Shown here piece by piece: positions 1 through 64,000 of a stretch of DNA of 64,000 nucleotides. The position numbers were made by a program, and so were the translations under genes. The stretch is from NCBI GenBank assembly GCA_048887225.1, contig JBHLJY010000007.1:1-64000 (forward strand), read 5' to 3'. Each line of letters opens with the position of its first letter. Position 1 is the stretch's first letter. Under the pieces are notes generated by a model. It worked only from the letters and a program-made list of their open reading frames with translations. It was not told where the DNA came from and made no database searches. This DNA comes from Candidatus Hodarchaeota archaeon. GTDB taxonomy: Archaea > Asgardarchaeota > Lokiarchaeia > Sigyniarchaeales > SOKP01.

Positions 1-140
1 AAAATTAAGGTCAAAATCCAAGGCACTACGATTGCAATTGCTATTGAAATTATCGTTTTATAATAGCGCTTTAAATTATGAATTACCTTTTCCGTAATTT
101 CTTTTAACGAATCAGGATATTTATATTTGAATTTTCCCAT
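1..140 (-). CDS. N-terminus of a membrane/secreted protein, runs off the window edge (not in ORF track)
   Basis: ATG at 140, 6 nt after the stop of the 874-aa gene; reads MGKFKYKYPDSLKEITEKVIHNLKRYYKTIISIAIAIVVPWILTLI..., a basic stretch then a hydrophobic segment, open to the edge. Confidence 0.7.
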   Translation of the reverse strand, partial: MGKFKYKYPDSLKEITEKVIHNLKRYYKTIISIAIAIVVPWILTLI

Positions 141-146
141 TTACTC

Positions 147-2771
147 TCACCGTGATTTTATTTTTGTGTATTTTTTTTTTATTTTTTCTACTTTTTTTCT
201 TGTTCTGTACCTTCGCACTTGAAGTATGATTGCGAGAGCCGCAACCGCTCCTAAAGGAATGTAAACCATTAAAGCTCCTAGAGTTTGAGTGTAAGGATAG
301 ATCTCCTCTGCTGTGAAAGGTTCCACATCAAATTCATCCATTTCAACGCCAAACAATTCACAAAGTCTTTCGTGAGGAATACGGTCACCAAGATATTCTA
401 AAAATGTCGCTGCACCAATCACATGATGATTTGGCGCCTTACCATAATCATATTCATACGTACCATTTGTTGCCACTAAATTTATAAAGTTCCAACCACT
501 CGTACGACCCCGACGCATTTCCCCCAAATCGACGGAAAAATCTGGTATTATGGGATCAGCAGTTTCCACAGGTGTCGTAACCATTCCAGAGCCTTGATAT
601 ATAGCAGCAAGTGGACCCATGGGACTTCCACCAAAGAATCTTGTCATTTTCACTTGACCGCCGGTGGCAGTTCCTACCTTTCGACCATGTGTAATGTATT
701 GATGGATATCATAAGAACTCGCCGAATAGCCAAATATATAATCGATATAAACACCTACTCCTTCAGTTCCGTTATATGTAAAGTTCATTTGATAAATTGC
801 TCCTAAATTAAATCCTGTATCTTGCGTAAACTCATTTAGGTGTAATGTGATTTCTTGCCACGTTGTAGGCGCTGTTTCTTCGAAAGATATTTGCTTGGAA
901 GTCATTTCACGTCCATTATTATCAAGGAGAGTAACTGAAAGATTGCCATTTAGGGTTGTGTAGTTATCATAGTCAATGTAAAAACTTACGAGATCATTTT
1001 TTGAAAGATCTCTTGGAGCGCTACTAAAATCACCACTTAGATTCGCTGGCGCCGATAGGGTCCATAGTAAAGATTTTCCATCTTCATTAGGGATCCGTTC
1101 GCCATTAATCTTCACCCGATTACTCCCCTCGTCAACAACTGTCCCAGAAGGACTCGAACTCCATTCTGGTATTGATCCTTCTATATCATCAATTACCGTA
1201 ATCTCGCTGAATCTATCCCTAGCATTTTCGACTAATAATGTTGCGTCTCCTTTTGTTGGTAAAAAGATATTTTCAACTATATAAGCAAAAAAATCTTTAA
1301 ATGATACTCCTAAAAGATCTAGCAAATAACCGGTTGCTACTCCAGAATCAGCCAATAACTCTGATGCTTTATTAGTATAGACAAGAAGCATTCCAATCCC
1401 ATAGATCTCGTCAACATCATGTTCATAAAGAAATTTAGAAATTTGGTCTATATTCGCCATATATGTATCTGAAATTATTCCCCTAGTTTTCTGAAAATGA
1501 TCTATGCTAACCCCATTTAATTCAAGATAATCCATGAACCTTTGTGTTGAACTTTTTTCATCTATTTTATTAAATTTTTGAGTAAATTCAGGTAATTCTC
1601 CGCTTCCAGGAACTACATATGAATAGGTTTGCGACCAAACCCAATTTCCTTTATCCACATGATCGACATTAGCAGCATAGTCCTCTAAATAGACTTTAAA
1701 GAGAACCTGTGTGCCTGCTGGAAAGGGAGGGATCTCTCCTTCATATGTCTCTTCTTGTAATGTTGAGCTTATTGGAAAAGAACCTGGGAATAAAGTTCCG
1801 ACATATTCGCTCCACCATGCTGGTCCCTTCAATAAAGCTGTATCCCATGAGGCACCACCGTCAATGGAATAATATATATAAGTGCTATTAGAAATTCCAG
1901 TCCCCTCATCACTACCACCCACACTTATCTTTACTGGTTGATTGGCACTGACGGGAGCTCTAGTTATTGAATGGATAAATGGTGGTGGGCCTCTACTCTG
2001 GCCAGGAAGAACAAAATCCATCTCGATTCCATAGATAATAGGCAGTAATGGCTCACCATTTTGTCCTTCAGCAAGAATATATGCCTCAAATCCTAATGTA
2101 AGATCTAGTTGTATTCCAAGGAGGAAGGCGTTGATGAATGTCTCTGTGAATCTATCATTCTTCATTACTAAATATGCTTCAACAATTTTACGCTCATGTC
2201 CTTTAATCTCATATTCACGACCAATCCACCCCTTCGCAAGGTTATCATCTAAATAATTCAAAGTAAGATTGGCCCTGGGAACGATTATAGTATCATCACC
2301 CCTATTATCAAACTTTAGATCAAGAAGCCATGTAATTTCTGTCCATTCACGAATAGTATATTCAACGACTACAGGAATTTGACCTGAACCTGGCAAGGGA
2401 CTGTTCTCTAATCTTATGATTTTTTCATTGACTCTTACTAATGAATTATAATAATTCTTTGAATTTTTTCCATATATTGCATATTCGCTTTGTAGATATA
2501 TTCCCTCTATATCCCAGATATTATGTTCAACGTCGATTCGGGTGGGATTATAGGAATTAAGGAATTCTACTGTATCTTTTTCGAATTTTTTATCCACAAT
2601 TCTCATGCCTTCCAATTCAACGGCTTCGGGTTTTGATAATACGCTAGTTAGTCTTAAATAAGGTGTTAAATCGCTTATTATCTGTGATCCTAACGTAGGA
2701 ACGACGGTTGCTATGAGTGCTGTAAATATAATTAAATGCGGAGCAAATTTTTTCAATCTTCTTAATCTCAT
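147..2771 (-). CDS. Large cell-surface protein: N-terminal signal/TM, LEA_2-like and Ig-like regions, CBM11/CIA30-like beta-sandwich, C-terminal TM plus Lys-rich tail
   Basis: Hydrophobic N-terminus; LKFDNRGDDTIIVPRANLTLNY (LEA_2-like); YYSIDGGASW...YEGEIPPFPAGTQVLFKVYLEDYAAN (Ig-like); RDLSKNDLVSFYI...WQEITLHLNEF...VYIDYI (CBM-like); TM then RRYRTRKK. Confidence 0.65.
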   Translation of the reverse strand: MRLRRLKKFAPHLIIFTALIATVVPTLGSQIISDLTPYLRLTSVLSKPEAVELEGMRIVDKKFEKDTVEFLNSYNPTRIDVEHNIWDIEGIYLQSEYAIYGKNSKNYYNSLVRVNEKIIRLENSPLPGSGQIPVVVEYTIREWTEITWLLDLKFDNRGDDTIIVPRANLTLNYLDDNLAKGWIGREYEIKGHERKIVEAYLVMKNDRFTETFINAFLLGIQLDLTLGFEAYILAEGQNGEPLLPIIYGIEMDFVLPGQSRGPPPFIHSITRAPVSANQPVKISVGGSDEGTGISNSTYIYYSIDGGASWDTALLKGPAWWSEYVGTLFPGSFPISSTLQEETYEGEIPPFPAGTQVLFKVYLEDYAANVDHVDKGNWVWSQTYSYVVPGSGELPEFTQKFNKIDEKSSTQRFMDYLELNGVSIDHFQKTRGIISDTYMANIDQISKFLYEHDVDEIYGIGMLLVYTNKASELLADSGVATGYLLDLLGVSFKDFFAYIVENIFLPTKGDATLLVENARDRFSEITVIDDIEGSIPEWSSSPSGTVVDEGSNRVKINGERIPNEDGKSLLWTLSAPANLSGDFSSAPRDLSKNDLVSFYIDYDNYTTLNGNLSVTLLDNNGREMTSKQISFEETAPTTWQEITLHLNEFTQDTGFNLGAIYQMNFTYNGTEGVGVYIDYIFGYSASSYDIHQYITHGRKVGTATGGQVKMTRFFGGSPMGPLAAIYQGSGMVTTPVETADPIIPDFSVDLGEMRRGRTSGWNFINLVATNGTYEYDYGKAPNHHVIGAATFLEYLGDRIPHERLCELFGVEMDEFDVEPFTAEEIYPYTQTLGALMVYIPLGAVAALAIILQVRRYRTRKKVEKIKKKYTKIKSR

Positions 2772-5176
2772 TGCTTCTTTATCACCTTTTTTATTTTTTG
2801 TATTAGTTTATTAGGCTTTCTCGTGCCGTTCTTAGATTTTTTAGCTATTTTTTCAGAAGTTAGCTTCTTAAGTGCCTTCTTGTTTTTATGACGGTAGAGC
2901 ACCACAATTGAGAGCGCTCCAAGGAATGCTATGAAGATACCTAATATTGGGACGATTGGAGATGGTTCTTCGAATGTAACCGCAGTCTCTTCATATTCAT
3001 CAGTTTCGACGATATTGCCAGCAACATCAACAATTTTTATATAATAAGTGATTTCAGAGCCCTCTGGTTGTGGAGGGATTTCCCCGTAATACTTTCCATC
3101 CCGTAAAACCATGCTTGTTTCTTTCCAATCACCATCATCAATTGAATAATAAAGAAAGACTTCCTTAACCTCTGCATCCTGTATTCCGGTTGCTATATTA
3201 ATGATTATCTCATAATGCTTGTCAGGATCGTCAGGTTTAATGAATTCTGGCTCAGTATATGTTGGTGGAGTTAAATCATCATTGAATATATTAAATTTTA
3301 CCCCGCCAAATCCGTTATAACGAAGTATACCCTTATAAACGAAAGTTGGTAAGCCATCATTACTTCGTATATAAAAGTTGTTAATTACACCGTATTTAAT
3401 ATCCTGAATTTTTGCATATTTATCACCATTAGGAAAAGGCCCGAGAGAACCTTGCGGGACATAGTCCAAGTCACATAATTGCCAATACATCTGCCAATAA
3501 TAAGAGTCAGTGTCGGGGATTATTAATTCATAACACCCCAGCGCAGGTTTGTATATAACGCGAAAGGGGTTTGTTATGGGGTCCCACGTGAAAGAATTTA
3601 CTGTTACCTCATCCATGATAAAATGGGCCATAAGAAAACCACCCGCAAATCCAACTTTTTTCCAGAATTCAATATTATTCGATGGGCAGGTAGCTTTCAG
3701 CGTGATTTTAGGTTCTGCTGCTTGTTTACCGTAGATTCGTACTAAAAAGGGTCCATCACCGACTTGAAAATGATCCACTTCTTTATCGTTTTGAATAAAT
3801 TTAATGTCAGTAAAAATTGTGAGTCCCAGATCCGTTACAGTGATAAGAACTGTATGCTCTTCAGAGTATCCATCAGCATCAAAAATGGTAATTGTATAAT
3901 TTACAATAACAGAAGCATAATTTTCAATGTCGATTTTTGGTATATTATATCTAATCCAAACAGCTGATTGCCATGCACCGGATTGAACTGTTTCAAATGG
4001 CCCGTTAACTGTTTCATTGCCAATAATAGTATAGTTCGATGGGTTGTTGTCAGTAGCTTTCCACTGTATATAGTACCCAAGAGTTTCATTATTAATGGTT
4101 TGAGGTGATGGAAAAACTGTAATTATTGGAACTTGTATGACTGCGGTAACAATAACAGAATCCCATATTAAGTTTCCATCTGTATCGTTAAAGTATACAG
4201 TAAAATTATAAATATTAGCATCTAAGGCTGGTATATCATATGTGACCGTGCCTGCTTCCCAAGTATCATAATAAGGAATGCCGGGAACCGAAACATTGCA
4301 AGTAACTTTAATAGCATCAGGGTTGTCGTCCCAAACGTCCCAGTCTAATGAAGCTCCAGGAGTCTTTTCATAAATGGTTTTATCTTCTGGAGTATCTATA
4401 AAATGAGGAGTATAGTCCCATTCGACAAATAATTTAGGATAATATTCGGGTTTCCCAAAGTCATAAGACCAAAAAGAAATAGCTTCCGTGACTTCAGTAC
4501 CTTCCCCCGGTCTAATCCATGCTCCAAATATACCATCCCAACCATCGAGAACTATGATTTGCTGTAGCAAATTCGAAAGATCAATAGTTTGAAGGGTTTG
4601 ATTAATGTCTTCAGTACCATCAAGCTCCCAGGTAAGATCACCTATCAGTGGTCTATTCCAAATATTTTCAACAGTGTCGGAAAAATCATTTGTTGAGGAT
4701 TGATTAAATGCACTAATGGAGGTATTAAATCCGGTCCATGGGAAGCCAAAATAAGTAAGATTTGCGACAGTTAGATTAATATAGGCTTTAATGATGCTAG
4801 CGTTGTTTGGAACAGTAATATTCCATCGGAGAATTGTTCCGATGCAAAAAGAAGGGATGCTCATAGAAGCCAATCCCAAAGTTATATTTGTATCAGTATA
4901 ACTGGTTCCAGCAACACCAACACTCCATGCATCGTCCTCAGACTGAGTTATATTGAATGTCTGATTAAATACACCAGCAGGACCTGATAGTTTAGGTAAA
5001 ATGTCGTCCTGGATTGGAGATTTTTGGTCTGGTGTGAGATTTTCCTGAGTTGGAGATTTTTGCTCTGATGTAAAAATGGTCGTGTTATTAAAGTTAGGCA
5101 ACAGCAAAATAGATATCAAAATCGAACCAAGTAAAAGTAAGGAAAGTATTTTATGACTATTCTTTAATTTTCTCAT
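2768..5176 (-). CDS. Cell-surface protein with DNRLRE-like N-terminal domain, Ig-like repeats and C-terminal membrane anchor
   Basis: Signal peptide; SEDDAW...ILRWNITVPNNASIIKAYINLT; repeated W-x2-(W/T)D(D/N)NP...YNFTVYFND/YTITIFDADG units; YYSIDDGDW...GEIPPQPEGSEITYYIKIVDVAGN; TM plus basic tail; many N-x-S/T sequons; overlaps the next gene by 4 nt. Confidence 0.65.
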   Translation of the reverse strand: MRKLKNSHKILSLLLLGSILISILLLPNFNNTTIFTSEQKSPTQENLTPDQKSPIQDDILPKLSGPAGVFNQTFNITQSEDDAWSVGVAGTSYTDTNITLGLASMSIPSFCIGTILRWNITVPNNASIIKAYINLTVANLTYFGFPWTGFNTSISAFNQSSTNDFSDTVENIWNRPLIGDLTWELDGTEDINQTLQTIDLSNLLQQIIVLDGWDGIFGAWIRPGEGTEVTEAISFWSYDFGKPEYYPKLFVEWDYTPHFIDTPEDKTIYEKTPGASLDWDVWDDNPDAIKVTCNVSVPGIPYYDTWEAGTVTYDIPALDANIYNFTVYFNDTDGNLIWDSVIVTAVIQVPIITVFPSPQTINNETLGYYIQWKATDNNPSNYTIIGNETVNGPFETVQSGAWQSAVWIRYNIPKIDIENYASVIVNYTITIFDADGYSEEHTVLITVTDLGLTIFTDIKFIQNDKEVDHFQVGDGPFLVRIYGKQAAEPKITLKATCPSNNIEFWKKVGFAGGFLMAHFIMDEVTVNSFTWDPITNPFRVIYKPALGCYELIIPDTDSYYWQMYWQLCDLDYVPQGSLGPFPNGDKYAKIQDIKYGVINNFYIRSNDGLPTFVYKGILRYNGFGGVKFNIFNDDLTPPTYTEPEFIKPDDPDKHYEIIINIATGIQDAEVKEVFLYYSIDDGDWKETSMVLRDGKYYGEIPPQPEGSEITYYIKIVDVAGNIVETDEYEETAVTFEEPSPIVPILGIFIAFLGALSIVVLYRHKNKKALKKLTSEKIAKKSKNGTRKPNKLIQKIKKVIKKQ

Positions 5177-5999
5177 TTTTTTCGATCCCTCTTTTTTTTT
5201 TTCGGATTTTAATACCTTTTTTTCTCATTACAATGTAAATAATCGTAAGAGCAGCAATAACAATTACAACTACAACTATGATTGGTATTACAATAGCCAT
5301 AACGTCTTCAAGAGCAAATTCTAAGACTACTTCCTCATCTTCATTCATAACCTTATAAGAGGACAAAATGCCCTCCTCGTTGAATGTCATCTCAATTATA
5401 ACATCGTCTCTATGAATTTCAGGATTATACCAACATATTAATTCCTGTCCAAATTTTTCATATAATAACTTATCTTCATCAGTAGCCCACCATTTATACA
5501 ATTCTAAATGAGCCAAATAATCTTCTACGTTAGTTGGAACCCAAGGAACGTAGCTATCCTCAATGGCTTTATCTGTTTCGTGATCCTCTGGATTTGCAAA
5601 CCATGTAAATTCTTCATCTTCATAATCCGCATCTCCAAATTTATCTTTATCTGTCCACATCCAGATATCATATTTGACACTATACGCATCTTCTATAGCT
5701 TGAGTCTTAGTAGATTCCATATTAGCCTCATCATTAACCTCAGTAATTTCCCACTTCATCTTTTTTCCCTCTTCAATGTCCTCAAAAAGCTTATTATCGT
5801 CGTAATGTTTACCCCATGCTTCCTTCATTTTGATTTCATCAAATGTTTTACAAACATAAATGTACTCATTGCCTTCTTTTAATCCAACCTCGTAATCATC
5901 ATCGTCATCATCGTCAGCAATCGCATTATTCGTTGTTATTCCGAGAATTATTGTAGCAAAAAGTAAAAAACTAATGAAAATTAGTTTTGTTTTCATCAC
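5157..5999 (-). CDS. Acidic ectodomain protein with signal peptide and C-terminal TM anchor; paralog of 29444..30115
   Basis: Signal peptide ending NNAIA, poly-Asp, VPTNVEDYL...FNEEGIL motif, strong TM then MRKKGIKIRKKKR; first gene of the minus-strand surface operon. Confidence 0.7.
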   Translation of the reverse strand: MMKTKLIFISFLLFATIILGITTNNAIADDDDDDDYEVGLKEGNEYIYVCKTFDEIKMKEAWGKHYDDNKLFEDIEEGKKMKWEITEVNDEANMESTKTQAIEDAYSVKYDIWMWTDKDKFGDADYEDEEFTWFANPEDHETDKAIEDSYVPWVPTNVEDYLAHLELYKWWATDEDKLLYEKFGQELICWYNPEIHRDDVIIEMTFNEEGILSSYKVMNEDEEVVLEFALEDVMAIVIPIIVVVVIVIAALTIIYIVMRKKGIKIRKKKRGIEKNEKIKE

Positions 6000-6099
6000 T
6001 TTTCAACTTTTTTTTTAATTTTTTTTTAAATTTTTTCGATGATCAAATGTTTGCATTTTGAAACTAATGATCATCAATAATTGAAAAACCCTAAATACT

Positions 6100-6127
6100 C
6101 TATTTAAAAGGATCTGGTAAATTTTTG
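6100..6127 (-). promoter_or_regulatory. Promoter motif (TTACCA element plus TATA box TTTAAATA) of the minus-strand surface operon
   Basis: Reverse complement CAAAAATTTACCAGATCCTTTTAAATAG, 24/28 identical to 8683-8710; about 100 nt upstream of the 5999 start. Confidence 0.55.
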
Positions 6128-6712
6128 CAGTAAAAATTTTTTCAAATATGACTAAAATTAAAAATTTTGAGTTATACTAAATATTGGGATAATTTTTAAG
6201 TCCCATTTGATAGATCTGTTAAAATTTAGTCCTTTATTTTGAATTTTTCCAAAAAGAAGAGAAATTAGATTAATCTAGCATTATAAATTAATATAATGCA
6301 AAATTATGCTTAAGGGTTATTTGGAAATAACTTCCCTATAAGTTTTTACTTTTATAAAAACCTTTAATGGTATTCTTGTTTTTCAAAAAATTTTTTCTTA
6401 TATTTTTAATCAATTTTACATCAGAAATATATACTTAAAATTGAAGATTCTATGTGGGAGAATATCGATTGCCCCGCCCCAAGAAGGAAGAGATGATATA
6501 AAGAGATTTTAGTCCTTAAATCAATCGATTTTAATCTAAATGAAATAATAGAATGAAGCTGATATAGTTTTTCGTCATCAGATGTTAATTCTAAAAACGA
6601 TTCAAAATATTAAATTTTCTCAAAAGAAAAATAATTTGACTCACCCTCTTTTGTTAAATTCTTAATAATAAACAAATTTTTAGATAATGTCTTAAATATT
6701 ATTTGAAAAACG

Positions 6713-7249
6713 ATGTCAATGGATAAATGGTTTACAAAATATAAATCTAAAGAAGAAAAGAATAAAATAGAAGAATTTTTTAAAGTACTTCCAGAAGAAA
6801 AAGTTCAGGAATTGAAGAAAAAATCAGTCCGAGATTTAACCCAGAGGAAAAGGAAAAATAAAGAAATTAAAAACAAACCCGATGATTTTTTAAGCTATGT
6901 AATTGAATTTAAGGATTGGCTAAACAAGAGAACTTATTTAAAAGGTGATATAGATAAGATAGAAACGTGGATAAGAAATTTAAACAAAAAATTAGATGCT
7001 GAAAAAGTTCAAGGTTTATTAGCTAAAAACAATGTAAAATCTCAATTAATTAACCAATTTAGAAAAATTCCGCATAATATTTTGGATGAAAAAACGAGAA
7101 TCGCGATAAATAAAAAAATTCGAGAGGCAAAAAGAAATAGCTCGGATAATTATTATCTAAGGAAATTAAAAACTACGATTCAAGAAAAATTAAAAGAAGC
7201 GAGTTACTACGGAATTTTAAAAAAAATATTAGAATTTAAGGACATATAA
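6713..7249 (+). CDS. Hypothetical basic, helical protein
   Basis: 178-aa ORF with an ATG start and Lys-rich composition; no motif recognised. Confidence 0.7.
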   Translation: MSMDKWFTKYKSKEEKNKIEEFFKVLPEEKVQELKKKSVRDLTQRKRKNKEIKNKPDDFLSYVIEFKDWLNKRTYLKGDIDKIETWIRNLNKKLDAEKVQGLLAKNNVKSQLINQFRKIPHNILDEKTRIAINKKIREAKRNSSDNYYLRKLKTTIQEKLKEASYYGILKKILEFKDI

Positions 7250-7301
7250 AGCCTCAAAATTAAAAATACTTTATATTATATCCATTTTTATTTTATTTAA
7301 T

Positions 7302-8393
7302 ATGTGGTTAATTTGCCCGATTGCTGGAGTTGGAAAACGCCTACAACCCTTTACATATTCTAAGCCGAAAGCTTTTCTTAAAATAGCGGGCAAAAGGTTA
7401 ATAGACCATAACTTAATTAAGTTGAAAAAAACTTTTCCAAAAGGCACGAACATATGTGTTATTGTAGGGTACAAAAAAAGACAAATAACAGAATATTTGA
7501 CTGAGAATTATAGTAATTATTTTAACATATTCTTTGCCGAGCAAAAACCACTTGGATATTCTGGAGATACTCCATATTTTTCTGGTCTCGGTGATGCTAT
7601 TTTATTGGCTAAGGATTTTGTTAAAAATGATGATTGTTTTATTTTTTTAAGCGATAGACTTCCTATGGAAGATTATTCAAATATTCTTCTAAATTTCCAT
7701 AAGGAAGATTGCGACGGGATAATTAATATCAAACAAGTTGATAACCCTCAATTATACGGAGTTGTTCTTTTAGATAAAAATAAAAAATATATAACGAACG
7801 TTGTAGAGAAACCAAAAGAATTTATCTCAAATTATGCTATCTCTGGAGCATATATATTTGGTAAAAGTATGACACCTCGCTTATTTGAATTATTAGAACA
7901 ACAGAGTAAAATTAAGCTTGAAAATGGTCAGGAACATCAAGTTGCACCCGTATTGCAGCAACTTATTGATGAAGGAGTGAAAATCAAATTAAACGAAGTT
8001 GATGCCGAAATAGTAGATTTTGGTAGACCTGAAAGTTTGCTAAAAGGGCATAGGCATTTACTTAATGAAATTAAAATTCAAAATCCTTTATACGAAAATC
8101 TATTTCAATCTGGTAATGTTGTTGATTCTAAGATAGTTCCTCCCGTTTTTATAGGCGAAAAAGTTAAAATTACTGATTCAGTTATAGGACCGAACGTTTC
8201 TATAGGCGACGATGCAATATTAGATAAATGTATTATATCTGAATCGATTATTGGAGACGGAGCACACTTAAAAAAAATTATATCTTCTGATAGTATCATT
8301 GGAGATTATTCAATTTTAGAAGACCTAATCAAGAAAAATATTACAATTGGAGATTCTTCTTATATCACGACGAGTAACATGAAATCTTTTTAA
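7302..8393 (+). CDS. Sugar-1-phosphate nucleotidyltransferase, long form (glucose-1-phosphate thymidylyltransferase-like) with left-handed beta-helix C-terminus
   Basis: AGVGKRLQPFTYSKPKAFL, YGVV, VVEKP, DFGRPESL, hexapeptide repeats (VFIGEKVKITDSVIGPNVSIG). Confidence 0.88.
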   Translation: MWLICPIAGVGKRLQPFTYSKPKAFLKIAGKRLIDHNLIKLKKTFPKGTNICVIVGYKKRQITEYLTENYSNYFNIFFAEQKPLGYSGDTPYFSGLGDAILLAKDFVKNDDCFIFLSDRLPMEDYSNILLNFHKEDCDGIINIKQVDNPQLYGVVLLDKNKKYITNVVEKPKEFISNYAISGAYIFGKSMTPRLFELLEQQSKIKLENGQEHQVAPVLQQLIDEGVKIKLNEVDAEIVDFGRPESLLKGHRHLLNEIKIQNPLYENLFQSGNVVDSKIVPPVFIGEKVKITDSVIGPNVSIGDDAILDKCIISESIIGDGAHLKKIISSDSIIGDYSILEDLIKKNITIGDSSYITTSNMKSF

Positions 8394-8563
8394 TAGTTTA
8401 AAAGGAAAAAATGAAAGGTGCACACAAAATCCGGTGATGGCAAGTAAAAATGAAAGTGGATTGCATCCGAATTTTGCCGATCTAAAATTGAAAAAACAAT
8501 TTATTTTAAAGATCTATAAATTAATTATTTGTTTTGCTTTTTTTTTTACAGAATATTCACTTC

Positions 8564-8710
8564 TTATTAAAGAATCTTACTAAAATTTAGTAGGACTTAT
8601 CATTTTTTGTTTAATTTTTGCTCCAGTTTTTAAAATAGGTTAAGCTATTCAATTAAAATTAAATTTAGAAAATTTGATCCTTCAAAAAATTACCATATGC
8701 ATTTAAATAG
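8564..8710 (+). promoter_or_regulatory. Duplicated 147-bp upstream region, copy 1, ending in a TATA box
   Basis: Colinear and ungapped with 22827-22973; ends TTACCATATGCATTTAAATAG. Confidence 0.7.
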
Positions 8711-8859
8711 GAGAGAGAAAATCTAAATTATAGTTTATCGGTAAATTTGTATATGACTATATGCTTATTTTCCTATTGACATTATTGTGCATGATTGCAA
8801 ATATTGACTAATACAGAATATAATCTCTAAAAAATTTAACAAAAAAAAAAAAACCAAAA

Positions 8860-11800
8860 ATGATTGAAAGATTAAAAAAGCTGTTAAAAAGCAGAAAAAA
8901 AACAATTATTAAGGTTAGTGTACTTATTTATGTGATATTATCAGCATATCTTCTTCAAACAGATGCCATTCTATCTATTTCTCGAGATAAAGGTAAATCC
9001 GATGTAGAAGAGGAATATAATTTCACTCAAATGGGTAATGATCCACCTTTTTACTTTGAAATCAAAGATTTTTTTACAGATAATTTAGATGACTTAATAT
9101 TTCATTCTTCAAGCTCCACTCCGTTTATAGATGAAGAAATAGAGACAGCTGAGATTAATATTAATTGGCTCGATGTTGACGACAATGATACGACTCCATT
9201 TGTTTCAAATGTAGATTTAAGCAGAAGTTTATTAAAAGTTGCATCTTCTATAAACAACGGGCATGATGGAAGTAAAATTCATATTAATGATAATGCCGAA
9301 AATAGTTGGGAATGGGCAATCACTCAAGTTTGGTGCTCAGGTTCTGGTACTGAATCTGATCCTTATGTAATTAAGGACCTTATAATTAATGCTGGTGGTT
9401 CGGGAAGTGGTTTATTAATTGAAAATTCAAATGCGTATTTTAAGATCGAAAATTGTGAGATTTACAATTCAGGTTCATATTGGTATGATGCTGGAATTAA
9501 ATTATACAACACTACTAATGGAGAAATAATCAATAACAACTGTTCGCTAAATGCTAACGGGATATATTTAAAATATAGTAATGGCAATATTGTCTCGGGA
9601 AACCTGGCGAATAATAACAATAAAAAAGGGATATCTTTAGGGATGAGTGAAAACAACTCTATCTCTGGAAACACTGCTATTAACAACAATAAATATGGGA
9701 TATTTTTATCGTATAGTAATAAAAATAATATTTCAAGAAACATCGCAAATTGTCATAGTGATTATGGGATATCTTTATTGTATAGTATGGATAACACCAT
9801 TTCGGGGAATACAGTTAATAATAATTTTTGTGGGATCCATTTAGAGCTTAGTCATTATAATACCATCTCGGGAAACACCGCATACTACAACAATAGGAAT
9901 GAGGATTATGGTGCTATAGGGATACGCTTATACACTAGCAGTTATAATATAATTTCAGGAAATACTGCAAAATACAACACTAGAGGGATATATTTAGGGT
10001 TTGAGAGCAATAATAACACAGTCTCGGGAAATACTGCAAATAACAACATTGTTAGAGGGATAGATTCAGTTAGAAGTATCAATAATTATGTTTTGGGAAA
10101 TACCGCAAATAACAATAATGAAGGTGGGATAAGAGTAAAAGGACATAGTCGCAGCACCATCTCGGGAAACATCGCAACCATCTCGGGAAATATCGCAAAT
10201 AATAACGGTGGTTATGGGATATATTTACAGTTCACTTATAATAACACTGTCTTGGGAAACACCGCAAACGACAATAATGGCTGCGGAATATTTTTACAGA
10301 GTAGTTATAGTAACACTATCTCGGGAAACACCGCAAATAACAATTGTGGTGAGTTTCTTTGGGCAAGTGGAGGTATAACTTTATTTATGAGTGATAGCAA
10401 TACTATTTTGAGAAACACCGCAAACGAAAACAATCGGTATGGGATATTTTTAGAGACTTGTAATAACAACTATCTTTTGGGAAATATCGTAAACGAAAAC
10501 ATTTTTGGGATATATTTATTGTATAATCTTGATAACATCATCTCGGGAACCATTATAAACAAAAATATTGAGTACGGGATAGATTTATATGGAGGTAATA
10601 ACAACTTATTTTATCAAAACTATTTCATTAATAATGGTTTACACGCTCAAGATGGCGGGACAAATACGATATGGGATAATGGAGTTATTGGAAATTATTG
10701 GGATGATTATACCGGTGTGGATGAGGATAATGACAATATCGGAGACACGCCCTACATTAAAAATGGTGTAATCGATAATTACCCAATTATTTGGGACGAC
10801 GGGCAAAATGGACGTAAACTTCATATTGATGATATTGCCTTAAATAACTGGGATTGGGCAAGTAGTCAAGCTTGGTGCTCTGGTTCTGGTACTTATGCTG
10901 ACCCTTATGTAATTGAGAATCTTATAATTGATGGGGGTGATTCGGGAAGTTGTATATTAATTGAAAATTCCAATGCATATTTTAGGATCGAAAATTGTAC
11001 GGTCTACAATTCAGGTTCATATTGGTATGATGCGGGAATTAAATTATACAACACTAATAATGGAGCAATAATTAATAATAGCTGTTCGCTAAATGCTAAC
11101 GGGATTTATTTAAAATATAGTAATGACAATATTGTCTCGGGAAACCTGGCGAATAATAACAATAAAAAAGGGATATTTTTATCGCATAGTGATAACAACA
11201 CCCTCTCGGGAAACATCGCAAATGACAATAACAATTTTAAAGGGGTAGATTTGGATTATAGAAAAGATAACCAAAACAAACTCGAGGACATCCAAGCAAA
11301 TCAAGATGGTGAATTTGGGATATATTTATATTATAGTGATGATAACACCATCTCGGGAAACATAGTTAATAATAACTTTGATGGGATATATTTACATTAT
11401 AGTGATGATAACACCATCTCGAAAAACACCGCATACTACAACAATTGGCATAATAGATATCTTGCTATAGGAATAAGATTATATCATAGCAATAAAAACT
11501 ATATTTCAGGAAATACTGCAAAATACAATTCTAGAGGGATATATTTAGGATTTGATAGCAATCATAACACCGTCTCGGGAAATAATGCAAGTAACAACAT
11601 TAATAGAGGGATTGACGTAGTTTATAGTCTTTATAACAATGTTTCGGGAAATACCGCAAATAGCAATGGCGAAGGTGGAATAAGAGTAAAAGGACAGAGT
11701 CGCAATATCATCTCGGGAAACACCGCAAATCATAACAGTGTTTTTGGGATATGTTTACAGACTAGTTATATTAACACTGTCTCGAGAAACACCGCAAACG

Positions 11801-14800
11801 AAAATAATGGTTGCGGAATAATTATTTATGATGGTGATCATAACGTAATTTCTGGAAATACTGCAAATAATAATTATGGTGAATTTTTAGAGGGAAATGC
11901 ATTCCTAATCTTTCTGCTAAATGAACTTGATTTATGTGGAAGTGGTATAATATTAGGATTTTTACTCGGAGGTAGTAATATTAACACTGTTTCGGGAAAT
12001 ACCGCAAATAACAACAGTAATCATGGGATAGGTTTAGTGAAGAGTAATAATAACATCATCTCGGGAAACACCGCAAACAACAACGATAATGGGATATATT
12101 TAAATGGTGATAATAACGATATTTTGGGAAACACCATAAATAAAAATAAGATCGGGATATTTCTAGAAGAATTTTGGTTTCTTGATATTTATTTTTTTTC
12201 TTGTGACGACAACATCATCTCGGGAAATACAGCAACTGACAACACTAAATATGGGATATATTTACTAAATTGCGATAATAACGATATTTTGGGAAACACT
12301 ATAAATGAAAATAAGATCGGGACATTTTTAGTGAACTCAAATGAAAATATTTTACATAATAATATCATCTATGAAAATTCAATAGGTATTTACATTTGGT
12401 CCTCAAGTGAAAATATTGTAACTGAGAATGTTTTTGGTAAAAATGATCAGTATGGTATTTTAATTCTGGGACCATCGTCATATAATACATTTTATTTAAA
12501 TTCATTTTATGGAAGCTCAATTTGCCACGCGAGGTTTTGGCTTTATACAGGAACGGGAAATTCATGGGACAATGGAACTATTGGGAATTATTGGGATGAT
12601 TATACCGGTGTGGATGAGGATGATGACAATATCGGAGATACGCCCTATAATAAAAATGGTGTAATCGATAATTACCCAATTATTTGGGACGACGGGCAAA
12701 ATGGACGTAAACTTCATATTGATGATAATGCTTTAAATAACTGGGATTGGGCAAGTAGTCAAGCTTGGTGCTCTGGTTCTGGTACTTATGCTGACCCTTA
12801 TATAATTAAGGATCTTATAATTGATGGGGGTGGTTCGGGAAGTTGTATATTAATTGAAAATTCCAATGCATATTTTAGGATCGAAAATTGTACGGTCTAC
12901 AATTCGGGATTAGGGGTATCGGATGCGGGAATCAAATTATACAACACTACTAATGGAAAAATAATTAATAACAAATGTCCGCTAAATACTTACGGGATAT
13001 ATTTAGTGTTGAGTAATAATAACATAATTTCGAAAAACACCGTAACTTTCAACAGTAAGTATGGGATATATTTATTGTATAGTAGTGATAACACTGTCTC
13101 AGAAAACAGTGTATATTACAGCGGTTATGGGATATATTTAGTGTTGAGTAATAATAACATAATTTCGGAAAACATCGCAAAATACAACACTAAAGGGATT
13201 TATTTATATTATTGCAGCGATAATATCATCTCAGAAAACACTGTAAATAGCAACAATGATTATGGGATAAAATTAAAAATAAGTAATAACAACATTATTT
13301 CGGGAAACAAGGCGAATGATAATAAGAATTACGGGATATATTTATTGTATAGTATCGATAACATAGTCTCGGGAAACACCGCAAATGACAACGATTATGG
13401 GATATATTTAGTGTTGAGTAATAATATAATTTCGGAAAACATCGCAAAATACAACACTAAAGGGATTTATTTATATTATTGCAGCGATAACATCATCTCA
13501 GAAAACACCGTAAATAGCAACAACGATTATGGGATATCCTTAGTAAATTGTATCAATAACTATGTTTCGGGAAACACCGCAAATGACAACGATTATGGGA
13601 TATATTTAGTGATGAGTAATGATAACATAATTTCGGGAAACACCGCAAATGACAACGATTATGGGATATATTTATTGATGAGTAATGATAACACCATCTC
13701 TGGAAACATCGCAAACGACAATAACGATTATGGGATATTTTTATGGAGTAGTTATAATAATTATATTTCAGGGAATATTATGATTGAGTCAGGTTTAGGT
13801 TTTTACATTATCGGAAATAATCGTGAACAATACTCATCACATCACATTGATAATACAAATATGTTAAATGGAAAACCAATTTATTATTATGCCAATAAGA
13901 TAGGATTGAAACCGGCAAATTTCACTAATGCTGGACAAATAATCCTTGTCAACTGTAGGGATTCTATAATTTCAAATATAAATATATCTCATGTAGATAT
14001 TGGAATCTTACTATTATATAGCAGTAATAACACCATCTTAAGGTGTAATATGTCAGATAATGCTGAATACGGTATTTACCTATATTATTCCAACAATAAT
14101 ATACTTTCTGGAAATACTGCAAACAATAATAATGATCATGGGATATATTTAAAATATAGTAATGACAACACCATCTCGGAAAACATAGTTAATAATAACT
14201 TTTGTGGGATAAGGTTTGAAGATAGTGATAGCAACACCATTACGGGAAATACCGCAAACTACAACAATAGGAATGAAGATTATGTTGCTAATGGGATATG
14301 TTTAATGAGTAGTGATAAAAATTATATTTCAGGGAACACCGCAAACTACAACTCTAGAGGGATATATTTAAGGGGATGTGGTAACACCATCTCTGGAAAC
14401 ACTGCAAATTACAACCTTTATAGAGGGATAGATTTAGTTTATAGTAGAAATAATTATGTTTTGGGAAATATGGCAAATAATAATAGCCTAGGAGGCAACT
14501 TGCATGATAAAAACCGATGTGGGATAAGGTTAAAATTAAGCAAGAACAATATTATTTCTGGAAACATCGTAATCAACAACGTCGATTATGGGATACTTTT
14601 AATTAATAATGCTGATTCTAATACTATCACTAAAAATGTTATAATCGATAATAAAGGTGTAGGAGCTGGATGTGTCAAACAGTTAGAGACCTGTGAAAAC
14701 AATACCTTTTATCAAAATTTTTTCATTAACAATGGTTTACACGCTCAAGAGAACGGAACTATTACAAAATGGGACAATGGTTCTATTGGAAACTATTGGG

Positions 14801-17001
14801 ATAATTATACCGGTGTGGATGAGGATAATGACAATATCGGAGATTCACCATACACAGGAATTTTAGCTACTGCCGGCAGCCAAGACAATTACCCAATATA
14901 TCGGTACCATCATGGACCAATTTATATTGATGATAATGCCGAAAATAACTGGACTTGGGCAAGAGATCAATATTGGTGCTCTGGTTCTGGTACTGAATCT
15001 GATCCTTATATAATTCAGGATCTTATAATTAACGCTGGTGGTTCGGGAAGTGGTATATTAATTGAAAATTCCAACGTGTATTTTAAGATTGAAAATTGTG
15101 AAGTTTATAATTCAGGCTCAGATTTGTATGATGCGGGAATCAAATTAAACAACTCTAACAATGGAGAAATAATTTTTAACGACTGTTCGCAAAATTCTAA
15201 CGGGATATATTTAGTTTTGAGTAATAATAACATAATTTCGGAAAACACCGCAAATTACAACGGTAGGAACAGAAATAATAATATCTATTGTGGGATATGC
15301 TTAATCCATAGCAGTTATAATATAATTTCAGGAAATATCGCAAAATACAATATTAGAGGGATATATTTAGAGTTTGGTAGTAATCATAACACCGTCTCGG
15401 GAAATACTGCAAATAACAACATTCATTACGGGATAGACGTAGCTAGAAAAAGTTTCAACAATTATGTTTTGGAAAACACAGCAAATAACAATGACGTTGC
15501 TGGGATAAGAGTAAAACTGAATAGTCGCAACACAGTCTCGGGAAACACCGCAAACTACAACACAGGGATTGGGATATATATACAGATGAGTAATAACACC
15601 TATATCTCTGGAAATACTATTAATAATAATCGTGCCGGACTAGTTTTACAGCAGTGTAATAACAATTATATCACTGGAAATACTATTAATAACAATTTAG
15701 GTGTGTATTTATGGGCATATGGAGGTATAGCTTTATATGCGAGTGATAATAATATTATTTTGGGAAATACCGCAAACAAAAATAAGATCGGGATATTTCT
15801 AAAGGAAGGGGTACTTTTACATCCATTTTCTGATGAGTATTGCAATCTTAACACCATCTCGGGAAACATTGCTAATAATAATGTTCAGTACGGGATATCT
15901 TTGGATTATAGTATGGATAACACAGTCTCGGGAAACACCGCAAATAACAATGGACTTTCTGGGATATTTTTAGATGGATCTACTGATGAAGATTGCAATC
16001 GTAACACTATCTTGGGAAACATTGCTAATAATAATGTTCAGTACGGGATATATTTAAAGCATAGTCATATTAACACAGTCTCGGGAAACACCGCAAATAA
16101 CAATGGACTTTCTGGGATATTTTTAGTGAACTCAAATGAAAATATTTTACATAATAATATCATCATTGAAAATTCAAGAGGTGTTTGCATTTGGTCCTCA
16201 AGTGAAAATATTGTAACTGAGAATGTTTTTGGTAAAAATGATCAGTATGGTATTTTAATTCTGGGACCATCGTCATATAATACATTTTATTTAAATTCAT
16301 TTTATGGAAGCTCAATTTGCCACGCGAGGTTTTGGCTTTATACAGGAACGGGAAATTCATGGGATAATGGTTCTATTGGAAATTATTGGGATAATTATAC
16401 CGGTGTAGATGAGGATGATGACAATATCGGAGATTCACCATTCACAGGAATTTTAGGTAGTGCTGGTAACAAAGACAATTACCCTATATATCGCTACTAC
16501 CATGGACCAATTTATATAAATGATAACGCCGAGAATAACTGGGAATGGGCGAAAAAACAAATTTGGTGCTCTGGTTCTGGTACTCTGACTGATCCTTATG
16601 TAATTAAGGATCTTATAATTAAAGGTGGTCCTGTACCTGGAATTGGTATATCAATTAAAAATTCCGATGCGTACTTTAGGATCGAAAATTGTAAGGTTCA
16701 CCATTCAGGAACAGGAATTACATTAAAAAACACTAATAATGGAGAAATAATTAATAACGACGTTTCGCAAAATACAATCGGGATATCTTTAGAGAACTCA
16801 GATGGAAACACTTTAAGGGATAATCTCCTCGTTGATAATGTAATAGGTCTTATCATTAGGGATTCCTCAAACGAAAATAGTGTAATTGGAAATAGTTTTA
16901 CTAATAATCTAGGTGGCATTCTAATCGTGGTACCACAGTGGGACAATATAATTCATTCAAATTCATTTTATGGTGGCTCTTGGGACTTTTATTACGTTTA
17001 A
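8860..17001 (+). CDS. Giant secreted/N-anchored right-handed beta-helix (NosD/CASH/PbH1) repeat protein, 5 modules
   Basis: Basic then hydrophobic N-terminus; dozens of GIYL-x2-S-x-NN-x-ISGNTANNN coils; module head I(H/Y)IDD...NNW-x-WA...WCSGSGT-x2-DPY at ~9277, 10820, 12712, 14920, 16510; NosD-type tail WDNG-x-IGNYWDDY; ends WDFYYV. Confidence 0.88.
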   Translation: MIERLKKLLKSRKKTIIKVSVLIYVILSAYLLQTDAILSISRDKGKSDVEEEYNFTQMGNDPPFYFEIKDFFTDNLDDLIFHSSSSTPFIDEEIETAEININWLDVDDNDTTPFVSNVDLSRSLLKVASSINNGHDGSKIHINDNAENSWEWAITQVWCSGSGTESDPYVIKDLIINAGGSGSGLLIENSNAYFKIENCEIYNSGSYWYDAGIKLYNTTNGEIINNNCSLNANGIYLKYSNGNIVSGNLANNNNKKGISLGMSENNSISGNTAINNNKYGIFLSYSNKNNISRNIANCHSDYGISLLYSMDNTISGNTVNNNFCGIHLELSHYNTISGNTAYYNNRNEDYGAIGIRLYTSSYNIISGNTAKYNTRGIYLGFESNNNTVSGNTANNNIVRGIDSVRSINNYVLGNTANNNNEGGIRVKGHSRSTISGNIATISGNIANNNGGYGIYLQFTYNNTVLGNTANDNNGCGIFLQSSYSNTISGNTANNNCGEFLWASGGITLFMSDSNTILRNTANENNRYGIFLETCNNNYLLGNIVNENIFGIYLLYNLDNIISGTIINKNIEYGIDLYGGNNNLFYQNYFINNGLHAQDGGTNTIWDNGVIGNYWDDYTGVDEDNDNIGDTPYIKNGVIDNYPIIWDDGQNGRKLHIDDIALNNWDWASSQAWCSGSGTYADPYVIENLIIDGGDSGSCILIENSNAYFRIENCTVYNSGSYWYDAGIKLYNTNNGAIINNSCSLNANGIYLKYSNDNIVSGNLANNNNKKGIFLSHSDNNTLSGNIANDNNNFKGVDLDYRKDNQNKLEDIQANQDGEFGIYLYYSDDNTISGNIVNNNFDGIYLHYSDDNTISKNTAYYNNWHNRYLAIGIRLYHSNKNYISGNTAKYNSRGIYLGFDSNHNTVSGNNASNNINRGIDVVYSLYNNVSGNTANSNGEGGIRVKGQSRNIISGNTANHNSVFGICLQTSYINTVSRNTANENNGCGIIIYDGDHNVISGNTANNNYGEFLEGNAFLIFLLNELDLCGSGIILGFLLGGSNINTVSGNTANNNSNHGIGLVKSNNNIISGNTANNNDNGIYLNGDNNDILGNTINKNKIGIFLEEFWFLDIYFFSCDDNIISGNTATDNTKYGIYLLNCDNNDILGNTINENKIGTFLVNSNENILHNNIIYENSIGIYIWSSSENIVTENVFGKNDQYGILILGPSSYNTFYLNSFYGSSICHARFWLYTGTGNSWDNGTIGNYWDDYTGVDEDDDNIGDTPYNKNGVIDNYPIIWDDGQNGRKLHIDDNALNNWDWASSQAWCSGSGTYADPYIIKDLIIDGGGSGSCILIENSNAYFRIENCTVYNSGLGVSDAGIKLYNTTNGKIINNKCPLNTYGIYLVLSNNNIISKNTVTFNSKYGIYLLYSSDNTVSENSVYYSGYGIYLVLSNNNIISENIAKYNTKGIYLYYCSDNIISENTVNSNNDYGIKLKISNNNIISGNKANDNKNYGIYLLYSIDNIVSGNTANDNDYGIYLVLSNNIISENIAKYNTKGIYLYYCSDNIISENTVNSNNDYGISLVNCINNYVSGNTANDNDYGIYLVMSNDNIISGNTANDNDYGIYLLMSNDNTISGNIANDNNDYGIFLWSSYNNYISGNIMIESGLGFYIIGNNREQYSSHHIDNTNMLNGKPIYYYANKIGLKPANFTNAGQIILVNCRDSIISNINISHVDIGILLLYSSNNTILRCNMSDNAEYGIYLYYSNNNILSGNTANNNNDHGIYLKYSNDNTISENIVNNNFCGIRFEDSDSNTITGNTANYNNRNEDYVANGICLMSSDKNYISGNTANYNSRGIYLRGCGNTISGNTANYNLYRGIDLVYSRNNYVLGNMANNNSLGGNLHDKNRCGIRLKLSKNNIISGNIVINNVDYGILLINNADSNTITKNVIIDNKGVGAGCVKQLETCENNTFYQNFFINNGLHAQENGTITKWDNGSIGNYWDNYTGVDEDNDNIGDSPYTGILATAGSQDNYPIYRYHHGPIYIDDNAENNWTWARDQYWCSGSGTESDPYIIQDLIINAGGSGSGILIENSNVYFKIENCEVYNSGSDLYDAGIKLNNSNNGEIIFNDCSQNSNGIYLVLSNNNIISENTANYNGRNRNNNIYCGICLIHSSYNIISGNIAKYNIRGIYLEFGSNHNTVSGNTANNNIHYGIDVARKSFNNYVLENTANNNDVAGIRVKLNSRNTVSGNTANYNTGIGIYIQMSNNTYISGNTINNNRAGLVLQQCNNNYITGNTINNNLGVYLWAYGGIALYASDNNIILGNTANKNKIGIFLKEGVLLHPFSDEYCNLNTISGNIANNNVQYGISLDYSMDNTVSGNTANNNGLSGIFLDGSTDEDCNRNTILGNIANNNVQYGIYLKHSHINTVSGNTANNNGLSGIFLVNSNENILHNNIIIENSRGVCIWSSSENIVTENVFGKNDQYGILILGPSSYNTFYLNSFYGSSICHARFWLYTGTGNSWDNGSIGNYWDNYTGVDEDDDNIGDSPFTGILGSAGNKDNYPIYRYYHGPIYINDNAENNWEWAKKQIWCSGSGTLTDPYVIKDLIIKGGPVPGIGISIKNSDAYFRIENCKVHHSGTGITLKNTNNGEIINNDVSQNTIGISLENSDGNTLRDNLLVDNVIGLIIRDSSNENSVIGNSFTNNLGGILIVVPQWDNIIHSNSFYGGSWDFYYV
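10687..11012 (+). repeat. Near-identical intragenic direct repeat spanning a module junction, copy 1 (copy 2 at ~12580-12905)
   Basis: Both copies encode IGNYWDDYTGVDED...IIWDDGQNGRKLHIDD-x-ALNNWDWASSQAWCSGSGTYADPY...ENCTVYNS with few nucleotide differences. Confidence 0.85.
12393..12569 (+). repeat. 177-bp apparently exact direct repeat, copy 1 (copy 2 at 16188-16364)
   Basis: CATTTGGTCCTCAAGTG...GGGAAATTCATGGGA identical by eye; the ORF track shows matching antisense peptides at both sites. Confidence 0.9.
16603..17001 (+). repeat. About 400-bp intergenic repeat encoding the terminal module (copy at ~27095-27493)
   Basis: KDLIIKGGPVPGIGISIKNS...WDFYYV shared by the 2713-aa and 1474-aa genes, colinear with offset 10492. 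Confidence 0.9.
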
Positions 17002-17039
17002 AGATTATATAAAAGATTAAAGAAAAAAAAGAATAAGAA

Positions 17040-20000
17040 ATGATATCAAAAAACAAAAAGAAAATAATTCTTACCGTTGCGATACTTTCTATTGCGATGA
17101 TCTTAGCAAATATTCTTCAAGCAGGTACAGTTTCAATTGCTCCTCTAAAAACAAAAAATCTTTCTTCAGATGATATAGATGAGGAAACATATCAAGCCCC
17201 AGATAATGACGATGAAATAGAGACTGTTAGGACTGCAGGGATTATCGAAAGCCCAATTTATATTGATAATAATACTGAGAATAACTGGGATTGGGCAAAA
17301 GATCAAGGTTTGTGCTCTGGTTCTGGTACTGATATTGACCCTTATGTAATTGAGGATCTTATAATTGATGGTGGTGGTTCGGGAAGTTGTATATTAATTG
17401 AAAATTCCAATGCGCATTTTAGGATCGAAAATTGTACAGTTTATAATTCAGGCTCAGATTTGTATGATGCGGGAATCAGATTACACAATTCTATAAATGG
17501 AAAAATAATTAATAATGACTGTTCGCAAAATGCTAACGGGATATGTTTAGAGGATGGCTCAAGTTTCAACACTTTAAAAAATAATTTCATCGTTGAAAAT
17601 TATTATGGTATTTCAATTTGGACTTCAAGTGAAAATAATATAACTACAAATACTTTTAGCAATAATGATTATGGCATTTTAATACTGGGATCATCGTCAT
17701 ATAATACATTTTACTTAAATTCATTTTATTTAAGCTTTTATTTCCACGTTTTATATTTTTTTTGTCCAGGAACGGGAGATTCATGGGATAATGGTATTTT
17801 TGGAAATTACTGGGATGATTATATCGGTATAGATGAGGATGATGATGGTATCGGAGATACCCCGTATAATAAAAATTCTGTAATCGATAATTACCCAATT
17901 TGGGATGATGGGTATGATGGAACTCCAATTCATATTTATGATAATCCCTATAATACCTGGGAATGGGTGAGTACTTTATCTTGGTGCTCTGGTGATGGTA
18001 CAGAGGATGAACCTTATGTAATCCAGGATCTTATAATTGACGCTGGTGGATTGGGAAGTTGTATATTAATTGAAAATTCCGACGCATATTTTAGGATCGA
18101 AAATTGTACAGTTTACAATTCAGGATCGGGGTATGCGGGAATTAAATTATATAGCACTACTAATGGAGAAATAATTGATAACGAGTGTTCTTTAAATAGT
18201 TACGGGATATACCTAATGTCTAGTGATAATAACACAATCTCGGGAAACATTGCAAATAACAACTTTTATAGGGGGATATATTTGTCTTATAGTGATAGCA
18301 ACACAATCTCGGGAAACACTGCAAATGACAACGATTATTGGGGAATATATTTATATTTTAGTGAGAGCAACACAATTTCGGGAAACATTGCAAATGACAA
18401 CTTCTATAGGGGGATGTTTTTGTATTTTAGTGATAGTAACACAATCTCGGGAAACATCGTAAACAACAACGATCACGCAGGGATAGTTTTACTGGAATCA
18501 AATGACAATATTGTGATTAAAAATACTTTTTTTAATAATTTCTATAGCATTTACATTAGTGGAACATCTTCAGACAATGTTTTTTACTTAAATTCATTTT
18601 ATGGAAGCTTAGTAAAGCACGTTCGTTATGGGGTTTATTCAGGCACGGGAAATTCATGGGATAATGGTATTGCAGGAAACTATTGGAATGATTATAAAGA
18701 GATTTATCCAAATGCAACTAATAATGGAAATATTTGGGATATATCTTATGAAATCTATGAAGCTGTATCAGAATACGATAATTATCCATTAGTCCATCCA
18801 TATATAAGTTCAATTTATATAGATGATGACGCCGAAAATAACTGGGAATGGTCGAGAAACCAATATTGGTGCTCTGGTTCTGGTACATATACCGATCCTT
18901 ATGTAATAAAGGATCTTATAATTGACGCTGATGTCCCGGGCTATGGTTTATATATTAGAGATTCCGACGCTTATTTTAGAATCGAAAATTGTACGGTTTG
19001 CAATTCAGGACGATGGGCTGTTGGAATTAAATTAGTCAACACAAATAATGGAAAAATAATTAATAACAACTGTTCACTAAATAACTACGGGATATTTTTA
19101 TCAAATAGTGATAACAACACAATCTCGGGAAACACAGTGAATAACAACGATTACGGGATACGCTTTGTTGAAAGTAATAACAACACAGTTTCGGGGAACA
19201 CTGTAAATTACAACAACCAGTATGGGATATATATCTCGTCAAATAATGCAGTAAATCCCTGTCGCTATAACACCATATCGGAAAACAACTTTTCTAATAA
19301 TATCAAATATGGGATATATTTGTATTTTAGTGATAATAATACAATCTCGGGAAACATCGCAAATAACAACGGAGATGATGGAATAATGTTATATAGTAGT
19401 AATTTTAATGATGTCTCGTTTAATAACGCCAGTTTTAACGGTGATGATGGCATCCATTTAACGAAAACTTCCCAATATAATTCAATTTATAATAACAATG
19501 CATTCAATAATTCACTATATGGTATATGCTTGACGTATGCCAGTCATAATAATACTATCGAGAACAATATTTTGGTAGATAATCATAATCATGGTTTATG
19601 CATCTACACACTATGTAAGGATAATATAGATATTAATAATATAGAATATAGGACTTATGAACCGGACCCTGGAATTTCAGAAGCATATGCTCTTCTTATT
19701 GGAGGATCTGCTAATCCTTCAGCCCCTTATTGGTTAAAACCAATTATTATAGACAAATTTAAGATGAAACAAGAGAATATTTTTACATTAAAAACAGATG
19801 CAGATCATAACCAAATCGGTAATCTAACAAAAGAAATAGTTTACGAAGCTTTTGATAATATATCTAAATTAATTGATTCGAACGACATTTTCTTCTTTTT
19901 TATTTACGAGCATGGTGGTACGTCTGGTAATTTGTTAATGAGTTACTTCTCTTACAACCATGAAGATGGGAGTTTACAAGAAAGTTTAGATAAAATATAT

Positions 20001-22676
20001 TGCGCAGAACAATATGTTTTCATCCACTCTTGTCATTCCGGTGGTTATAACGACGAAATTCCCCCATCCTTGAGTAGTGAAAATCGTTTCCTCATTAGTC
20101 CATGCAAAGTTGACCAACTTTGTTGGAAAGGTATTGGTCAATTTATAGAAGCATTTGAGACCTCTGTAGAAAATTTTTTCCAAAATGGTGATTATAATCA
20201 AGATGGATTCGTTGATTTTAATGAAGCATTTAATTATATGGTTGAAATTATAAATAAATCTGATCCTGTTTTAAGTGATGGGATTTATAATACGATAAAT
20301 AATCCCGTGGATGGAATACGACCTGTAATTGCTAATGTTAGTGAAAAATACTCTGAAGGAAACACACGTATAGAATTAAATTTCACGATCGATGGAATTG
20401 GTTATGTAAAAAGCATAAATGTTTGGTTAGGAAAATTGAATGAATTCAATAATTTGGGAGAATTGATTGAAAACATTTCCGTTCCCGTGATTTACGATAA
20501 CAATGGGGGTCAAGGACGCTATTATTTAAGTCATACAACATCTCAAGTGATTAATACATATTTTATTCATGTAAAGTACGAATATTCAGCCAGAAATACT
20601 GTATATAATAGATTTATTGATAATGATAACAATGATATTCCTGATTGTATGGAAATTTTTGACACAGATGGAGATAGATTATCAGACGGATTTGAAATTT
20701 ATATTAGTGAAACAGATCCATTAGATAAGAACGATCCTTTCTTCTTAATCCCTCCCGGTTCTGATATGTCTTTCATTTATCACGATCCTATTTTAATCTC
20801 TTCCAATGATGATTTTACGCCTGAGAATGGAGTAATAGGGGGAAGCGGGAGCCAACAAGATCCTTATATAATTCAGGGATGGATTTTTAAAGGTGATGGT
20901 TTGACCGATCAAATTAGCATTCAGGATACGGATAAATATTTTATAATTCAATTTTGTATTATTATTAATTCTGGGACTTCAAATATTATAATGGATAATG
21001 TTTCCAATGGAATCTTAATAAATAATTTTATATCAAATTCCAATAGAGGTATAGTTATTTCAAATTCAAATACAATTATTATACTCGCTAATATAATAAA
21101 AAATAATGAATATGGTATTTATTTAAATAACTCACATTATAATTTAATTTGGGGAAACACTGCCACCAACAACGATTATGGGATATATTTATGGCTAAGT
21201 GATGATAACACTATCTTGGGAAACACCATAAATGACAACACGGAATATGGGATATTTTTAGAGGATAATTGCCGTAACAACACTATAAAAGGAAACACCG
21301 CAAATAACAATGATTATGGAATATATTTAGCAAATAATGATAATAACATCATCACGGGAAATAAAGCTTATCATAATAGAAATGGCATTTATTTAAGTAA
21401 TTCACATTATAATTTCATTTCGGAAAACACCGCATCTGATAATAATAATGGAATAATATTAGAACATAGTGATAATAACACAATCTCGGGAAACACCGCA
21501 AACTACAACAGAGTGGCTGGGATATATTTAGAGGAAAGTGGTTATAATATTATATCGAGAAACACCGCCAACTACAACGGATGGATTGGGGGGATATTGT
21601 TATGGGATAGTAATAATAACAATCTCTCGGGAAATATTATAAACAATAACGATTATGGGATATATCTAATTAATAGTGATAAAAATATACTTTCAAGAAA
21701 TACCGCAAACAGCAATGTTTATGAGGGGATATATTTAGAATTTAGTAATAACGGAAAAATCTCAGGAAACACCGCAAACGAGAACGATTGGGATGGGATA
21801 TGTCTATGGTATAGTAATAATAACTCCGTCTCGGGAAACACCGCCAACTACAACAGTTTTAATGGGATATATTTAATGGGAAGTGATAACAACATCTCGA
21901 GAAACATTATAAACAACAACACTGAGTACGGGATAGATTTATATGGGGGTAATAACAACCTCTTTTATCAAAATTATTTCATTAATAATGGTTTTCACGC
22001 TCAAGATGGCGGAATAAGTACGAGATGGGACAATGGAACTATTGGGAATTATTGGGATGATTATTCCGGTGTAGATGAGGACGACGATAATATTGGAGAT
22101 GCGCCCTATAATAAAAATAGTGTAATCGATAATTACCCTATTTATCGTTATCATAAAAGTCCAATTTATATCGATGATAGTGCCGAAAATAACTGGGAAT
22201 GGGCGAAAAAACAAATTTGGTGCTCTGGTTCTGGTACTCTGACTGATCCTTATGTAATTAAGGATCTTATAATTAACGGTGGTGGTTCTGCAAAAGGAAG
22301 TTGTATATCAATTAAAAATTCCGATGCATATTTTAGGATCGAAAATTGTAAGGTTTACAATTCAGGATTTCAGGGTATCGATGCGGGAATTATTTTAATC
22401 AACACTAATAATGGAGAAATAACTAATAACGATGTTTCGGAAAATTGGTTTGGGATAACTTTATGGAACTCAGATGGAAACTTTGTAAATCATAATAATC
22501 TCGATGAAAATTTTATTGGTATTATCATTAGGGATTATTCAAGTGGGAATACTATAACTGAAAATACTTTTAGCGATCATCAGGGTGGCATTCTAATTGC
22601 GGTACCAATGGGAGACAATGAAATTCACTCAAATTTATTTTACGGAAGCCGTTCTTGGGACTTTTTATACGTTTAA
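17040..22676 (+). CDS. Beta-helix (NosD/CASH) module protein with an embedded clan CD cysteine peptidase (C13/caspase-like) and Ca-binding loops
   Basis: Signal peptide; 5 beta-helix modules; YALLIGG...FFFFIYEHGG...VFIHSCHSGG (His-Cys dyad) at ~19680-20240; DYNQDGFVDFNEAF (EF-hand-like); DTDGDRLSDGFE (TSP3-like); ends WDFLYV. Confidence 0.85.
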   Translation: MISKNKKKIILTVAILSIAMILANILQAGTVSIAPLKTKNLSSDDIDEETYQAPDNDDEIETVRTAGIIESPIYIDNNTENNWDWAKDQGLCSGSGTDIDPYVIEDLIIDGGGSGSCILIENSNAHFRIENCTVYNSGSDLYDAGIRLHNSINGKIINNDCSQNANGICLEDGSSFNTLKNNFIVENYYGISIWTSSENNITTNTFSNNDYGILILGSSSYNTFYLNSFYLSFYFHVLYFFCPGTGDSWDNGIFGNYWDDYIGIDEDDDGIGDTPYNKNSVIDNYPIWDDGYDGTPIHIYDNPYNTWEWVSTLSWCSGDGTEDEPYVIQDLIIDAGGLGSCILIENSDAYFRIENCTVYNSGSGYAGIKLYSTTNGEIIDNECSLNSYGIYLMSSDNNTISGNIANNNFYRGIYLSYSDSNTISGNTANDNDYWGIYLYFSESNTISGNIANDNFYRGMFLYFSDSNTISGNIVNNNDHAGIVLLESNDNIVIKNTFFNNFYSIYISGTSSDNVFYLNSFYGSLVKHVRYGVYSGTGNSWDNGIAGNYWNDYKEIYPNATNNGNIWDISYEIYEAVSEYDNYPLVHPYISSIYIDDDAENNWEWSRNQYWCSGSGTYTDPYVIKDLIIDADVPGYGLYIRDSDAYFRIENCTVCNSGRWAVGIKLVNTNNGKIINNNCSLNNYGIFLSNSDNNTISGNTVNNNDYGIRFVESNNNTVSGNTVNYNNQYGIYISSNNAVNPCRYNTISENNFSNNIKYGIYLYFSDNNTISGNIANNNGDDGIMLYSSNFNDVSFNNASFNGDDGIHLTKTSQYNSIYNNNAFNNSLYGICLTYASHNNTIENNILVDNHNHGLCIYTLCKDNIDINNIEYRTYEPDPGISEAYALLIGGSANPSAPYWLKPIIIDKFKMKQENIFTLKTDADHNQIGNLTKEIVYEAFDNISKLIDSNDIFFFFIYEHGGTSGNLLMSYFSYNHEDGSLQESLDKIYCAEQYVFIHSCHSGGYNDEIPPSLSSENRFLISPCKVDQLCWKGIGQFIEAFETSVENFFQNGDYNQDGFVDFNEAFNYMVEIINKSDPVLSDGIYNTINNPVDGIRPVIANVSEKYSEGNTRIELNFTIDGIGYVKSINVWLGKLNEFNNLGELIENISVPVIYDNNGGQGRYYLSHTTSQVINTYFIHVKYEYSARNTVYNRFIDNDNNDIPDCMEIFDTDGDRLSDGFEIYISETDPLDKNDPFFLIPPGSDMSFIYHDPILISSNDDFTPENGVIGGSGSQQDPYIIQGWIFKGDGLTDQISIQDTDKYFIIQFCIIINSGTSNIIMDNVSNGILINNFISNSNRGIVISNSNTIIILANIIKNNEYGIYLNNSHYNLIWGNTATNNDYGIYLWLSDDNTILGNTINDNTEYGIFLEDNCRNNTIKGNTANNNDYGIYLANNDNNIITGNKAYHNRNGIYLSNSHYNFISENTASDNNNGIILEHSDNNTISGNTANYNRVAGIYLEESGYNIISRNTANYNGWIGGILLWDSNNNNLSGNIINNNDYGIYLINSDKNILSRNTANSNVYEGIYLEFSNNGKISGNTANENDWDGICLWYSNNNSVSGNTANYNSFNGIYLMGSDNNISRNIINNNTEYGIDLYGGNNNLFYQNYFINNGFHAQDGGISTRWDNGTIGNYWDDYSGVDEDDDNIGDAPYNKNSVIDNYPIYRYHKSPIYIDDSAENNWEWAKKQIWCSGSGTLTDPYVIKDLIINGGGSAKGSCISIKNSDAYFRIENCKVYNSGFQGIDAGIILINTNNGEITNNDVSENWFGITLWNSDGNFVNHNNLDENFIGIIIRDYSSGNTITENTFSDHQGGILIAVPMGDNEIHSNLFYGSRSWDFLYV

Positions 22677-22826
22677 AGGTAAGAATTGTTAATATAAATG
22701 AATTTAAATCTTTTTTTTTCTAAATTTTTCAATAAAACAAAATACATCTCCTTTTTTGTCAGTCTGTCCTAATAAGTAAGAACGATTTAAAATTTTCCAC
22801 ATTGATGATTTTAAAGGGATTACTTT

Positions 22827-22973
22827 TTATTAAAGAATTTTACTAAAATTCAGTAGAAATTATTATTTTTTGTTTAAATTTTACTCCAGTTTTTAAAATA
22901 GGTTAAATAATTTAATTTAAATTAAATTTGGAAAATTTAATACTTCAATAAGTTACCATATGATTTTAAATAG
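22827..22973 (+). promoter_or_regulatory. Duplicated 147-bp upstream region, copy 2, ending in a TATA box
   Basis: Homologous to 8564-8710; ends TTACCATATGATTTTAAATAG about 95 nt before the start. Confidence 0.7.
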
Positions 22974-23068
22974 TATTAATAAAATATTAAATATAGTGAT
23001 ATAGGCATATGTCGATGTGACTATATCTCAATACAGCATATATTTATAATAAATCTAAAAAAAAAATA

Positions 23069-26000
23069 ATGGAAAGAACAAAAATGTTATTAAAAAATAG
23101 AAAAAAAACAATACTTACCGTTGCGACACTTACTATTGTAATAATCTTTGCAAATATTCTTCAAGCAAGTACAATTTCATTTGTTCCTCTGAAAGTAGAA
23201 GCATTTTCTCAAAATAATTCGAGTGATATTGATACTCAAAATAACATCGGGTTAGATGACCTCAAAGAAGATACTACTAGTTTTTCAGATGATAAAATCA
23301 GTGATTTCCAATATGATCTTTCATCAATGAAAATTCGAGATGATAATAAAGTTGAATTTGTTATAAAAAAAGATGGTTTGGAAATTACTCCAGAAATAAA
23401 TCAACTTTTCATTGAGTATGATGTTGAAATTCATAAAGAACTCAATTCAATTAACTGCATTATTGTCTATATCTCACTAGATTCAATTGAAAGTTTTATA
23501 CTTGATGCAGAATCTACTCTGGGAATCGCCTATGCGGAACCTAACTATATTTATAAGGCTAGTTTTATCCCCAATGATTATTATTATTTAAGTCATCAAT
23601 GGGATTTACCATTAATCGGCATGGAATCAGCATGGGATTACGGATTAGGTTCTCATGATGTATTAGTTGCGGTTATTGATACAGGTATTGATTATAACCA
23701 TCCTGATCTTACTGAAAATTATGTTCCCTTAGGGTATGATTGGATTAATGATGATAATGATCCGTGGGATGACGAGGGTCACGGAACTCATTGTGCAGGC
23801 ACAATTGCGGCCAGTATTAATAATGGTGTGGGTATTGCTGGTATGGCTAATGTTTCTATATTCGCAGAAAAATCATTAAATGCAACCGGCTATGGAACAC
23901 ATGCACAAGTTGCATCAGGAGTAGAGCATGCTGTAGCGATGGGTGCCGATATTATTAGTTTATCTCTTGGCGGTTATTATGATTCTTCAACATTGCGAGT
24001 AGAAATTGAAAATGCAATAGATCAGGGTGTTATGGTAATAGCCGCAGCTGGAAATGATGGTGTTAATATTCCTCACTATCCTGCTGCTTATCCTGACGTA
24101 ATAGCTGTTGCCGCAACTGACCAAAACGACCAAAGAGCAGATTTCCCTGGCTGGTGGGCTTCAAATTTTGGCGATTGGATTGATATCTCGGCACCTGGGG
24201 CTTTTATCTATTCTACAATCCCAGGAAATGGTTATGCTGCTTACAGTGGTACATCCATGGCTTGTCCTCATGTGGCGGGTCTTGCAGCTTTAATCATGAG
24301 CAAATCTCCAACCATTACTCCAAGTGAAATTGAAGAATTAATAATCGATAGAGCAGTTGATCTGGGCGATTCTGGATGGGATAAATTTTATGGATGGGGT
24401 AGAATTGATGCAAATAATCTCCGCCTTAGTAATCCAATTCATATTGATGATAGTGCTGGGAATAACTGGGAATGGGCAAAAGATGAATTTGCCTTACCTG
24501 GTTCTGGTGAAGAGTGGAATCCTTATGTAATTCAAGATCTTATAATTTATGGAAGTGGTTCGGGAAGTTGTATACTAATTGAAAATTCCAATGCATATTT
24601 TAGGATCGAAAATTGTGAGGTCTACAATTCAGGCTCTTTTGTAAATGATGCGGGAATCAAATTAATCAATACTAATAATGGAGAAATAATTGATAATGAC
24701 TGTTCGCAAAATTACGGTGGGATACTTCTAGAGGAAAGTAATATTAACACCATCTCAGGAAACACTGCAAATAAAAATGATAATTTTGGGATACATTTAT
24801 TAGGGAGTGAAAAAAACACTGTCTCTGGAAACACCGTAAACGAAAACTATTTTGGGATATATTTAGCAAATAGTAATGATACCACTATAACCGAAAATAC
24901 TTTTAGCGATAATTCAATTGGCATTTTAATTCTGGGAACATCGTCATACAATACATTTTACTTAAATTCATTTTATAGAAGCCCTTCTTCCCACGTTTAT
25001 TACTTTTTATATTCAGGGTCGGGAGATTCATGGGATAATGGTTCTATTGGAAACTATTGGGATGATTATACTGGTGTAGACGATGATGATAACGGTATCG
25101 GAGATACTCATTATTATAAAAACGGAGCAATTGATAAATACCCGATTTGGGACGACGGGCCTTATGGAGGTAAAATTCATATTGATAATCATGATTGGAA
25201 TAACTGGACGTGGGCAAGCACTCGAATTTGGTGCTCTGGTTCTGGTACTCCTAATGACCCTTATGTAATTCAGGATCTTATACTTGATGCTGGTGGTTCG
25301 GGAAGTTGCATATTAATTGAAAATTCTAATGCCTATTTTAGGATCGAAAATTGTGAGGTTTATAATTCGGGATCTTTTGTTTTGGATGCGGGAATCAAAT
25401 TATACAATACTATAAATGGAAAAATAATTAATAACATCTGTTCGCAAAATAAAAACGGGATTTTTTTATGGAATAGTAATGATAACACTGTCTCGGGAAA
25501 CATCGCAAACAAAAATGATAATATTGGGATACCTATAGTTTATAGTGATGATAACACCATCTCAGGAAACATTATAAATGACAACAGTGATGCGGGGCTA
25601 TTCTTATTTGTGAGTGAAAGAAACACTGTCTCAGGAAACACTGTAAACGACAACGATGCTGAAGGGCTGTATTTATATAGTAGTGATGATAATAGTGTGA
25701 CTGGAAATAATTTTATCGATAATACGTATGGCATTTTAATTATGGGAACATCCTCATATAATACATTTTACTTAAATTCATTTTATAGTAGCTCAATATC
25801 CCATGCTAAGTACGATTCTTCTTATATAGGAACGGGGAATTCATGGGATAGTGGTTCTATCGGAAATTTTTGGGATGATTATGAAAAAAAATATCCATAT
25901 GCTAATCCTGATGGAAATATTTGGAATATGCCTTATGATATTTATGTACCTTTATCGCAATCGGATAATTATCCAATTTATAGTCATGAACCAATTCACA

Positions 26001-27493
26001 TTGATGATAATGCCGGAAATAATTGGGAATGGGCAACCACTAAAGTTTGGTGCTCTGGTTCTGGTACTCTTACTAATCCTTATGTAATTCAGTATCGTAA
26101 AATTGACGCTGGTGGTTCGGGAAGTTGTATATTAATTGAAAATTCTGAAGCGTATTTTAGGATCGAAAATTGTTTGGTTTTCAATGCAGGAACAGGAGGT
26201 TACCCCCCCTACGAGGAGGCAGGAATCAAATTAAACAACACTAATAATGGAAAAATAATTGATAATGACTGTTCGAACAACATATACGGAATATTTTTAC
26301 AGAGCAGTAATGATAACATAGTCTCGGGAAACACCGCAAATGATAATGATTATACTGGGATAATCATAGATAATAGTGATGATAACACCATCTCAGAAAA
26401 CACCGCAAATGATAACGATTATACTGGGATACTTTTATATAGCAGTAATGGTAACACTATATCGGGAAACACAGCAAATAACAATGGCAATAGTTTTGAT
26501 GGCGCTGGGATATATTTATATAAAAGCGATTTTAATAACATCTCCAGAAATATCTTAATCAACAATGGTAGAGCATATTATTATGATGGTTATGGGATAT
26601 ATTTAGGGGAGGAATCAACTCTAAACATTTTAAAAAATAATCTCATCGTTGAAAATTCCAATGGTATTTACTTTTATAGATCAGGTAACAATAAAGTGAC
26701 TGAAAATGTTTTAGTCGATAATGAACTATATGCCATTTCACTTACAAATTCTTATGACAATACAATTTATTTGAATTCATTTTATGGAACTGATGTTTAT
26801 CTATGGGATTATTGGTTGACCGATTGGGATTATGGGGGTCTTGGAAACTATTGGGATGATTATAAAGAAAGATATCCATATGCTAATCCTGATGGAAATA
26901 TTTGGGATACGCCTTATGTGATCTCTTCTAGTACTGGTTTTGGTGGAATTGATTACTTTCCGTTAGTCAATCCATACGATTCCAGGGATAAGGAAAATCC
27001 AATTCATATCGATGATACTGCCTGGAATAACTGGGCTTGGGCGAAAAGTCAAGGTTTGTGCTCTGGTTTCGGTACAGAGGAGGAACCTTACGTGATTAAG
27101 GATCTTATAATTAAAGGTGGTCCTGTACCTGGAATTGGTATATCAATCAAAAATTCCGAAGCGTACTTTAGGATCGAAAATTGTAAGGTTCACCATTCAG
27201 GAACAGGAATTACATTAAAAAACACTAATAATGGTGAAATAATTAATAACGACTTTTCCCAAAATACAATCGGGATATCTTTAGAGAATTCAGATGGAAA
27301 CACTTTAAGGAATAATCTCCTCGTTGATAATGTAATAGGTCTTATCATTAGGGATTACTCAAGTGAAAATAGTGTAATTGGAAATAGTTTTACCGATAAT
27401 TTAGGTGGCATTCTAATCGCGGTACCATGGTTGGACAATACAATTCACTCGAATTCATTTTATGGCGGCAGATGGGACTTTTATTACGTTTAA
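23069..27493 (+). CDS. Secreted S8 subtilisin/thermitase-like serine protease with prodomain followed by 4 beta-helix modules
   Basis: VAVIDTGID, GHGTHCAG, AAAGN, SGTSMACPHVAG (complete triad and oxyanion Asn); YAEPNY prodomain end; ends WDFYYV. Confidence 0.92.
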   Translation: MERTKMLLKNRKKTILTVATLTIVIIFANILQASTISFVPLKVEAFSQNNSSDIDTQNNIGLDDLKEDTTSFSDDKISDFQYDLSSMKIRDDNKVEFVIKKDGLEITPEINQLFIEYDVEIHKELNSINCIIVYISLDSIESFILDAESTLGIAYAEPNYIYKASFIPNDYYYLSHQWDLPLIGMESAWDYGLGSHDVLVAVIDTGIDYNHPDLTENYVPLGYDWINDDNDPWDDEGHGTHCAGTIAASINNGVGIAGMANVSIFAEKSLNATGYGTHAQVASGVEHAVAMGADIISLSLGGYYDSSTLRVEIENAIDQGVMVIAAAGNDGVNIPHYPAAYPDVIAVAATDQNDQRADFPGWWASNFGDWIDISAPGAFIYSTIPGNGYAAYSGTSMACPHVAGLAALIMSKSPTITPSEIEELIIDRAVDLGDSGWDKFYGWGRIDANNLRLSNPIHIDDSAGNNWEWAKDEFALPGSGEEWNPYVIQDLIIYGSGSGSCILIENSNAYFRIENCEVYNSGSFVNDAGIKLINTNNGEIIDNDCSQNYGGILLEESNINTISGNTANKNDNFGIHLLGSEKNTVSGNTVNENYFGIYLANSNDTTITENTFSDNSIGILILGTSSYNTFYLNSFYRSPSSHVYYFLYSGSGDSWDNGSIGNYWDDYTGVDDDDNGIGDTHYYKNGAIDKYPIWDDGPYGGKIHIDNHDWNNWTWASTRIWCSGSGTPNDPYVIQDLILDAGGSGSCILIENSNAYFRIENCEVYNSGSFVLDAGIKLYNTINGKIINNICSQNKNGIFLWNSNDNTVSGNIANKNDNIGIPIVYSDDNTISGNIINDNSDAGLFLFVSERNTVSGNTVNDNDAEGLYLYSSDDNSVTGNNFIDNTYGILIMGTSSYNTFYLNSFYSSSISHAKYDSSYIGTGNSWDSGSIGNFWDDYEKKYPYANPDGNIWNMPYDIYVPLSQSDNYPIYSHEPIHIDDNAGNNWEWATTKVWCSGSGTLTNPYVIQYRKIDAGGSGSCILIENSEAYFRIENCLVFNAGTGGYPPYEEAGIKLNNTNNGKIIDNDCSNNIYGIFLQSSNDNIVSGNTANDNDYTGIIIDNSDDNTISENTANDNDYTGILLYSSNGNTISGNTANNNGNSFDGAGIYLYKSDFNNISRNILINNGRAYYYDGYGIYLGEESTLNILKNNLIVENSNGIYFYRSGNNKVTENVLVDNELYAISLTNSYDNTIYLNSFYGTDVYLWDYWLTDWDYGGLGNYWDDYKERYPYANPDGNIWDTPYVISSSTGFGGIDYFPLVNPYDSRDKENPIHIDDTAWNNWAWAKSQGLCSGFGTEEEPYVIKDLIIKGGPVPGIGISIKNSEAYFRIENCKVHHSGTGITLKNTNNGEIINNDFSQNTIGISLENSDGNTLRNNLLVDNVIGLIIRDYSSENSVIGNSFTDNLGGILIAVPWLDNTIHSNSFYGGRWDFYYV

Positions 27494-27848
27494 GGTTAAG
27501 AATTGCTAATAAAAATAAATAATTTTTTTTTCTTTTACATTGCTTCACTTTTTAATTTTTCATAATACATTAATCTACTGTTTTTTTATAAGAAATTAAA
27601 AATCCCTTTAATTTATTTGAATTAGCCATTAAGGAAGGGCTCACAAAATATTTAGTGTGTTGTAAGATCATGTATATTTTTGCATATTTTATTAGAAAAA
27701 AATTTAGGATAAAAAGCCATAAAAGGAGCTCTTTTTAAACGCTCTCACATATTTTTTTTTTCAAAATATTTAAAAAAAAAATTGTGTAGTTTACTTTAAA
27801 CATTTTTTAATTTAACTGAATTTTGTATCTACCCAAAAAGTCTATTAA

Positions 27849-29264
27849 TTAAAATTTAGGTCTTTTATCTTGCCATGGAGCGATTTCTTCAAATGCTTTA
27901 GAGATCTGCAATACAGTTAATTCATCAAATCGCCTTCCAACAATTTGCATACCAATTGGTAATCCGTCGCTTGACCAACCACAAGGGACTGATGCTGCAG
28001 GTAATCCAGTTAGATTGAATGGATATGTGAAAGGGTACCATCCAGAATGAGAGACAGCTTTTCCTCTGATTTTATCAACATGGACCTTCCCTAATTCAAA
28101 AGCAGGGACGGCAGTTGTAGGAGTTATTAAAATGTCATAATCCTTGAAAAAGCGGTAAATAACTTCATCTAAGGCTATTCTCTGGGCGATTGCAATATGG
28201 AAATCTACTGCTGATATTGGTAAGCCTAAATCAATTTGTTTTGCATATCCTGGTGTTAATTTTTCTCTCCATTGTTCGATTTTGTTACCATTGTCATAGG
28301 CAGCGGTGGCTGCTGCAAATGTATAAAAGGCATTTTCTGCTTTTCTCATTTTAATTTTTGCTTGTTCAGTGGTCCAATCGAATTGTTCAAATTTTGTTAT
28401 TGCTTCTAAAACAGCTTTTTCAACATTTTCATCGATGGCTTTAGCAATACCTAAATCTAAAGAATATCCTATTTTTAATTTCGATGGCTTTTCTTCGATT
28501 AGATCAATATAATTAATTGGATCTTTTGGTAATGATTGTTTATCACCATTATGAGGGCCTTTCATTACATCTAACATCAGGGCTGCATCCTTTACAAAGC
28601 GAGCTAATGGCCCATAGTGATCCATAGTATAAAAATATAGTGTCTTCCGTGGATATTTTGGAATTCTTCCAAATGTAGGTTTAAGTCCATAAATTCCACA
28701 TAAACAACTAGGAACTCTGATAGATCCCCCTGCATCAGAGCCTAACGCCATAGGGCTAATACCTGCAGCAACAGCAGCACCTGCACCCCCAGATGATCCC
28801 CCTGATGTTTTTTCGACATTCCAAGGATTTTTAGTAGCACCAAAAACTAAATTATCTGTAATAGTAACGTGACCAAACTCAGGAGTGTTCGTTTTTCCTA
28901 AAATAACACACCCTGCCTTTTTTAACCTTTTTACAACAATCTCATCTCGCTCCGGTATAAAGTTTTCATACATTTTAGAGCCATATGTAGTTCTAATTCC
29001 CTTTGTCATAACTAAATCCTTGATACTTGTAGGAACTCCATTTAAAACACCAAGTTTTTCTCTCTTTTTAACTGCCTCATCGGCATTTTTTGCCATCTCT
29101 CTTGCTAAATCAAATGTAGTAGTGCAGTAAGCGTTAATTAATGGATTAATTTTTTCAATCCTTTCAATTATAGCCTCAGTTATTTCTTGAGAAGTCATTT
29201 CTTGCCTTTTTATTGCGTCTGTCATGTCGCAAGCAGACATAAAACAAATTTCTTCTTTATTCAT
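27849..29264 (-). CDS. Amidase signature family enzyme
   Basis: GVPTSIKDL, GKTNTPEFG, SGGSSGG, GSDAGGSIRVP, NLTGLPAASVP, GLPIGMQIVG. Confidence 0.92.
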   Translation of the reverse strand: MNKEEICFMSACDMTDAIKRQEMTSQEITEAIIERIEKINPLINAYCTTTFDLAREMAKNADEAVKKREKLGVLNGVPTSIKDLVMTKGIRTTYGSKMYENFIPERDEIVVKRLKKAGCVILGKTNTPEFGHVTITDNLVFGATKNPWNVEKTSGGSSGGAGAAVAAGISPMALGSDAGGSIRVPSCLCGIYGLKPTFGRIPKYPRKTLYFYTMDHYGPLARFVKDAALMLDVMKGPHNGDKQSLPKDPINYIDLIEEKPSKLKIGYSLDLGIAKAIDENVEKAVLEAITKFEQFDWTTEQAKIKMRKAENAFYTFAAATAAYDNGNKIEQWREKLTPGYAKQIDLGLPISAVDFHIAIAQRIALDEVIYRFFKDYDILITPTTAVPAFELGKVHVDKIRGKAVSHSGWYPFTYPFNLTGLPAASVPCGWSSDGLPIGMQIVGRRFDELTVLQISKAFEEIAPWQDKRPKF

Positions 29265-29443
29265 GATTAATATTCATTTTTTATATTATTAATAATAATT
29301 TTACTGACAACATCTAATATAAATATAGTTTCTAAGAATAATCTTAAGAAAGGAAAAATTAAAATTTGTTCTAAAAAACCATTAATTGAAGGAAACTTTA
29401 ATATCTAATTTAAACCGATTTAAATAAATTCTTTGATGGCAAA

Positions 29444-30115
29444 TTGAAACTGAAAAAGAGTTTTTTAATCTTATTGTTATTAATTTCGTTAATTAACAGT
29501 TTTTTATGGATGTCAGTGGAAGTTAAAGCCCAGAAATACGATTTTGAGCTCGATGAGGATGATGAGTTTATATGGGAAGTAACAGAAGTAAACCCCCATA
29601 AATTCGAAAAAGTTTTTGGGTTTGAACCTAATTTTGAAAAGAACGATGAGACTAAAAAAACTATAAAAAGAATAGATGATACTGGAGATGGATGGTCCCT
29701 CACTATAGAGTTTTGGGATTTTAAAATTGACAAAGACGATAATGGAACAATAATTTACGAGGTCGTTCCTGATAGTCCTGGAGATTATGACGAAAATTTT
29801 TTTATTCCAACCCCAGTAAATGATTTTCTAGCAGAAGCTGGTGAGGATTTGGGCTCTGAATATACTGTGTCGGGTGATACTATTGACCGTAAAGAAGAAG
29901 ATTATACAATGACTAAAAAATATGACCAGAGAGGAGTTTTACTAAGTGAAGAGTACGTTGACGACGATGGAATTGTACTGGTTAAAGTAGAGGGAACATT
30001 CCGCGTCATACCATCAGGAAAAATTGAGTTGATTTTAGGATTTATAGCGTTAGCAATAGTTGCCATAGTTTTTGTTATAATAAAAAAGAAAAAACTTCTT
30101 ATTAGAAACCCTTAA
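29444..30115 (+). CDS. Acidic ectodomain protein with signal peptide and C-terminal TM/Lys anchor; paralog of 5157..5999
   Basis: Signal ending EVKA; FIPTPVNDFL...YDQRGVL; VIPSG then TM then KKKK. Confidence 0.7.
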   Translation: MKLKKSFLILLLLISLINSFLWMSVEVKAQKYDFELDEDDEFIWEVTEVNPHKFEKVFGFEPNFEKNDETKKTIKRIDDTGDGWSLTIEFWDFKIDKDDNGTIIYEVVPDSPGDYDENFFIPTPVNDFLAEAGEDLGSEYTVSGDTIDRKEEDYTMTKKYDQRGVLLSEEYVDDDGIVLVKVEGTFRVIPSGKIELILGFIALAIVAIVFVIIKKKKLLIRNP

Positions 30116-30244
30116 CTATCTTACATAAATATGTATTATCTTAAGGGAAATTTGACATAAATATGTCATTTCAAAAAAAATATTTAACCAAGATAAACAT
30201 TTTATAATATATTTAAATTAAGAGTATTAATTTAAGTCATAAAA

Positions 30245-31954
30245 ATGGAAGACTTTAGACTTAAAAGATTAGAAAAATTCTCAGGACGGGAAGGACCACT
30301 CGTATTTATCATCATGGATGGGATTGGTCTAGGAGGAAATGATAATAACAATGCTTTATATTTAGCAAATACACCTTTTTTGGACAAATTACAAAGAGAA
30401 TGCCCCAAAAAGAAGTTATATACAACCTTAAAGGCTCATGGTACAGCAGTAGGTTTGCCCTCTGACGAAGAAATGGGAAACTCAGAAGTTGGCCACAATG
30501 CATTCGGGGCGGGAAGTGTTCCAAAACAGAGAGCAACTTTGGCAAAGGAAGCCATAGAAACGAAATCGTTATTCTACAGTAAAAAATGGATTGATTTTAC
30601 GAATAATATAAAAAATAACAATAAAAAACTCCATTTTATTGGGTTATTATCAGATGGATATGTCCATAGCCATATTACTCATTTAATAGGATTATTATAT
30701 GGATCAAAAGATTCTGGTATTAAACATGTTCGGTTACATCCGTTATTAGACGGAAGAGACGTACCCCCTCAATCTTCTCTTGAATATATTGAAGAATTAC
30801 AAGGAGAATTGAGAAAAATTAACGGCGCAGGAGACTATGATTATCGTATTGCTTCTGGTGGTGGTAGAATGCGGGTTACAATGGATAGATATAATTCGGA
30901 TTGGGATGTTGTAAGAAGAGGTTGGGATGCACATGTCTGTGGGATTCCCGAAAAATTTCCTAGTTATAAAGGCTTTTTCAAATCTGCTGAGGAAGCAATA
31001 AATAAGGCAAGAGAACTTGATCCCGATATTAGCGATCAATATTTGCCATCTTTCGTGGTTATAGATGAATATAAAACTCCTATTGGAAAAATGGATAATG
31101 GCGATGGAGCGATTTATTTTAATTTTAGAGGAGATAGAGCCATCCAGATTTCAAGAGCTTTTGATGAGGAGAATTTCAGTGAATTTAAGAAGATATGTAA
31201 TCCAAAAGTAAAATATTATGGTTTATTACAATATGATGAGAAATTAAGCATCCCTAACAATTATTTTATAGGACCTCCAAGGATTGATAATACAATTGTA
31301 GACTATATGCACGCTAATAATATTAATCAATTTGCAATATCTGAAACTCATAAAATTGGACATTTAACTTATTTCTGGTGTGGTAACCGAGATCTGAAAA
31401 TTACTAGTGAAAAAGTTAAAGATAACAAATATGAATTAAATATTTCAAGATCAAGCCTAAATGAGAATTATATTGAAGTTGTTTCAGAACGATCAGAATT
31501 GATAAAAGAACATCCCAGGATGCAAGCTTATGAGATAAGAGATGAATTAAATAAAGCAATAATTTCTGGAAAATACAAATTCTTGCGAGTAAATTTTGCT
31601 AATGGAGACATGGTAGGACACACTGGAAGCCTAAGTGCTGGGATGATTGCAGCTGAAACAGTTGATGAATGCGTAAAAGAAATTGTTGATGTAGTAAATA
31701 GTTTTGAGGGAATTACAATTATTACTGCGGATCATGGAAATCTTGAATATATGGCCGGAGACTTCGAAACTGCCCATACACTAAATCCAGTTATGTTTGC
31801 AATTGTAGACTCCGGTTATAATAATGAGTATATTATAAACGAAGATATTGAGGAACCTGCCTTAGGCAATGTAGCTGCGACAATATTGAATTTGTTAGGA
31901 TATAAAAAACCAGAAAAATATTTAGATTCATTGATAAAATTCGTTAATATATAA
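30245..31954 (+). CDS. gpmI: 2,3-bisphosphoglycerate-independent phosphoglycerate mutase
   Basis: IIMDGIG, MGNSEVGH, LSDGYVHSH, DGRDV, FNFRGDRA, NGDMVGHTG, TADHGN, HTLNPV. Confidence 0.95.
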   Translation: MEDFRLKRLEKFSGREGPLVFIIMDGIGLGGNDNNNALYLANTPFLDKLQRECPKKKLYTTLKAHGTAVGLPSDEEMGNSEVGHNAFGAGSVPKQRATLAKEAIETKSLFYSKKWIDFTNNIKNNNKKLHFIGLLSDGYVHSHITHLIGLLYGSKDSGIKHVRLHPLLDGRDVPPQSSLEYIEELQGELRKINGAGDYDYRIASGGGRMRVTMDRYNSDWDVVRRGWDAHVCGIPEKFPSYKGFFKSAEEAINKARELDPDISDQYLPSFVVIDEYKTPIGKMDNGDGAIYFNFRGDRAIQISRAFDEENFSEFKKICNPKVKYYGLLQYDEKLSIPNNYFIGPPRIDNTIVDYMHANNINQFAISETHKIGHLTYFWCGNRDLKITSEKVKDNKYELNISRSSLNENYIEVVSERSELIKEHPRMQAYEIRDELNKAIISGKYKFLRVNFANGDMVGHTGSLSAGMIAAETVDECVKEIVDVVNSFEGITIITADHGNLEYMAGDFETAHTLNPVMFAIVDSGYNNEYIINEDIEEPALGNVAATILNLLGYKKPEKYLDSLIKFVNI

Positions 31955-31968
31955 ATTTTAAGGCGGTA

Positions 31969-33354
31969 TTATTTTACTTCATTAAAGATTTCCAGCATTT
32001 CTTTTACACTATAATCTCCACATAAGGGTCCGAATGACGCCACAGGTTCGTAACCACCATATTCTGCGTATTCTAAAAGAGGAAAGAGATAAGCAATCCA
32101 ATCGTTGGCGTTTTGAAAAATAAAAGAATTACTCTTTCCTGTTGGAGATTTTCTTAACAGCGATTTACTAAAGTCTTCGAATAATTCACCAGGTACTGTT
32201 AATATACTTAGTTCTTTCGATTTTGATTTTGAATTGACTTCAATTTTGATATATTGTAAAACGGAATGACAATATATTTTTAATCTTCGACGTCTAATTG
32301 TAAAAGAAGGAAAGTTGGCTTGCTCAATTAGAATTTTAGCTATTGGTACTATTAAATATTTTTTTAAGGAGTAATATAGTTTATTTGTAAACCAAGTATT
32401 TGAAAAATATTTAAGATCTTTCAATGGGACCCTTAAATTCCTTAAATAAGAAAAAAACTTTAATTCTTCAAAATATTCATTGTCTTCAATGGATTCTGCG
32501 AGTTTTAAAGCTTCTTCGGCTATGATATATCCTATTTTTTTTGTATGTGTGTAAGTGCCTAATTGATCATATATAAGCTTTTTATTTAAATGCTCATAGT
32601 CAGCACTACAAGTCGTAATAGGATTTAGATCTCCACTTGCGCCATTAAAATAAATACTTTTTATGTTGTTATTAGTTAATTCATTAATTCTATAAATTAT
32701 TCGGCCAGGATAATCTGATGAGATTTTATTGTTCATAAAAGATAGGGTTGTTGGATGACAAGCGTAATTAATAATAAATCCAATAAGGTTATTATCATTT
32801 AAACTTCGAAATGTAATTACTCCCAAATCTGGTTTTGATCTTTTCGTTGGATGCCTTCGATTTATAACGATATTTGGATTAAAGCTTTTCTTAATCCATG
32901 CTATTTTACAAGGTGTTAATCCATTAAATAACTTCTTAACCATTTTAAGAATTTGATACACAAACCAGACAATATATTTGTCGTTTCTATTCACGCCAAA
33001 CATTATCCCTTTTACTACATTAAAAAATCCCCCTAGCCAATAAAATTCTCCCGTAAGATCTGGAGCTGAATGTGTATGGGTAGAATGAATCAGGATTTGA
33101 GATGGATCTATAAAAGAAATTTCGTCTCTTATTTTTCTCTTAATGTAATTTGCGATGCTTAGTGGTACTTTTAACAAATCTAAAGAAATCAATAATAAAT
33201 TGTTATTCCTATTAGTCGCTTCAATTAAAACTCCATGAGCATAAATATCATCTAATTTACCTAAGCAAGGATCTGGTCGGGTATAACCCGCCATTGCCAT
33301 GCCAATATAGTTCTTTGGTGTAATTTTGATTCTACTAAAAGCTACTCTCATCAA
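31969..33354 (-). CDS. Neutral/alkaline ceramidase-like hydrolase
   Basis: ITP...MAGY, STHTHSAP, NRR, NYACHPT, SSDYPG, GASGDLNP, VPGELF, GGYE. Confidence 0.8.
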   Translation of the reverse strand: MMRVAFSRIKITPKNYIGMAMAGYTRPDPCLGKLDDIYAHGVLIEATNRNNNLLLISLDLLKVPLSIANYIKRKIRDEISFIDPSQILIHSTHTHSAPDLTGEFYWLGGFFNVVKGIMFGVNRNDKYIVWFVYQILKMVKKLFNGLTPCKIAWIKKSFNPNIVINRRHPTKRSKPDLGVITFRSLNDNNLIGFIINYACHPTTLSFMNNKISSDYPGRIIYRINELTNNNIKSIYFNGASGDLNPITTCSADYEHLNKKLIYDQLGTYTHTKKIGYIIAEEALKLAESIEDNEYFEELKFFSYLRNLRVPLKDLKYFSNTWFTNKLYYSLKKYLIVPIAKILIEQANFPSFTIRRRRLKIYCHSVLQYIKIEVNSKSKSKELSILTVPGELFEDFSKSLLRKSPTGKSNSFIFQNANDWIAYLFPLLEYAEYGGYEPVASFGPLCGDYSVKEMLEIFNEVK

Positions 33355-33430
33355 TTTAAATAAACAGTAGTAAATTTTTAAATCTTTGATATAAAGAACA
33401 AAAAAACTGATAATTTTTTTTTTCTACTTA

Positions 33431-33676
33431 TTATCTTTTAGGATGACCACGACGGACTATCAAATAAACAATAAATCCTATTATGGGGGTCAGGATAAGA
33501 ATTATTAACCATAGTTCTCCATTTAAATCCCTTTTAACAGCGTCTTTGTAAACGTATTGAAGTATATAAATATACAGTATAAACAACGCAACAGCAACAA
33601 CGATAATGATAGCAATAAAAACAGGCCCTAATTCAGCCGCCATTTCTGCCCGATCGCTTCTATACATAAGAACCAT
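33431..33676 (-). CDS. Small two-TM membrane protein (PLDc N-terminal-like)
   Basis: VYKDAVKR...LWLIILILTPIIGFIVYLIVR; Shine-Dalgarno AGGAGG upstream. Confidence 0.75.
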   Translation of the reverse strand: MVLMYRSDRAEMAAELGPVFIAIIIVVAVALFILYIYILQYVYKDAVKRDLNGELWLIILILTPIIGFIVYLIVRRGHPKR

Positions 33677-33826
33677 TTTAAATTCCTCCTAATTTTTTTT
33701 TAATTTATAATTTAGTTTTATAATTGAGTAATTATGATCTTTTCCATTTATAGTTTATATAGTCCATTTTTTATAAAAAAATAGATGTCTTTAAGATAGT
33801 CGAGAGTCATACTCTTTTCCATTATA

Positions 33827-34570
33827 TTATTCAATCATTTTATTTAGCCAATTAGAATCTTCTTTTAGTTGTTCATAAACATTTATATCACCAAAATCCC
33901 CTCTAACCTGATTTTTTTCCATTTTCAATACTCTGACTTTCCAATTTCTTTCTTTAATACCAACACATATAGCTTCAGGGATTTCTATTTCGCCTCTTTC
34001 AGAGGGTTTTACCTTTTTTAATACTTCAAAAATCTCTTTAGAAAAAATAAACACGCCACAGTTATTAAGATTTGAAATGGACCTGCCGATAGGTGGTTTT
34101 TCGATAATGTCACAACAGAAATCCCCTACACAATAAACAGCCGCACCTTTAAAAGGATCATCCAGATAATTTGCAACAAGTATAAAATCATGCTTTTCGT
34201 GCTTATATATATCATACACTTTCTTGTAGACGCTATATGGTACAAGTATATCACCCCAAGTTAAAAAGAAGTGGGATGTGTTAATTAAATCTTCGCACAA
34301 TAACAACGCGCCTCCTGTACCATTTAAAATATTTTGATTAATATATTCAATATTTACATCCCATTTAGAGCCATCTTGAAAATAATTAATAACTTGCTCT
34401 TTAAGATAACCAACAACAATAATAAAATCATTAAAACCAGCAGCTTTAATGCCATTTAAAATATATTCTAATAAAGGCTTTCCTTGCAGGGGAATCATAG
34501 TCTTTTGGTAAATTTCGGTATAAGGTTTCATACGATTTCCAATTCCAGCACATAAAATAACAGCTTTCAA
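33827..34570 (-). CDS. NDP-sugar pyrophosphorylase family nucleotidyltransferase (short form)
   Basis: KAVILCAGIGNRMKP, GTGGAL, WGD, IIEKP, SERGEIEI; start overlaps the stop of the kinase gene. Confidence 0.88.
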   Translation of the reverse strand: MKAVILCAGIGNRMKPYTEIYQKTMIPLQGKPLLEYILNGIKAAGFNDFIIVVGYLKEQVINYFQDGSKWDVNIEYINQNILNGTGGALLLCEDLINTSHFFLTWGDILVPYSVYKKVYDIYKHEKHDFILVANYLDDPFKGAAVYCVGDFCCDIIEKPPIGRSISNLNNCGVFIFSKEIFEVLKKVKPSERGEIEIPEAICVGIKERNWKVRVLKMEKNQVRGDFGDINVYEQLKEDSNWLNKMIE

Positions 34571-35661
34571 TATTTTTCAACTCCATTACTTGCTTTTATA
34601 ATATAAGCTATCCCCTCGGCTTCTTCAATTGCGTTTTTGAGAGGAATTTCATTTCCTGGGAGAGAGAGCGCAAACATAGTACCTCCAAATCCAGATCCGT
34701 TAATTTTTGCTCCCAAAGCGCCTGATTCTAAGCATTTTTTTACCATAAGTTCTATTTTTTCAGTATAAATTCCAATATTATTTTTTAATTGAAAGTGGTG
34801 CATATTCAATAGGTTGCCTAATTGTTGATAAAAATCTTTTACTTTAGTATCTTCGCATAGATAATCTTTAAAAATCAATTTTTTTGCTTTTACAGTTATA
34901 TCTCTATTTATAAGGTTTCCCACGACTTTTTTTTGGTATTTTTTTTCAAGATTAGATAAAAATGGTTTGACCTCTTCTAAAGATGTTTTATACTGATCAA
35001 ATGTAGGTAGAATTTCTTTTAAAGTTTTGAAGGCATTAAGTGCCAAATTTTTAACTTTCATAAGATTTTCTACTGTATCTTTCTTTTCTAACGAATTACC
35101 TAACACAAAACCATCAATTTTCTCTTTAATAGATACAATATTTGGTCTAGGAAATTTAGGCTCCAGATAAACTAAATTCCCATAAATTGAGCAATAATGG
35201 TCCATCATTCCTCCAGCTTCGTTAAATTCTTTTACTTCAGTATTGTAGCCTTCAATAGCTAATTTGGATTTTTTATTAATCGTTACACCACTAATTTGGT
35301 TAAGAAAATATAGCCAAGCAATTACTAAAGCAGAAGAACTGGCAACCCCAGCGTTAATTGGTATATCTCCTGTTATTTTTATTTTATATCCTTTATTAAA
35401 TTTAATTCCTTTTCTTAAAAACAGATTATATCCACTTTTCAAATAATCTCTTTTTGAATCGTATTCTAGTTCTCTATTATTTAATGAGATTTCTAAAGTT
35501 TCATCTAAATCGGGAAGCTCTATAATAAATTGTGTACTCGATATTCTTTCTGCTTCTAAATAAATATATCTTGATATAGCCATTGCTATTACGGGAAGAT
35601 TTAAATAATCCTGATGTTCTCCAAATAAACAAATTCGTCCAGGAGACTGAATTTTGATCAT
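34567..35661 (-). CDS. Galactokinase-like GHMP sugar kinase
   Basis: SPGRICLFGEHQDY, IPINAGVASSSA, GGMMDH, GAKINGSGFGG. Confidence 0.88.
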   Translation of the reverse strand: MIKIQSPGRICLFGEHQDYLNLPVIAMAISRYIYLEAERISSTQFIIELPDLDETLEISLNNRELEYDSKRDYLKSGYNLFLRKGIKFNKGYKIKITGDIPINAGVASSSALVIAWLYFLNQISGVTINKKSKLAIEGYNTEVKEFNEAGGMMDHYCSIYGNLVYLEPKFPRPNIVSIKEKIDGFVLGNSLEKKDTVENLMKVKNLALNAFKTLKEILPTFDQYKTSLEEVKPFLSNLEKKYQKKVVGNLINRDITVKAKKLIFKDYLCEDTKVKDFYQQLGNLLNMHHFQLKNNIGIYTEKIELMVKKCLESGALGAKINGSGFGGTMFALSLPGNEIPLKNAIEEAEGIAYIIKASNGVEKY

Positions 35662-36064
35662 TTTATTAAATTCTTTGATTCAACCAATATAGATATCCAA
35701 TATAATAATTATATTACTCTATCAAATTAAGATATTATTCCGATTTTATTTTTTTTCATAAGAAGTTCATATATTTGTTCTAAGATATAGGATTTTTTAA
35801 TGTTAAAAAAAAAGTTTTTCTTATGCTTAAGAATTATTTAGAAAAAGTACTATAGCTCATAATTTTCAAGTTCATAAAGCCATTGAAAACATAACTTAAA
35901 TCCCGATAAATTTATAAATAAATTTGGTTCTATTTTATTTATCTAAAATTATAGATTCTTGAATAATTATAGAAAAGGAATAAATAAATTAAGAATATAT
36001 TGATTCTCATTTTTTAATGAGATAGCTGTTATTTCTTATAATTTTAAAAAATAAATGATTTAAC

Positions 36065-37966
36065 TTGAATGATATAGAAACCAAGCTTAAGAAATTAAAT
36101 CAAAAATTAAAGGAATCCGAAGAAAAATATAAGAATTTAGTTGAAAAATCAGGACTGAGCATAATTATTTTTGATAAAGATGGAAAATCTCTGTTAGTAA
36201 ATAAATTAACTGCAGATAATTTAGGTAAAAAGCCAGAAGATTTAATTGGAAAATCTATATTTGAATTTCTTCCAAAAGATAAAGCAAAAAAATATTTAAA
36301 AATGATTAGAGATGTCATTGAGTCTAGAAAAGCGATTACAACTGAGGACATATTTAAATTACCAGACGGTATTAGAACTTTTTTTATAAATATACAACCA
36401 ATCTTCGATATAAATGGTAATGTTACAAGTACTCAGAATATTTCTATAGAGATTACCAAGCGCAAGAAAATCGAACAGAAATTAAAAGAATCTGAAACAA
36501 TATTCAGAGCTATTGCTGACCAATCTTTAATAGCTTTATGTATTATACAAAATAATTTAATAAAATATTGTAATCAACGATTGGGTGATATAACTGGATA
36601 TAATATCGAAGAAATGATGAATTGGACACCTGAAGAATTAATTAAATCAATTCTTCCAGCCTATCGTGACTTTGTTATAGAACAAATGAAAAAAAGACAA
36701 GAGGGTTCAGATGATGCGATAGATCAATACGAACTTCAATTCTTTAGAAAAAATGGTGAAAAAATTTGGATTGAGATTATTTCAAAGGGAATTAATTATA
36801 AAGGTGCACCTGCTGATTTAGGTATAATCCTTGATATTACCGAGCGCAAGAGAATCGAACAGATATTAAAAGATTCTGAAAAAAAATATAAAATTGAGCG
36901 GGATAATCTAATTAATATTTTAAATTCTATGGAAGATGGGGTTTACATCATCGACCAAAAACATAACCTTGAATATGCTAATCCAATACTTATAAAAGAT
37001 TTTGGTCCATTCGAAGGCAAGAAATGTTATTATTATTTTCATGGTCGTAAAGAAGTATGTCCTTTATGTAAAAATAAAGAGGTTTTTACTGGAAAAACAA
37101 TTAAATGGGAGTGGTTTTCCTCTGAATATCAAAAAACTTATGACCTAGTTGAAACTCCTGTAAAAAATCCTGATGGTAGCCAATCAAAATTAGTAATTTT
37201 TCACGATATAACTGAACGTAAAAAGATTGAACAAGAATTAATAAAACAAAATATTGAATTAACAAAATTAGATAGAGCTAAAAATAATTTTATAACAATG
37301 GCTACTCACGAATTAAAGACCCCTCTAATTTCTATTGCTGGATATACAGAGTACATTCTTACTAAGCATAAAGAAAATTTATCTATTGACATTAAAAATG
37401 ATTTATTGATCGTGCAAAGAAACATTGATCGTTTGCAGAATTTGATCAACCAACTATTAGATGTTATAAAAATGGAATCTGATAAAATGGAATTAAATTT
37501 AGAATTAATTAATATAACTGATATCATGTATAGATGTTTAAATGAATTGAGTTATTTAATTAAAGAAAAAGATCATGAAATGATTTTAAATATAGATAAT
37601 GAGATATTTTTAAACATTGATCCTGATCGAATTTTTCAAGTCTTTTCCAATCTAATTTCTAATGCGGCTAAATTTACTCCAAAAGGAGGCAGAATTGAAA
37701 TTTCTGCCAAAAAAGAGGACTCTCGATATTTGTTTGAGGTTAAGGATAATGGTATTGGATTATCCAAAAATGAACTTAAATGTGTGTTTGAAAAATTTGA
37801 AACCGTTAAACAAGATAAAAACGAAAATTTTCCCACAGGTACTGGACTTGGATTATACCTATCTAAAGGACTCGTAAAAGCCCATGGAGGAAAAATGTGG
37901 GGCACTTCAGAAGGTAGAAATAAGGGTTCTACATTTTACTTTTCTCTGCCTATCATTAAGAAATAG
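36065..37966 (+). CDS. Cytoplasmic PAS-PAS-PAS sensor histidine kinase
   Basis: Three PAS/PAC units ending (E/D)IT(K/E)RK; H-box ATHELKTPL; NLISNAAKFT; VKDNGIG; GTGLGL; no TM segments. Confidence 0.93.
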   Translation: MNDIETKLKKLNQKLKESEEKYKNLVEKSGLSIIIFDKDGKSLLVNKLTADNLGKKPEDLIGKSIFEFLPKDKAKKYLKMIRDVIESRKAITTEDIFKLPDGIRTFFINIQPIFDINGNVTSTQNISIEITKRKKIEQKLKESETIFRAIADQSLIALCIIQNNLIKYCNQRLGDITGYNIEEMMNWTPEELIKSILPAYRDFVIEQMKKRQEGSDDAIDQYELQFFRKNGEKIWIEIISKGINYKGAPADLGIILDITERKRIEQILKDSEKKYKIERDNLINILNSMEDGVYIIDQKHNLEYANPILIKDFGPFEGKKCYYYFHGRKEVCPLCKNKEVFTGKTIKWEWFSSEYQKTYDLVETPVKNPDGSQSKLVIFHDITERKKIEQELIKQNIELTKLDRAKNNFITMATHELKTPLISIAGYTEYILTKHKENLSIDIKNDLLIVQRNIDRLQNLINQLLDVIKMESDKMELNLELINITDIMYRCLNELSYLIKEKDHEMILNIDNEIFLNIDPDRIFQVFSNLISNAAKFTPKGGRIEISAKKEDSRYLFEVKDNGIGLSKNELKCVFEKFETVKQDKNENFPTGTGLGLYLSKGLVKAHGGKMWGTSEGRNKGSTFYFSLPIIKK

Positions 37967-38303
37967 TTTTAAATAAGACTTGTTTCTATAAAAATTATAA
38001 TACTTTTTCGATAGATTTCCTAGGCATTGAAAGTATTTACTTTCTGAAAAGCAGGAAAATATATATTTAGTTCAAGATATAAGATTCTCTAAGTTTAACC
38101 ATTCAAAAAAGCCAAAAAAAAGATTAATTTTAACCTTAGTGCTTATAAAAAACAATTTTAATTTTTTTTGTGTAAAGAAAATGCTTACATTTTCTCAATA
38201 TTATTCCGATATTACACTTGTTTTTTTTTTATATATATTTAGATAATATTGATTTTAATAGAATTTAAATGATTTTAGGATTAAGTCCTGATCTTTCAAA
38301 ATC

Positions 38304-39083
38304 ATGATAAGAGATATAGTAATTATAAAGGATGGAATGCCTTTATTATCAAAAAATTTTTCTAATTCTCAAGAGAGCATTTTTGCTCAAAAAGATGATC
38401 TTATTATGATATCGGGGTTTTTCTCGGCATTGAATTCTTTTTCAGATCAATTTGATGATTTAGGTTCGATTAGCGAATTAAAATTTGATTCTAAAAATAA
38501 CAACTTGAAATTGTCTTTTTTAAAAGATAAAAGCATACCAAATTTGATTTATTTGGCGAGTTTTGACGAAGAATCTAAGGGAGTAAATGTGCATCGTTAT
38601 TTAAGAAAAATGTCAAATACTTTTTTAAGAAAATATAACATCGATCAAATAACAAAATGGCGTGGAAGAGCTGACACATTTAAATCATTTGAAGATATTA
38701 TTAATCAATACGTTGATGACGAGAAAAAAGAAACAGAAGTAGAGTTTAAAGAAAAGGTGGTTAATCTTTTTAATTCTGTAAAAGAAAAAATTGACGAAGA
38801 AACTGTTATTTCTGAGTCTAAAAATTCACCAAATCTAAAAATTGAAAAAAATAAAGAAGAATTAGTTCCAGATTTTTTTAAATTTATTCCTTTTTTGAGA
38901 GTTACAAAACAAATTAATCCGAAATATTATCTAACGGGTGAAATTTCTCACAAAGTTTATAATCATATCGATGGGGAAAAACCAATTATACAGATTGCTA
39001 AAGAATTAGATGTGACTCCTGAAAATGTTCACAACATTTGTAAAAATTTAATTAAATTGGGATTTATTTCTATTAAATATTGA
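38304..39083 (+). CDS. Longin/roadblock-like N-terminal domain fused to a C-terminal winged helix
   Basis: IVIIKDGMPLLSKNF...LIMISGFFSALNSFS (longin-like); IDGEKPIIQIAKELDVTPENVHNICKNLIKLGFI (wHTH). Confidence 0.65.
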   Translation: MIRDIVIIKDGMPLLSKNFSNSQESIFAQKDDLIMISGFFSALNSFSDQFDDLGSISELKFDSKNNNLKLSFLKDKSIPNLIYLASFDEESKGVNVHRYLRKMSNTFLRKYNIDQITKWRGRADTFKSFEDIINQYVDDEKKETEVEFKEKVVNLFNSVKEKIDEETVISESKNSPNLKIEKNKEELVPDFFKFIPFLRVTKQINPKYYLTGEISHKVYNHIDGEKPIIQIAKELDVTPENVHNICKNLIKLGFISIKY

Positions 39084-39091
39084 AGAGGAAG

Positions 39092-39397
39092 TTATTTGTG
39101 CTTTCTTCTTTCTTGTTGTTTCTTTCTTCTTTTTTCTTTTTCTTGGATTTCTTCTTCTAATTCCATTAATCCTAATTCATCCTTTCCAGTAAATTTAAAT
39201 TGTCCAGCAATTTTGCTTTCTTCTTTTTCACCAGATTTAGAGATCTTTTCAAAAGATAAAATAATTGGTTGTCCTTGATTTAATGCTAAATTTACAAAAT
39301 TTATAAAACCCAAATGTTTACTAGGAGCTATATTGAACTTCATACATACTTCATTGTTTTTCTTCGTTCTTGTTTTTAAGACCAAACGCAATCTCAT
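39092..39397 (-). CDS. Hypothetical protein
   Basis: 101-aa ORF filling the gap between convergent genes; charged C-terminal helix. Confidence 0.7.
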   Translation of the reverse strand: MRLRLVLKTRTKKNNEVCMKFNIAPSKHLGFINFVNLALNQGQPIILSFEKISKSGEKEESKIAGQFKFTGKDELGLMELEEEIQEKEKRRKKQQERRKHK

Positions 39398-39510
39398 GGA
39401 AAATTTTCTTAGATATTTGTTTTAACTATTTAATTAAAAGATTCAAAATAAAAAAATTATATTATAATTATAATTTACACTATATTATAATTTATATCAT
39501 ATAAGCAATC

Positions 39511-40146
39511 ATGCCTTCAAAGTTAAGAGTGCGATATATATTTCGACCGTTAGTAAATCTCGTAGCGAAAGGTCTAAGCAAAATAGGTGTAACACCTAAT
39601 ATCGCAACTCTTTTAATGCTCATCTTTGCTATATTAAGTTCTATTTCACTTTTATTTTTTAATAATCTCCTCTATTTTGCTATTTTTTTATTTATTACTG
39701 GTATTATGGATGGATGTGATGGTGCTATTGCTCGATTAACAAATAACTCAACGAAATTTGGCGGATTTTTTGATTCTATAATGGATCGAGTCTCAGAATT
39801 TTTTATTTTTCTTGGACTCCTTATTTTCTGTTGGAATCAATTACTTTGGAATCTAATTGATATGAGACTTCTCATTTTTATAAGCTTTTTAGCTACTATT
39901 ATGATAAGTTACACTAGGTCAAGAGCAGAGGATTTTTATAAAGGGGATAAAGGTGACTTCGATGTTGGACTTATGGCTCGTTCGGAACGATTATTTTTTT
40001 TGATGTTAACTTCGTTAATAGCCTTTTTTTACGGATTTTTTAACGAGTTTTTATTTCTCTTTATGTTGTTAGTAATTAGTACTGCATTATTCAGATATGC
40101 AAAAATTAGTCGAAAAATAAAAGGGCAAGAATTGAGTGAACATTGA
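39511..40146 (+). CDS. CDP-alcohol phosphatidyltransferase (archaetidylinositol-phosphate synthase-like)
   Basis: TPN; DGCDGAIAR...GGFFDSIMDR signature; SYTRSRAE; RSER. Confidence 0.9.
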   Translation: MPSKLRVRYIFRPLVNLVAKGLSKIGVTPNIATLLMLIFAILSSISLLFFNNLLYFAIFLFITGIMDGCDGAIARLTNNSTKFGGFFDSIMDRVSEFFIFLGLLIFCWNQLLWNLIDMRLLIFISFLATIMISYTRSRAEDFYKGDKGDFDVGLMARSERLFFLMLTSLIAFFYGFFNEFLFLFMLLVISTALFRYAKISRKIKGQELSEH

Positions 40147-40234
40147 ATCTAATTATTGTAATTTAATATTGAAGTAAATATTATGATATTATATAGTAAT
40201 GATAAAAGATGAAGGTCAAAAAAGAATCATATAG

Positions 40235-40462
40235 ATGAAAGCAAAAAGTCTTAAATGTTATCTTTGTGGCGGGAATATTATATATAACGAAGAAACACAT
40301 AATTATATTTGTAGTGAATGCAATGCAGCTCACGATTCAGAAATGTTTAACCTTGATGATATGAAAAATAAGACTAAATATCATTTAACAAAAATCAAAA
40401 TATTAGTAGCTATTCTTGCGACTTTATATGTTTTATATTTCTTTTATAGACGCTTTTCTTAA
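40235..40462 (+). CDS. Small zinc-ribbon protein with C-terminal TM
   Basis: CYLC...CSEC then hydrophobic ILVAILATLYVLYFFY. Confidence 0.7.
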   Translation: MKAKSLKCYLCGGNIIYNEETHNYICSECNAAHDSEMFNLDDMKNKTKYHLTKIKILVAILATLYVLYFFYRRFS

Positions 40463-40508
40463 AACTTTTTAAAGAAAATCAAATGTTTTTCCCATCTTGA
40501 AAAAGAAT

Positions 40509-41222
40509 TCAATCTCTATGTTTATTTAATTCAATTATAACTTTATCCCCATCTTTTAAATTTAACTTATCCCTCAAATATGGTTCAGCCAAGATTTCAA
40601 TAATGTTTTTTTTATGATGCGTTCTTGCAATATCTAATATTGTTGCAAAGATTTTGTGTTCTCGGTCATCTAAATGAGATATATAACAATTGTAACAACG
40701 AACTGATCCATATGTTCTTTCTGAATTTTCATCTTTAAATCCATTAATTATAATTGGAATGCTATTTTCTAAATTTTCCCTTAAGAGTGAAATATTGAGA
40801 TCATTCATCTCTAAATTTAAAGTTCCTAAATATGGTTTAAATCCTAATTTTTCTTGAAACTGATGATAATAACCTTTGATTGCAACATAATAAGCACCTT
40901 CTCTCATTCCTTCTGTAACTTCACCTACAATTAAAATATTTTCAAGAATATTCTTCAATTCCTTGTAGACATTAAGCATAATATCTGCCCCCGTTTTTGG
41001 AATTCTTATAATTTGTGTCTTCCCCTCAATTTTTCTTTCAATCCATCCCAGTTCTTCTAAATCTTGAATTCGCCGAGATGCGGTTTGCTGACTGACGCCC
41101 ATAATTTCACCAAGCTCAACGCTACTAATATGAATAGATTTTTGATTTCCTATTTGTTGGCAAAGATGATATAATGCAAACCAATTTGCGTAATTATCAG
41201 GCCTTAGTTCTTCTTTTGACAC
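40509..41222 (-). CDS. ribK: CTP-dependent riboflavin kinase with N-terminal winged HTH (RbkR-type)
   Basis: SQQTASRRIQDLE; GEVTEGMREGAYYV; PYLGTLN; RTHH; LRDKLNLKDGD; GTG start after AAGGTGA. Confidence 0.92.
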   Translation of the reverse strand: MSKEELRPDNYANWFALYHLCQQIGNQKSIHISSVELGEIMGVSQQTASRRIQDLEELGWIERKIEGKTQIIRIPKTGADIMLNVYKELKNILENILIVGEVTEGMREGAYYVAIKGYYHQFQEKLGFKPYLGTLNLEMNDLNISLLRENLENSIPIIINGFKDENSERTYGSVRCYNCYISHLDDREHKIFATILDIARTHHKKNIIEILAEPYLRDKLNLKDGDKVIIELNKHRD

Positions 41223-41234
41223 AAATTCACCTTT

Positions 41235-41681
41235 TTATGAATGATCTTTTTTATATCTTTCAATGATTTTCTTCTTTATTAGGCTTGAGCTATGCAGTTT
41301 GTATTTATCGTAAAATTCTTCTATTCTTTTTACTTTAATATGGTTCATCCCTTTCATTTTAAGGGCGTTTTGAAGTCTTTCAAGGCTAAACTTTTGGTCT
41401 GGGCCTAAAAGTATTATATCGGGATTTAATTCTTCCACTGTTTTAAGAGTGTCGTTATCATGCCTTCCTAATTTTGCATCTTTCACATTTTTAATACTTT
41501 TCATTACTTCCAATCTTTGTTGTTCTGGAATAATTGGCATCTCTCCAGAATATAATTCTCTATTTTTATCTGTAGCAACTATAATATAGACGTCTCCTAA
41601 TTTTGCAGCCTCATTTATCAAAAAAATGTGTCCAGGATGTAAAATATCAAATGTTCCAGCTATTAGAACTCTTTTCCGTAT
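41235..41681 (-). CDS. ribL: FAD synthase (archaeal cytidylyltransferase family); N-terminus extended beyond the ORF track, apparent ATA start
   Basis: In-frame upstream IRKRVLIAGTFDILHPGHIF (HxGH motif); PDIILLGPDQ; SSSLIK; adjacent to ribK. Confidence 0.88.
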   Translation of the reverse strand: MRKRVLIAGTFDILHPGHIFLINEAAKLGDVYIIVATDKNRELYSGEMPIIPEQQRLEVMKSIKNVKDAKLGRHDNDTLKTVEELNPDIILLGPDQKFSLERLQNALKMKGMNHIKVKRIEEFYDKYKLHSSSLIKKKIIERYKKDHS

Positions 41682-41713
41682 TTTTTATCATCTCACATTT
41701 AATTTTCATTCAG

Positions 41714-43273
41714 TTAATTTACAACTTTAAAGGAAAGCCCGAGGAAAATCGGACCTCTTATATCAATCTTTTTTTGTTTGGAATGAATAAACTCTTGAAT
41801 GATATCGTCGAGTTCAATATTAACTTCTGAGGCTCGATAACACATCTTTACTCTATGATCATAAGAATTTTTACCTTGCTCAAGCATAATTTCAATATTA
41901 TATGCCATTTCTGAAGCAATCCCTTCCAAATAAGTCATTCCAGTATCAAAGCCATTGCCGGGACTTTCTTCTGGTGATAAACCTAAAATGCTTCCATCCT
42001 TTACCCAAATTTTATTTAAAGTGGCTGGACCAAGAAGTTGAACACCTTCATCTTTTTCCCAAATAGTCACATCAATATTTTTATTCTTGATTATACCATT
42101 CCATACCTTTATTTCTACTGGGGAGGAATCGTTCTTATGTTTAATAGATTTCTCAATTATAGCTTTTTTAATTTCAATTCCTATTTCAGTTAATGGAATG
42201 TATTTGTATTTAATTCCTTTACTTATTTCCTCGTCAGTAAATGAAATGTCTTCATAGAAATATGGGTACACGAGCTTTCTGATATCCTCAATTTCAGTCT
42301 TTATCATACAAATTCTTTCTACTCCGAAACCAACATTAAAAACTGGATATCCAATATTATATTGAGCAAGACTAACGGGACTATAAAATCCGCCATCACC
42401 AATCTCAATCCATTCTTTAGTTTTTGGATGCTCTACAAAAATTTCAAATTCTGTTTGGGGAGCGTAATATTTTGAAGTAGCTTTTTTTATTTCAGATTTA
42501 TTATTATTGAAACCCATTTGCTCACATATTGAAGAAACTATGTTTTGACAATCTTCTAAAGATATATTCTCCGCCATTATTACTAAAGATAAAGTATGAG
42601 AATCATATAAATGAGTGGCATCTATTTTCTGTTCTCTACGAAATTTAGGGCCAATTGTAAAATATTGAAGTGGTAAATTCTTTCTCTTACTCAAATTACT
42701 CAATACTTTAAACCATAATGCTGTTGTATGGCTTCTAAGGGTATTTTTAGTAGGAATTGGTTTAAGATTTTTTAATTCTGGAAATATTTTATCAATGATT
42801 TCAGAGGCTTCGCTTTCTTTTATTTTTAATTCATTTAAAAAAATCTCAATTAAATCATCCGCTTCAATATCCCCTTTTTTATATTTTCTAAAAATATCTT
42901 GTAATGAATCGATTTTATCGAAATTGGGGATTATAGATTGAATCTTTTCGATTTTCTCTTTTGAAATCCCGATATCCGGACGGGGAAGCCCCGCTAAATA
43001 AAATAATCGGTCGAGGATTAATGCGGCTTCTGGACCATATTGTTTATATATCTCATTCTCTTCAACGAACATTGGTAATACTAATTCTTCAAATCCTAAC
43101 CCAATCATTTTGCGTCTGGCTTCTGCGATAAATTCATAAACAGGGTGAGCCAGACCTTTTTTTTCTAAATTAAAAAGATTTCCTTTTAAATTTAGAAGAT
43201 TTCTAGATTCTAACCAAGCTCTCTCATAATTCTTTTTTGCATCTCTTTTTATTTTTTCAATGTCAAAAGGCAT
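41714..43273 (-). CDS. sepS: O-phosphoseryl-tRNA(Cys) synthetase (SepRS)
   Basis: IYKQYGPEAALILDRLFYLAGLPRPDIG, TLRSHTT, FRREQKIDATHL, SKYYAPQTEFE, YPVFNVGFGVER, IDIRGPIF. Confidence 0.95.
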   Translation of the reverse strand: MPFDIEKIKRDAKKNYERAWLESRNLLNLKGNLFNLEKKGLAHPVYEFIAEARRKMIGLGFEELVLPMFVEENEIYKQYGPEAALILDRLFYLAGLPRPDIGISKEKIEKIQSIIPNFDKIDSLQDIFRKYKKGDIEADDLIEIFLNELKIKESEASEIIDKIFPELKNLKPIPTKNTLRSHTTALWFKVLSNLSKRKNLPLQYFTIGPKFRREQKIDATHLYDSHTLSLVIMAENISLEDCQNIVSSICEQMGFNNNKSEIKKATSKYYAPQTEFEIFVEHPKTKEWIEIGDGGFYSPVSLAQYNIGYPVFNVGFGVERICMIKTEIEDIRKLVYPYFYEDISFTDEEISKGIKYKYIPLTEIGIEIKKAIIEKSIKHKNDSSPVEIKVWNGIIKNKNIDVTIWEKDEGVQLLGPATLNKIWVKDGSILGLSPEESPGNGFDTGMTYLEGIASEMAYNIEIMLEQGKNSYDHRVKMCYRASEVNIELDDIIQEFIHSKQKKIDIRGPIFLGLSFKVVN

Positions 43274-43300
43274 TATTTCTCTTTAACTTTTTTAATTATG

Positions 43301-43921
43301 TTAATCGAATTTTATTTTATCATCAATACACTCTTTTAACTCAGATATTCTAAGTGTTAATGAAATGTCTCCTCTTGTTTTTTCAATAATATTTCTTCCC
43401 ACATCAATTTTATGCCTTAAATCTTGAGTTATTCCTGAAGGGTAATCTAAAGAAAATAAGTTTGTATAAATTTCGTCCATATCTTCTAAAATATTATTTA
43501 AATCATCAATTCGAGAATTCCTAATGTTATCTAATGCGTACCGCCGTAATTCTCCTATTACATCTGCTAAGCCTAATAAATAATGAAGAGAGTTTACATT
43601 TAATTCATTAGAGGTTGGCAAGGATAAATTATTGACAATTGAATAAAAGCAAACTGCTTCTGCATATTCTTGTTCAGGAGTTTTTAAGTATTTAAAAAAA
43701 ATTCCAGGATTTTTATTGACCAAATTTGTGAGAGCTTTCAATTTTAATTTAACTTGGTCAATTTTTTCTTTATAAATATTAAATTCCTTTCTATGAATTG
43801 ATTTAATCGCAATGCTACAATTTCGTATTATTTTGCGAGAAATTCTTAATATCTCCTCTCGATCTTTATCAAGTTCATCTAAACCTTTCGTAATTTCTGA
43901 AAAAATATTTTTAAGATTCAT
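43301..43921 (-). CDS. Translin/TRAX family RNase (archaeal C3PO-like)
   Basis: DKDREEILRISRKI, QEYAEA, YLLGLADVIGELRR, LRHKID. Confidence 0.9.
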   Translation of the reverse strand: MNLKNIFSEITKGLDELDKDREEILRISRKIIRNCSIAIKSIHRKEFNIYKEKIDQVKLKLKALTNLVNKNPGIFFKYLKTPEQEYAEAVCFYSIVNNLSLPTSNELNVNSLHYLLGLADVIGELRRYALDNIRNSRIDDLNNILEDMDEIYTNLFSLDYPSGITQDLRHKIDVGRNIIEKTRGDISLTLRISELKECIDDKIKFD

Positions 43922-44045
43922 ATGAATAACTAGATAACTTGGAAATTATTAAAATTTTTAATTAATATAATTAATTAACAAAAGTAAGTAAAATATTTAG
44001 AATTTATCAAAAATATAGTTTAACAAATAAACTAAAGAGATAATC

Positions 44046-44114
44046 GTGAAAATCTTATTAATTCATTCCGATGGAGTGTTCCTTATCTCGAATATATTTA
44101 TAAGCGATTTTTAA
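44046..44114 (+). pseudogene. Orphan 5' fragment of thrS (11 codons), followed by unrelated sequence and a stop
   Basis: GTG AAA ATC TTA TTA ATT CAT TCC GAT GGA GTG (MKILLIHSDGV) versus thrS start MKMLLIHSDGV at 45907-45939; 28/33 nt identical. Confidence 0.8.
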
Positions 44115-45906
44115 CCTTAATCTTCTTTATAAATCAATTATTTTATTAGGTGTTCACATTTTTAATATTAATTTAATATTACATAACCCTGTGTAATGTT
44201 TTCTCTAAAGTAGTAAGAAGTAAAATTATATATAGACATAATCATAAAATATATTCGGTGGTTAAGGTGTTTGAAAAACCACAAAAAAAATTATTTTGTT
44301 CAAATCCGAATATATGCCAGAAGAAAAAAAAAAGAAAACAGAATGTGCAGATGATCCTTTTTTATTAAGTAAAGCTAACGAAATTTGTAATGCGAGCGAC
44401 CATATTGATGAATATCCAAGTTCCCCAATCCAAACCTCTAAAGATTTTATTGAGGGTACCCCTTATATTAACTTGGGAAAACCAATTGAGGATTTAACAC
44501 CGAAGGAATTCAAGGAATCTTATAAGGGCGTATATTCTAACCTCTTTAAGTTCGTAAAAGATCGCCATAATATCGATTTAGGTATCATGACTCGAGATGG
44601 TTTAACTAAGTTAATAAGAAAAATGAATTATTATGGTATAATTTATAATTTTACTCAGATAAAAGATGGAGAAGGGAACGATATTCATTATGGCCCCAGT
44701 TGGGTAAAAGATGATAAAAAAGTTATCGCTGGATTTCATCGAATTGGTCGAGCAATTAATATAGAGGATCGGAAAACTTTATATAAGAGAGAAAAAACTG
44801 GAAAACATTTTGAGAATACATTCCAAAAATTAGGTCCTAGAGCATTTAATTTTAATTTTTTAGCGGTTTGTAAAAATGAACAAGAATATAAAGCTACTGA
44901 ATATTTTTGGCAATTATATTTTAATAGAGAGGAAAATGAAGATGGTTATGATTTACGAAATAATGGCAATTTTAATAATAGATTAGGAAGTATGTATGAT
45001 AATATTTCAAATCTAATTTTACCCAAATATTATTTAGTAAGAGATATCTTATATGGCTTAGACAAATTCGAATTAGATGAGAGATATAAAAATTTAAAGG
45101 GTATAATCTCCGTTAAACAAGCATTAATACATAATTTTGGGATAGAGTCTATTTTTAAAATAAGGGCTATGTTAGTCGCTCCTTTATTAGATTATAATCT
45201 TAAAAGAGGGTTAACCGAGCAAGAAAATATTGAAAAATTGATAGAGTCTGGTTTTGGAATGTTTGATAAAAATCTAATACAGGAGAGGAGTAGAGAGTAT
45301 GGTCCATCCTCAACAAGGACAAATCCCAAGAATCTTTTTCAAAGAATACTCGTATATACGTACGGTCCCCCTAGAATCCGACCTAGTAGAGTCTTTACTC
45401 ATTATGAGCAACTTAGAAAAGAGAATTTCTTTGAACCATTCATAGAGTATCTTAAAGATTTAAATATTGCCGAAATAATTGGTGAATCACAAAACGATCA
45501 AAATACGCTTTCTATTGTAGATTATTTATTTGAAAAATGTCTTTCACCTACTTATATAGTTAAATATTTAGGATACAAAGGGAGTGAGGCAGAATTATTA
45601 ATAAATAAAATAAACAATTACTTGAATAGGAGATGGAGACCTTTGATAGAGCAGTTTTCTTGGGATAAACTCAGATTATTCCTTAAATTCCATCCATTAA
45701 TAATTTCCACACATAAAGTATACTCTAAATATTTATAAAAAGTTTATAGATGATATTGCATTTCATTTTAGAGTTAATTATGATTCAATTGCTCAAATAA
45801 ACAGAATCCTTACTTAATACTTTTTTATTTAAAATTCAATATTAAAAAAATTTATCATTTATATTAGATTCATAGGATATATATAATTATTTGGTGTTTG
45901 TTGCAT
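44079..45906 (+). mobile_element. Putative free-standing homing-endonuclease insertion at the thrS 5' end
   Basis: About 1.83 kb bracketed by the two thrS-start copies; contains a single GIY-YIG-like ORF; interrupts a divergent translin/thrS housekeeping arrangement. Confidence 0.6.
44296..45738 (+). CDS. GIY-YIG (I-TevI-like) endonuclease domain protein with long helical C-terminal region; likely ATG start at 44314
   Basis: YYGIIYNFT...HRIGRAINIEDRKTLY...HFENTFQKLGPRAFNFNFLAVC...EYKATEYFWQLYF...DGYDL at 44635-44955 follows the GIY / YIG / R / F-x-F / E-x-FW / GYN order. Confidence 0.62.
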   Translation: MFKSEYMPEEKKKKTECADDPFLLSKANEICNASDHIDEYPSSPIQTSKDFIEGTPYINLGKPIEDLTPKEFKESYKGVYSNLFKFVKDRHNIDLGIMTRDGLTKLIRKMNYYGIIYNFTQIKDGEGNDIHYGPSWVKDDKKVIAGFHRIGRAINIEDRKTLYKREKTGKHFENTFQKLGPRAFNFNFLAVCKNEQEYKATEYFWQLYFNREENEDGYDLRNNGNFNNRLGSMYDNISNLILPKYYLVRDILYGLDKFELDERYKNLKGIISVKQALIHNFGIESIFKIRAMLVAPLLDYNLKRGLTEQENIEKLIESGFGMFDKNLIQERSREYGPSSTRTNPKNLFQRILVYTYGPPRIRPSRVFTHYEQLRKENFFEPFIEYLKDLNIAEIIGESQNDQNTLSIVDYLFEKCLSPTYIVKYLGYKGSEAELLINKINNYLNRRWRPLIEQFSWDKLRLFLKFHPLIISTHKVYSKYL

Positions 45907-47964
45907 ATGAAAATGTTATTAATTCATTCAGATGGCGTAGAAGTAAGGAAACACAAAGAGGCAACAAGCAATCCTCAAGAGTTTTCTGAAGATTTCATAA
46001 AATTGGATGGTTTAATACTTATAGCTTATGTTTCTATCGAAGACCAAGATACATATGACACAGATATAATAGCTAAACAAGGAGCTGATGTTATAGAAGA
46101 AGCAATTTTCCTTATTACAGGGTTCCCTGAAAAAATACGTCAAAGGAATGAAGAAATAAGAGAACATAACCGAAAAGTAGAAGAAGGTAAAATAAAAGGA
46201 AAACCAAGAAAATATCTTGAATTAATCGCTGGAAGGGATAAATACATTGTTGACAAAGTATTAGTTTATCCATGGGCACATTTAAGTAAATTTTTAAGTC
46301 AAGATCCAAATGCGGCGGAAGTATGCCCAAAAATAGCTAAAATCTTAGAATCTAAAGGAATTAAGTCAAAATTCTCTCCATTTGGATGGTATAAATCTTT
46401 TAAAATTAATTGTATCGGGCATGAAGTAGCTGAAATGTATAGAGATGTAAAGCTTTATATTCAGCCAGAAGAACATTTGCAAAAGGCTCAATTTTTTGTA
46501 ATTACTCCAGAAGGAAAAGAAATAAAAATTCAAATAGATGACAATAAAGAAGTTTTGCCAATAAAAGAAGTCGATGAGGATTTTAATTTATTTATTAAAT
46601 CAGAATTAGGTGTTAGAAGAGCTGATCTCGGAGAAGAACCACCGCATATTAAGATAATGAAAAAGTTTGAGCTAATTGATTTCGAAAAAAATTCTGATAG
46701 TGGGAACTTGCGTTGGTATCCTAAGGGTGTAATTATGAAGAACCTTATCAAAAATTATTTAGATGAGAAGTTAATTGATTTTGGAGCAATTCTAGTTGAT
46801 ACACCTATTATGTATACCGTAAAAAGCAAGAAATTAACTGCCCAAACTGCGAGATTTCCAGCCAGAACATATTGGGTTGAATCAGGAAATAATCGATTTT
46901 TACTAAGATTTGCTGGGGATTTCCTCCAATTTGATATGTTTAGTGGAATGAACTTGAAACCTTCCTATTTCCCTCTAAAATTATATGAATATGAGCAGTA
47001 TGATTTCAGGAGGGAGAAAGAAGGAGAATTAACTGGTTTAAGGCGATTAAGAGGCTTTGTCATGCCAGATTTTCATACTCTGTGCAAGGATTTGGATTCA
47101 TCTGTTGAAGAATTTAAGAAACAATATGACTTAGATCAACAAGTTGCCGAGGATTTAGGAATTAAAGATCACTTAATTTTCAGGACAACACACGATTTTT
47201 ACAAAAAAAATAAAGGTTGGATTAAGGAATTAGTAAAAAAAGAAAACAAACCTGCTTTATTGGAACTCTGGGATGATAGGTATTATTATTTTGTTTTGAA
47301 GTTTGAAAGAGGAGTACTTTCCGCTCAAGATAAAAGCGGTACTCTCGCAACAATTCAAATTGATGTTGAAAGTACTTTAGAATATTTAGAAGATAAAGAT
47401 GGCAAAAAGAGACAAAAATATAATATTTACTTTACTGATGATGATGGGATTAAAAAGCATCCAATTATTCTTCACAATTCACCTTCAGGAGGTTTGGAGA
47501 GAGTGTTATGGGGGCTAATTGAAACAGCAATCAGAGAAAAGGATAAAATAGTTCCAGGGTTTAAAACGTGGTTATCTCCAATCCAAATAAGAGTAATAAC
47601 TGTCAGTAATAATCAGAACGAATACGCTGGAAAAATAATGCAAATTCTTAATGATCAAGGTTATAGAGCGGATTTCGATGATCGCGAAGAAAAAATAGGA
47701 AAAAAAATAAGACTAGCAGAAATTGAATGGATTCCTTATATAGTAATTGTAGGTAAAACAGAACAAGAGAATGAAACTATTTCTCTTCGTAAAAGATTAA
47801 TCGGACAACCGTTTGGCCCAAAAGGGAATACATCAGAGCAGTTAAAGAATATTCAACTAGAAAAGTTTTTAGAACTCCTTGAAAAAGATACGAAAGGATT
47901 TCCTAAATACAAGCTTCCGATACCATTTAGAAGGACTTCAACTAAAATATTCTTTCGTCGCTAG
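45907..47964 (+). CDS. thrS: Threonine--tRNA ligase, archaeal type with N-terminal editing domain
   Basis: MLLIHSD, YPWAHLS, PFGWYKSF, CIGH, FRREKEGELTGLRRLRGFVMPDFHT, ILHNSPSGGLER, WLSPIQIR; ATG at 45907 preferred (GGTG upstream). Confidence 0.96.
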   Translation: MKMLLIHSDGVEVRKHKEATSNPQEFSEDFIKLDGLILIAYVSIEDQDTYDTDIIAKQGADVIEEAIFLITGFPEKIRQRNEEIREHNRKVEEGKIKGKPRKYLELIAGRDKYIVDKVLVYPWAHLSKFLSQDPNAAEVCPKIAKILESKGIKSKFSPFGWYKSFKINCIGHEVAEMYRDVKLYIQPEEHLQKAQFFVITPEGKEIKIQIDDNKEVLPIKEVDEDFNLFIKSELGVRRADLGEEPPHIKIMKKFELIDFEKNSDSGNLRWYPKGVIMKNLIKNYLDEKLIDFGAILVDTPIMYTVKSKKLTAQTARFPARTYWVESGNNRFLLRFAGDFLQFDMFSGMNLKPSYFPLKLYEYEQYDFRREKEGELTGLRRLRGFVMPDFHTLCKDLDSSVEEFKKQYDLDQQVAEDLGIKDHLIFRTTHDFYKKNKGWIKELVKKENKPALLELWDDRYYYFVLKFERGVLSAQDKSGTLATIQIDVESTLEYLEDKDGKKRQKYNIYFTDDDGIKKHPIILHNSPSGGLERVLWGLIETAIREKDKIVPGFKTWLSPIQIRVITVSNNQNEYAGKIMQILNDQGYRADFDDREEKIGKKIRLAEIEWIPYIVIVGKTEQENETISLRKRLIGQPFGPKGNTSEQLKNIQLEKFLELLEKDTKGFPKYKLPIPFRRTSTKIFFRR

Positions 47965-47974
47965 GTTAAGTTTA

Positions 47975-48598
47975 ATGACAATTAAAGTTATTATATTTGA
48001 TTTAGGAGGAGTTATTATTGAATTAGATTACTTAAACTTTTACAATAAAATAATAACGTTATCACCTTCAGAAAATCCCCGTACTCGAACTATGTTAGAA
48101 TTCTTTCGGCAATCTGACTTATACCATCAAGGAAAAATGTCTGACGAGGATTTTTACCATCTTGCTTGTAATCTGCTACAAGTTTGTATGTTAAATCAAT
48201 CTGAATTTTACAAAGCTTTTAATAGCATCGTTTCGCATCCTATTCCTGAAGCTATTGATTTGCTGAAAAAATTAAAAAAATTAAATAAATATAAACTAAT
48301 AGCTATGTCAAACGTCAATGCTAGCCATTGGGATTATATTTTAAGAAAAAATTGGGATTTTTTAGATTATTTTGATGAATTAATTCTTTCCCATGAAGTG
48401 AAAATAACTAAACCTGATCCTAAAATCTTCACATATGCAATAAAAAAAGCCAAATGTAAACCCAAAGAAATTGTATTTGTAGATGATGGGTCTAATAATG
48501 TGCGTTCAGCTGAAAAGTTAGGAATTATAGGAATTCATTTTATAAACATAGAAAAATTGATAAAGGACTTTGAAAAATTAAATATAAAATTTAATTAG
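47975..48598 (+). CDS. HAD-superfamily phosphatase (YihX-like); start corrected to ATG 47975
   Basis: IIFDLGGVI, MSN, KPDPKIF, FVDDGSNNV. Confidence 0.9.
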   Translation: MTIKVIIFDLGGVIIELDYLNFYNKIITLSPSENPRTRTMLEFFRQSDLYHQGKMSDEDFYHLACNLLQVCMLNQSEFYKAFNSIVSHPIPEAIDLLKKLKKLNKYKLIAMSNVNASHWDYILRKNWDFLDYFDELILSHEVKITKPDPKIFTYAIKKAKCKPKEIVFVDDGSNNVRSAEKLGIIGIHFINIEKLIKDFEKLNIKFN

Positions 48599-49116
48599 AT
48601 CTCCATACATACTACGCATGCTTTTGCGATATAGTTGAAAGCTTTCTCAACATTATCTCCTGTCTTTGCTGAAGTTTCTAAATAATCGCAGCCCAATCTT
48701 TTTGCTAAATCCTCTGCTTCCGTTCTATCCACCTGACGTTTCAAATCACTTTTATTCCCTAATAAAATCATCGGTATGGTTTTTTTAACTGTCTTTTTTA
48801 TTGATGACACCCACCCTGGGATTTTTAAGAGAGATTGTGGACTAGTTAAGTCATAAACTCCTAGAGCTGCATTGCTTCCTTTGAAATAAATAGTTCGGAG
48901 TTTATGGAATTGTGGTTGCCCACCAATATCCCAAAGAAGTAATCTTACTTGCTTTCCTTCAATTTCAACATCCTTTATTAAAAAATTTGATCCAATAGTC
49001 TTTTTCAAATCCTCACTGAAGTGATCTTTTACAAAACGAAGTAAAAGAGAGGTCTTACCGACGCCTCCTGGTCCAAAGAGAGTAATTTTGAATTTAAATT
49101 CGCTTGATTCGCTGAT
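48595..49116 (-). CDS. Rab-like small GTPase; N-terminus extended beyond the ORF track, apparent ATC (or ATT 49122) start
   Basis: In-frame FKFKITLFGPGGVGKTSLLLRF (G1), TIGSNF (G2), WDIGGQ (G3), YFKGS, VYDLT, GNKSD (G4), ETSAK (G5). Confidence 0.92.
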   Translation of the reverse strand: MSESSEFKFKITLFGPGGVGKTSLLLRFVKDHFSEDLKKTIGSNFLIKDVEIEGKQVRLLLWDIGGQPQFHKLRTIYFKGSNAALGVYDLTSPQSLLKIPGWVSSIKKTVKKTIPMILLGNKSDLKRQVDRTEAEDLAKRLGCDYLETSAKTGDNVEKAFNYIAKACVVCMEI

Positions 49117-49255
49117 TTCAATAACCTTTTTCGAGTTATTTTAAGTCGATTTTGTTTTACTTCTAGTACTAATATTGATATAATTGTTCTAAAATATTTA
49201 TATATTTATAATAACTTTTAGCCAAAAATTATTTTTAATCTCATTTGAATAATTT

Positions 49256-50617
49256 CTATCTTTCAATAACTTTTTCAATTTTTTTCTTTTTTTTAAAGGT
49301 TTCCTTAATTTTTTCAGTTTCTTTTATTACAATCTCTTCAATTTTTTTTTCAATCTTCTTAGCTTCCTTTTTCACGGTTTCTCCCGTCTTTTGCCCTATT
49401 CTACTAATTTGTATCATTATCCATTCGGGTGAGCCTACTCCATTGCCATATTCGTTCCAAATATAAAGAAGGAATCCTAAAAAACCTAGGTAGGCGAGAC
49501 AGACAAATGGAAAAACCACGATGCTAAATTGACCTATATATAAAAGAAGAAAAACATATTCAACTAAAAATAGACTCAAAGATATTTTTCCGTAATATTC
49601 TATCATACTGGTAAATTTATTATCGTGATTCTTAATATCTATGAGATAGAAACAAATAGCAATAAGTAGGAGCGCAGCACCTAAGTTATAAAACATATTT
49701 CCCATTGTACCCCTTATTAAGAATTCAGGCATACCCGGAAAGTTATAATAGTTTTGTTGATTCATAATTGAGTATAATCGTAAATGAGGGTATTCAGATT
49801 CTACCATAGTCTCAGGAGTTTGCAATCGCAGACCTAATATTACTCCAAGTACGACAAAAATTATTCCCCAAATCATAAACAGCCTAAATAAGCGGAAATA
49901 AGCATCTTCAGTTCCTAATATCATTGTATCGTAAAGATATTCACCAAATATACTTGAAATGAAGCAAACTGAGAGCCAAGGGAAAAGCGTTATTTCGGGA
50001 GTTGGTGATGTGACGATAAAATGCGTAAGCCATATTAATGGATTGGAATCCTTTTCTAAATAAAGAAATTCTCTAAAAATTGGTGAAATCAGAATAATTA
50101 TAATCCCAATGACAGCACGAAACCATTTTTTCAATTTTACTGCGTAATATGAGAAAATCTGAGAAAATCCAATAAACATAAGAATGTTCCAACCCCATAG
50201 GTTGAGAGGAAATGGAATATCAGGACGAACCACGCTTAAACCTATTAAATTAAAGATCATTCCCATTACTATAATTGTAAATCCTCTCGAAAAGATTCTG
50301 TTTCGAATCACTTTATCAGGTAATTTTCCTTTTTTTCTCCTAATGCTGAAAATTACGCTAAGCGCAGAAAGGAAAATGAATAGCGATGGTCCCAATATAT
50401 CAAGCGCAGCGTATGCCATACCGTGTATGTATATCCAATCGTCATCAAACCATACACTAGATGTATGGGCAATAATTATAAATATAATCGCAAAACCCTT
50501 GACGAAGTCTATGGATCTAATACGTTGAGGAGACGCGTAATCTCGGATATCTTCAATAGGGATCTCTTCTTTCAAATAACTTACGAGGTCAGGTTTTTTT
50601 TCTTCTTTTGACGACAT
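49256..50617 (-). CDS. Polytopic membrane acyltransferase-like protein (DUF1624/HGSNAT-like); start moved to ATG 50617
   Basis: RIRSIDFVKGFAI, PSLFIFLS, WNILMFIG, LFPWL, GKISLSLFL; about 10 TM segments. Confidence 0.75.
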   Translation of the reverse strand: MSSKEEKKPDLVSYLKEEIPIEDIRDYASPQRIRSIDFVKGFAIIFIIIAHTSSVWFDDDWIYIHGMAYAALDILGPSLFIFLSALSVIFSIRRKKGKLPDKVIRNRIFSRGFTIIVMGMIFNLIGLSVVRPDIPFPLNLWGWNILMFIGFSQIFSYYAVKLKKWFRAVIGIIIILISPIFREFLYLEKDSNPLIWLTHFIVTSPTPEITLFPWLSVCFISSIFGEYLYDTMILGTEDAYFRLFRLFMIWGIIFVVLGVILGLRLQTPETMVESEYPHLRLYSIMNQQNYYNFPGMPEFLIRGTMGNMFYNLGAALLLIAICFYLIDIKNHDNKFTSMIEYYGKISLSLFLVEYVFLLLYIGQFSIVVFPFVCLAYLGFLGFLLYIWNEYGNGVGSPEWIMIQISRIGQKTGETVKKEAKKIEKKIEEIVIKETEKIKETFKKKKKIEKVIER

Positions 50618-50740
50618 TCTTACTATTAATAATAAAACATATTTCCTTAAAAATTTAAAAAACAAATTAATATTTTTAGATATATTTTAATATTAGTTTA
50701 TTTAGTTTTTATGATTTGAACATTTGCATTAAACAAAAAC

Positions 50741-51157
50741 ATGTCTCTAAAAGAAAAATTTAAGACACACATTGATTACAGAATAATAGGATTGGTTGGT
50801 TCAATATTACTGATTATATCTGAATTTTTACCTTGGTTTTCAGGATTCTCATGTTTTGATATTTATATTTTATATACTATCGTAGCTGTAGAAGAATCAT
50901 TTCTATATTTATTTCCACTAATAAGTGGAATCATTTGTTTAATAGCCAGTATTTTAATTATTTTTGACCAATCATATAAAATTAATTCTGTTCTTATTAA
51001 TTTCATTGGTTTGGGTTTTCTAATATTATTTCTTTTTGAAATAATTCCTGGTGAACTGTTTTATCTTCCAAGTGCAGGTATAGGATTTTATTTATGTATA
51101 AGTGGCACTCTTATAACCTTGATTGGAATAATTATGATATTATTATCAAAAGAATAA
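50741..51157 (+). CDS. Four-TM membrane protein of unknown function
   Basis: Hydrophobic segments, FLPWF, GIGFYL. Confidence 0.75.
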   Translation: MSLKEKFKTHIDYRIIGLVGSILLIISEFLPWFSGFSCFDIYILYTIVAVEESFLYLFPLISGIICLIASILIIFDQSYKINSVLINFIGLGFLILFLFEIIPGELFYLPSAGIGFYLCISGTLITLIGIIMILLSKE

Positions 51158-51178
51158 ATATTAAGAAGGTAATAAATT

Positions 51179-52078
51179 ATTAGCAAAAAAAATGAAGATC
51201 TTTTAAAAAAGGATCAGAATCAAGGCATTGAATCTAGTTTTTATTATGCCTTAAGTCACGACATTCGCAGAAAAATTATCAAAATCATTGGTGATGATAG
51301 ATTTTCGTCATTTACGAATCTCAAAAAAATTTTAAAAGTAAGTACTGGTACGATTTATCATCATCTAGATTCATTATCTCAATTGATTGAACAGAAAGAG
51401 GACAAAAAGTATTATTTGACTGACTTAGGAATGTACGCATATAATTCTTTAAAAGAAAATATTGAGATAATAGAATCGCCAGATATTTCAAAACGGGAAT
51501 TTAATTCGCCTTTTTTGAGATTTTTAATGTTTTTAACTCCTAAAAAATTTATTTCATTTGAAGAAAAAGATAAAGTTTATAATTCCATAGTTTCTCTTAG
51601 TATTTTAATGATAGGCGCGATACTTTGTGGATTAAACGCATTTTACACATTTTTTATATTTCATATAGAAACTACAGAAGATATTTATAAGTTAGAAATT
51701 ATTTCTCACGTATATTTTTCTATATTATATATACTTAATTTCATAATTTCTTTTTTGCTCGTAGAAGGAAGTTGTCGTTTATTTTACAAGAAAAAAGAGA
51801 GAACCCTCGATTTCCTCTTTACCTTACCGATTATATTTTATCCGATGGTAATTTACTTATTAATACATTTCATTTTATTATCTTCAGAATTACTTATTAA
51901 AATAACATTTTTCCGTATTATAGATGTCTTTCTACTCATTTTTTTTCAAGTTTTATCCCTGTGGTTGTTAACCTATAGTATTAGTGTGAATAAAGGATTA
52001 AAAATCGAAAATGGATTAATAGTTTCTTTATTTCTACATTGGGGTAGTTTTACAATTGTTTTGTTTTTACTTATTTGA
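51179..52078 (+). CDS. ArsR-type winged-helix regulator fused to a multi-TM (Yip1-like) domain; N-terminus extended, apparent ATT start
   Basis: In-frame upstream YYALSHDIRRKIIKII...SFTNLKKILKVSTGTIYHHLDSLSQLIEQ...YYLTDLG; about 5 TM segments follow. Confidence 0.8.
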   Translation: MSKKNEDLLKKDQNQGIESSFYYALSHDIRRKIIKIIGDDRFSSFTNLKKILKVSTGTIYHHLDSLSQLIEQKEDKKYYLTDLGMYAYNSLKENIEIIESPDISKREFNSPFLRFLMFLTPKKFISFEEKDKVYNSIVSLSILMIGAILCGLNAFYTFFIFHIETTEDIYKLEIISHVYFSILYILNFIISFLLVEGSCRLFYKKKERTLDFLFTLPIIFYPMVIYLLIHFILLSSELLIKITFFRIIDVFLLIFFQVLSLWLLTYSISVNKGLKIENGLIVSLFLHWGSFTIVLFLLI

Positions 52079-52083
52079 ATGTT

Positions 52084-53385
52084 TCATAAATTAATTGAAT
52101 AAAAATCTAATTTTTTGAAGGTTTCCATAATTTTAGTCAATCTTATTCGTGAAGATTCGTAATTTTTCTCTTTTGTAGCTATAAAACATGAATATCGAAT
52201 ATTTCTATTTTGATTTGAGTTATTAAACGAAATTGGGGGAGTAACAAGTTCAGGTATTTCTTTAACCAATTTAGGGATTATTTCTTCCTTAATTTCAATA
52301 GCAGTTTTATTACCATTATAATCCAATTCTATTCTTGAAAATTGTGAAAAATTCCTAAAATGTATTTCAGAGGAACTCAAAGACTTCATTTTAGTATCCC
52401 AGATTAATTCAGCGAGATTCTTATCAACAATATTTCTTATTCCAATATACGAGGTAGTTAATCTTGGATTTATTTCTATGAAATATATTGATTTATCTTT
52501 TTTTCTTATAAAATCAATTCCGTAGTAGCTTGAAAATTTTGAAAGATCCATATTTTCTAAAATTTTGACTAAATTTTTTGTTATTTCTTCATAATTTTCT
52601 GCGGGAGTGGTTCCACCGAGATATTCAGATTCCCCGTTATGATTCTTTATATTAAGATTTTGAGTGTTAACACTTAAAATAATTGGGTTACTCGAAGTTC
52701 CTATCAACGATACACTCAAATCTCTCCCCTCTATAAATTCTTGGAGAATATAATTTCTATTAATATCAAGTTTTTCAGTTAGATCTTTAAAAAACTCTCT
52801 TATTTGTTTTTCATTTTCAAAATAAAAGATATTCCCCGCTCCTACACCATCTTCTGGTTTAATTATTACTGGACAAGTTAATTGATTAAATTTTTGAATA
52901 ATAGAGTTTGCATTAAAATTTTGTTTTTTTCTAGAAATCAGAAATGATAGTGGAGTATTTGCCTTAAAAGTTTTAAAAAATTCATATGTATCTAATTTAT
53001 AAGTGCCTAAAGTTATACCATCTAAATCCTCGCTTAAAATTTCCTTATTATTATTTTTTACGATTTTAGTAAGTTTATAAAGAATATCTGAAAATTCTGG
53101 AGCAATGAGAAAGCAAAATTCGCAATTTTTAACTTCCTTTTCAAACTTTACGAGATAATCATCATTTGCATTAACTTGTTTTATAATATCAGCTTGTAAA
53201 AATTTCTTGTAAGAGATTCCTCTATAATCTAAAAGTATGCTAATTTCAAAATCTAATGATTTAAAATCCTCTATGATTGATCTTAACATCCCAAATCCTT
53301 CGCAAAATAACGAAGTAGGGATGTTAACTTGATTAAATCCACCACCTGAGGCAAATTCAAATAAAAAGATTTTTTTTTTACTCAT
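52084..53385 (-). CDS. ATP-grasp ligase, tyramine--L-glutamate ligase (MfnD)-like
   Basis: FEFASGGG...EGFGMLRS, LIAPE, IIKPEDGVG, LQEFIEG, YYGIDFI, IEINPRLTTSY. Confidence 0.8.
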   Translation of the reverse strand: MSKKKIFLFEFASGGGFNQVNIPTSLFCEGFGMLRSIIEDFKSLDFEISILLDYRGISYKKFLQADIIKQVNANDDYLVKFEKEVKNCEFCFLIAPEFSDILYKLTKIVKNNNKEILSEDLDGITLGTYKLDTYEFFKTFKANTPLSFLISRKKQNFNANSIIQKFNQLTCPVIIKPEDGVGAGNIFYFENEKQIREFFKDLTEKLDINRNYILQEFIEGRDLSVSLIGTSSNPIILSVNTQNLNIKNHNGESEYLGGTTPAENYEEITKNLVKILENMDLSKFSSYYGIDFIRKKDKSIYFIEINPRLTTSYIGIRNIVDKNLAELIWDTKMKSLSSSEIHFRNFSQFSRIELDYNGNKTAIEIKEEIIPKLVKEIPELVTPPISFNNSNQNRNIRYSCFIATKEKNYESSRIRLTKIMETFKKLDFYSINL

Positions 53386-53518
53386 ATCACTTATTATAAT
53401 TTCATTTTTCTGATTTTTAAAGATGAGTCTTTCATACAGTTTATTTAATTAAGTTTAAAAAAAAATGATGAATATCTTATTTAACTCAAATTTAATAAAA
53501 AAACTTTAAGGTTATAAT

Positions 53519-54757
53519 ATGTCATCTTTTTTTCCAGAAGAGACAATGCAGAGAATAAGATTTCTGCATTATAAAATTAAACAACTAGGAGACGCTTTAG
53601 AAAACGACGAAGATTTTAGCTTAGACGATCTTAACTTAGTTTTTGAATATACAATGATTTTAAATGTAATTTATAAAAAAGAAGATCACAAAAAGATTTT
53701 AAAAGAATTAGATATAATTCCATCTTTTCATGATCCTATCGAGGACAAAGAGATAGAAATAAATGATTTGATTTTTGAATGCGCTCGTGCTTTATGGATA
53801 TTGGCAAGAGCTTATTCAAAACTTTCAGATAATTTTGAGGATGAGGAAGATTTTGAGAATGCTATAATTGCAATGGTAGAATGTAGCAAGATTTACAAAG
53901 CAGCGGCCTATTTCAGCGCAGCCGCTATTAATCAAAAAGAAAAAAGCAGTACGCTACTCCCTGATAATTTAGAATTAACTTCTGAAGAAGCTCGCGGGTT
54001 GGCTCAAAGTATTGCTGCCGCAAAGGAAGAAGATAATAATAATTTATATTTTTCCTCAAAATTGTATTCAGGACTCTCATTACTATCAAAAAGATTATTT
54101 TACCTAAAAAAACACAATGAAATAAAAAAACAACAAATAAGAGCCCAATTTCATTATGATATGGGGAAAGCGTGTCACCTAAAAGCCCGTGCATCCTTAG
54201 AATCTTCGATAACAGATATTAATCTAGAAAAAGTAAAGAAATTAAAACAAAAAGCTCAATTTTACTATTTAAAGGCTAAAGATATCTGGGAAAATATGCT
54301 TAACAATTTAAAGGATCTTACAAAAAAGGAAGAAGAGAATTTAGATAACAACATATCTGTAGTTAAGGAGCATCTAAATGAAATCGATGAAGAGATTTTA
54401 GATTACGAAGAGATAAAGAGAATTCAGGATCCTGAGCCAGTTATAGTAGTTCCTGAAAATTTAGCGCCTTTTGTACCGAAATCGACAGTATATTTAACTA
54501 AATTCGTACCGAAAGATTTAAATGTAAAAAGATTTAAGAATTTCCAACGCAAGAAATTGGAACAAAAAATACCTTATAGTAGAAAAGAGAAACTAATAGA
54601 TAAAAAGGCAGGAATCGTTAGAACCTTAAATGAATTAAAACAATTGAAGGATAATAAGGAGATCGCCATAGAGAAATTCGCTGAACTTATGGAAAAATAC
54701 TCTACAAAACTTAAAATGGTAGATACGGCTATAGAAAAACTAAATTCTAAGTCTTAA
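53519..54757 (+). CDS. All-helical protein, probable Bro1 domain (ESCRT-associated ALIX/Bro1-like)
   Basis: IPSFHDP...DLIFECARALWILARAYSKL; LLPDNLELTSEEARGLAQSIAAAK; SSKL; order and spacing resemble the Bro1 consensus as recalled, not searched. Confidence 0.5.
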   Translation: MSSFFPEETMQRIRFLHYKIKQLGDALENDEDFSLDDLNLVFEYTMILNVIYKKEDHKKILKELDIIPSFHDPIEDKEIEINDLIFECARALWILARAYSKLSDNFEDEEDFENAIIAMVECSKIYKAAAYFSAAAINQKEKSSTLLPDNLELTSEEARGLAQSIAAAKEEDNNNLYFSSKLYSGLSLLSKRLFYLKKHNEIKKQQIRAQFHYDMGKACHLKARASLESSITDINLEKVKKLKQKAQFYYLKAKDIWENMLNNLKDLTKKEEENLDNNISVVKEHLNEIDEEILDYEEIKRIQDPEPVIVVPENLAPFVPKSTVYLTKFVPKDLNVKRFKNFQRKKLEQKIPYSRKEKLIDKKAGIVRTLNELKQLKDNKEIAIEKFAELMEKYSTKLKMVDTAIEKLNSKS

Positions 54758-54823
54758 TTTTTTCTGAAAACTTTAATTTTTTAAATTATTTTCATTTTTA
54801 TTTTAAGAACTCTTTATTTAATC

Positions 54824-55093
54824 ATGTCTGATCAATTGGCATTATTAAAAAATATAAAAAGCATATTATCGGATTTAGTTTATATTAATGGAGTAATCGC
54901 AACAGAAATAATAAGAATTACAGAAAATACTGCTGTTATTCGCCGTGGAGAAGAATTCCTGAATAAAAGTACATGTATTCAAGAACATAATCAACTAAAT
55001 AAACGAATTATAGATATAGTAAAAAAAAACTGTCTTAATTTAGAAGACACCACAAGTTTAAAAAATCATGTTTTAAAACACGGAGACCAATAA
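54824..55093 (+). CDS. Small hypothetical protein
   Basis: 89-aa ATG ORF between co-oriented genes. Confidence 0.7.
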   Translation: MSDQLALLKNIKSILSDLVYINGVIATEIIRITENTAVIRRGEEFLNKSTCIQEHNQLNKRIIDIVKKNCLNLEDTTSLKNHVLKHGDQ

Positions 55094-55161
55094 AAATAAT
55101 TCAATTTAAAGCATTTAATTTAAAAGAATAAAAACAATTTAAATTAGCTTAGGGTAATATA

Positions 55162-55884
55162 ATGGATAAGATTAATATAGAAAATATTAATATTCCAATA
55201 AAAAAGGATAACATTTGCCTTAAGGGGTCTATATATTTTTCTTCAAATACTCCCACTAAGGCTCCTTGGATTATAGTTTTAGCTGGTTTATTATATCACA
55301 GAGGTAGTAAATTCGTCAAATCCTACATTGAAAGATTTGCTTACGCAGGATATTATGTTTTATCTTATGATTATCGTGGTCATGGTGAAACCGTTAAAGA
55401 AACGGGAAAATTTAAATATATTGAAATGATACCAAAAATTTATTTGGATATTCATGAAGCTATAAGTTGGATATTAGATAAACAATCTAATAGGATTTTG
55501 AACGACAAAATTGTATTATTTGGAAGAAGTGTAGGAGGAGCAATTATATTAACTAATGGTTTTATAGATGAAAGAGCGAAAATCTTAATTCCTCTTTGTA
55601 CAAGATATGACTATGCATCTATTGGAATTAAATACCCTCAAAATCTAATTGAAAAAATTAGTCCTAAGTATTTTTTAAAAGAAGATCCGTCAAATAATCA
55701 TAGAATTTTAATAGGGCATTGCAAAGATGATCAGAGAATGCCTTTTGAAAATGTTATACAAATAAAAGAGCATCTTGCTTTAAGTGATGAAAATGTTATG
55801 ATATTTGATGAAGGGGGACATTCCTTCAAAGGACATCGAGAGGAAGTATTTGAACGCTCTATCAATTTTTTAAAAAAATTATAA
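55162..55884 (+). CDS. Alpha/beta hydrolase
   Basis: YDYRGHGE, GRSVGG (nucleophile elbow), HCKDD, GGHSF. Confidence 0.88.
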   Translation: MDKINIENINIPIKKDNICLKGSIYFSSNTPTKAPWIIVLAGLLYHRGSKFVKSYIERFAYAGYYVLSYDYRGHGETVKETGKFKYIEMIPKIYLDIHEAISWILDKQSNRILNDKIVLFGRSVGGAIILTNGFIDERAKILIPLCTRYDYASIGIKYPQNLIEKISPKYFLKEDPSNNHRILIGHCKDDQRMPFENVIQIKEHLALSDENVMIFDEGGHSFKGHREEVFERSINFLKKL

Positions 55885-55933
55885 GAAAAGAATTAATAAA
55901 TTAAATATCAAATTATAAAAAAGTGTAAATTTA

Positions 55934-56836
55934 ATGGACAAAATTCTGATTGTAGGACCTGCATCTCAAATTCTTGGGGTAAAAATCGCTCAAGAATTAG
56001 GCATCGAAAGCCTGAATACTGAATTTAAAACTTTCCCCGACGGAGAAAACTATTTAAGAATCAATATTGAAGATGAAACAGAAATAAAAGGAAAAGAAGT
56101 TATAATTGTTCAATCATCTGGACCAAGTTCTAGTGGTAATCAAAATACCAGATTATTTGAACTTTTTATGATGATAGACTCCGTAAAGCGCATTGGAGCA
56201 GCAAAAATCATTGTAGTAATCCCTTATTTTGCTTATGGTCGTCAAGATAAAATATTTAGACCCGGTGAGAGCCAATTTGCTAATCTAATTATAAGAATTA
56301 TAGATTCTATGGGCATCGATGAACTTTATATAGTGGATATTCATGCTCCAGAAGTTTTAGAAGAAACTTTTTGCAAAACTATAAATATTGATTCCATGAA
56401 AGTATTAGCTGATTATATTAAGTCAAAAGGTGCTAAAGATATTGTAGTTGTCGCTCCAGATAAAGGTGCTGTCGAAAGATCGAAAGCTTTTGCGAAATAT
56501 TTTGGAAAAAATGTGCCTGTAGATTGTTTTGAAAAGAAAAGAGATTTTAAAACAGGTGAAATAACAATGTCGGGTAATTTAAGTCTTGAAGATAAAGATG
56601 TAGTAATTTCTGATGATATTATTGCAACAGGCGGTACTATGGCCACAGCAATAAAATTGTCTAAAGAAAGTGGAGCAAATAAAATCTATGCTGTTGCTAC
56701 TCACGCATTGTTATTACAAAATGCAAAATATAGGATATTGAATGCGGGTGCAGATGAAATAATTGGGACAGATTCTATAGATAACGAAGCTGCCAAAGTT
56801 TCATTAGCAAAAACAATCGCAAACTTCCTAATATAA
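55934..56836 (+). CDS. prs: Ribose-phosphate pyrophosphokinase
   Basis: FPDGE, PYFAYGRQDK, VDIH, APDKGA, DDIIATGGTM, ATHA. Confidence 0.96.
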   Translation: MDKILIVGPASQILGVKIAQELGIESLNTEFKTFPDGENYLRINIEDETEIKGKEVIIVQSSGPSSSGNQNTRLFELFMMIDSVKRIGAAKIIVVIPYFAYGRQDKIFRPGESQFANLIIRIIDSMGIDELYIVDIHAPEVLEETFCKTINIDSMKVLADYIKSKGAKDIVVVAPDKGAVERSKAFAKYFGKNVPVDCFEKKRDFKTGEITMSGNLSLEDKDVVISDDIIATGGTMATAIKLSKESGANKIYAVATHALLLQNAKYRILNAGADEIIGTDSIDNEAAKVSLAKTIANFLI

Positions 56837-56848
56837 GAACTAAAATGA

Positions 56849-57391
56849 TTAATAATTATTTATTATTCCCAAAACTATTCTTCTGGTTTTGTTTTTTAAA
56901 TCCTCAATAGTAGAGCTATTTTCTATTTTATATTCAGCTTTCTTAATAACATCCTTTAATCCGAAATGAATTTCCCTTTTGTCCCTTTCTCTTAATTCAC
57001 TAATAGTCTTAGGATCATCGCGACGTCCTCTTTCATAAAGTCTTTTGAATCGTATATTTTCATCAATAACCGTTGCTATTAAAGGGAATTTCCAACTCTT
57101 TCTAAATATATTTATTTCTGCGATTGATCTCACACCATCTACAAAGATAACATCGCACTTTAAATTATTAATTAATTCAACGCACATTTTAGCAATAATT
57201 TCTTGTCCACCTTCGTTTCTTAAATTATTTGCAATCTTTCCTAAATTTACGTCTGTAGGTTCGATACCCCTTATTTTTGCTTCGTTCCGTATTACATCTC
57301 CCATTGTGATTATTGTCCCTAAATCGCTTATTGCTTCCATTGCAGTTGATTTACCGGAACCAGGAAGACCACAGAATCCTATTACTTTCAA
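56849..57391 (-). CDS. P-loop nucleotide kinase (UPF0200, dephospho-CoA-kinase-like)
   Basis: GLPGSGKST, MGDVIR, DGVRS, RGRRDD, RDKRE. Confidence 0.82.
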   Translation of the reverse strand: MKVIGFCGLPGSGKSTAMEAISDLGTIITMGDVIRNEAKIRGIEPTDVNLGKIANNLRNEGGQEIIAKMCVELINNLKCDVIFVDGVRSIAEINIFRKSWKFPLIATVIDENIRFKRLYERGRRDDPKTISELRERDKREIHFGLKDVIKKAEYKIENSSTIEDLKNKTRRIVLGIINNY

Positions 57392-57498
57392 TTTGGTAAA
57401 ATTAAATTTTTAAATATAATTTATATATTAAGTTTATATTTAAATTCTATATAGTCTTAATGAAGAAATGATTAAAAACCGTATAAAAAAATTCATTT

Positions 57499-58611
57499 AT
57501 GAATGTAGATCCAATTTCAGATCCTATTTCTGCTCCTGTTTTTCTTTCATATAAAGCATATAGGAGAATCGTTGGATATGCAACTAGGTATGCTAATAAT
57601 CATATTGATGAGAAAGACTGGAAGGAAGTTTATGGAATATTAATAGGATCCGTAGAAAAAAATAAAAAAGTAGTTATAAAAGACGCCGTTCCTGTTTGTA
57701 CTGGTTTGAGAACAGGAGTAGAATTAGAACCTATACATTATGTAGATTTATCACAAATTGATGCCTCTTTATATGAAAGATTTATTAAAAATAAAACAAC
57801 AGATTTTTTTATCGGATGGTGGCATTCACATCCAGGATTAGGTTTTTTCTTTTCAGAAATAGATTGCAAGACGCATTTAGGATATCAAGATAAAAATCCT
57901 TTCGCTATTGGTTTAGTTTTTGACCATACTAAGATGAGTCCAAATTCTTTGGGTATAGCTGCTTTAAGATTAGATAATCCAGAAAAAGGTATATTTAGTA
58001 AATATGTATTAGTAAAATTAAATTATAAGGGAAAAAAAAAAGCTATAAATCAAAAGATAAAAAAATTAAGAGGTGCTATTCAAAACAACATAAAGATGGT
58101 GCTTAAAGAACTCGATTATATAGATGATATTTTAGTAAGAAGGGAATTAATCAATCTACAGAAAAATTATGGGTTAATTCTAGTTTCAAAAGACAACAAT
58201 TTAGATATTAAAAAGCAAGACAAGGGTAAAATACAGGATGAGAATAAACTATATGTAGGACAGCCAAAAGATTATAAGAAGTCTTATAAAATACCAAGAT
58301 TTAGAAACGAGATCGAAGGAGATTTATTAATGTATTCAACAATTTTAAAACATTTTTCAGAAAGGGGAAATACAATAAAATTTGAAAAGAAATTGACTAA
58401 GTATAAAAAAAAATTAAGAAAAAGGTTAAAAAAACCTAATCAATGGTATAACCGGTTAATGAATGATTTTACAAAAAGAATTGAGATTATAAATCCCTAT
58501 AAAGATTATTTAGACACCAATGAAAGAAAGATCATAGAAGTTTTTAAAAAAACCATAACAGAATATTATAAAATCTTAAATAATCTAAACAAAAAAGCAG
58601 AGTTAAATTAA
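57499..58611 (+). CDS. JAMM/MPN+ metalloprotease (Rpn11/CSN5-like) with helical C-terminus
   Basis: EVYGILIG...IGWWHSHPGLGFFFSEID (complete E, HxH, S, D motif), AIGLVFD. Confidence 0.88.
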   Translation: MNVDPISDPISAPVFLSYKAYRRIVGYATRYANNHIDEKDWKEVYGILIGSVEKNKKVVIKDAVPVCTGLRTGVELEPIHYVDLSQIDASLYERFIKNKTTDFFIGWWHSHPGLGFFFSEIDCKTHLGYQDKNPFAIGLVFDHTKMSPNSLGIAALRLDNPEKGIFSKYVLVKLNYKGKKKAINQKIKKLRGAIQNNIKMVLKELDYIDDILVRRELINLQKNYGLILVSKDNNLDIKKQDKGKIQDENKLYVGQPKDYKKSYKIPRFRNEIEGDLLMYSTILKHFSERGNTIKFEKKLTKYKKKLRKRLKKPNQWYNRLMNDFTKRIEIINPYKDYLDTNERKIIEVFKKTITEYYKILNNLNKKAELN

Positions 58612-58825
58612 AATGCCTAGTTAATGCAATATAGAAATTTATCAGATGTGCTTTATTGAGAGATAATAAAAACTGTCTGATTTTAGTATTTGCTTTTTAA
58701 TACATTTAAATATTTAAAAACTAATAACAAATTAAGAAGTTTTAAAAAATTTTATATTCATAAAAATATACTATTTATTGTATAACTTCTTTTTAATCAA
58801 CAACGTAAAATTTTTATGGTTTTAT

Positions 58826-59143
58826 ATGGCTAACGCAAATACGATTTTTATTAAAAATCGACGAGATAAAAGTAAGATCATTAAAGACGCGATTTTTGCT
58901 TTCTCTGGTGGGCGAAAATCTATTTTAATCAAAGGTGAAGGTGAAGAAATATCAACTGCGGTTGAAATTGCCGAGATTCTAAAAAATCGATTATATCCTG
59001 GTATAGAAATAGAAAATGTGTCTTTGGGAAGTCGTCCCTTTTATGAACGCAAGCATAGAGGCTATAATTATAGAAATAAATCTAATCAAAATAAAAAAGA
59101 TATAATTTCTAAAATCGAAATTTTACTTAAAACTAAATCTTAA
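58826..59143 (+). CDS. Alba-like nucleic acid-binding protein (start moved to ATG 58826)
   Basis: NTIFI...ILIKGEGEEISTAVEIAEIL...VSLGS...ISKIEILL. Confidence 0.75.
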   Translation: MANANTIFIKNRRDKSKIIKDAIFAFSGGRKSILIKGEGEEISTAVEIAEILKNRLYPGIEIENVSLGSRPFYERKHRGYNYRNKSNQNKKDIISKIEILLKTKS

Positions 59144-59182
59144 ATGTAATTCTATGACATTTAAAAAATTTTGTTGTGATTT

Positions 59183-59356
59183 ATGACAATTGGCTTTAAG
59201 AATTTAGGACCTATGATTAAGGAGTTAAGATTACCTGTTGTATGTGAAAAATGTGGTAATTATATATATAAGATGTGGTTTTACGATGAAAATTCTAAAC
59301 ATAAGGAAAAAATCGTTTTTGTTTGTAAAAACTGCCATAATAATTCAAAAAAATAG
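59183..59356 (+). CDS. 57-aa zinc-finger microprotein (below the ORF-track cutoff)
   Basis: MTIGFKNLGPMIKELRLPVVCEKCGNYIYKMWFYDENSKHKEKIVFVCKNCHNNSKK; two CxxC pairs; fills the gap up to the convergent gene. Confidence 0.7.
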   Translation: MTIGFKNLGPMIKELRLPVVCEKCGNYIYKMWFYDENSKHKEKIVFVCKNCHNNSKK

Positions 59357-59362
59357 GAAATT

Positions 59363-60214
59363 CTAAATTTTATAGTTATTAGTTTTATCCAATTTTTTAG
59401 CTACTTTTTTCTGTTTTTTGTTTTCTAAGTACTTGTTCCAATCGAAAGCAAAGATAATGTACATCATAGTTAACGTCACTAACAGCATTATACTTTCAGT
59501 AACAACGCTTTGGATGTCGTCAGAATTAACCCCAAATGCAGAAAAACCTAATAATAATAGAATGGGGAGTAAAACATAAAAAATGGTAGTAATATTTTTT
59601 CCTAACCACCCAGATATTAAACATTTTGAAAAATTAAACTCTTTTTTTTCCAACATTCCTAAAGCTATCCATAATGGATCATCAGGAATAGGTAAGGCAG
59701 CAGCAAGAAATATATATAAATACGTGCGATTGGGGTGATCAAGAATTAATTTACCAAAACCTTTGACATTTTCAAGGGTTCTAGAATCTTTGCTTTCTGT
59801 AAATTTTCTTGCGCCTCTTCCCAGTAAGAAACTAGTAAGTTCACCTAACGCGCAACCTAGACCAGCAGCAATTGCAATCCCTATGATCTCGAACCAGAAG
59901 GGTGCTGTCAATAATATTTCTTCCATTCTTAACCCATTATTCCTATATCTTAAATAAATAGAATTAGATAAAGAAAATAGTACAAAAGGGAAAGGTATTG
60001 GAAATCCTATACTTGCACTTCCAATGAAACAGATAATGAGCGAAATTAAAAGCGCCCATAAATAATTTGGTCCTTTAGTAAGATTTGCAATTTCTTGCCT
60101 TCCTTTTATTATGGTGTTTTGAATATCTGGCACTAGAAAAAATAATACAAGATAAATTACTACTGCTAAATAAAAGAATGTAAAAACAATAGTTAAATTC
60201 TTTCCTATCCCCAT
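59363..60214 (-). CDS. DedA/VTT (SNARE-associated) family membrane protein
   Basis: PIPFP, GCALGELTSFLLGRG, AALPIPDD, GKNI. Confidence 0.78.
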   Translation of the reverse strand: MGIGKNLTIVFTFFYLAVVIYLVLFFLVPDIQNTIIKGRQEIANLTKGPNYLWALLISLIICFIGSASIGFPIPFPFVLFSLSNSIYLRYRNNGLRMEEILLTAPFWFEIIGIAIAAGLGCALGELTSFLLGRGARKFTESKDSRTLENVKGFGKLILDHPNRTYLYIFLAAALPIPDDPLWIALGMLEKKEFNFSKCLISGWLGKNITTIFYVLLPILLLLGFSAFGVNSDDIQSVVTESIMLLVTLTMMYIIFAFDWNKYLENKKQKKVAKKLDKTNNYKI

Positions 60215-60250
60215 TCTTAGAATTAACTCTTTTATTTTTTATCTTAGTTT

Positions 60251-60640
60251 TTATTTGATCTTAAATATTTTGGTGTTCAATCCATTCCTTGCGTACAAAA
60301 TTTCTTCAGTAATAATAACTTTACCAACTTTATTTACCTTATTTGGCATTTCAAGATTTTCAATAACTATAATCAATTCATCTGTTTTCGGATTATAAAC
60401 CAAATCGCCTTTTTCAACATCTTTGATAGATTTTGGATTTATACCTTCTCTTAAACCCAAACCAGGAAGCGTCCAATATTTCTTCGATCCAAAACTAAAA
60501 CGTCCTCTTAGTACAAATGGCATCTTATCAAGTATTGCATCAGCAGAAATCGGAGCAAAAATACGGTCAATATAACCGTTTAAAGGTGTTATCCCGAAAA
60601 TTTCAATCTTGATAGGGATATCTCCACCTGATTCTGACAT
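60251..60640 (-). CDS. Cyclophilin-like fold protein
   Basis: APISADAILDKMPF...DVEKGDLVYNP...VNKVGKV. Confidence 0.65.
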   Translation of the reverse strand: MSESGGDIPIKIEIFGITPLNGYIDRIFAPISADAILDKMPFVLRGRFSFGSKKYWTLPGLGLREGINPKSIKDVEKGDLVYNPKTDELIIVIENLEMPNKVNKVGKVIITEEILYARNGLNTKIFKIK

Positions 60641-61156
60641 ATTCTATAAATAAAGTAAATAAATATTTATATTATTTCAAAAAAGTAAAATTTTTAAATG
60701 TTTTATTTTAGCGAGGAATTTTGTATAATAGGAAGATTTAAATAACTAAAAAAAGATACTATATGTGGACAATAGAAGATATGCAATGGTTAAAAAACGT
60801 AAACACAGTCTGAGCTGTTGAGCTGTATTACGAATATTTTTAATCGGTTCTTAATTCTCGACAATTTTTTATTAATAACCTTAGCACATATTAACAGAAA
60901 AAATACTTATATATTCCTTTATTACTCTTGTACAAAAGTACATTTTAATAAAGAATTACACAAAATTAACTAAATACGTTCCTTATAACTTTAAAGATTA
61001 GAGACAAAGCAACTTTTCTACTTTGATCTCTTGTCGATTTAAATAGTTATTTCTAATACCCGAGACAATTAAACCATAAAAATCGTTCTTATGAAAAAAC
61101 AAAAATAGAAGCTTTGATTTCGTAGGATAATTGTCAGATCTTAAAAAAATAACGAT

Positions 61157-62041
61157 CTAAATTCCTTCGAAACAATAATTCTTTAAATTATCGGAGCTTC
61201 TATTGTCCTCTTTTTTTCTCCTTTTTAAAAGATTATTAAATATATTTAAATCCGTTTCATAATCAATATCGTGAAAATTGATTTTTTTTTCTATTTCCAT
61301 GGCAATTATTTCACTTCCATTTCTTATCATATGATTTATAATTTCTCTAATTGTATTTACCGAAAATTTATTCTCAAATTTTTTAATCCGTTTAATAAAA
61401 TCAAACGAAAATATAAAAACAGGTATTATTTGTTTTATAAAATCTGAATCAGAAAAGTCCTGTAATTTATATTTTTTAATTTGTCTTATAAAGCATTTAG
61501 AGTCTTTCTTCTCTATATCAGCGATTGAAATTGTTTTAGATTCTTGTTGTTCTTTTAGAGCGCTAATTATCATTTCTCTGTAAAAGATTAAAGGATATTT
61601 TTGAATGAGATTAAAATTATTAACAATAATGCTAAAAATTTGATTTAGTAGATTAAATTGAAAAATTGTGTCTCCAGGAATCACAATATATATAGAATTT
61701 CTCTTAAATACATTTTTACTTGTAGTAATGGTTAAAAATGAATATAAGGGTCCTAATTTATATTGATTGCCAGAATCTATTATTATCAGTTTTTCTTCAA
61801 AATTAGAATTATAATTCTTTATTGAGGAAACACATTCATCAATCTTCATTCCCAAATGGCCTTTTACTATAGCGATTCGATGAATTCCTAATTCAATTAA
61901 ACTAGAAATCGTATGCTCTAAAATTGAAATATTATTTAATTCTTTAATTTTTATCAATGGTTTTGGGATGTTCTTGGTAATTTCTTTAAGTCTGATTCCT
62001 TCTCCAGCACATAGAATTATTGCTATAATTTTATTTTTCAA
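61157..62041 (-). CDS. NTP-transferase family protein
   Basis: AIILCAGEGIRLKEITKNIPKPL, PGD, DID. Confidence 0.8.
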   Translation of the reverse strand: MKNKIIAIILCAGEGIRLKEITKNIPKPLIKIKELNNISILEHTISSLIELGIHRIAIVKGHLGMKIDECVSSIKNYNSNFEEKLIIIDSGNQYKLGPLYSFLTITTSKNVFKRNSIYIVIPGDTIFQFNLLNQIFSIIVNNFNLIQKYPLIFYREMIISALKEQQESKTISIADIEKKDSKCFIRQIKKYKLQDFSDSDFIKQIIPVFIFSFDFIKRIKKFENKFSVNTIREIINHMIRNGSEIIAMEIEKKINFHDIDYETDLNIFNNLLKRRKKEDNRSSDNLKNYCFEGI

Positions 62042-62043
62042 AA

Positions 62044-62961
62044 CTATTCTCTCGTCGTGACTATAGTTTTGCCGTCCAAATCAATTACAATAGTGTGTTC
62101 TTCTTGAGCTACAGGAGCTCCAGTTCTTTCCACTAAAATTGGATAATGATCAAGTATTTTTTTTCTTAGAAATGAATCTATTATTCTATTAATTTTAGTT
62201 TTAGGGATGAGATTATGATTTTCGAGGAAACGAGGTGAGAATGGAAGATGTTTACAGTATTTCTCAATATTATTCATAAATCCTTGTTCTTCGTAAGGTA
62301 TATTTTTCTTAATTTTTTTAACAAATCGATAAATGTAAGAGCGTTGTCCATTGTCAACTCTTCCTACTCCAGAAGTTGCGAATGGTTCACACGCATAGGC
62401 ATCGCCAGGCTTTAAAACTTGATTATGAATTTTTTCTTTGTAATTTGGGATAAATGGTCCTGCGTGTAAAATGTATTGCTTTAATTCATGACCCCCTAAA
62501 TTTACAATTGGTCTTAAACCATGAGCGATAATTCTATTTGCAATAGCTTCACCCATTTCATATAATTTGATACCCGGCTTAAAAATCTCAATCGCAGCTT
62601 CAAGACCTTCTTTTGCTGCATCGACATAATTTTGAAGTTCAGGGTCATTATCAATATTAATTGTAAAAGCCGAATCCGCTATATACCCATTAAAGTGAGC
62701 CCCAATATCGATTTTTAATAAACCATTCTCGGGAACGACCGTATTATCATCTATAGGAGGGCTATAGTGAGCAGCAATTTCATTTAAAGAGATATTTATG
62801 GGAAAAGCCAATTCACATCCATTATTTAATATCTTAGCCTCACATCTATTGGCAATTTCTAAAAATGAGGCACCTGATTTTGCAATTTCACGAGCTAGCT
62901 TTTTAGCAGCGATTACAGCTTTTCCAGCTTTTATATAATCTTGGAGATAATCTTCACTCAT
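62044..62961 (-). CDS. map: Methionine aminopeptidase type II
   Basis: AFPINISLNEIAAHYSP, KIDIGAHFNGYIADSA, NLGGH, LHAG, CEPFAT, AQEEHT. Confidence 0.95.
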   Translation of the reverse strand: MSEDYLQDYIKAGKAVIAAKKLAREIAKSGASFLEIANRCEAKILNNGCELAFPINISLNEIAAHYSPPIDDNTVVPENGLLKIDIGAHFNGYIADSAFTINIDNDPELQNYVDAAKEGLEAAIEIFKPGIKLYEMGEAIANRIIAHGLRPIVNLGGHELKQYILHAGPFIPNYKEKIHNQVLKPGDAYACEPFATSGVGRVDNGQRSYIYRFVKKIKKNIPYEEQGFMNNIEKYCKHLPFSPRFLENHNLIPKTKINRIIDSFLRKKILDHYPILVERTGAPVAQEEHTIVIDLDGKTIVTTRE

Positions 62962-62993
62962 TTTTGAATAAATATTAAAGTAATTAAAATGGA

Positions 62994-64000
62994 TTAAGGA
63001 GTTAATCTATCTGGAGTTCGCGGATACATCACGCTTTCTCTGATATCTTCCAATCCACACAAAAATGTGACCCATCTTGCTATACCAAGACCAAAACCAG
63101 CGTGAGGTGGCATACCAAAATCAAATGTTCGAAGATGCGACTCAAATGAAGCAGAATTTAGCCCCTTTGCTTCAAGCGTCGCAGTTAATTGTGCTTTATT
63201 ATGAACCCTTGTCCCACCTGACGTTAATTCTAACCATCCCATTTGTAGATCGAATGATTCACTATATTTTGGGTCTTTTGATGGCATAATGTAAAATGGT
63301 TTAATTGACATGGGCCAATGAGTGATGTAATAATATCCTGTTAATTCTTCTCCTAATTTTCGATAAGCTTCTGTCGAAATATCCTCACCCCATTCAATTT
63401 CTATTCTAAATTTAGTATTTATTAATTCCAAAATCTCGTCGTAAGTATATCGAGGGAAAGGAATTTCTGGTACTGTTGTCTTGTTTTCCATTTTTAAAAA
63501 CTTTAACGCATCCATTTTATTCTTTCTAATATCTTTGATAACATTATGAATTAATTCTTCTAAAATCTTGAGGATATCACTCATATCTGCAAAGGCCATT
63601 TCGATATCTAGGACAAAAATCTCACATAAATGCCTTTTTGTACGACTCTTCTCAGCTCTGAAACATGGGCTAATTTCAAAAACACGTTCATATACACCAC
63701 TTAATTGTTCTTTATATAATTGGGCTGACTGTGTTAAAAAGGCTTCTCTCTCAAAATACATAATCGGAAATAATTCAGTCCCTCCTTCTGTTGCTGATCC
63801 GATAATTTTCGGTGTTGTCATTTCTGTAAAATCGTTTGCAAATAGAAATTTTCGAATAGCTCTTAGTAATTCTCCTCTTATTTCAAAAATTGCCTGATTT
63901 CTTAGAGATCTCAAATCTAAAGCTCTATTATTTAGTCTAAGATCCAATTCTGAAAGAGTCTCTCCAGTCATATCTATTGGTAGCTTTTCTGGAGTTTTAT
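62994..64000 (-). CDS. aspS: Aspartate--tRNA ligase, archaeal type; 5' part lies beyond the window
   Basis: RLNNRALDLR, ATEGGTELF, LTQSAQLYK, FRAEKS, RHLCE, GMPPHAGFGLG, PRTPDRLTP; frame stays open upstream of 63971 (...KTPEKLPIDM). Confidence 0.93.
   Translation of the reverse strand, partial: KTPEKLPIDMTGETLSELDLRLNNRALDLRSLRNQAIFEIRGELLRAIRKFLFANDFTEMTTPKIIGSATEGGTELFPIMYFEREAFLTQSAQLYKEQLSGVYERVFEISPCFRAEKSRTKRHLCEIFVLDIEMAFADMSDILKILEELIHNVIKDIRKNKMDALKFLKMENKTTVPEIPFPRYTYDEILELINTKFRIEIEWGEDISTEAYRKLGEELTGYYYITHWPMSIKPFYIMPSKDPKYSESFDLQMGWLELTSGGTRVHNKAQLTATLEAKGLNSASFESHLRTFDFGMPPHAGFGLGIARWVTFLCGLEDIRESVMYPRTPDRLTP

Follow-up and report, generated by a model that had tools for sequence, protein, structure and literature searches.

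Shine–Dalgarno-positioned AUA, AUC and AUU codons as probable translation starts in a Lokiarchaeial genome

Introduction

Translation initiation at AUA, AUC or AUU codons (AUH; ATH in DNA) is generally treated as a rare curiosity. Two genes with AUH starts are confirmed in E. coli, where the three codons initiate at merely 1–2% of the level of AUG (10.1101/063800). The weak start of infC gives autoregulation, and the autoregulation of eIF1 through an AUG in poor context follows the same logic, the factor that rejects weak starts being itself encoded by a gene with a weak start (PMC4705826). For archaea, reviews list AUG, GUG and UUG as the only start codons, and in vitro the aIF1 of Sulfolobus rejects AUU (PMC4705826). 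Our literature search for AUH starts of the kind described here found just one single-gene anecdote. A 'rare ATT start codon' was proposed for the AtubA tubulin gene of a Heimdall-group (Kariarchaeaceae) Asgard MAG, in which the first beta strand is missing from the annotated protein and is restored by an upstream ATT that lies at a plausible distance from the ribosome-binding site (PMC13394414). That proposal, likewise from an Asgard archaeon, differs from the present case in being a methods-section remark on a single gene, termed rare, with no genome-wide or comparative analysis (PMC13394414).

Here, a window of 64,000 nt (contig JBHLJY010000007.1, positions 1–64,000; assembly GCA_048887225.1) was analysed together with the remainder of its genome and with orthologs from related genomes. 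We consider it probable (approximately 0.8) that three intact genes of the window are translated from AUA (ribL), AUC (a small GTPase) and AUU (a putative winged-helix membrane protein), and that the genome has a general habit of AUH starts positioned by Shine–Dalgarno (SD) elements. As at the AUU starts of E. coli infC (IF3) and pcnB, a near-cognate AUH codon lies behind an SD element and the initiator tRNA is ordinary. The likeness to infC extends to the gene of a fidelity factor carrying such a codon itself, infC in bacteria and aIF1 here. The host differs as an archaeon that lacks IF3 and has factors of the eukaryotic type (aIF1, aIF2). Its starts draw on each of the three AUH codons, which replace one another from species to species, and the two confirmed E. 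coli cases stand against an estimated 55–70 or more, ribosomal proteins included. Unlike in eIF1 autoregulation and eukaryotic near-cognate (CUG/ACG/AUU) initiation, the codon itself is weak and appears SD-directed rather than reached by scanning, and autoregulation is hypothetical. Most genes of this genome follow the standard archaeal AUG/GUG/UUG usage with the same SD and spacing, whereas AUH forms a regular minority class. The analysis contributes three genes verified by orthology, together with internal controls and an initial view of the distribution across families.

Results and discussion

Anatomy of the three gene starts

The preliminary description had reported three conserved genes with no ATG, GTG or TTG ahead of an essential N-terminal motif and with an in-frame stop closely upstream, and the sequence bore this out for all three (Table 1).

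Table 1. Coordinates of the three genes, their SD elements and a canonical comparator in the window.
Feature	Position	Strand	Remarks
ribL-like FAD synthetase / cytidylyltransferase-family gene	41235..41681	-	ATA start (41681-41679), 148 aa
ribL SD element GAGATGAT	41687..41694	-	7/8 positions match GAGGTGAT (complement of 16S 3' end)
Ras/Rab-like small GTPase gene	48595..49116	-	ATC start (49116-49114), 173 aa
GTPase SD element AAGGT	49124..49128	-	7 nt ahead of ATC 49116, distance 8
Gene with winged-helix (ArsR-like, sub-threshold) N-terminal domain and multi-pass membrane domain	51179..52078	+	ATT 51179 start, 299 aa
Winged-helix (wHTH)-membrane gene SD element AAGGT	51166..51170	+	8 nt ahead of ATT 51179, distance 9
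Canonical comparator AAGGTGA-4 nt-GTG, start of gene downstream of ribL	41220..41233	-	

The ribL gene opens with TGA(41690) TAA(41687) AAA ATA(41681) CGG AAA AGA GTT CTA ATA GCT GGA ACA TTT GAT, and its first canonical codon, TTG 41621, lies downstream of the GTFDxxHxGH motif. The product matched Pfam CTP_transf_like (PF01467, E 5e-19) over residues 8–138, with GTFDILHPGH at residues 10–19, so that the N-terminal (H/T)xGH motif of RibL and cytidylyltransferase-like nucleotidyltransferases was present. Close homologs of this single-copy gene are named 'FAD synthase' in NCBI sources, a predicted enzyme role.

The 5' end of the GTPase gene reads TAA(49143) AAT AAC TCG AAA AAG GTT ATT(49122) GAA ATC(49116). 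The P-loop GPGGVGKT, which fits GxxxxGK[ST], follows 13 codons past ATC 49116, and the first canonical codon (TTG 49008) follows 36 codons past it. The Pfam Ras match (PF00071, E 3e-49) covered model positions 1–159 of 162; by sequence the protein is a member of the Ras superfamily, for which the label 'Rab-like' is putative. The wHTH-membrane gene opens with TAA TAA ATT(51176) ATT(51179) AGC, and a canonical codon (TTG 51383) first occurs 68 codons past ATT 51179. Several winged-helix families matched the same residues 23–88, namely DUF7347 (24 bits, cut-off 27.6), HTH_5 (17.9 bits, cut-off 22) and HTH_34, every one under the Pfam gathering score.

In the three genes, 21, 44 and 69 codons separate the upstream stop from the first canonical codon, and that such gaps encode conserved domains is not expected by chance. 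Elsewhere in the window, further ORFs with long gaps (7233, 33423, 53448, 63006 and others) had apparently ordinary canonical starts with non-coding sequence upstream, and ATH starts are estimated for three of the 44 ORFs. An Rfam scan of the window gave zero matches; thus, no riboswitch or leader accounts for the ATH starts.

Shine–Dalgarno elements and their spacing

The 16S rRNA of the genome ends with GGATCACCUCCU at its 3' end, and where genes start with ATG, this codon follows approximately 9 nt after the T of the GGT core of the SD element. The purine elements noted earlier ahead of each Ile codon were all found, with GAGATGA-6 nt-ATA in ribL at distance 9 and AAGGT in the GTPase and wHTH-membrane genes at distances of 8 and 9. 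The canonical starts cited for comparison, GTG 41222 and ATG 53519, are both preceded by AAGGT at distance 7. In ribL, the TGA of the SD element doubles as an in-frame stop. Two further Ile codons, ATT 49122 (distance 2) and ATT 51176 (distance 6), have poorer spacing and are the less likely alternatives to ATC 49116 and ATT 51179, on which SD distance and orthologs agree.

Conservation of the start position

Related genomes, assembled independently, kept both the SD element and, at an unchanged codon position behind it, ATA, ATT or ATC; farther orthologs had ATG or GTG exactly there. Despite variation in the adjacent codons (CGG, GGT, CCT, AAA), the ribL ATA was kept in six independent assemblies of the genus, and the SD element was kept as GAGaTGA or GAGcTGA at an unchanged distance. 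Two orthologs (L015, L018) read cTGATAA AAA ATG, with ATG at the same codon and equal SD spacing. At the GTPase start, one position held ATC, ATA, ATT, GTG and ATG across four families (ATC in G001, G003, G004, G005 and G009; ATA in G007; ATT in G026, G028 and G030; GTG in G027; ATG in G029), with GAGGT, AGGGT or GGAGGT in the SD position. Orthologs of the wHTH-membrane gene in two genera read GGAAGGTAA TTA ACT followed by ATT (G001, G003, G004) or ATC (G012), and distant orthologs had ATG. At the DNA level the upstream parts of all three genes carried synonymous changes, while their protein sequences were conserved and their frames open. This comparison shows the Ile codons as conserved, predicted start positions that alternate with ATG or GTG in farther relatives, and the same check on ortholog N-termini contradicts a reading of the genes as pseudogenes.

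Genome-wide occurrence of ATH starts

The genome-wide test took ATA, ATC and ATT codons that precede the first canonical start by 8 codons or more, with SD elements defined as G-rich 4-mers at distance 8–10. An SD element preceded 97 of 1596 ATH codons, compared with 71 of 4283 AT-rich controls (p=3e-17, odds ratio 3.8). The SD-to-ATH distance peaked at 9–10 nt, like that of ATG, and ATH codons within genes had no SD excess of this kind. Putative ATH starts reached an anti-SD duplex of -6 kcal/mol or lower in 46% of cases, against 20% for ATG starts. When five or more consecutive matches to a 12-mer template, over six shifts, counted as an SD element, bulk ATH enrichment was absent; with its 3% background, this looser definition was dropped as over-permissive.

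Stop-to-first-canonical gaps of at least 40 codons occurred in 66 ORFs, where approximately 11 were expected from the geometric decay of short gaps. Codon usage in these gaps was at the level of gene bodies; the codon log-odds score discriminates weakly where stop-free stretches are short, since even short gaps score 0.13 per codon, and was applied to gaps of at least 40 codons only. In 13 of the 20 ATH-started ORFs tested, a Pfam domain began at residues 2–10 with model positions 1–4, and the first canonical codon lay 9–110 codons further in. These included SucC, SucD, a HisA/F-family protein, uS10 and uS11. The SucC and SucD genes are adjacent and both in the ATH-start set, as is TFB, while uS10, uS11 and aIF1 are single copy in the genome. 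Together, the statistics and the Pfam domain boundaries show the putative ATH starts to be habitual in this genome rather than three chance events. We estimate at least 55–70 such genes, or at least 2–2.5% of all genes; the true number is probably higher. In samples of some other Asgard families, the same statistic was weak or absent (5.1 vs 2.7% in G032, 4.0 vs 3.6% in G064).

Initiation factor aIF1 and initiator tRNA

The gene of aIF1, the archaeal homolog of eIF1, was identified by Pfam SUI1 (E 9e-18) and has an ATC start (C26:21418). At most of the approximately 26 loci of the family that were read, ATT or ATC was the sole candidate start; in three, a GTG lay inside the SD-like element. 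An ATH start on aIF1 across the family would couple the supply of the fidelity factor to stringency. The preliminary description had suggested looking for fidelity changes in aIF1, and a full-length alignment with structure 4MO0 (aIF1 of M. jannaschii) revealed no obvious loss, the basic loop being kept. The genome encodes one initiator tRNA gene, with A1:U72, a GGG/CCC anticodon stem and the anticodon CAU. A second initiator-like tRNA with another anticodon was not found with ARAGORN allowing introns or with blastn using the initiator exons, in a tRNA catalogue that is incomplete (31 by ARAGORN, 27 by Rfam), probably due to introns.

Proposed initiation and competing readings

In the proposed mechanism, the SD duplex with the 16S 3' end (GGAUCACCUCCU) would place the AUH codon, 8–9 nt past the T of the GGT core, in the P site, where the sole initiator tRNA (CAU) would pair with a third-position mismatch and insert Met. 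We infer that initiation takes place at AUH itself with Met as the first residue. The relaxed start-codon selection proposed earlier for this lineage is supported, as a pattern of start usage, by the orthologs, the genome-wide statistics and the Pfam boundaries; as a property of the machinery, a tolerance of AUH greater than that in E. coli or Sulfolobus is putative.

Sequencing or assembly errors (homopolymer indels, miscalls) or pseudogenes, with the true genes starting at ATG or being dead, might produce a similar picture in a 49-contig metagenome-type assembly, all the more as A-runs adjoin two of the three starts and ribL has, across an A6 run, an ATG at 41691 whose frame is off by one base. 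The indel that the preliminary description had considered as restoring this ATG was not borne out, since the A6 run and reading frame are identical in an independent assembly (L002) and other ribL orthologs have ATA without a nearby out-of-frame ATG. With ATH and frame shared between independent assemblies, open frames and conserved N-terminal motifs, ATT, ATC and ATA interchanging at the same codon between species, and the same pattern in dozens of genes, error is barely credible as an explanation. The out-of-frame ATG and A-run of ribL could also indicate recoding, in which a canonical upstream start is followed by a +1 frameshift, stop read-through or reinitiation after a start-stop mini-ORF. 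Strings of a start codon, 0–1 codon and TGA do stand in frame before several ATH starts (GTG AGA TGA TAA ahead of ribL, TTG TGA ahead of aIF1), but they are the SD sequence GGTGA/GATGA itself, its TGA falling in frame at spacing 9, and the GTPase gene is without any. Neither the ATG frame nor the A-run is conserved in ribL orthologs (ATG AGC TGA TCT AAA ATA in L003–L005, TTG AGA TGA AAT AAA ATA in L009), and two consecutive stops precede both ribL and the wHTH gene, which makes recoding very improbable. Synthesis from the first downstream TTG, with the conserved upstream sequence left untranslated, would agree with some public ribL calls of a 128-aa TTG form. It would strip ribL of its HxGH nucleotide-binding motif, the GTPase of its P-loop and switch I, and the third protein of its entire putative winged-helix domain. 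These upstream parts are protein-conserved, their DNA differing by synonymous changes. A G-rich SD core is missing at all three TTGs, the GTPase TTG having merely GTGA at distance 7, and such truncated products are highly implausible. The frameshift, read-through and truncated-protein readings were rejected for the unconserved ATG frame and A-run, the double stops and the lost essential motifs.

The AUH starts could instead be real but weak and gene-specific, serving low or regulated expression in the style of infC and pcnB with no change of stringency in the lineage, which we regard as possible but rather unlikely. Such starts are compatible with the intact-looking aIF1 and the ordinary initiator tRNA, and ATT, ATC and ATA are already among the initiators of NCBI translation table 11. 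The stronger SD elements at ATH starts would be expected if a weak codon needs compensation, and low abundance is plausible for regulators and small GTPases. An efficiency of 1–2% is hard to square with the single-copy ribosomal proteins uS10 and uS11, with TFB and with adjacent SucC and SucD; the genome has dozens of cases where E. coli has two confirmed, and aIF1 itself is ATH-started across the family. Given the 1–2% efficiency in E. coli and the rejection of AUU by Sulfolobus aIF1, high ribosomal-protein output from AUH would need a lineage-specific property, which is hypothetical. Start-codon stringency may be constitutively relaxed for AUH in this Lokiarchaeial family, perhaps for ACG and CUG too, and set by feedback via the AUH start of aIF1, a proposal that we make tentatively and at somewhat less than even odds. 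With relaxed stringency, even ribosomal proteins could be made from AUH, and the testable aIF1 feedback loop suggested by its ATH start would, if true, parallel infC and eIF1 autoregulation in an archaeal lineage closely related to eukaryotes. The lineage is a natural system for studying how, among relatives of eukaryotes, start-codon stringency is set by an initiation machinery of the eIF1/eIF2 type.

Consequences for annotation

A few percent of genes on AUH, including those for ribosomal proteins, TFB and aIF1, would alter how Asgard proteomes should be called. Callers limited to ATG, GTG and TTG deprive small GTPases, which are eukaryotic signature proteins, of their P-loop, and the published tubulin lost its first strand. 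The systematic truncation of annotations that had been predicted holds for other records, in which ribL is the TTG-truncated 128-aa form, but not for the public call on this very contig, which starts at ATA (148 aa, MRKRVLIAGTFD). Because the public ribL call already begins at ATA, truncation is pipeline-dependent. The comparison of public calls covered ribL; a related NCBI contig (L229) does not extend to the GTPase or wHTH genes. One NCBI ribL ortholog is likewise called at ATA.

Start regions of the three genes

Three conserved genes of the window, encoding the nucleotidyltransferase RibL, a Ras-family GTPase and a winged-helix (wHTH)-membrane protein (the third gene), had been described as able to start only at ATA, ATC or ATT (ATH; AUH in mRNA), and routine AUH initiation had been suggested. 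Re-reading of the sequence on both strands reproduced all three cases (see the table). The earliest canonical codon (ATG, GTG or TTG) of ribL is TTG 41621, and the nucleotidyltransferase motif GTFDILHPGH lies upstream of it; the product matched the Pfam family CTP_transf_like (E 5e-19). The GTPase frame downstream of ATC 49116 runs on to TTT GGA CCA GGA GGC GTC GGT AAG ACC, with the earliest canonical codon (TTG 49008) 36 codons past the ATC, and the product matched Ras (E 3e-49, model positions 1–159). The earliest canonical codon of the third gene is TTG 51383, and its winged-helix matches (DUF7347, HTH_5 and HTH_34, residues 23–88) were all below the Pfam threshold. In all three genes the segment from the ATH to the first canonical codon shows conservation at the protein level. 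ATH starts were found in 3 of the 44 ORFs of the window, and its remaining long-gap ORFs have canonical-looking starts.

Location, start region and first Pfam domain of ATH-started genes, and the initiator tRNA
Feature	Location	Strand	Start region or remark	Domain (residues)
ribL	ATA 41681	minus	TGA TAA AAA ATA CGG AAA AGA GTT CTA ATA GCT GGA ACA TTT GAT ATT TTA CAT CCT GGA CAC	
Ras-family GTPase	ATT 49122, ATC 49116	minus	TAA AAT AAC TCG AAA AAG GTT ATT GAA ATC AGC	
wHTH-membrane gene	ATT 51176, ATT 51179	plus	TAA TAA ATT ATT AGC	
aIF1/SUI1 (L068, L077)	C26:21104–21430	minus	AAGGTTGTGA AAA GAC AAA ATC AAA GAC ... CPICS; ATC 12 nt past GTGA of AAGGTTGTGA	SUI1 26–96
sucC/sucD (L057, L058), adjacent succinyl-CoA synthetase genes	C32:14788–16792	minus	sucC ATT (IHLLEYESKEIL); sucD ATA (IYIKKESKVMVQGITG); neither with a canonical start	SucC, ATP-grasp_2 3–194; SucD, CoA_binding 5–96
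uS10	C43:7605–7910	plus	GGTGA-n6-ATA	5–99
uS11	C1:226340–226735	minus	AGGTGA-n6-ATT	10–127
GPN-loop ATPase				6–248
Ras-like GTPase				2–154
MinD/ParA-like ATPase				3–183
FAD/NAD Rossmann protein				6–72
ThiI				3–195
HisA/F-family protein				His_biosynth 2–229
Phosphoglucomutase				4–140
Rubrerythrin				N-terminal rubredoxin 6–34
SRPBCC protein				4–129
Initiator tRNA (A1:U72, CAU)	C34:11007–11133		48-nt intron, placed at position 41 by ARAGORN	

Ribosome-binding geometry

The 3' end of the 16S rRNA is GGATCACCTCCT, and the Shine-Dalgarno element (SD) is therefore part of AGGAGGTGATCC. In the sequences preceding 1,976 first-ATG codons, G was enriched at −15 to −8, and GGAG, GAGG, AGGT, GGTG and GTGA peaked in register, which places the T of the core GGT approximately 9 nt before the start codon (distances are counted from this T). 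The SD-like spacing reported in the preliminary description was borne out: in ribL, GAGATGAT, which agrees with GAGGTGAT at 7/8 positions, lies at distance 9 from ATA 41681, and AAGGT lies at distance 8 from ATC 49116 and 9 from ATT 51179. The alternatives ATT 49122 (distance 2) and ATT 51176 (distance 6) fit less well. A spacing of 9 puts the TGA within GGTGA or GATGA in frame with the start, which is why many ATH ORFs open just two codons before the ATH. Anti-SD duplexes of −6 kcal/mol or stronger were predicted for 46% of putative ATH starts vs 20% of ATG starts, consistent with compensation of a weak codon by a strong SD.

An in-frame start-stop string, GTG AGA TGA TAA (41687–41696), precedes ribL inside its SD element, and TTG TGA occurs in frame inside the SD elements of aIF1 leaders (L077–L093). 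From their sequence, such strings are probably what GGTGA-like SDs spell rather than reinitiation sites.

Orthologs at the same codons

Since an ATG lies one base out of frame across an A6 run in ribL, an error in the homopolymer or conserved +1 frameshifting had to be considered. The A6 run is present also in the ortholog L002, and L003–L005 and L009 have no out-of-frame ATG and read ATG AGC TGA and TTG AGA TGA in frame, which excluded both explanations. In six independent same-genus assemblies, ribL opens with a stop, one or two codons and then ATA; the codons around the ATA vary (CGG, GGT, CCT, AAA), with GAGaTGA or GAGcTGA as the SD. Two loci from other genera (L015, L018) read cTGATAA AAA ATG, with ATG at the codon where our genome has ATA. 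Orthologs of the third gene in G001, G003, G004 and G012 share the leader GGAAGGTAA TTA ACT ATT/ATC AAT, whose ATT aligns with ATT 51179, and more distant orthologs start with ATG. The GTPase codon 7 nt past (G/A)AGGT is ATC in G001, G003, G004, G005 and G009 and ATA in G007; in other families ATT appears at this position (G026, G028, G030), G027 has GTG and G029 has ATG. Each of these orthologs has 5–7 residues between this codon and the conserved YKFK strand. Judged from these alignments, ATT, ATC and ATA replace one another and give way to ATG or GTG, as start codons do. Error, gene decay and recoding were ruled out by the ortholog comparison as causes of the three ATH starts.

One GTPase ortholog (L045, G006:C161:9867–13406) has an ATG start, a different N-terminus and an in-frame TAG at the expected place of the P-loop (KVTSRDS*); it may be a pseudogene or contain an insertion or intron.

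Genome-wide signal

The genome (3.27 Mb, 49 contigs, 30% GC; the window is C7:1–64000) yielded 2,851 stop-to-stop ORFs that do not overlap and whose codon usage is coding-like. If only canonical codons served as starts, the gap between the stop and the first canonical codon would be non-coding and its length would decay geometrically. Gap length halved per 5 codons up to approximately 15 codons; gaps of ≥40 codons were observed in 66 ORFs vs approximately 11 predicted, and gaps of ≥60 codons in 34 vs <1. Codon usage in long gaps was at gene-body level (median 0.26–0.27 vs 0.28). Among ATH codons that precede the first canonical codon by 8 codons or more, SD distance peaked at 9–10 nt (28 and 16 per 1000, against a background of approximately 8), whereas AT-rich control codons were flat at 4–8. 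With the SD defined as G-rich 4-mers at distance 8–10, 97/1596 ATH codons (6.1%) had one, compared with 71/4283 AT-rich controls (1.7%; odds ratio 3.8, p = 3e-17) and 227/8836 of all other sense codons (2.6%; p = 1e-11). Inside genes, no SD-ATH association was found. An SD-preceded ATH no more than 12 codons from the stop was present in 74 genes vs approximately 17 expected, giving a floor of about 55–70 genes (2–2.5%); this floor omits starts whose SD is weak and those followed by a canonical codon within 8 codons.

Twenty SD-ATH ORFs were translated from the ATH and scanned against Pfam. In 13 of them (the table entries from SucC and SucD to the SRPBCC protein) the first domain began at residues 2–10 and model positions 1–4, with the first canonical codon 9–110 codons further downstream; in uS10 it lies 65 codons into the domain. 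TFB and aIF1 likewise belong to the ATH-started set. The genes for uS10, uS11, RibL and aIF1 are single copy in this genome.

aIF1, initiator tRNA and mechanism

The gene for aIF1, the start-codon proofreading factor, has ATT or ATC at its start codon in approximately 26 loci of the same family (≥12 genera). Most of these have no canonical codon ahead of the zinc knuckle, and three have a GTG within the SD-like element. In the sister family TTG, GTG or ATG starts predominate, and most other Asgard families have ATG; in two further families (L157; L162 and L166) the leader is AGGAGG-9 nt-ATA. By family, ATH starts of aIF1 occur in f1, f11 and f17. No obvious change of the kind for which inspection of aIF1 had been proposed emerged from an alignment with M. 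jannaschii aIF1 (4MO0, E 4e-26): it covers the full length of the protein, and the basic loop is retained. One initiator tRNA was found, with a GGG/CCC anticodon stem; its intron, as placed by ARAGORN, is not at the canonical position 37/38. With 31 tRNAs from ARAGORN and 27 from Rfam, the catalogue is not complete, and introns are the probable reason.

The three genes combine SDs at functional spacing with no canonical alternative start, and the sole initiator tRNA found reads CAU. In the mechanism we infer, the SD duplex would hold the AUH codon in the P site, Met-tRNAi would pair with it despite a mismatch at the third position, and Met would be the first residue. In E. coli, AUH initiation reaches 1–2% of AUG (10.1101/063800), and Sulfolobus aIF1 rejects AUU in vitro (PMC4705826); given both, single-copy ribosomal protein genes on AUH argue for genuine tolerance, which the initiation machinery of this lineage would then possess. 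With its own gene on AUH, aIF1 is a candidate for a feedback loop on start-codon stringency, which would be of the infC/eIF1 type (PMC4705826). The SD-ATH enrichment, the orthologs and the Pfam boundaries support the routine AUH initiation first suggested: the AUH starts of the three genes appear genuine, conserved and SD-directed, a habit of at least approximately 2% of the genes of this genome.

Distribution and annotation

The SD-ATH statistic was rerun on small samples of other Asgard genomes. An SD preceded 5.1% of ATH codons vs 2.7% of AT-rich controls in 800 kb of G032 (sister family, complete genome), a weaker signal than in our genome, and 9.0% vs 5.0% in 400 kb of G033 (53% GC). In G041, a 1.4-Mb single-contig genome of another Asgard family, 400 kb (C1:500001–900000, L189–L208) gave 7.7% vs 2.2%, mostly from ATA (10/88 vs 2.2% control); AUH starts are thus not restricted to the Lokiarchaeial family. 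No signal was found in 400 kb of G064 (4.0% vs 3.6%). Single convincing cases were seen in G032 and G033. In these small samples the trait is strongest in its own family and patchy elsewhere.

NCBI translation table 11 admits ATT, ATC and ATA as starts. Public annotation of the ribL start is inconsistent: the calls for our contig and one NCBI ortholog begin at the ATA, another NCBI call begins at the second ATH (MAGTFD), and 128-aa forms truncated to the TTG also occur, so that the systematic truncation anticipated in the preliminary description holds for some calls only. Confirmed bacterial examples of AUH starts are infC and pcnB (10.1101/063800), and reviews give AUG, GUG and UUG as archaeal start codons (PMC4705826). 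In the literature searched, the sole mention of an Asgard AUH start concerned one tubulin gene, for which a 'rare ATT start codon' has been proposed (PMC13394414).

Further near-cognate starts beyond ATH are likely. Upstream of the first canonical start, ACG had an SD at distance 8–10 in 7/60 cases; ACT, ACA and ACC reached the ATH level (22/361, 6.1%). On the minus strand of contig C6, an ORF opening 3,995 nt from the high-coordinate end reads GAGGTGATAA GAA CTG, with the CTG at distance 9.

Follow-up and report, generated by a model that had tools for sequence, protein, structure and literature searches.

The start of thrS in the 64,000-nucleotide stretch of Lokiarchaeia DNA analyzed here (the window) has probably been entered by a free-standing GIY-YIG homing-endonuclease cassette, one that inserts into the end of a gene and brings with it a replacement for the piece that it displaces. 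We put the probability of this reading at about 0.68. The endonuclease open reading frame lies between two diverged copies of a thrS end, and thrS itself is intact. Because the thrS locus exhibits neither a long co-conversion tract (nothing beyond 33 nucleotides) nor a second holder of the cassette among the genomes and samples compared, homing is argued from sister loci, at which related nucleases adjoin other duplicated gene ends.

A Nuclease Gene between Two Copies of the thrS Start

The first 11 codons of thrS occur twice, once as a dead stub (44046-44078, plus strand), whose reading frame is closed by a TAA codon at 44112-44114, and once (45907-45939) as the beginning of the intact, archaeal-type threonyl-tRNA synthetase gene (45907-47964, plus strand), which matches PF08915, PF00587, and PF03129 and is 96.5% identical to that of the congener G002. 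Recomputation gave the same identity of 28/33 as a first-pass annotation of the window, with mismatches at positions 1, 9, 24, 30, and 33. The last four are indeed third codon positions, as that annotation held, but the mismatch at position 9 is non-synonymous (Ile to Met, Ile3Met).

The inserted cassette is 1,861 bp long (44069-45929, a placement that is ambiguous by 14 nucleotides), has a GC content of 27.6%, and is present in a single copy. Both of its junctions fall inside a shared core of 14 nucleotides from thrS codons 4-8, the left copy of which, TTATTAATTCATTC (44055-44068, plus strand), marks the empty-allele joint, and the right copy of which lies at 45916-45929 (plus strand). The core occurs just twice in the whole 3.27-Mb genome, in which no further match to the thrS start above 24/33 was found. 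The stub is native through the core, to 44068, and its last 10 nucleotides are a foreign tail borne by the cassette; in the working copy the foreign part is confined to the upstream DNA and codons 1-3, where the cassette supplies the start ATG AAA ATG (45907-45915, plus strand), encoding Met-Lys-Met in place of Met-Lys-Ile. Donor-type sequence at the locus amounts to 9-10 nucleotides per side, and the joined ends of the cassette read as a single 33-nucleotide piece of thrS. The same junctions at thrS would also result from one crossover with a circle.

Only one open reading frame of more than 60 amino acids (44296-45738) is found in the insert. The insert contains no integrase or transposase open reading frame, its ends exhibit no terminal inverted repeat, and the genome holds no second copy of it. 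Nor does the cassette reside in an intron or intein: the stub stops, and the complete downstream thrS has its own start. The first-pass annotation, which had described a free-standing, intron-less insert with no integrase, transposase, or terminal inverted repeat, was correct.

To the left is a translin-family gene (43301-43921, minus strand; PF01997), a conserved neighbor that is divergent from thrS and in the family is usually separated from it by about 80-190 bp. The native spacer (43922-44045), which contains the original upstream signals of thrS and is 94-100% identical to that of the G002 empty allele, now precedes the stub. Preceding the working gene is a replacement upstream region (45739-45906, plus strand) that is missing from empty alleles; it includes two sequences that are candidate signals only, a TATA-like run (45878) and GGTG (45893). 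No homolog or donor of either spacer was found across 134 family genomes. A sigma-70 promoter scan (21 sites versus 14.6 expected) was discarded as inapplicable to archaea. Finally, a 10-bp inverted repeat (44249-44315, plus strand; z -2.1, 6/200 shuffles), whose right arm overlaps the ATG at 44314, is a possible, if weak, candidate for a translational-repression hairpin or an operator.

Empty Alleles and the Origin of the Stub

Empty alleles were present in G002 (about 96% identical) and in two other samples (runs X2 and X5). Such alleles had been predicted, with 44078 joined to 45940; the joint lies instead in the core, the empty alleles skipping 1,861 nucleotides and joining 44054 to 45916, with 14 letters fitting both sides. 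The G002 empty allele carries the right-copy letters at positions 24, 30, and 33, and the working thrS equals that allele from codon 4 onward, so the three silent changes belong to the dead stub. This overturns the claim that the intact thrS is the recoded copy. Of the new thrS 5' end that had been credited to the cassette, the upstream region and the ATG AAA ATG stand, and a recoded amino terminus beyond codons 1-3 does not.

The synonymous variants held by the stub tail are TCC, GGA, and GTG (positions 24, 30, and 33). They are clustered in the last 10 nucleotides (p 0.02) and are all at third positions (p 0.03), and a 7/10 match of the tail by chance has a p of about 0.003, all three values being post hoc. 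Each change equals a natural thrS codon, and the joined ends agree with G154 in 31/33 letters. Judged from these matches, the tail is a natural thrS variant, as expected from the earlier view that the differing bases were of coding origin.

A Logan unitig of 3,224 nucleotides from the probable source sample covers 43226-46449 with zero differences, which argues against an artefact of this particular assembly, the concern that the first-pass annotation had raised; no RNA sample was listed as carrying the sequence. Occupied thrS starts were sought by gene spacing, a degenerate-pattern scan for duplicated starts being too loose, and two were identified in the roughly 110 family genomes in which a single contig carries both flanking genes. 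The broader translin-thrS gaps of G057, G014, G056, and G058 were rejected as occupied sites, there being no second thrS start inside them, and a partial thrS in G013 (C68) was rejected as a stub, being a contig end.

The Nuclease and Its Active Site

The nuclease open reading frame (44296-45738, plus strand) encodes 480 amino acids from a TTG codon or 474 from the ATG at 44314. By sequence, it had no match in Pfam or the PDB. In a VIA comparison with a model of its N-terminal domain (pLDDT 88), I-TevI (1ln0) was the top match (Z 8.8, rmsd 2.6, 85/92 aligned) and ranks 1-9 were exclusively of the GIY-YIG type; Foldseek gave 1mk0 as the best match to the domain model (probability 0.98, E 0.048) and was uninformative with the whole-protein model. 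As modeled, the protein carries a GIY-YIG fold that is nearest to I-TevI, with the catalytic domain at residues ~113-230 (44632-44985, plus strand). The motifs of the domain are G114-I-I-Y117, R149-I-G151, R159, H171, E202, and G217-Y-D219. In an alignment of 22 rows, through which Y117, G151, R159, and E202 were assigned, the Gly (G151) and Arg (R159) are invariant, and the Tyr (Y117) and Glu (E202) are kept in at least 90%. Throughout the close family, Arg149 replaces the Tyr of YIG and Asp219 replaces the terminal Asn; PF01541 is matched by 4/19 family members. The Asn-to-Asp change is a known GIY-YIG variant that occurs in COG1833 (PMC1564403). Thus, the GIY-YIG assignment of the first-pass annotation holds for the fold, but the active site is atypical (RIG/GYD).

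The helical C-terminal region (45004-45702, plus strand) resembles, by structure comparison, an AraC-like tandem helix-turn-helix (HTH) and a LuxR-like HTH, with middling scores (Z 5-6 to AraC domains and about 4 to LuxR-type domains), and is a putative DNA-binding arm.

Sister Loci and a Second Nuclease at thrS

Clear homologs of the nuclease (E<1e-30) are rare and patchy, occurring at unrelated loci in just nine of the 161 genomes of the class, and no relatives were found in viral contigs. Some stand beside other duplicated gene ends, namely rpS27ae (in G152 and G116) and fwdA (in L228 and also in G074); the first-pass annotation had suggested looking beside duplicated gene starts. The duplications across the sister loci vary from about 27 to 457 nucleotides and involve unrelated sequences, the longest being the fwdA duplicate in L228 (81%). 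At rpS27ae and fwdA the 3' end of the open reading frame always faces the intact gene, and at sister loci located at gene 3' ends the open reading frame is antisense to the host gene. Flank repeats were absent at most of the homolog loci having both flanks. The commonest neighbor in the family is fwdA, which adjoins six homolog loci. Arg, Glu, and Gly are kept among homologs that are 35-45% identical, and several homologs constitute the C-terminal part of proteins of 900-2,100 amino acids with acidic N-termini, some of which are followed by small open reading frames. The family tree was poorly resolved, with the G034 row probably out of frame, and was left out of our conclusions.

Between G152 and G116 the nuclease part of the rpS27ae cassette is 96-99% identical and the flanks are 84-95% identical, each set of flanks being nearer to an empty relative. 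These identities indicate that the cassette moved between species along with flanking DNA, in agreement with the import from a related lineage that the first-pass annotation had proposed. The codon changes between the two (10 synonymous and 17 non-synonymous) give only a weak dN/dS-like signal.

The thrS start of G081, which belongs to another genus, contains an unrelated, PD-(D/E)xK-like nuclease. Its thrS is a hybrid gene that includes about 370 nucleotides of foreign thrS, the stranded piece being native and the working piece foreign. By these sequences, the PD-(D/E)xK-like nuclease has invaded the thrS start independently. No flank repeats were found at most PD-(D/E)xK loci.

Proposed Mechanism and Alternatives

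The C-terminal HTH arm would let the enzyme bind a long site, and an allele lacking the cassette would be cut at the thrS start or close to it. An occupied allele in a related lineage would then serve for repair of the break, the left end pairing with the donor stub, the right end pairing with the donor thrS start, and both doing so within the conserved core, so that the cassette and 9-10 donor bases per side would be copied in. The essential gene would survive because the 3' spacer of the cassette and its ATG AAA ATG would restart thrS, and recutting should stop because the empty site is recreated at neither junction. The native promoter and stub are now directed toward the nuclease open reading frame and may drive its expression. 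On this inference, thrS would be what the enzyme cuts, and the stub changes would make the locus immune.

An unlikely alternative is passive capture, in which microhomology or homologous recombination inserted foreign DNA with a nuclease gene and the thrS start of a related lineage, and the protein played no part, being a non-cutting DNA-binding protein or one that cuts another target, such as fwdA. The atypical RIG/GYD motifs, the many homologs without duplications, and the frequency of fwdA as a neighbor are consistent with such an event, whereas the conservation of Arg, Glu, and Gly across distant homologs, the precedent for the Asn-to-Asp change (PMC1564403), the same orientation of open reading frame, stub, and intact copy at three different genes, and the choice of the same site by a second nuclease all argue against it. 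Slightly less probable again is a Campbell-type integration of a small circle by one crossover in the 14-nucleotide core, with the 11-codon thrS piece as att, the recombination activity provided in trans by RadA or a tyrosine recombinase of the host, and the nuclease as cargo or accessory. In form the junctions resemble attL/attR, the ends of the cassette when joined make one thrS piece, three PF00589 matches are present in the genome outside the insert, and co-conversion does not extend beyond the 33 nucleotides. But the insert has no recombinase, the sister-locus duplications vary in length at unrelated sequences, the foreign flanking tracts in G152 and G081 are not given by a single att crossover, and the reverse (circle) joint is not among the source-run contigs, though contigs drop rare forms.

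Two further explanations seem to us very improbable. The direct repeat that flanks the insert could be a 33-bp target-site duplication newly made by a transposition-like event, after which the dead copy decayed neutrally or underwent hairpin-driven change; the stub folds into a stem of six pairs with a 3-nucleotide loop, and its three silent changes complete this 6-bp stem. Against duplication and decay are the clustering and third-position bias of the stub changes, their equality to natural thrS codons, and the lack of a transposase, terminal inverted repeat, or second copy; against hairpin-driven change, the changes in the stem affect both of its arms and keep a G-T pair, unlike the product of one template switch, and the folding of the region is no more stable than that of shuffled sequences (z -0.55). 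The other is that the nuclease is the tip of a defence or polymorphic toxin that recombines into variable loci, as the large homologs with small open reading frames after them might suggest. The insert, however, has no immunity-like open reading frame, the HTH arm follows the nuclease, and the duplicated gene ends would be left unexplained.

Returning to a homing cassette that replaces a gene end, we raise tentatively, and at somewhat less than even odds, a broader proposal: that intron-less homing cassettes form a general class resident in Lokiarchaeia chromosomes. Nucleases of unrelated families, RIG-type GIY-YIG and zinc-ribbon PD-(D/E)xK-like, would converge on conserved genes at their ends, the same thrS codons among them, would move between species on as little as 14 nucleotides of homology, and would carry promoters and gene ends from one lineage to another in exchange, RIG/GYD being a working catalytic variant.

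Comparison with Known Systems

The integrative elements e14 and phage 21, at icd, restore the gene that they enter. The cassette is like them in that a short core is duplicated and the displaced gene end is supplied by the element, but e14 and phage 21 are much larger and encode an integrase, whereas the 1.9-kb insert has none.

SegA-G of phage T4 are free-standing GIY-YIG homing endonucleases that carry out intronless homing (PMC2988022). Like the seg genes, the cassette has a GIY-YIG domain nearest to I-TevI, lies outside introns and inteins, is patchily distributed beside conserved genes, and, at sister loci, exhibits flank co-conversion. The seg genes, however, are intergenic and their products cut hundreds to thousands of base pairs away, whereas the cassette is located inside a gene start, which it duplicates; and its nuclease departs from I-TevI in its RIG/GYD motifs, in an insertion of 28 residues, and in a C-terminus that is large and helical. 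In archaeal chromosomes, homing-endonuclease-like genes are likewise found outside introns, as free-standing LAGLIDADG genes in the glycosylation islands of Haloferax (PMC5867893) and in the HeimM2 element of Heimdallarchaeum (PMC8813620), but they belong to other nuclease families, and a duplicated or replaced protein-gene end has not been described for them.

The closest resemblance is to the mORF gene hybrids of fungal mitochondria, found in atp6 of Allomyces macrogynus and in atp6, atp9 (GIY-YIG), cox2, and nad3 of Glomus (PMC3630166). In both cases an intron-less endonuclease open reading frame in a conserved gene is flanked by a replacement and a stranded native piece, close relatives hold empty alleles, and part of the duplicate is foreign. 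Unlike the mORFs, which are mitochondrial and at 3' ends, the cassette is in an archaeal chromosome, at a 5' (amino-terminal) end, and brings a new upstream region; the replaced piece of thrS is very short (three codons plus the core), the stub is a mosaic of host and donor, and sister loci at 3' ends have the open reading frame antisense to the host gene. By this comparison, the cassette would resemble an mORF in its mode of action, yet it does not count as one. Our literature search found no report of endonuclease-driven gene-end replacement in the chromosomes of Asgard archaea. The cassette would thus extend to these chromosomes a principle that is not itself new, and would imply that in Lokiarchaeia DNA contact between species and the repair of breaks are frequent, and that a route exists for the exchange of promoters and termini of essential genes, as in the thrS hybrid of G081. 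With the cassette also comes an uncharacterised GIY-YIG family, in which the active site is altered and for which a candidate target is defined.

A Duplicated thrS Start Flanks a Nuclease Gene

The start of thrS occurs twice in the window, at the positions reported by the first-pass annotation (44046–44078 and 45907–45939); the copies are identical at 28 of 33 positions and differ at positions 1, 9, 24, 30, and 33. The left copy is a dead stub terminated by a stop at 44112–44114, the right copy is the beginning of a complete archaeal ThrRS gene, and between them lies a single open reading frame (ORF) of 480 amino acids (44296–45738). A genome-wide comparison revealed no third copy, the best other site matching at 24 or fewer of 33 positions. 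A Logan unitig, an independent assembly of what is probably the same source sample, spans 43226–46449 with zero differences.

Empty alleles, which had been predicted, were found in the congener G002, which lacks the insert and is 95%–96% identical on both flanks, and in two sequencing runs from separate studies, X2 and X5. The joint is not at 44078/45940, as had been anticipated: in both runs 44054 is joined to 45916, with 1,861 nt skipped and 14 letters ambiguous between the sides. At codon 3 (ATC) the empty allele matches the left copy, and at codons 8, 10, and 11 it matches the right one, so both junctions fall within a shared 14-nt core (codons 4–8). Identity to G002 stays at 91%–100% right up to each junction. 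The inserted cassette (44069–45929) carries at its left end 10 further nucleotides of synonymous thrS variants and contributes at its right end a 168-nt spacer and ATG AAA ATG. The intact gene had been taken for the recoded copy; instead, the silent changes lie in the stub, and from codon 4 onward the working gene consists of host sequence.

Two other genes near this locus deserve mention. In the related genome G058 a second ThrRS gene (L165:702–2342, a 547-amino-acid frame), which we take from its N-terminal motif to be of bacterial type, lies between the translin-family gene and the archaeal thrS. In the window a 519-amino-acid gene beside the translin-family gene (41714–43273), presumably encoding O-phosphoseryl-tRNA synthetase, is not at this position in G081.

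The ORF Resembles GIY-YIG Nucleases

A Pfam search of the ORF gave no match, and its relatives are few (a search of 1.8 billion representatives gave 16 clusters at E < 1e-10); 4 of 19 family members match PF01541, and the distant matches are canonical phage-type GIY-YIG proteins. The claimed GIY-YIG fold is supported by a domain model (pLDDT 88) whose best structural match is I-TevI (Z 8.8, rmsd 2.6, 85 of 92 residues); UvrC, EndoII, and further GIY-YIG domains rank next. In its C-terminal half the protein is similar, at middling Z, to tandem HTH domains. I-TevI consists of a nuclease followed by a DNA-binding arm, and the ORF shares this layout, its arm being putative. Y117, G151, R159, and E202 are conserved in the family; in close members Arg replaces the YIG Tyr and Asp the terminal Asn, the latter change having GIY-YIG precedent (PMC1564403). 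We infer that the product is active as a nuclease. A 10-bp inverted repeat overlapping the ATG at 44314 (z −2.1) may faintly recall the hairpins that repress T4 endonuclease genes (PMC2988022). A 9-nt word around the ORF start, at 44089–44097, 44249–44258, and 44306–44315 (two direct, one inverted), is possibly an operator or hairpin.

Related Nucleases Adjoin Other Duplicated Gene Ends

The nuclease gene is single-copy in this genome and has family matches in 30 of 161 class genomes (E < 1e-30 in nine of them), the loci concerned being conserved and unrelated; the homolog-carrying relatives are labeled Promethearchaeota/Promethearchaeia, which places the host among Asgard archaea of Lokiarchaeia type. 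No relatives were found in the viral contigs searched. A look for homologs beside other duplicated gene starts had been suggested, and two further targets with a duplicated gene end emerged, rpS27ae (G152 and G116) and fwdA (L228 and G074). At rpS27ae, a site that is empty in close relatives of both genomes, the cassette has the intact final codons of the gene on one side and a dead ~27-nt copy on the other. The nuclease part is 96%–99% identical between G152 and G116, versus 84%–95% for Kae1/Bud32; the flanks are closest to different empty genomes (G141, about 97%, and G135, about 95%, respectively); and the spacer and the start of Kae1 look like those of a third lineage. Together these amount to lateral transfer with co-conversion. 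In L228 the 3′ end of fwdA recurs as a 457-nt, 81%-identical copy flanking a nuclease remnant; this end is likewise duplicated in G074, adjoining a scaffold gap. At all three targets the 3′ end of the ORF points toward the intact gene. Since most other family loci have no flank repeat, the duplication is recurrent and not universal.

Several further features of these loci were noted. A hot spot for the family is fwdA (Amidohydro_3), which can have a member on either side (L037, L040, L079, L082, L121, and L228) and which is itself split into two frames in L040, L121, and L228 (a frameshift or small intron). Some members bear N-terminal extensions of 450–1,650 amino acids, several acidic and repetitive (L077:6076–10188, L076:5408–9496, L121:3–6371, and L079:2572–5331), the L121 member with a ubiquitin/SUMO-like domain at residues 1559–1623. 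In L040 a 43-nt direct repeat (1692–1734 and 4604–4646, 93% identical) upstream of a member brackets several small ORFs. The rpS27ae gene of G152 is broken at HYDR/SSCG by a 30-nt stop-containing insert (approximately L077:5793–5822), a candidate bulge-helix-bulge mRNA intron, with related inserts at the same place in L114 (G147) and L116 (G123). Finally, the contig holds, outside the window, GIY-YIG frames of 104 amino acids (94825–95049) and 612 amino acids (125049–125993), the latter adjoining a tyrosine-recombinase match.

A Second Invader of the thrS Start

Of about 110 family genomes whose translin-family gene and thrS share a contig, G081 is the one other with a duplicated thrS start: it has a nine-codon stub, a decayed zinc-ribbon endonuclease, and an intact thrS (L139:368–1540/L179). 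This endonuclease is of a different kind (PHROG 559, 681, and 9084), apparently PD-(D/E)xK-like by our reading of its motif, and the invasion is independent of that in the window. The stub and upstream DNA match the empty G080, to which the first ~370 nt of the working thrS are 71%–80% identical, versus about 96% elsewhere; the gene is a true hybrid with ~370 nt of foreign 5′ sequence. The G081-type family has matches in 59 of 135 family genomes, and in G021 (L204:858–3081) a diverged 373-nt repeat of the 3′ end of a gene flanks one of its members.

Origin of the Cassette

Homing is the most likely origin of the cassette, with a probability of roughly two in three. An empty thrS start would have been cut and the break repaired with an occupied allele from a related lineage as template, the crossovers at thrS staying within the conserved core. 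The gene would survive through its replacement start, and neither junction restores the empty site. The stub variants are natural ones, found among 55 thrS starts; the joined ends of the cassette match the thrS start of G154 at 31 of 33 positions, and chance is estimated post hoc at 0.003 for the match of the stub tail to thrS. These natural variants, with post hoc values under neutral decay of 0.02 for the clustering of changes and 0.03 for third positions, uphold the earlier doubt about a fresh target-site duplication, and a decayed one is very unlikely.

The atypical active-site motifs would fit passive capture of a protein that does not cut or is aimed at another target, which we regard as a minor possibility. 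A single crossover with a circle would yield the same junctions, but the cassette has no recombinase and the foreign tracts at the sister loci are long and variable, making this route improbable. That the cassette encodes a toxin is as unlikely as a decayed duplication.

Comparison with Known Systems

Free-standing endonuclease genes have been reported in Haloferax (PMC5867893) and Heimdallarchaeum (PMC8813620), in both cases without gene-end duplication. A paper on Asgard mobile elements makes no mention of GIY-YIG, and a literature search, thin on subscription papers, found no nuclease with a duplicated gene end in archaea. The duplicated thrS start and its cassette are real; the variant is new and the principle already known. 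The cassette functions in the manner of the mORF gene hybrids known from fungal mitochondria (PMC3630166) and also resembles T4 intronless homing (PMC2988022), but it is a member of neither, because it is chromosomal and archaeal and replaces the 5′ end of its target.
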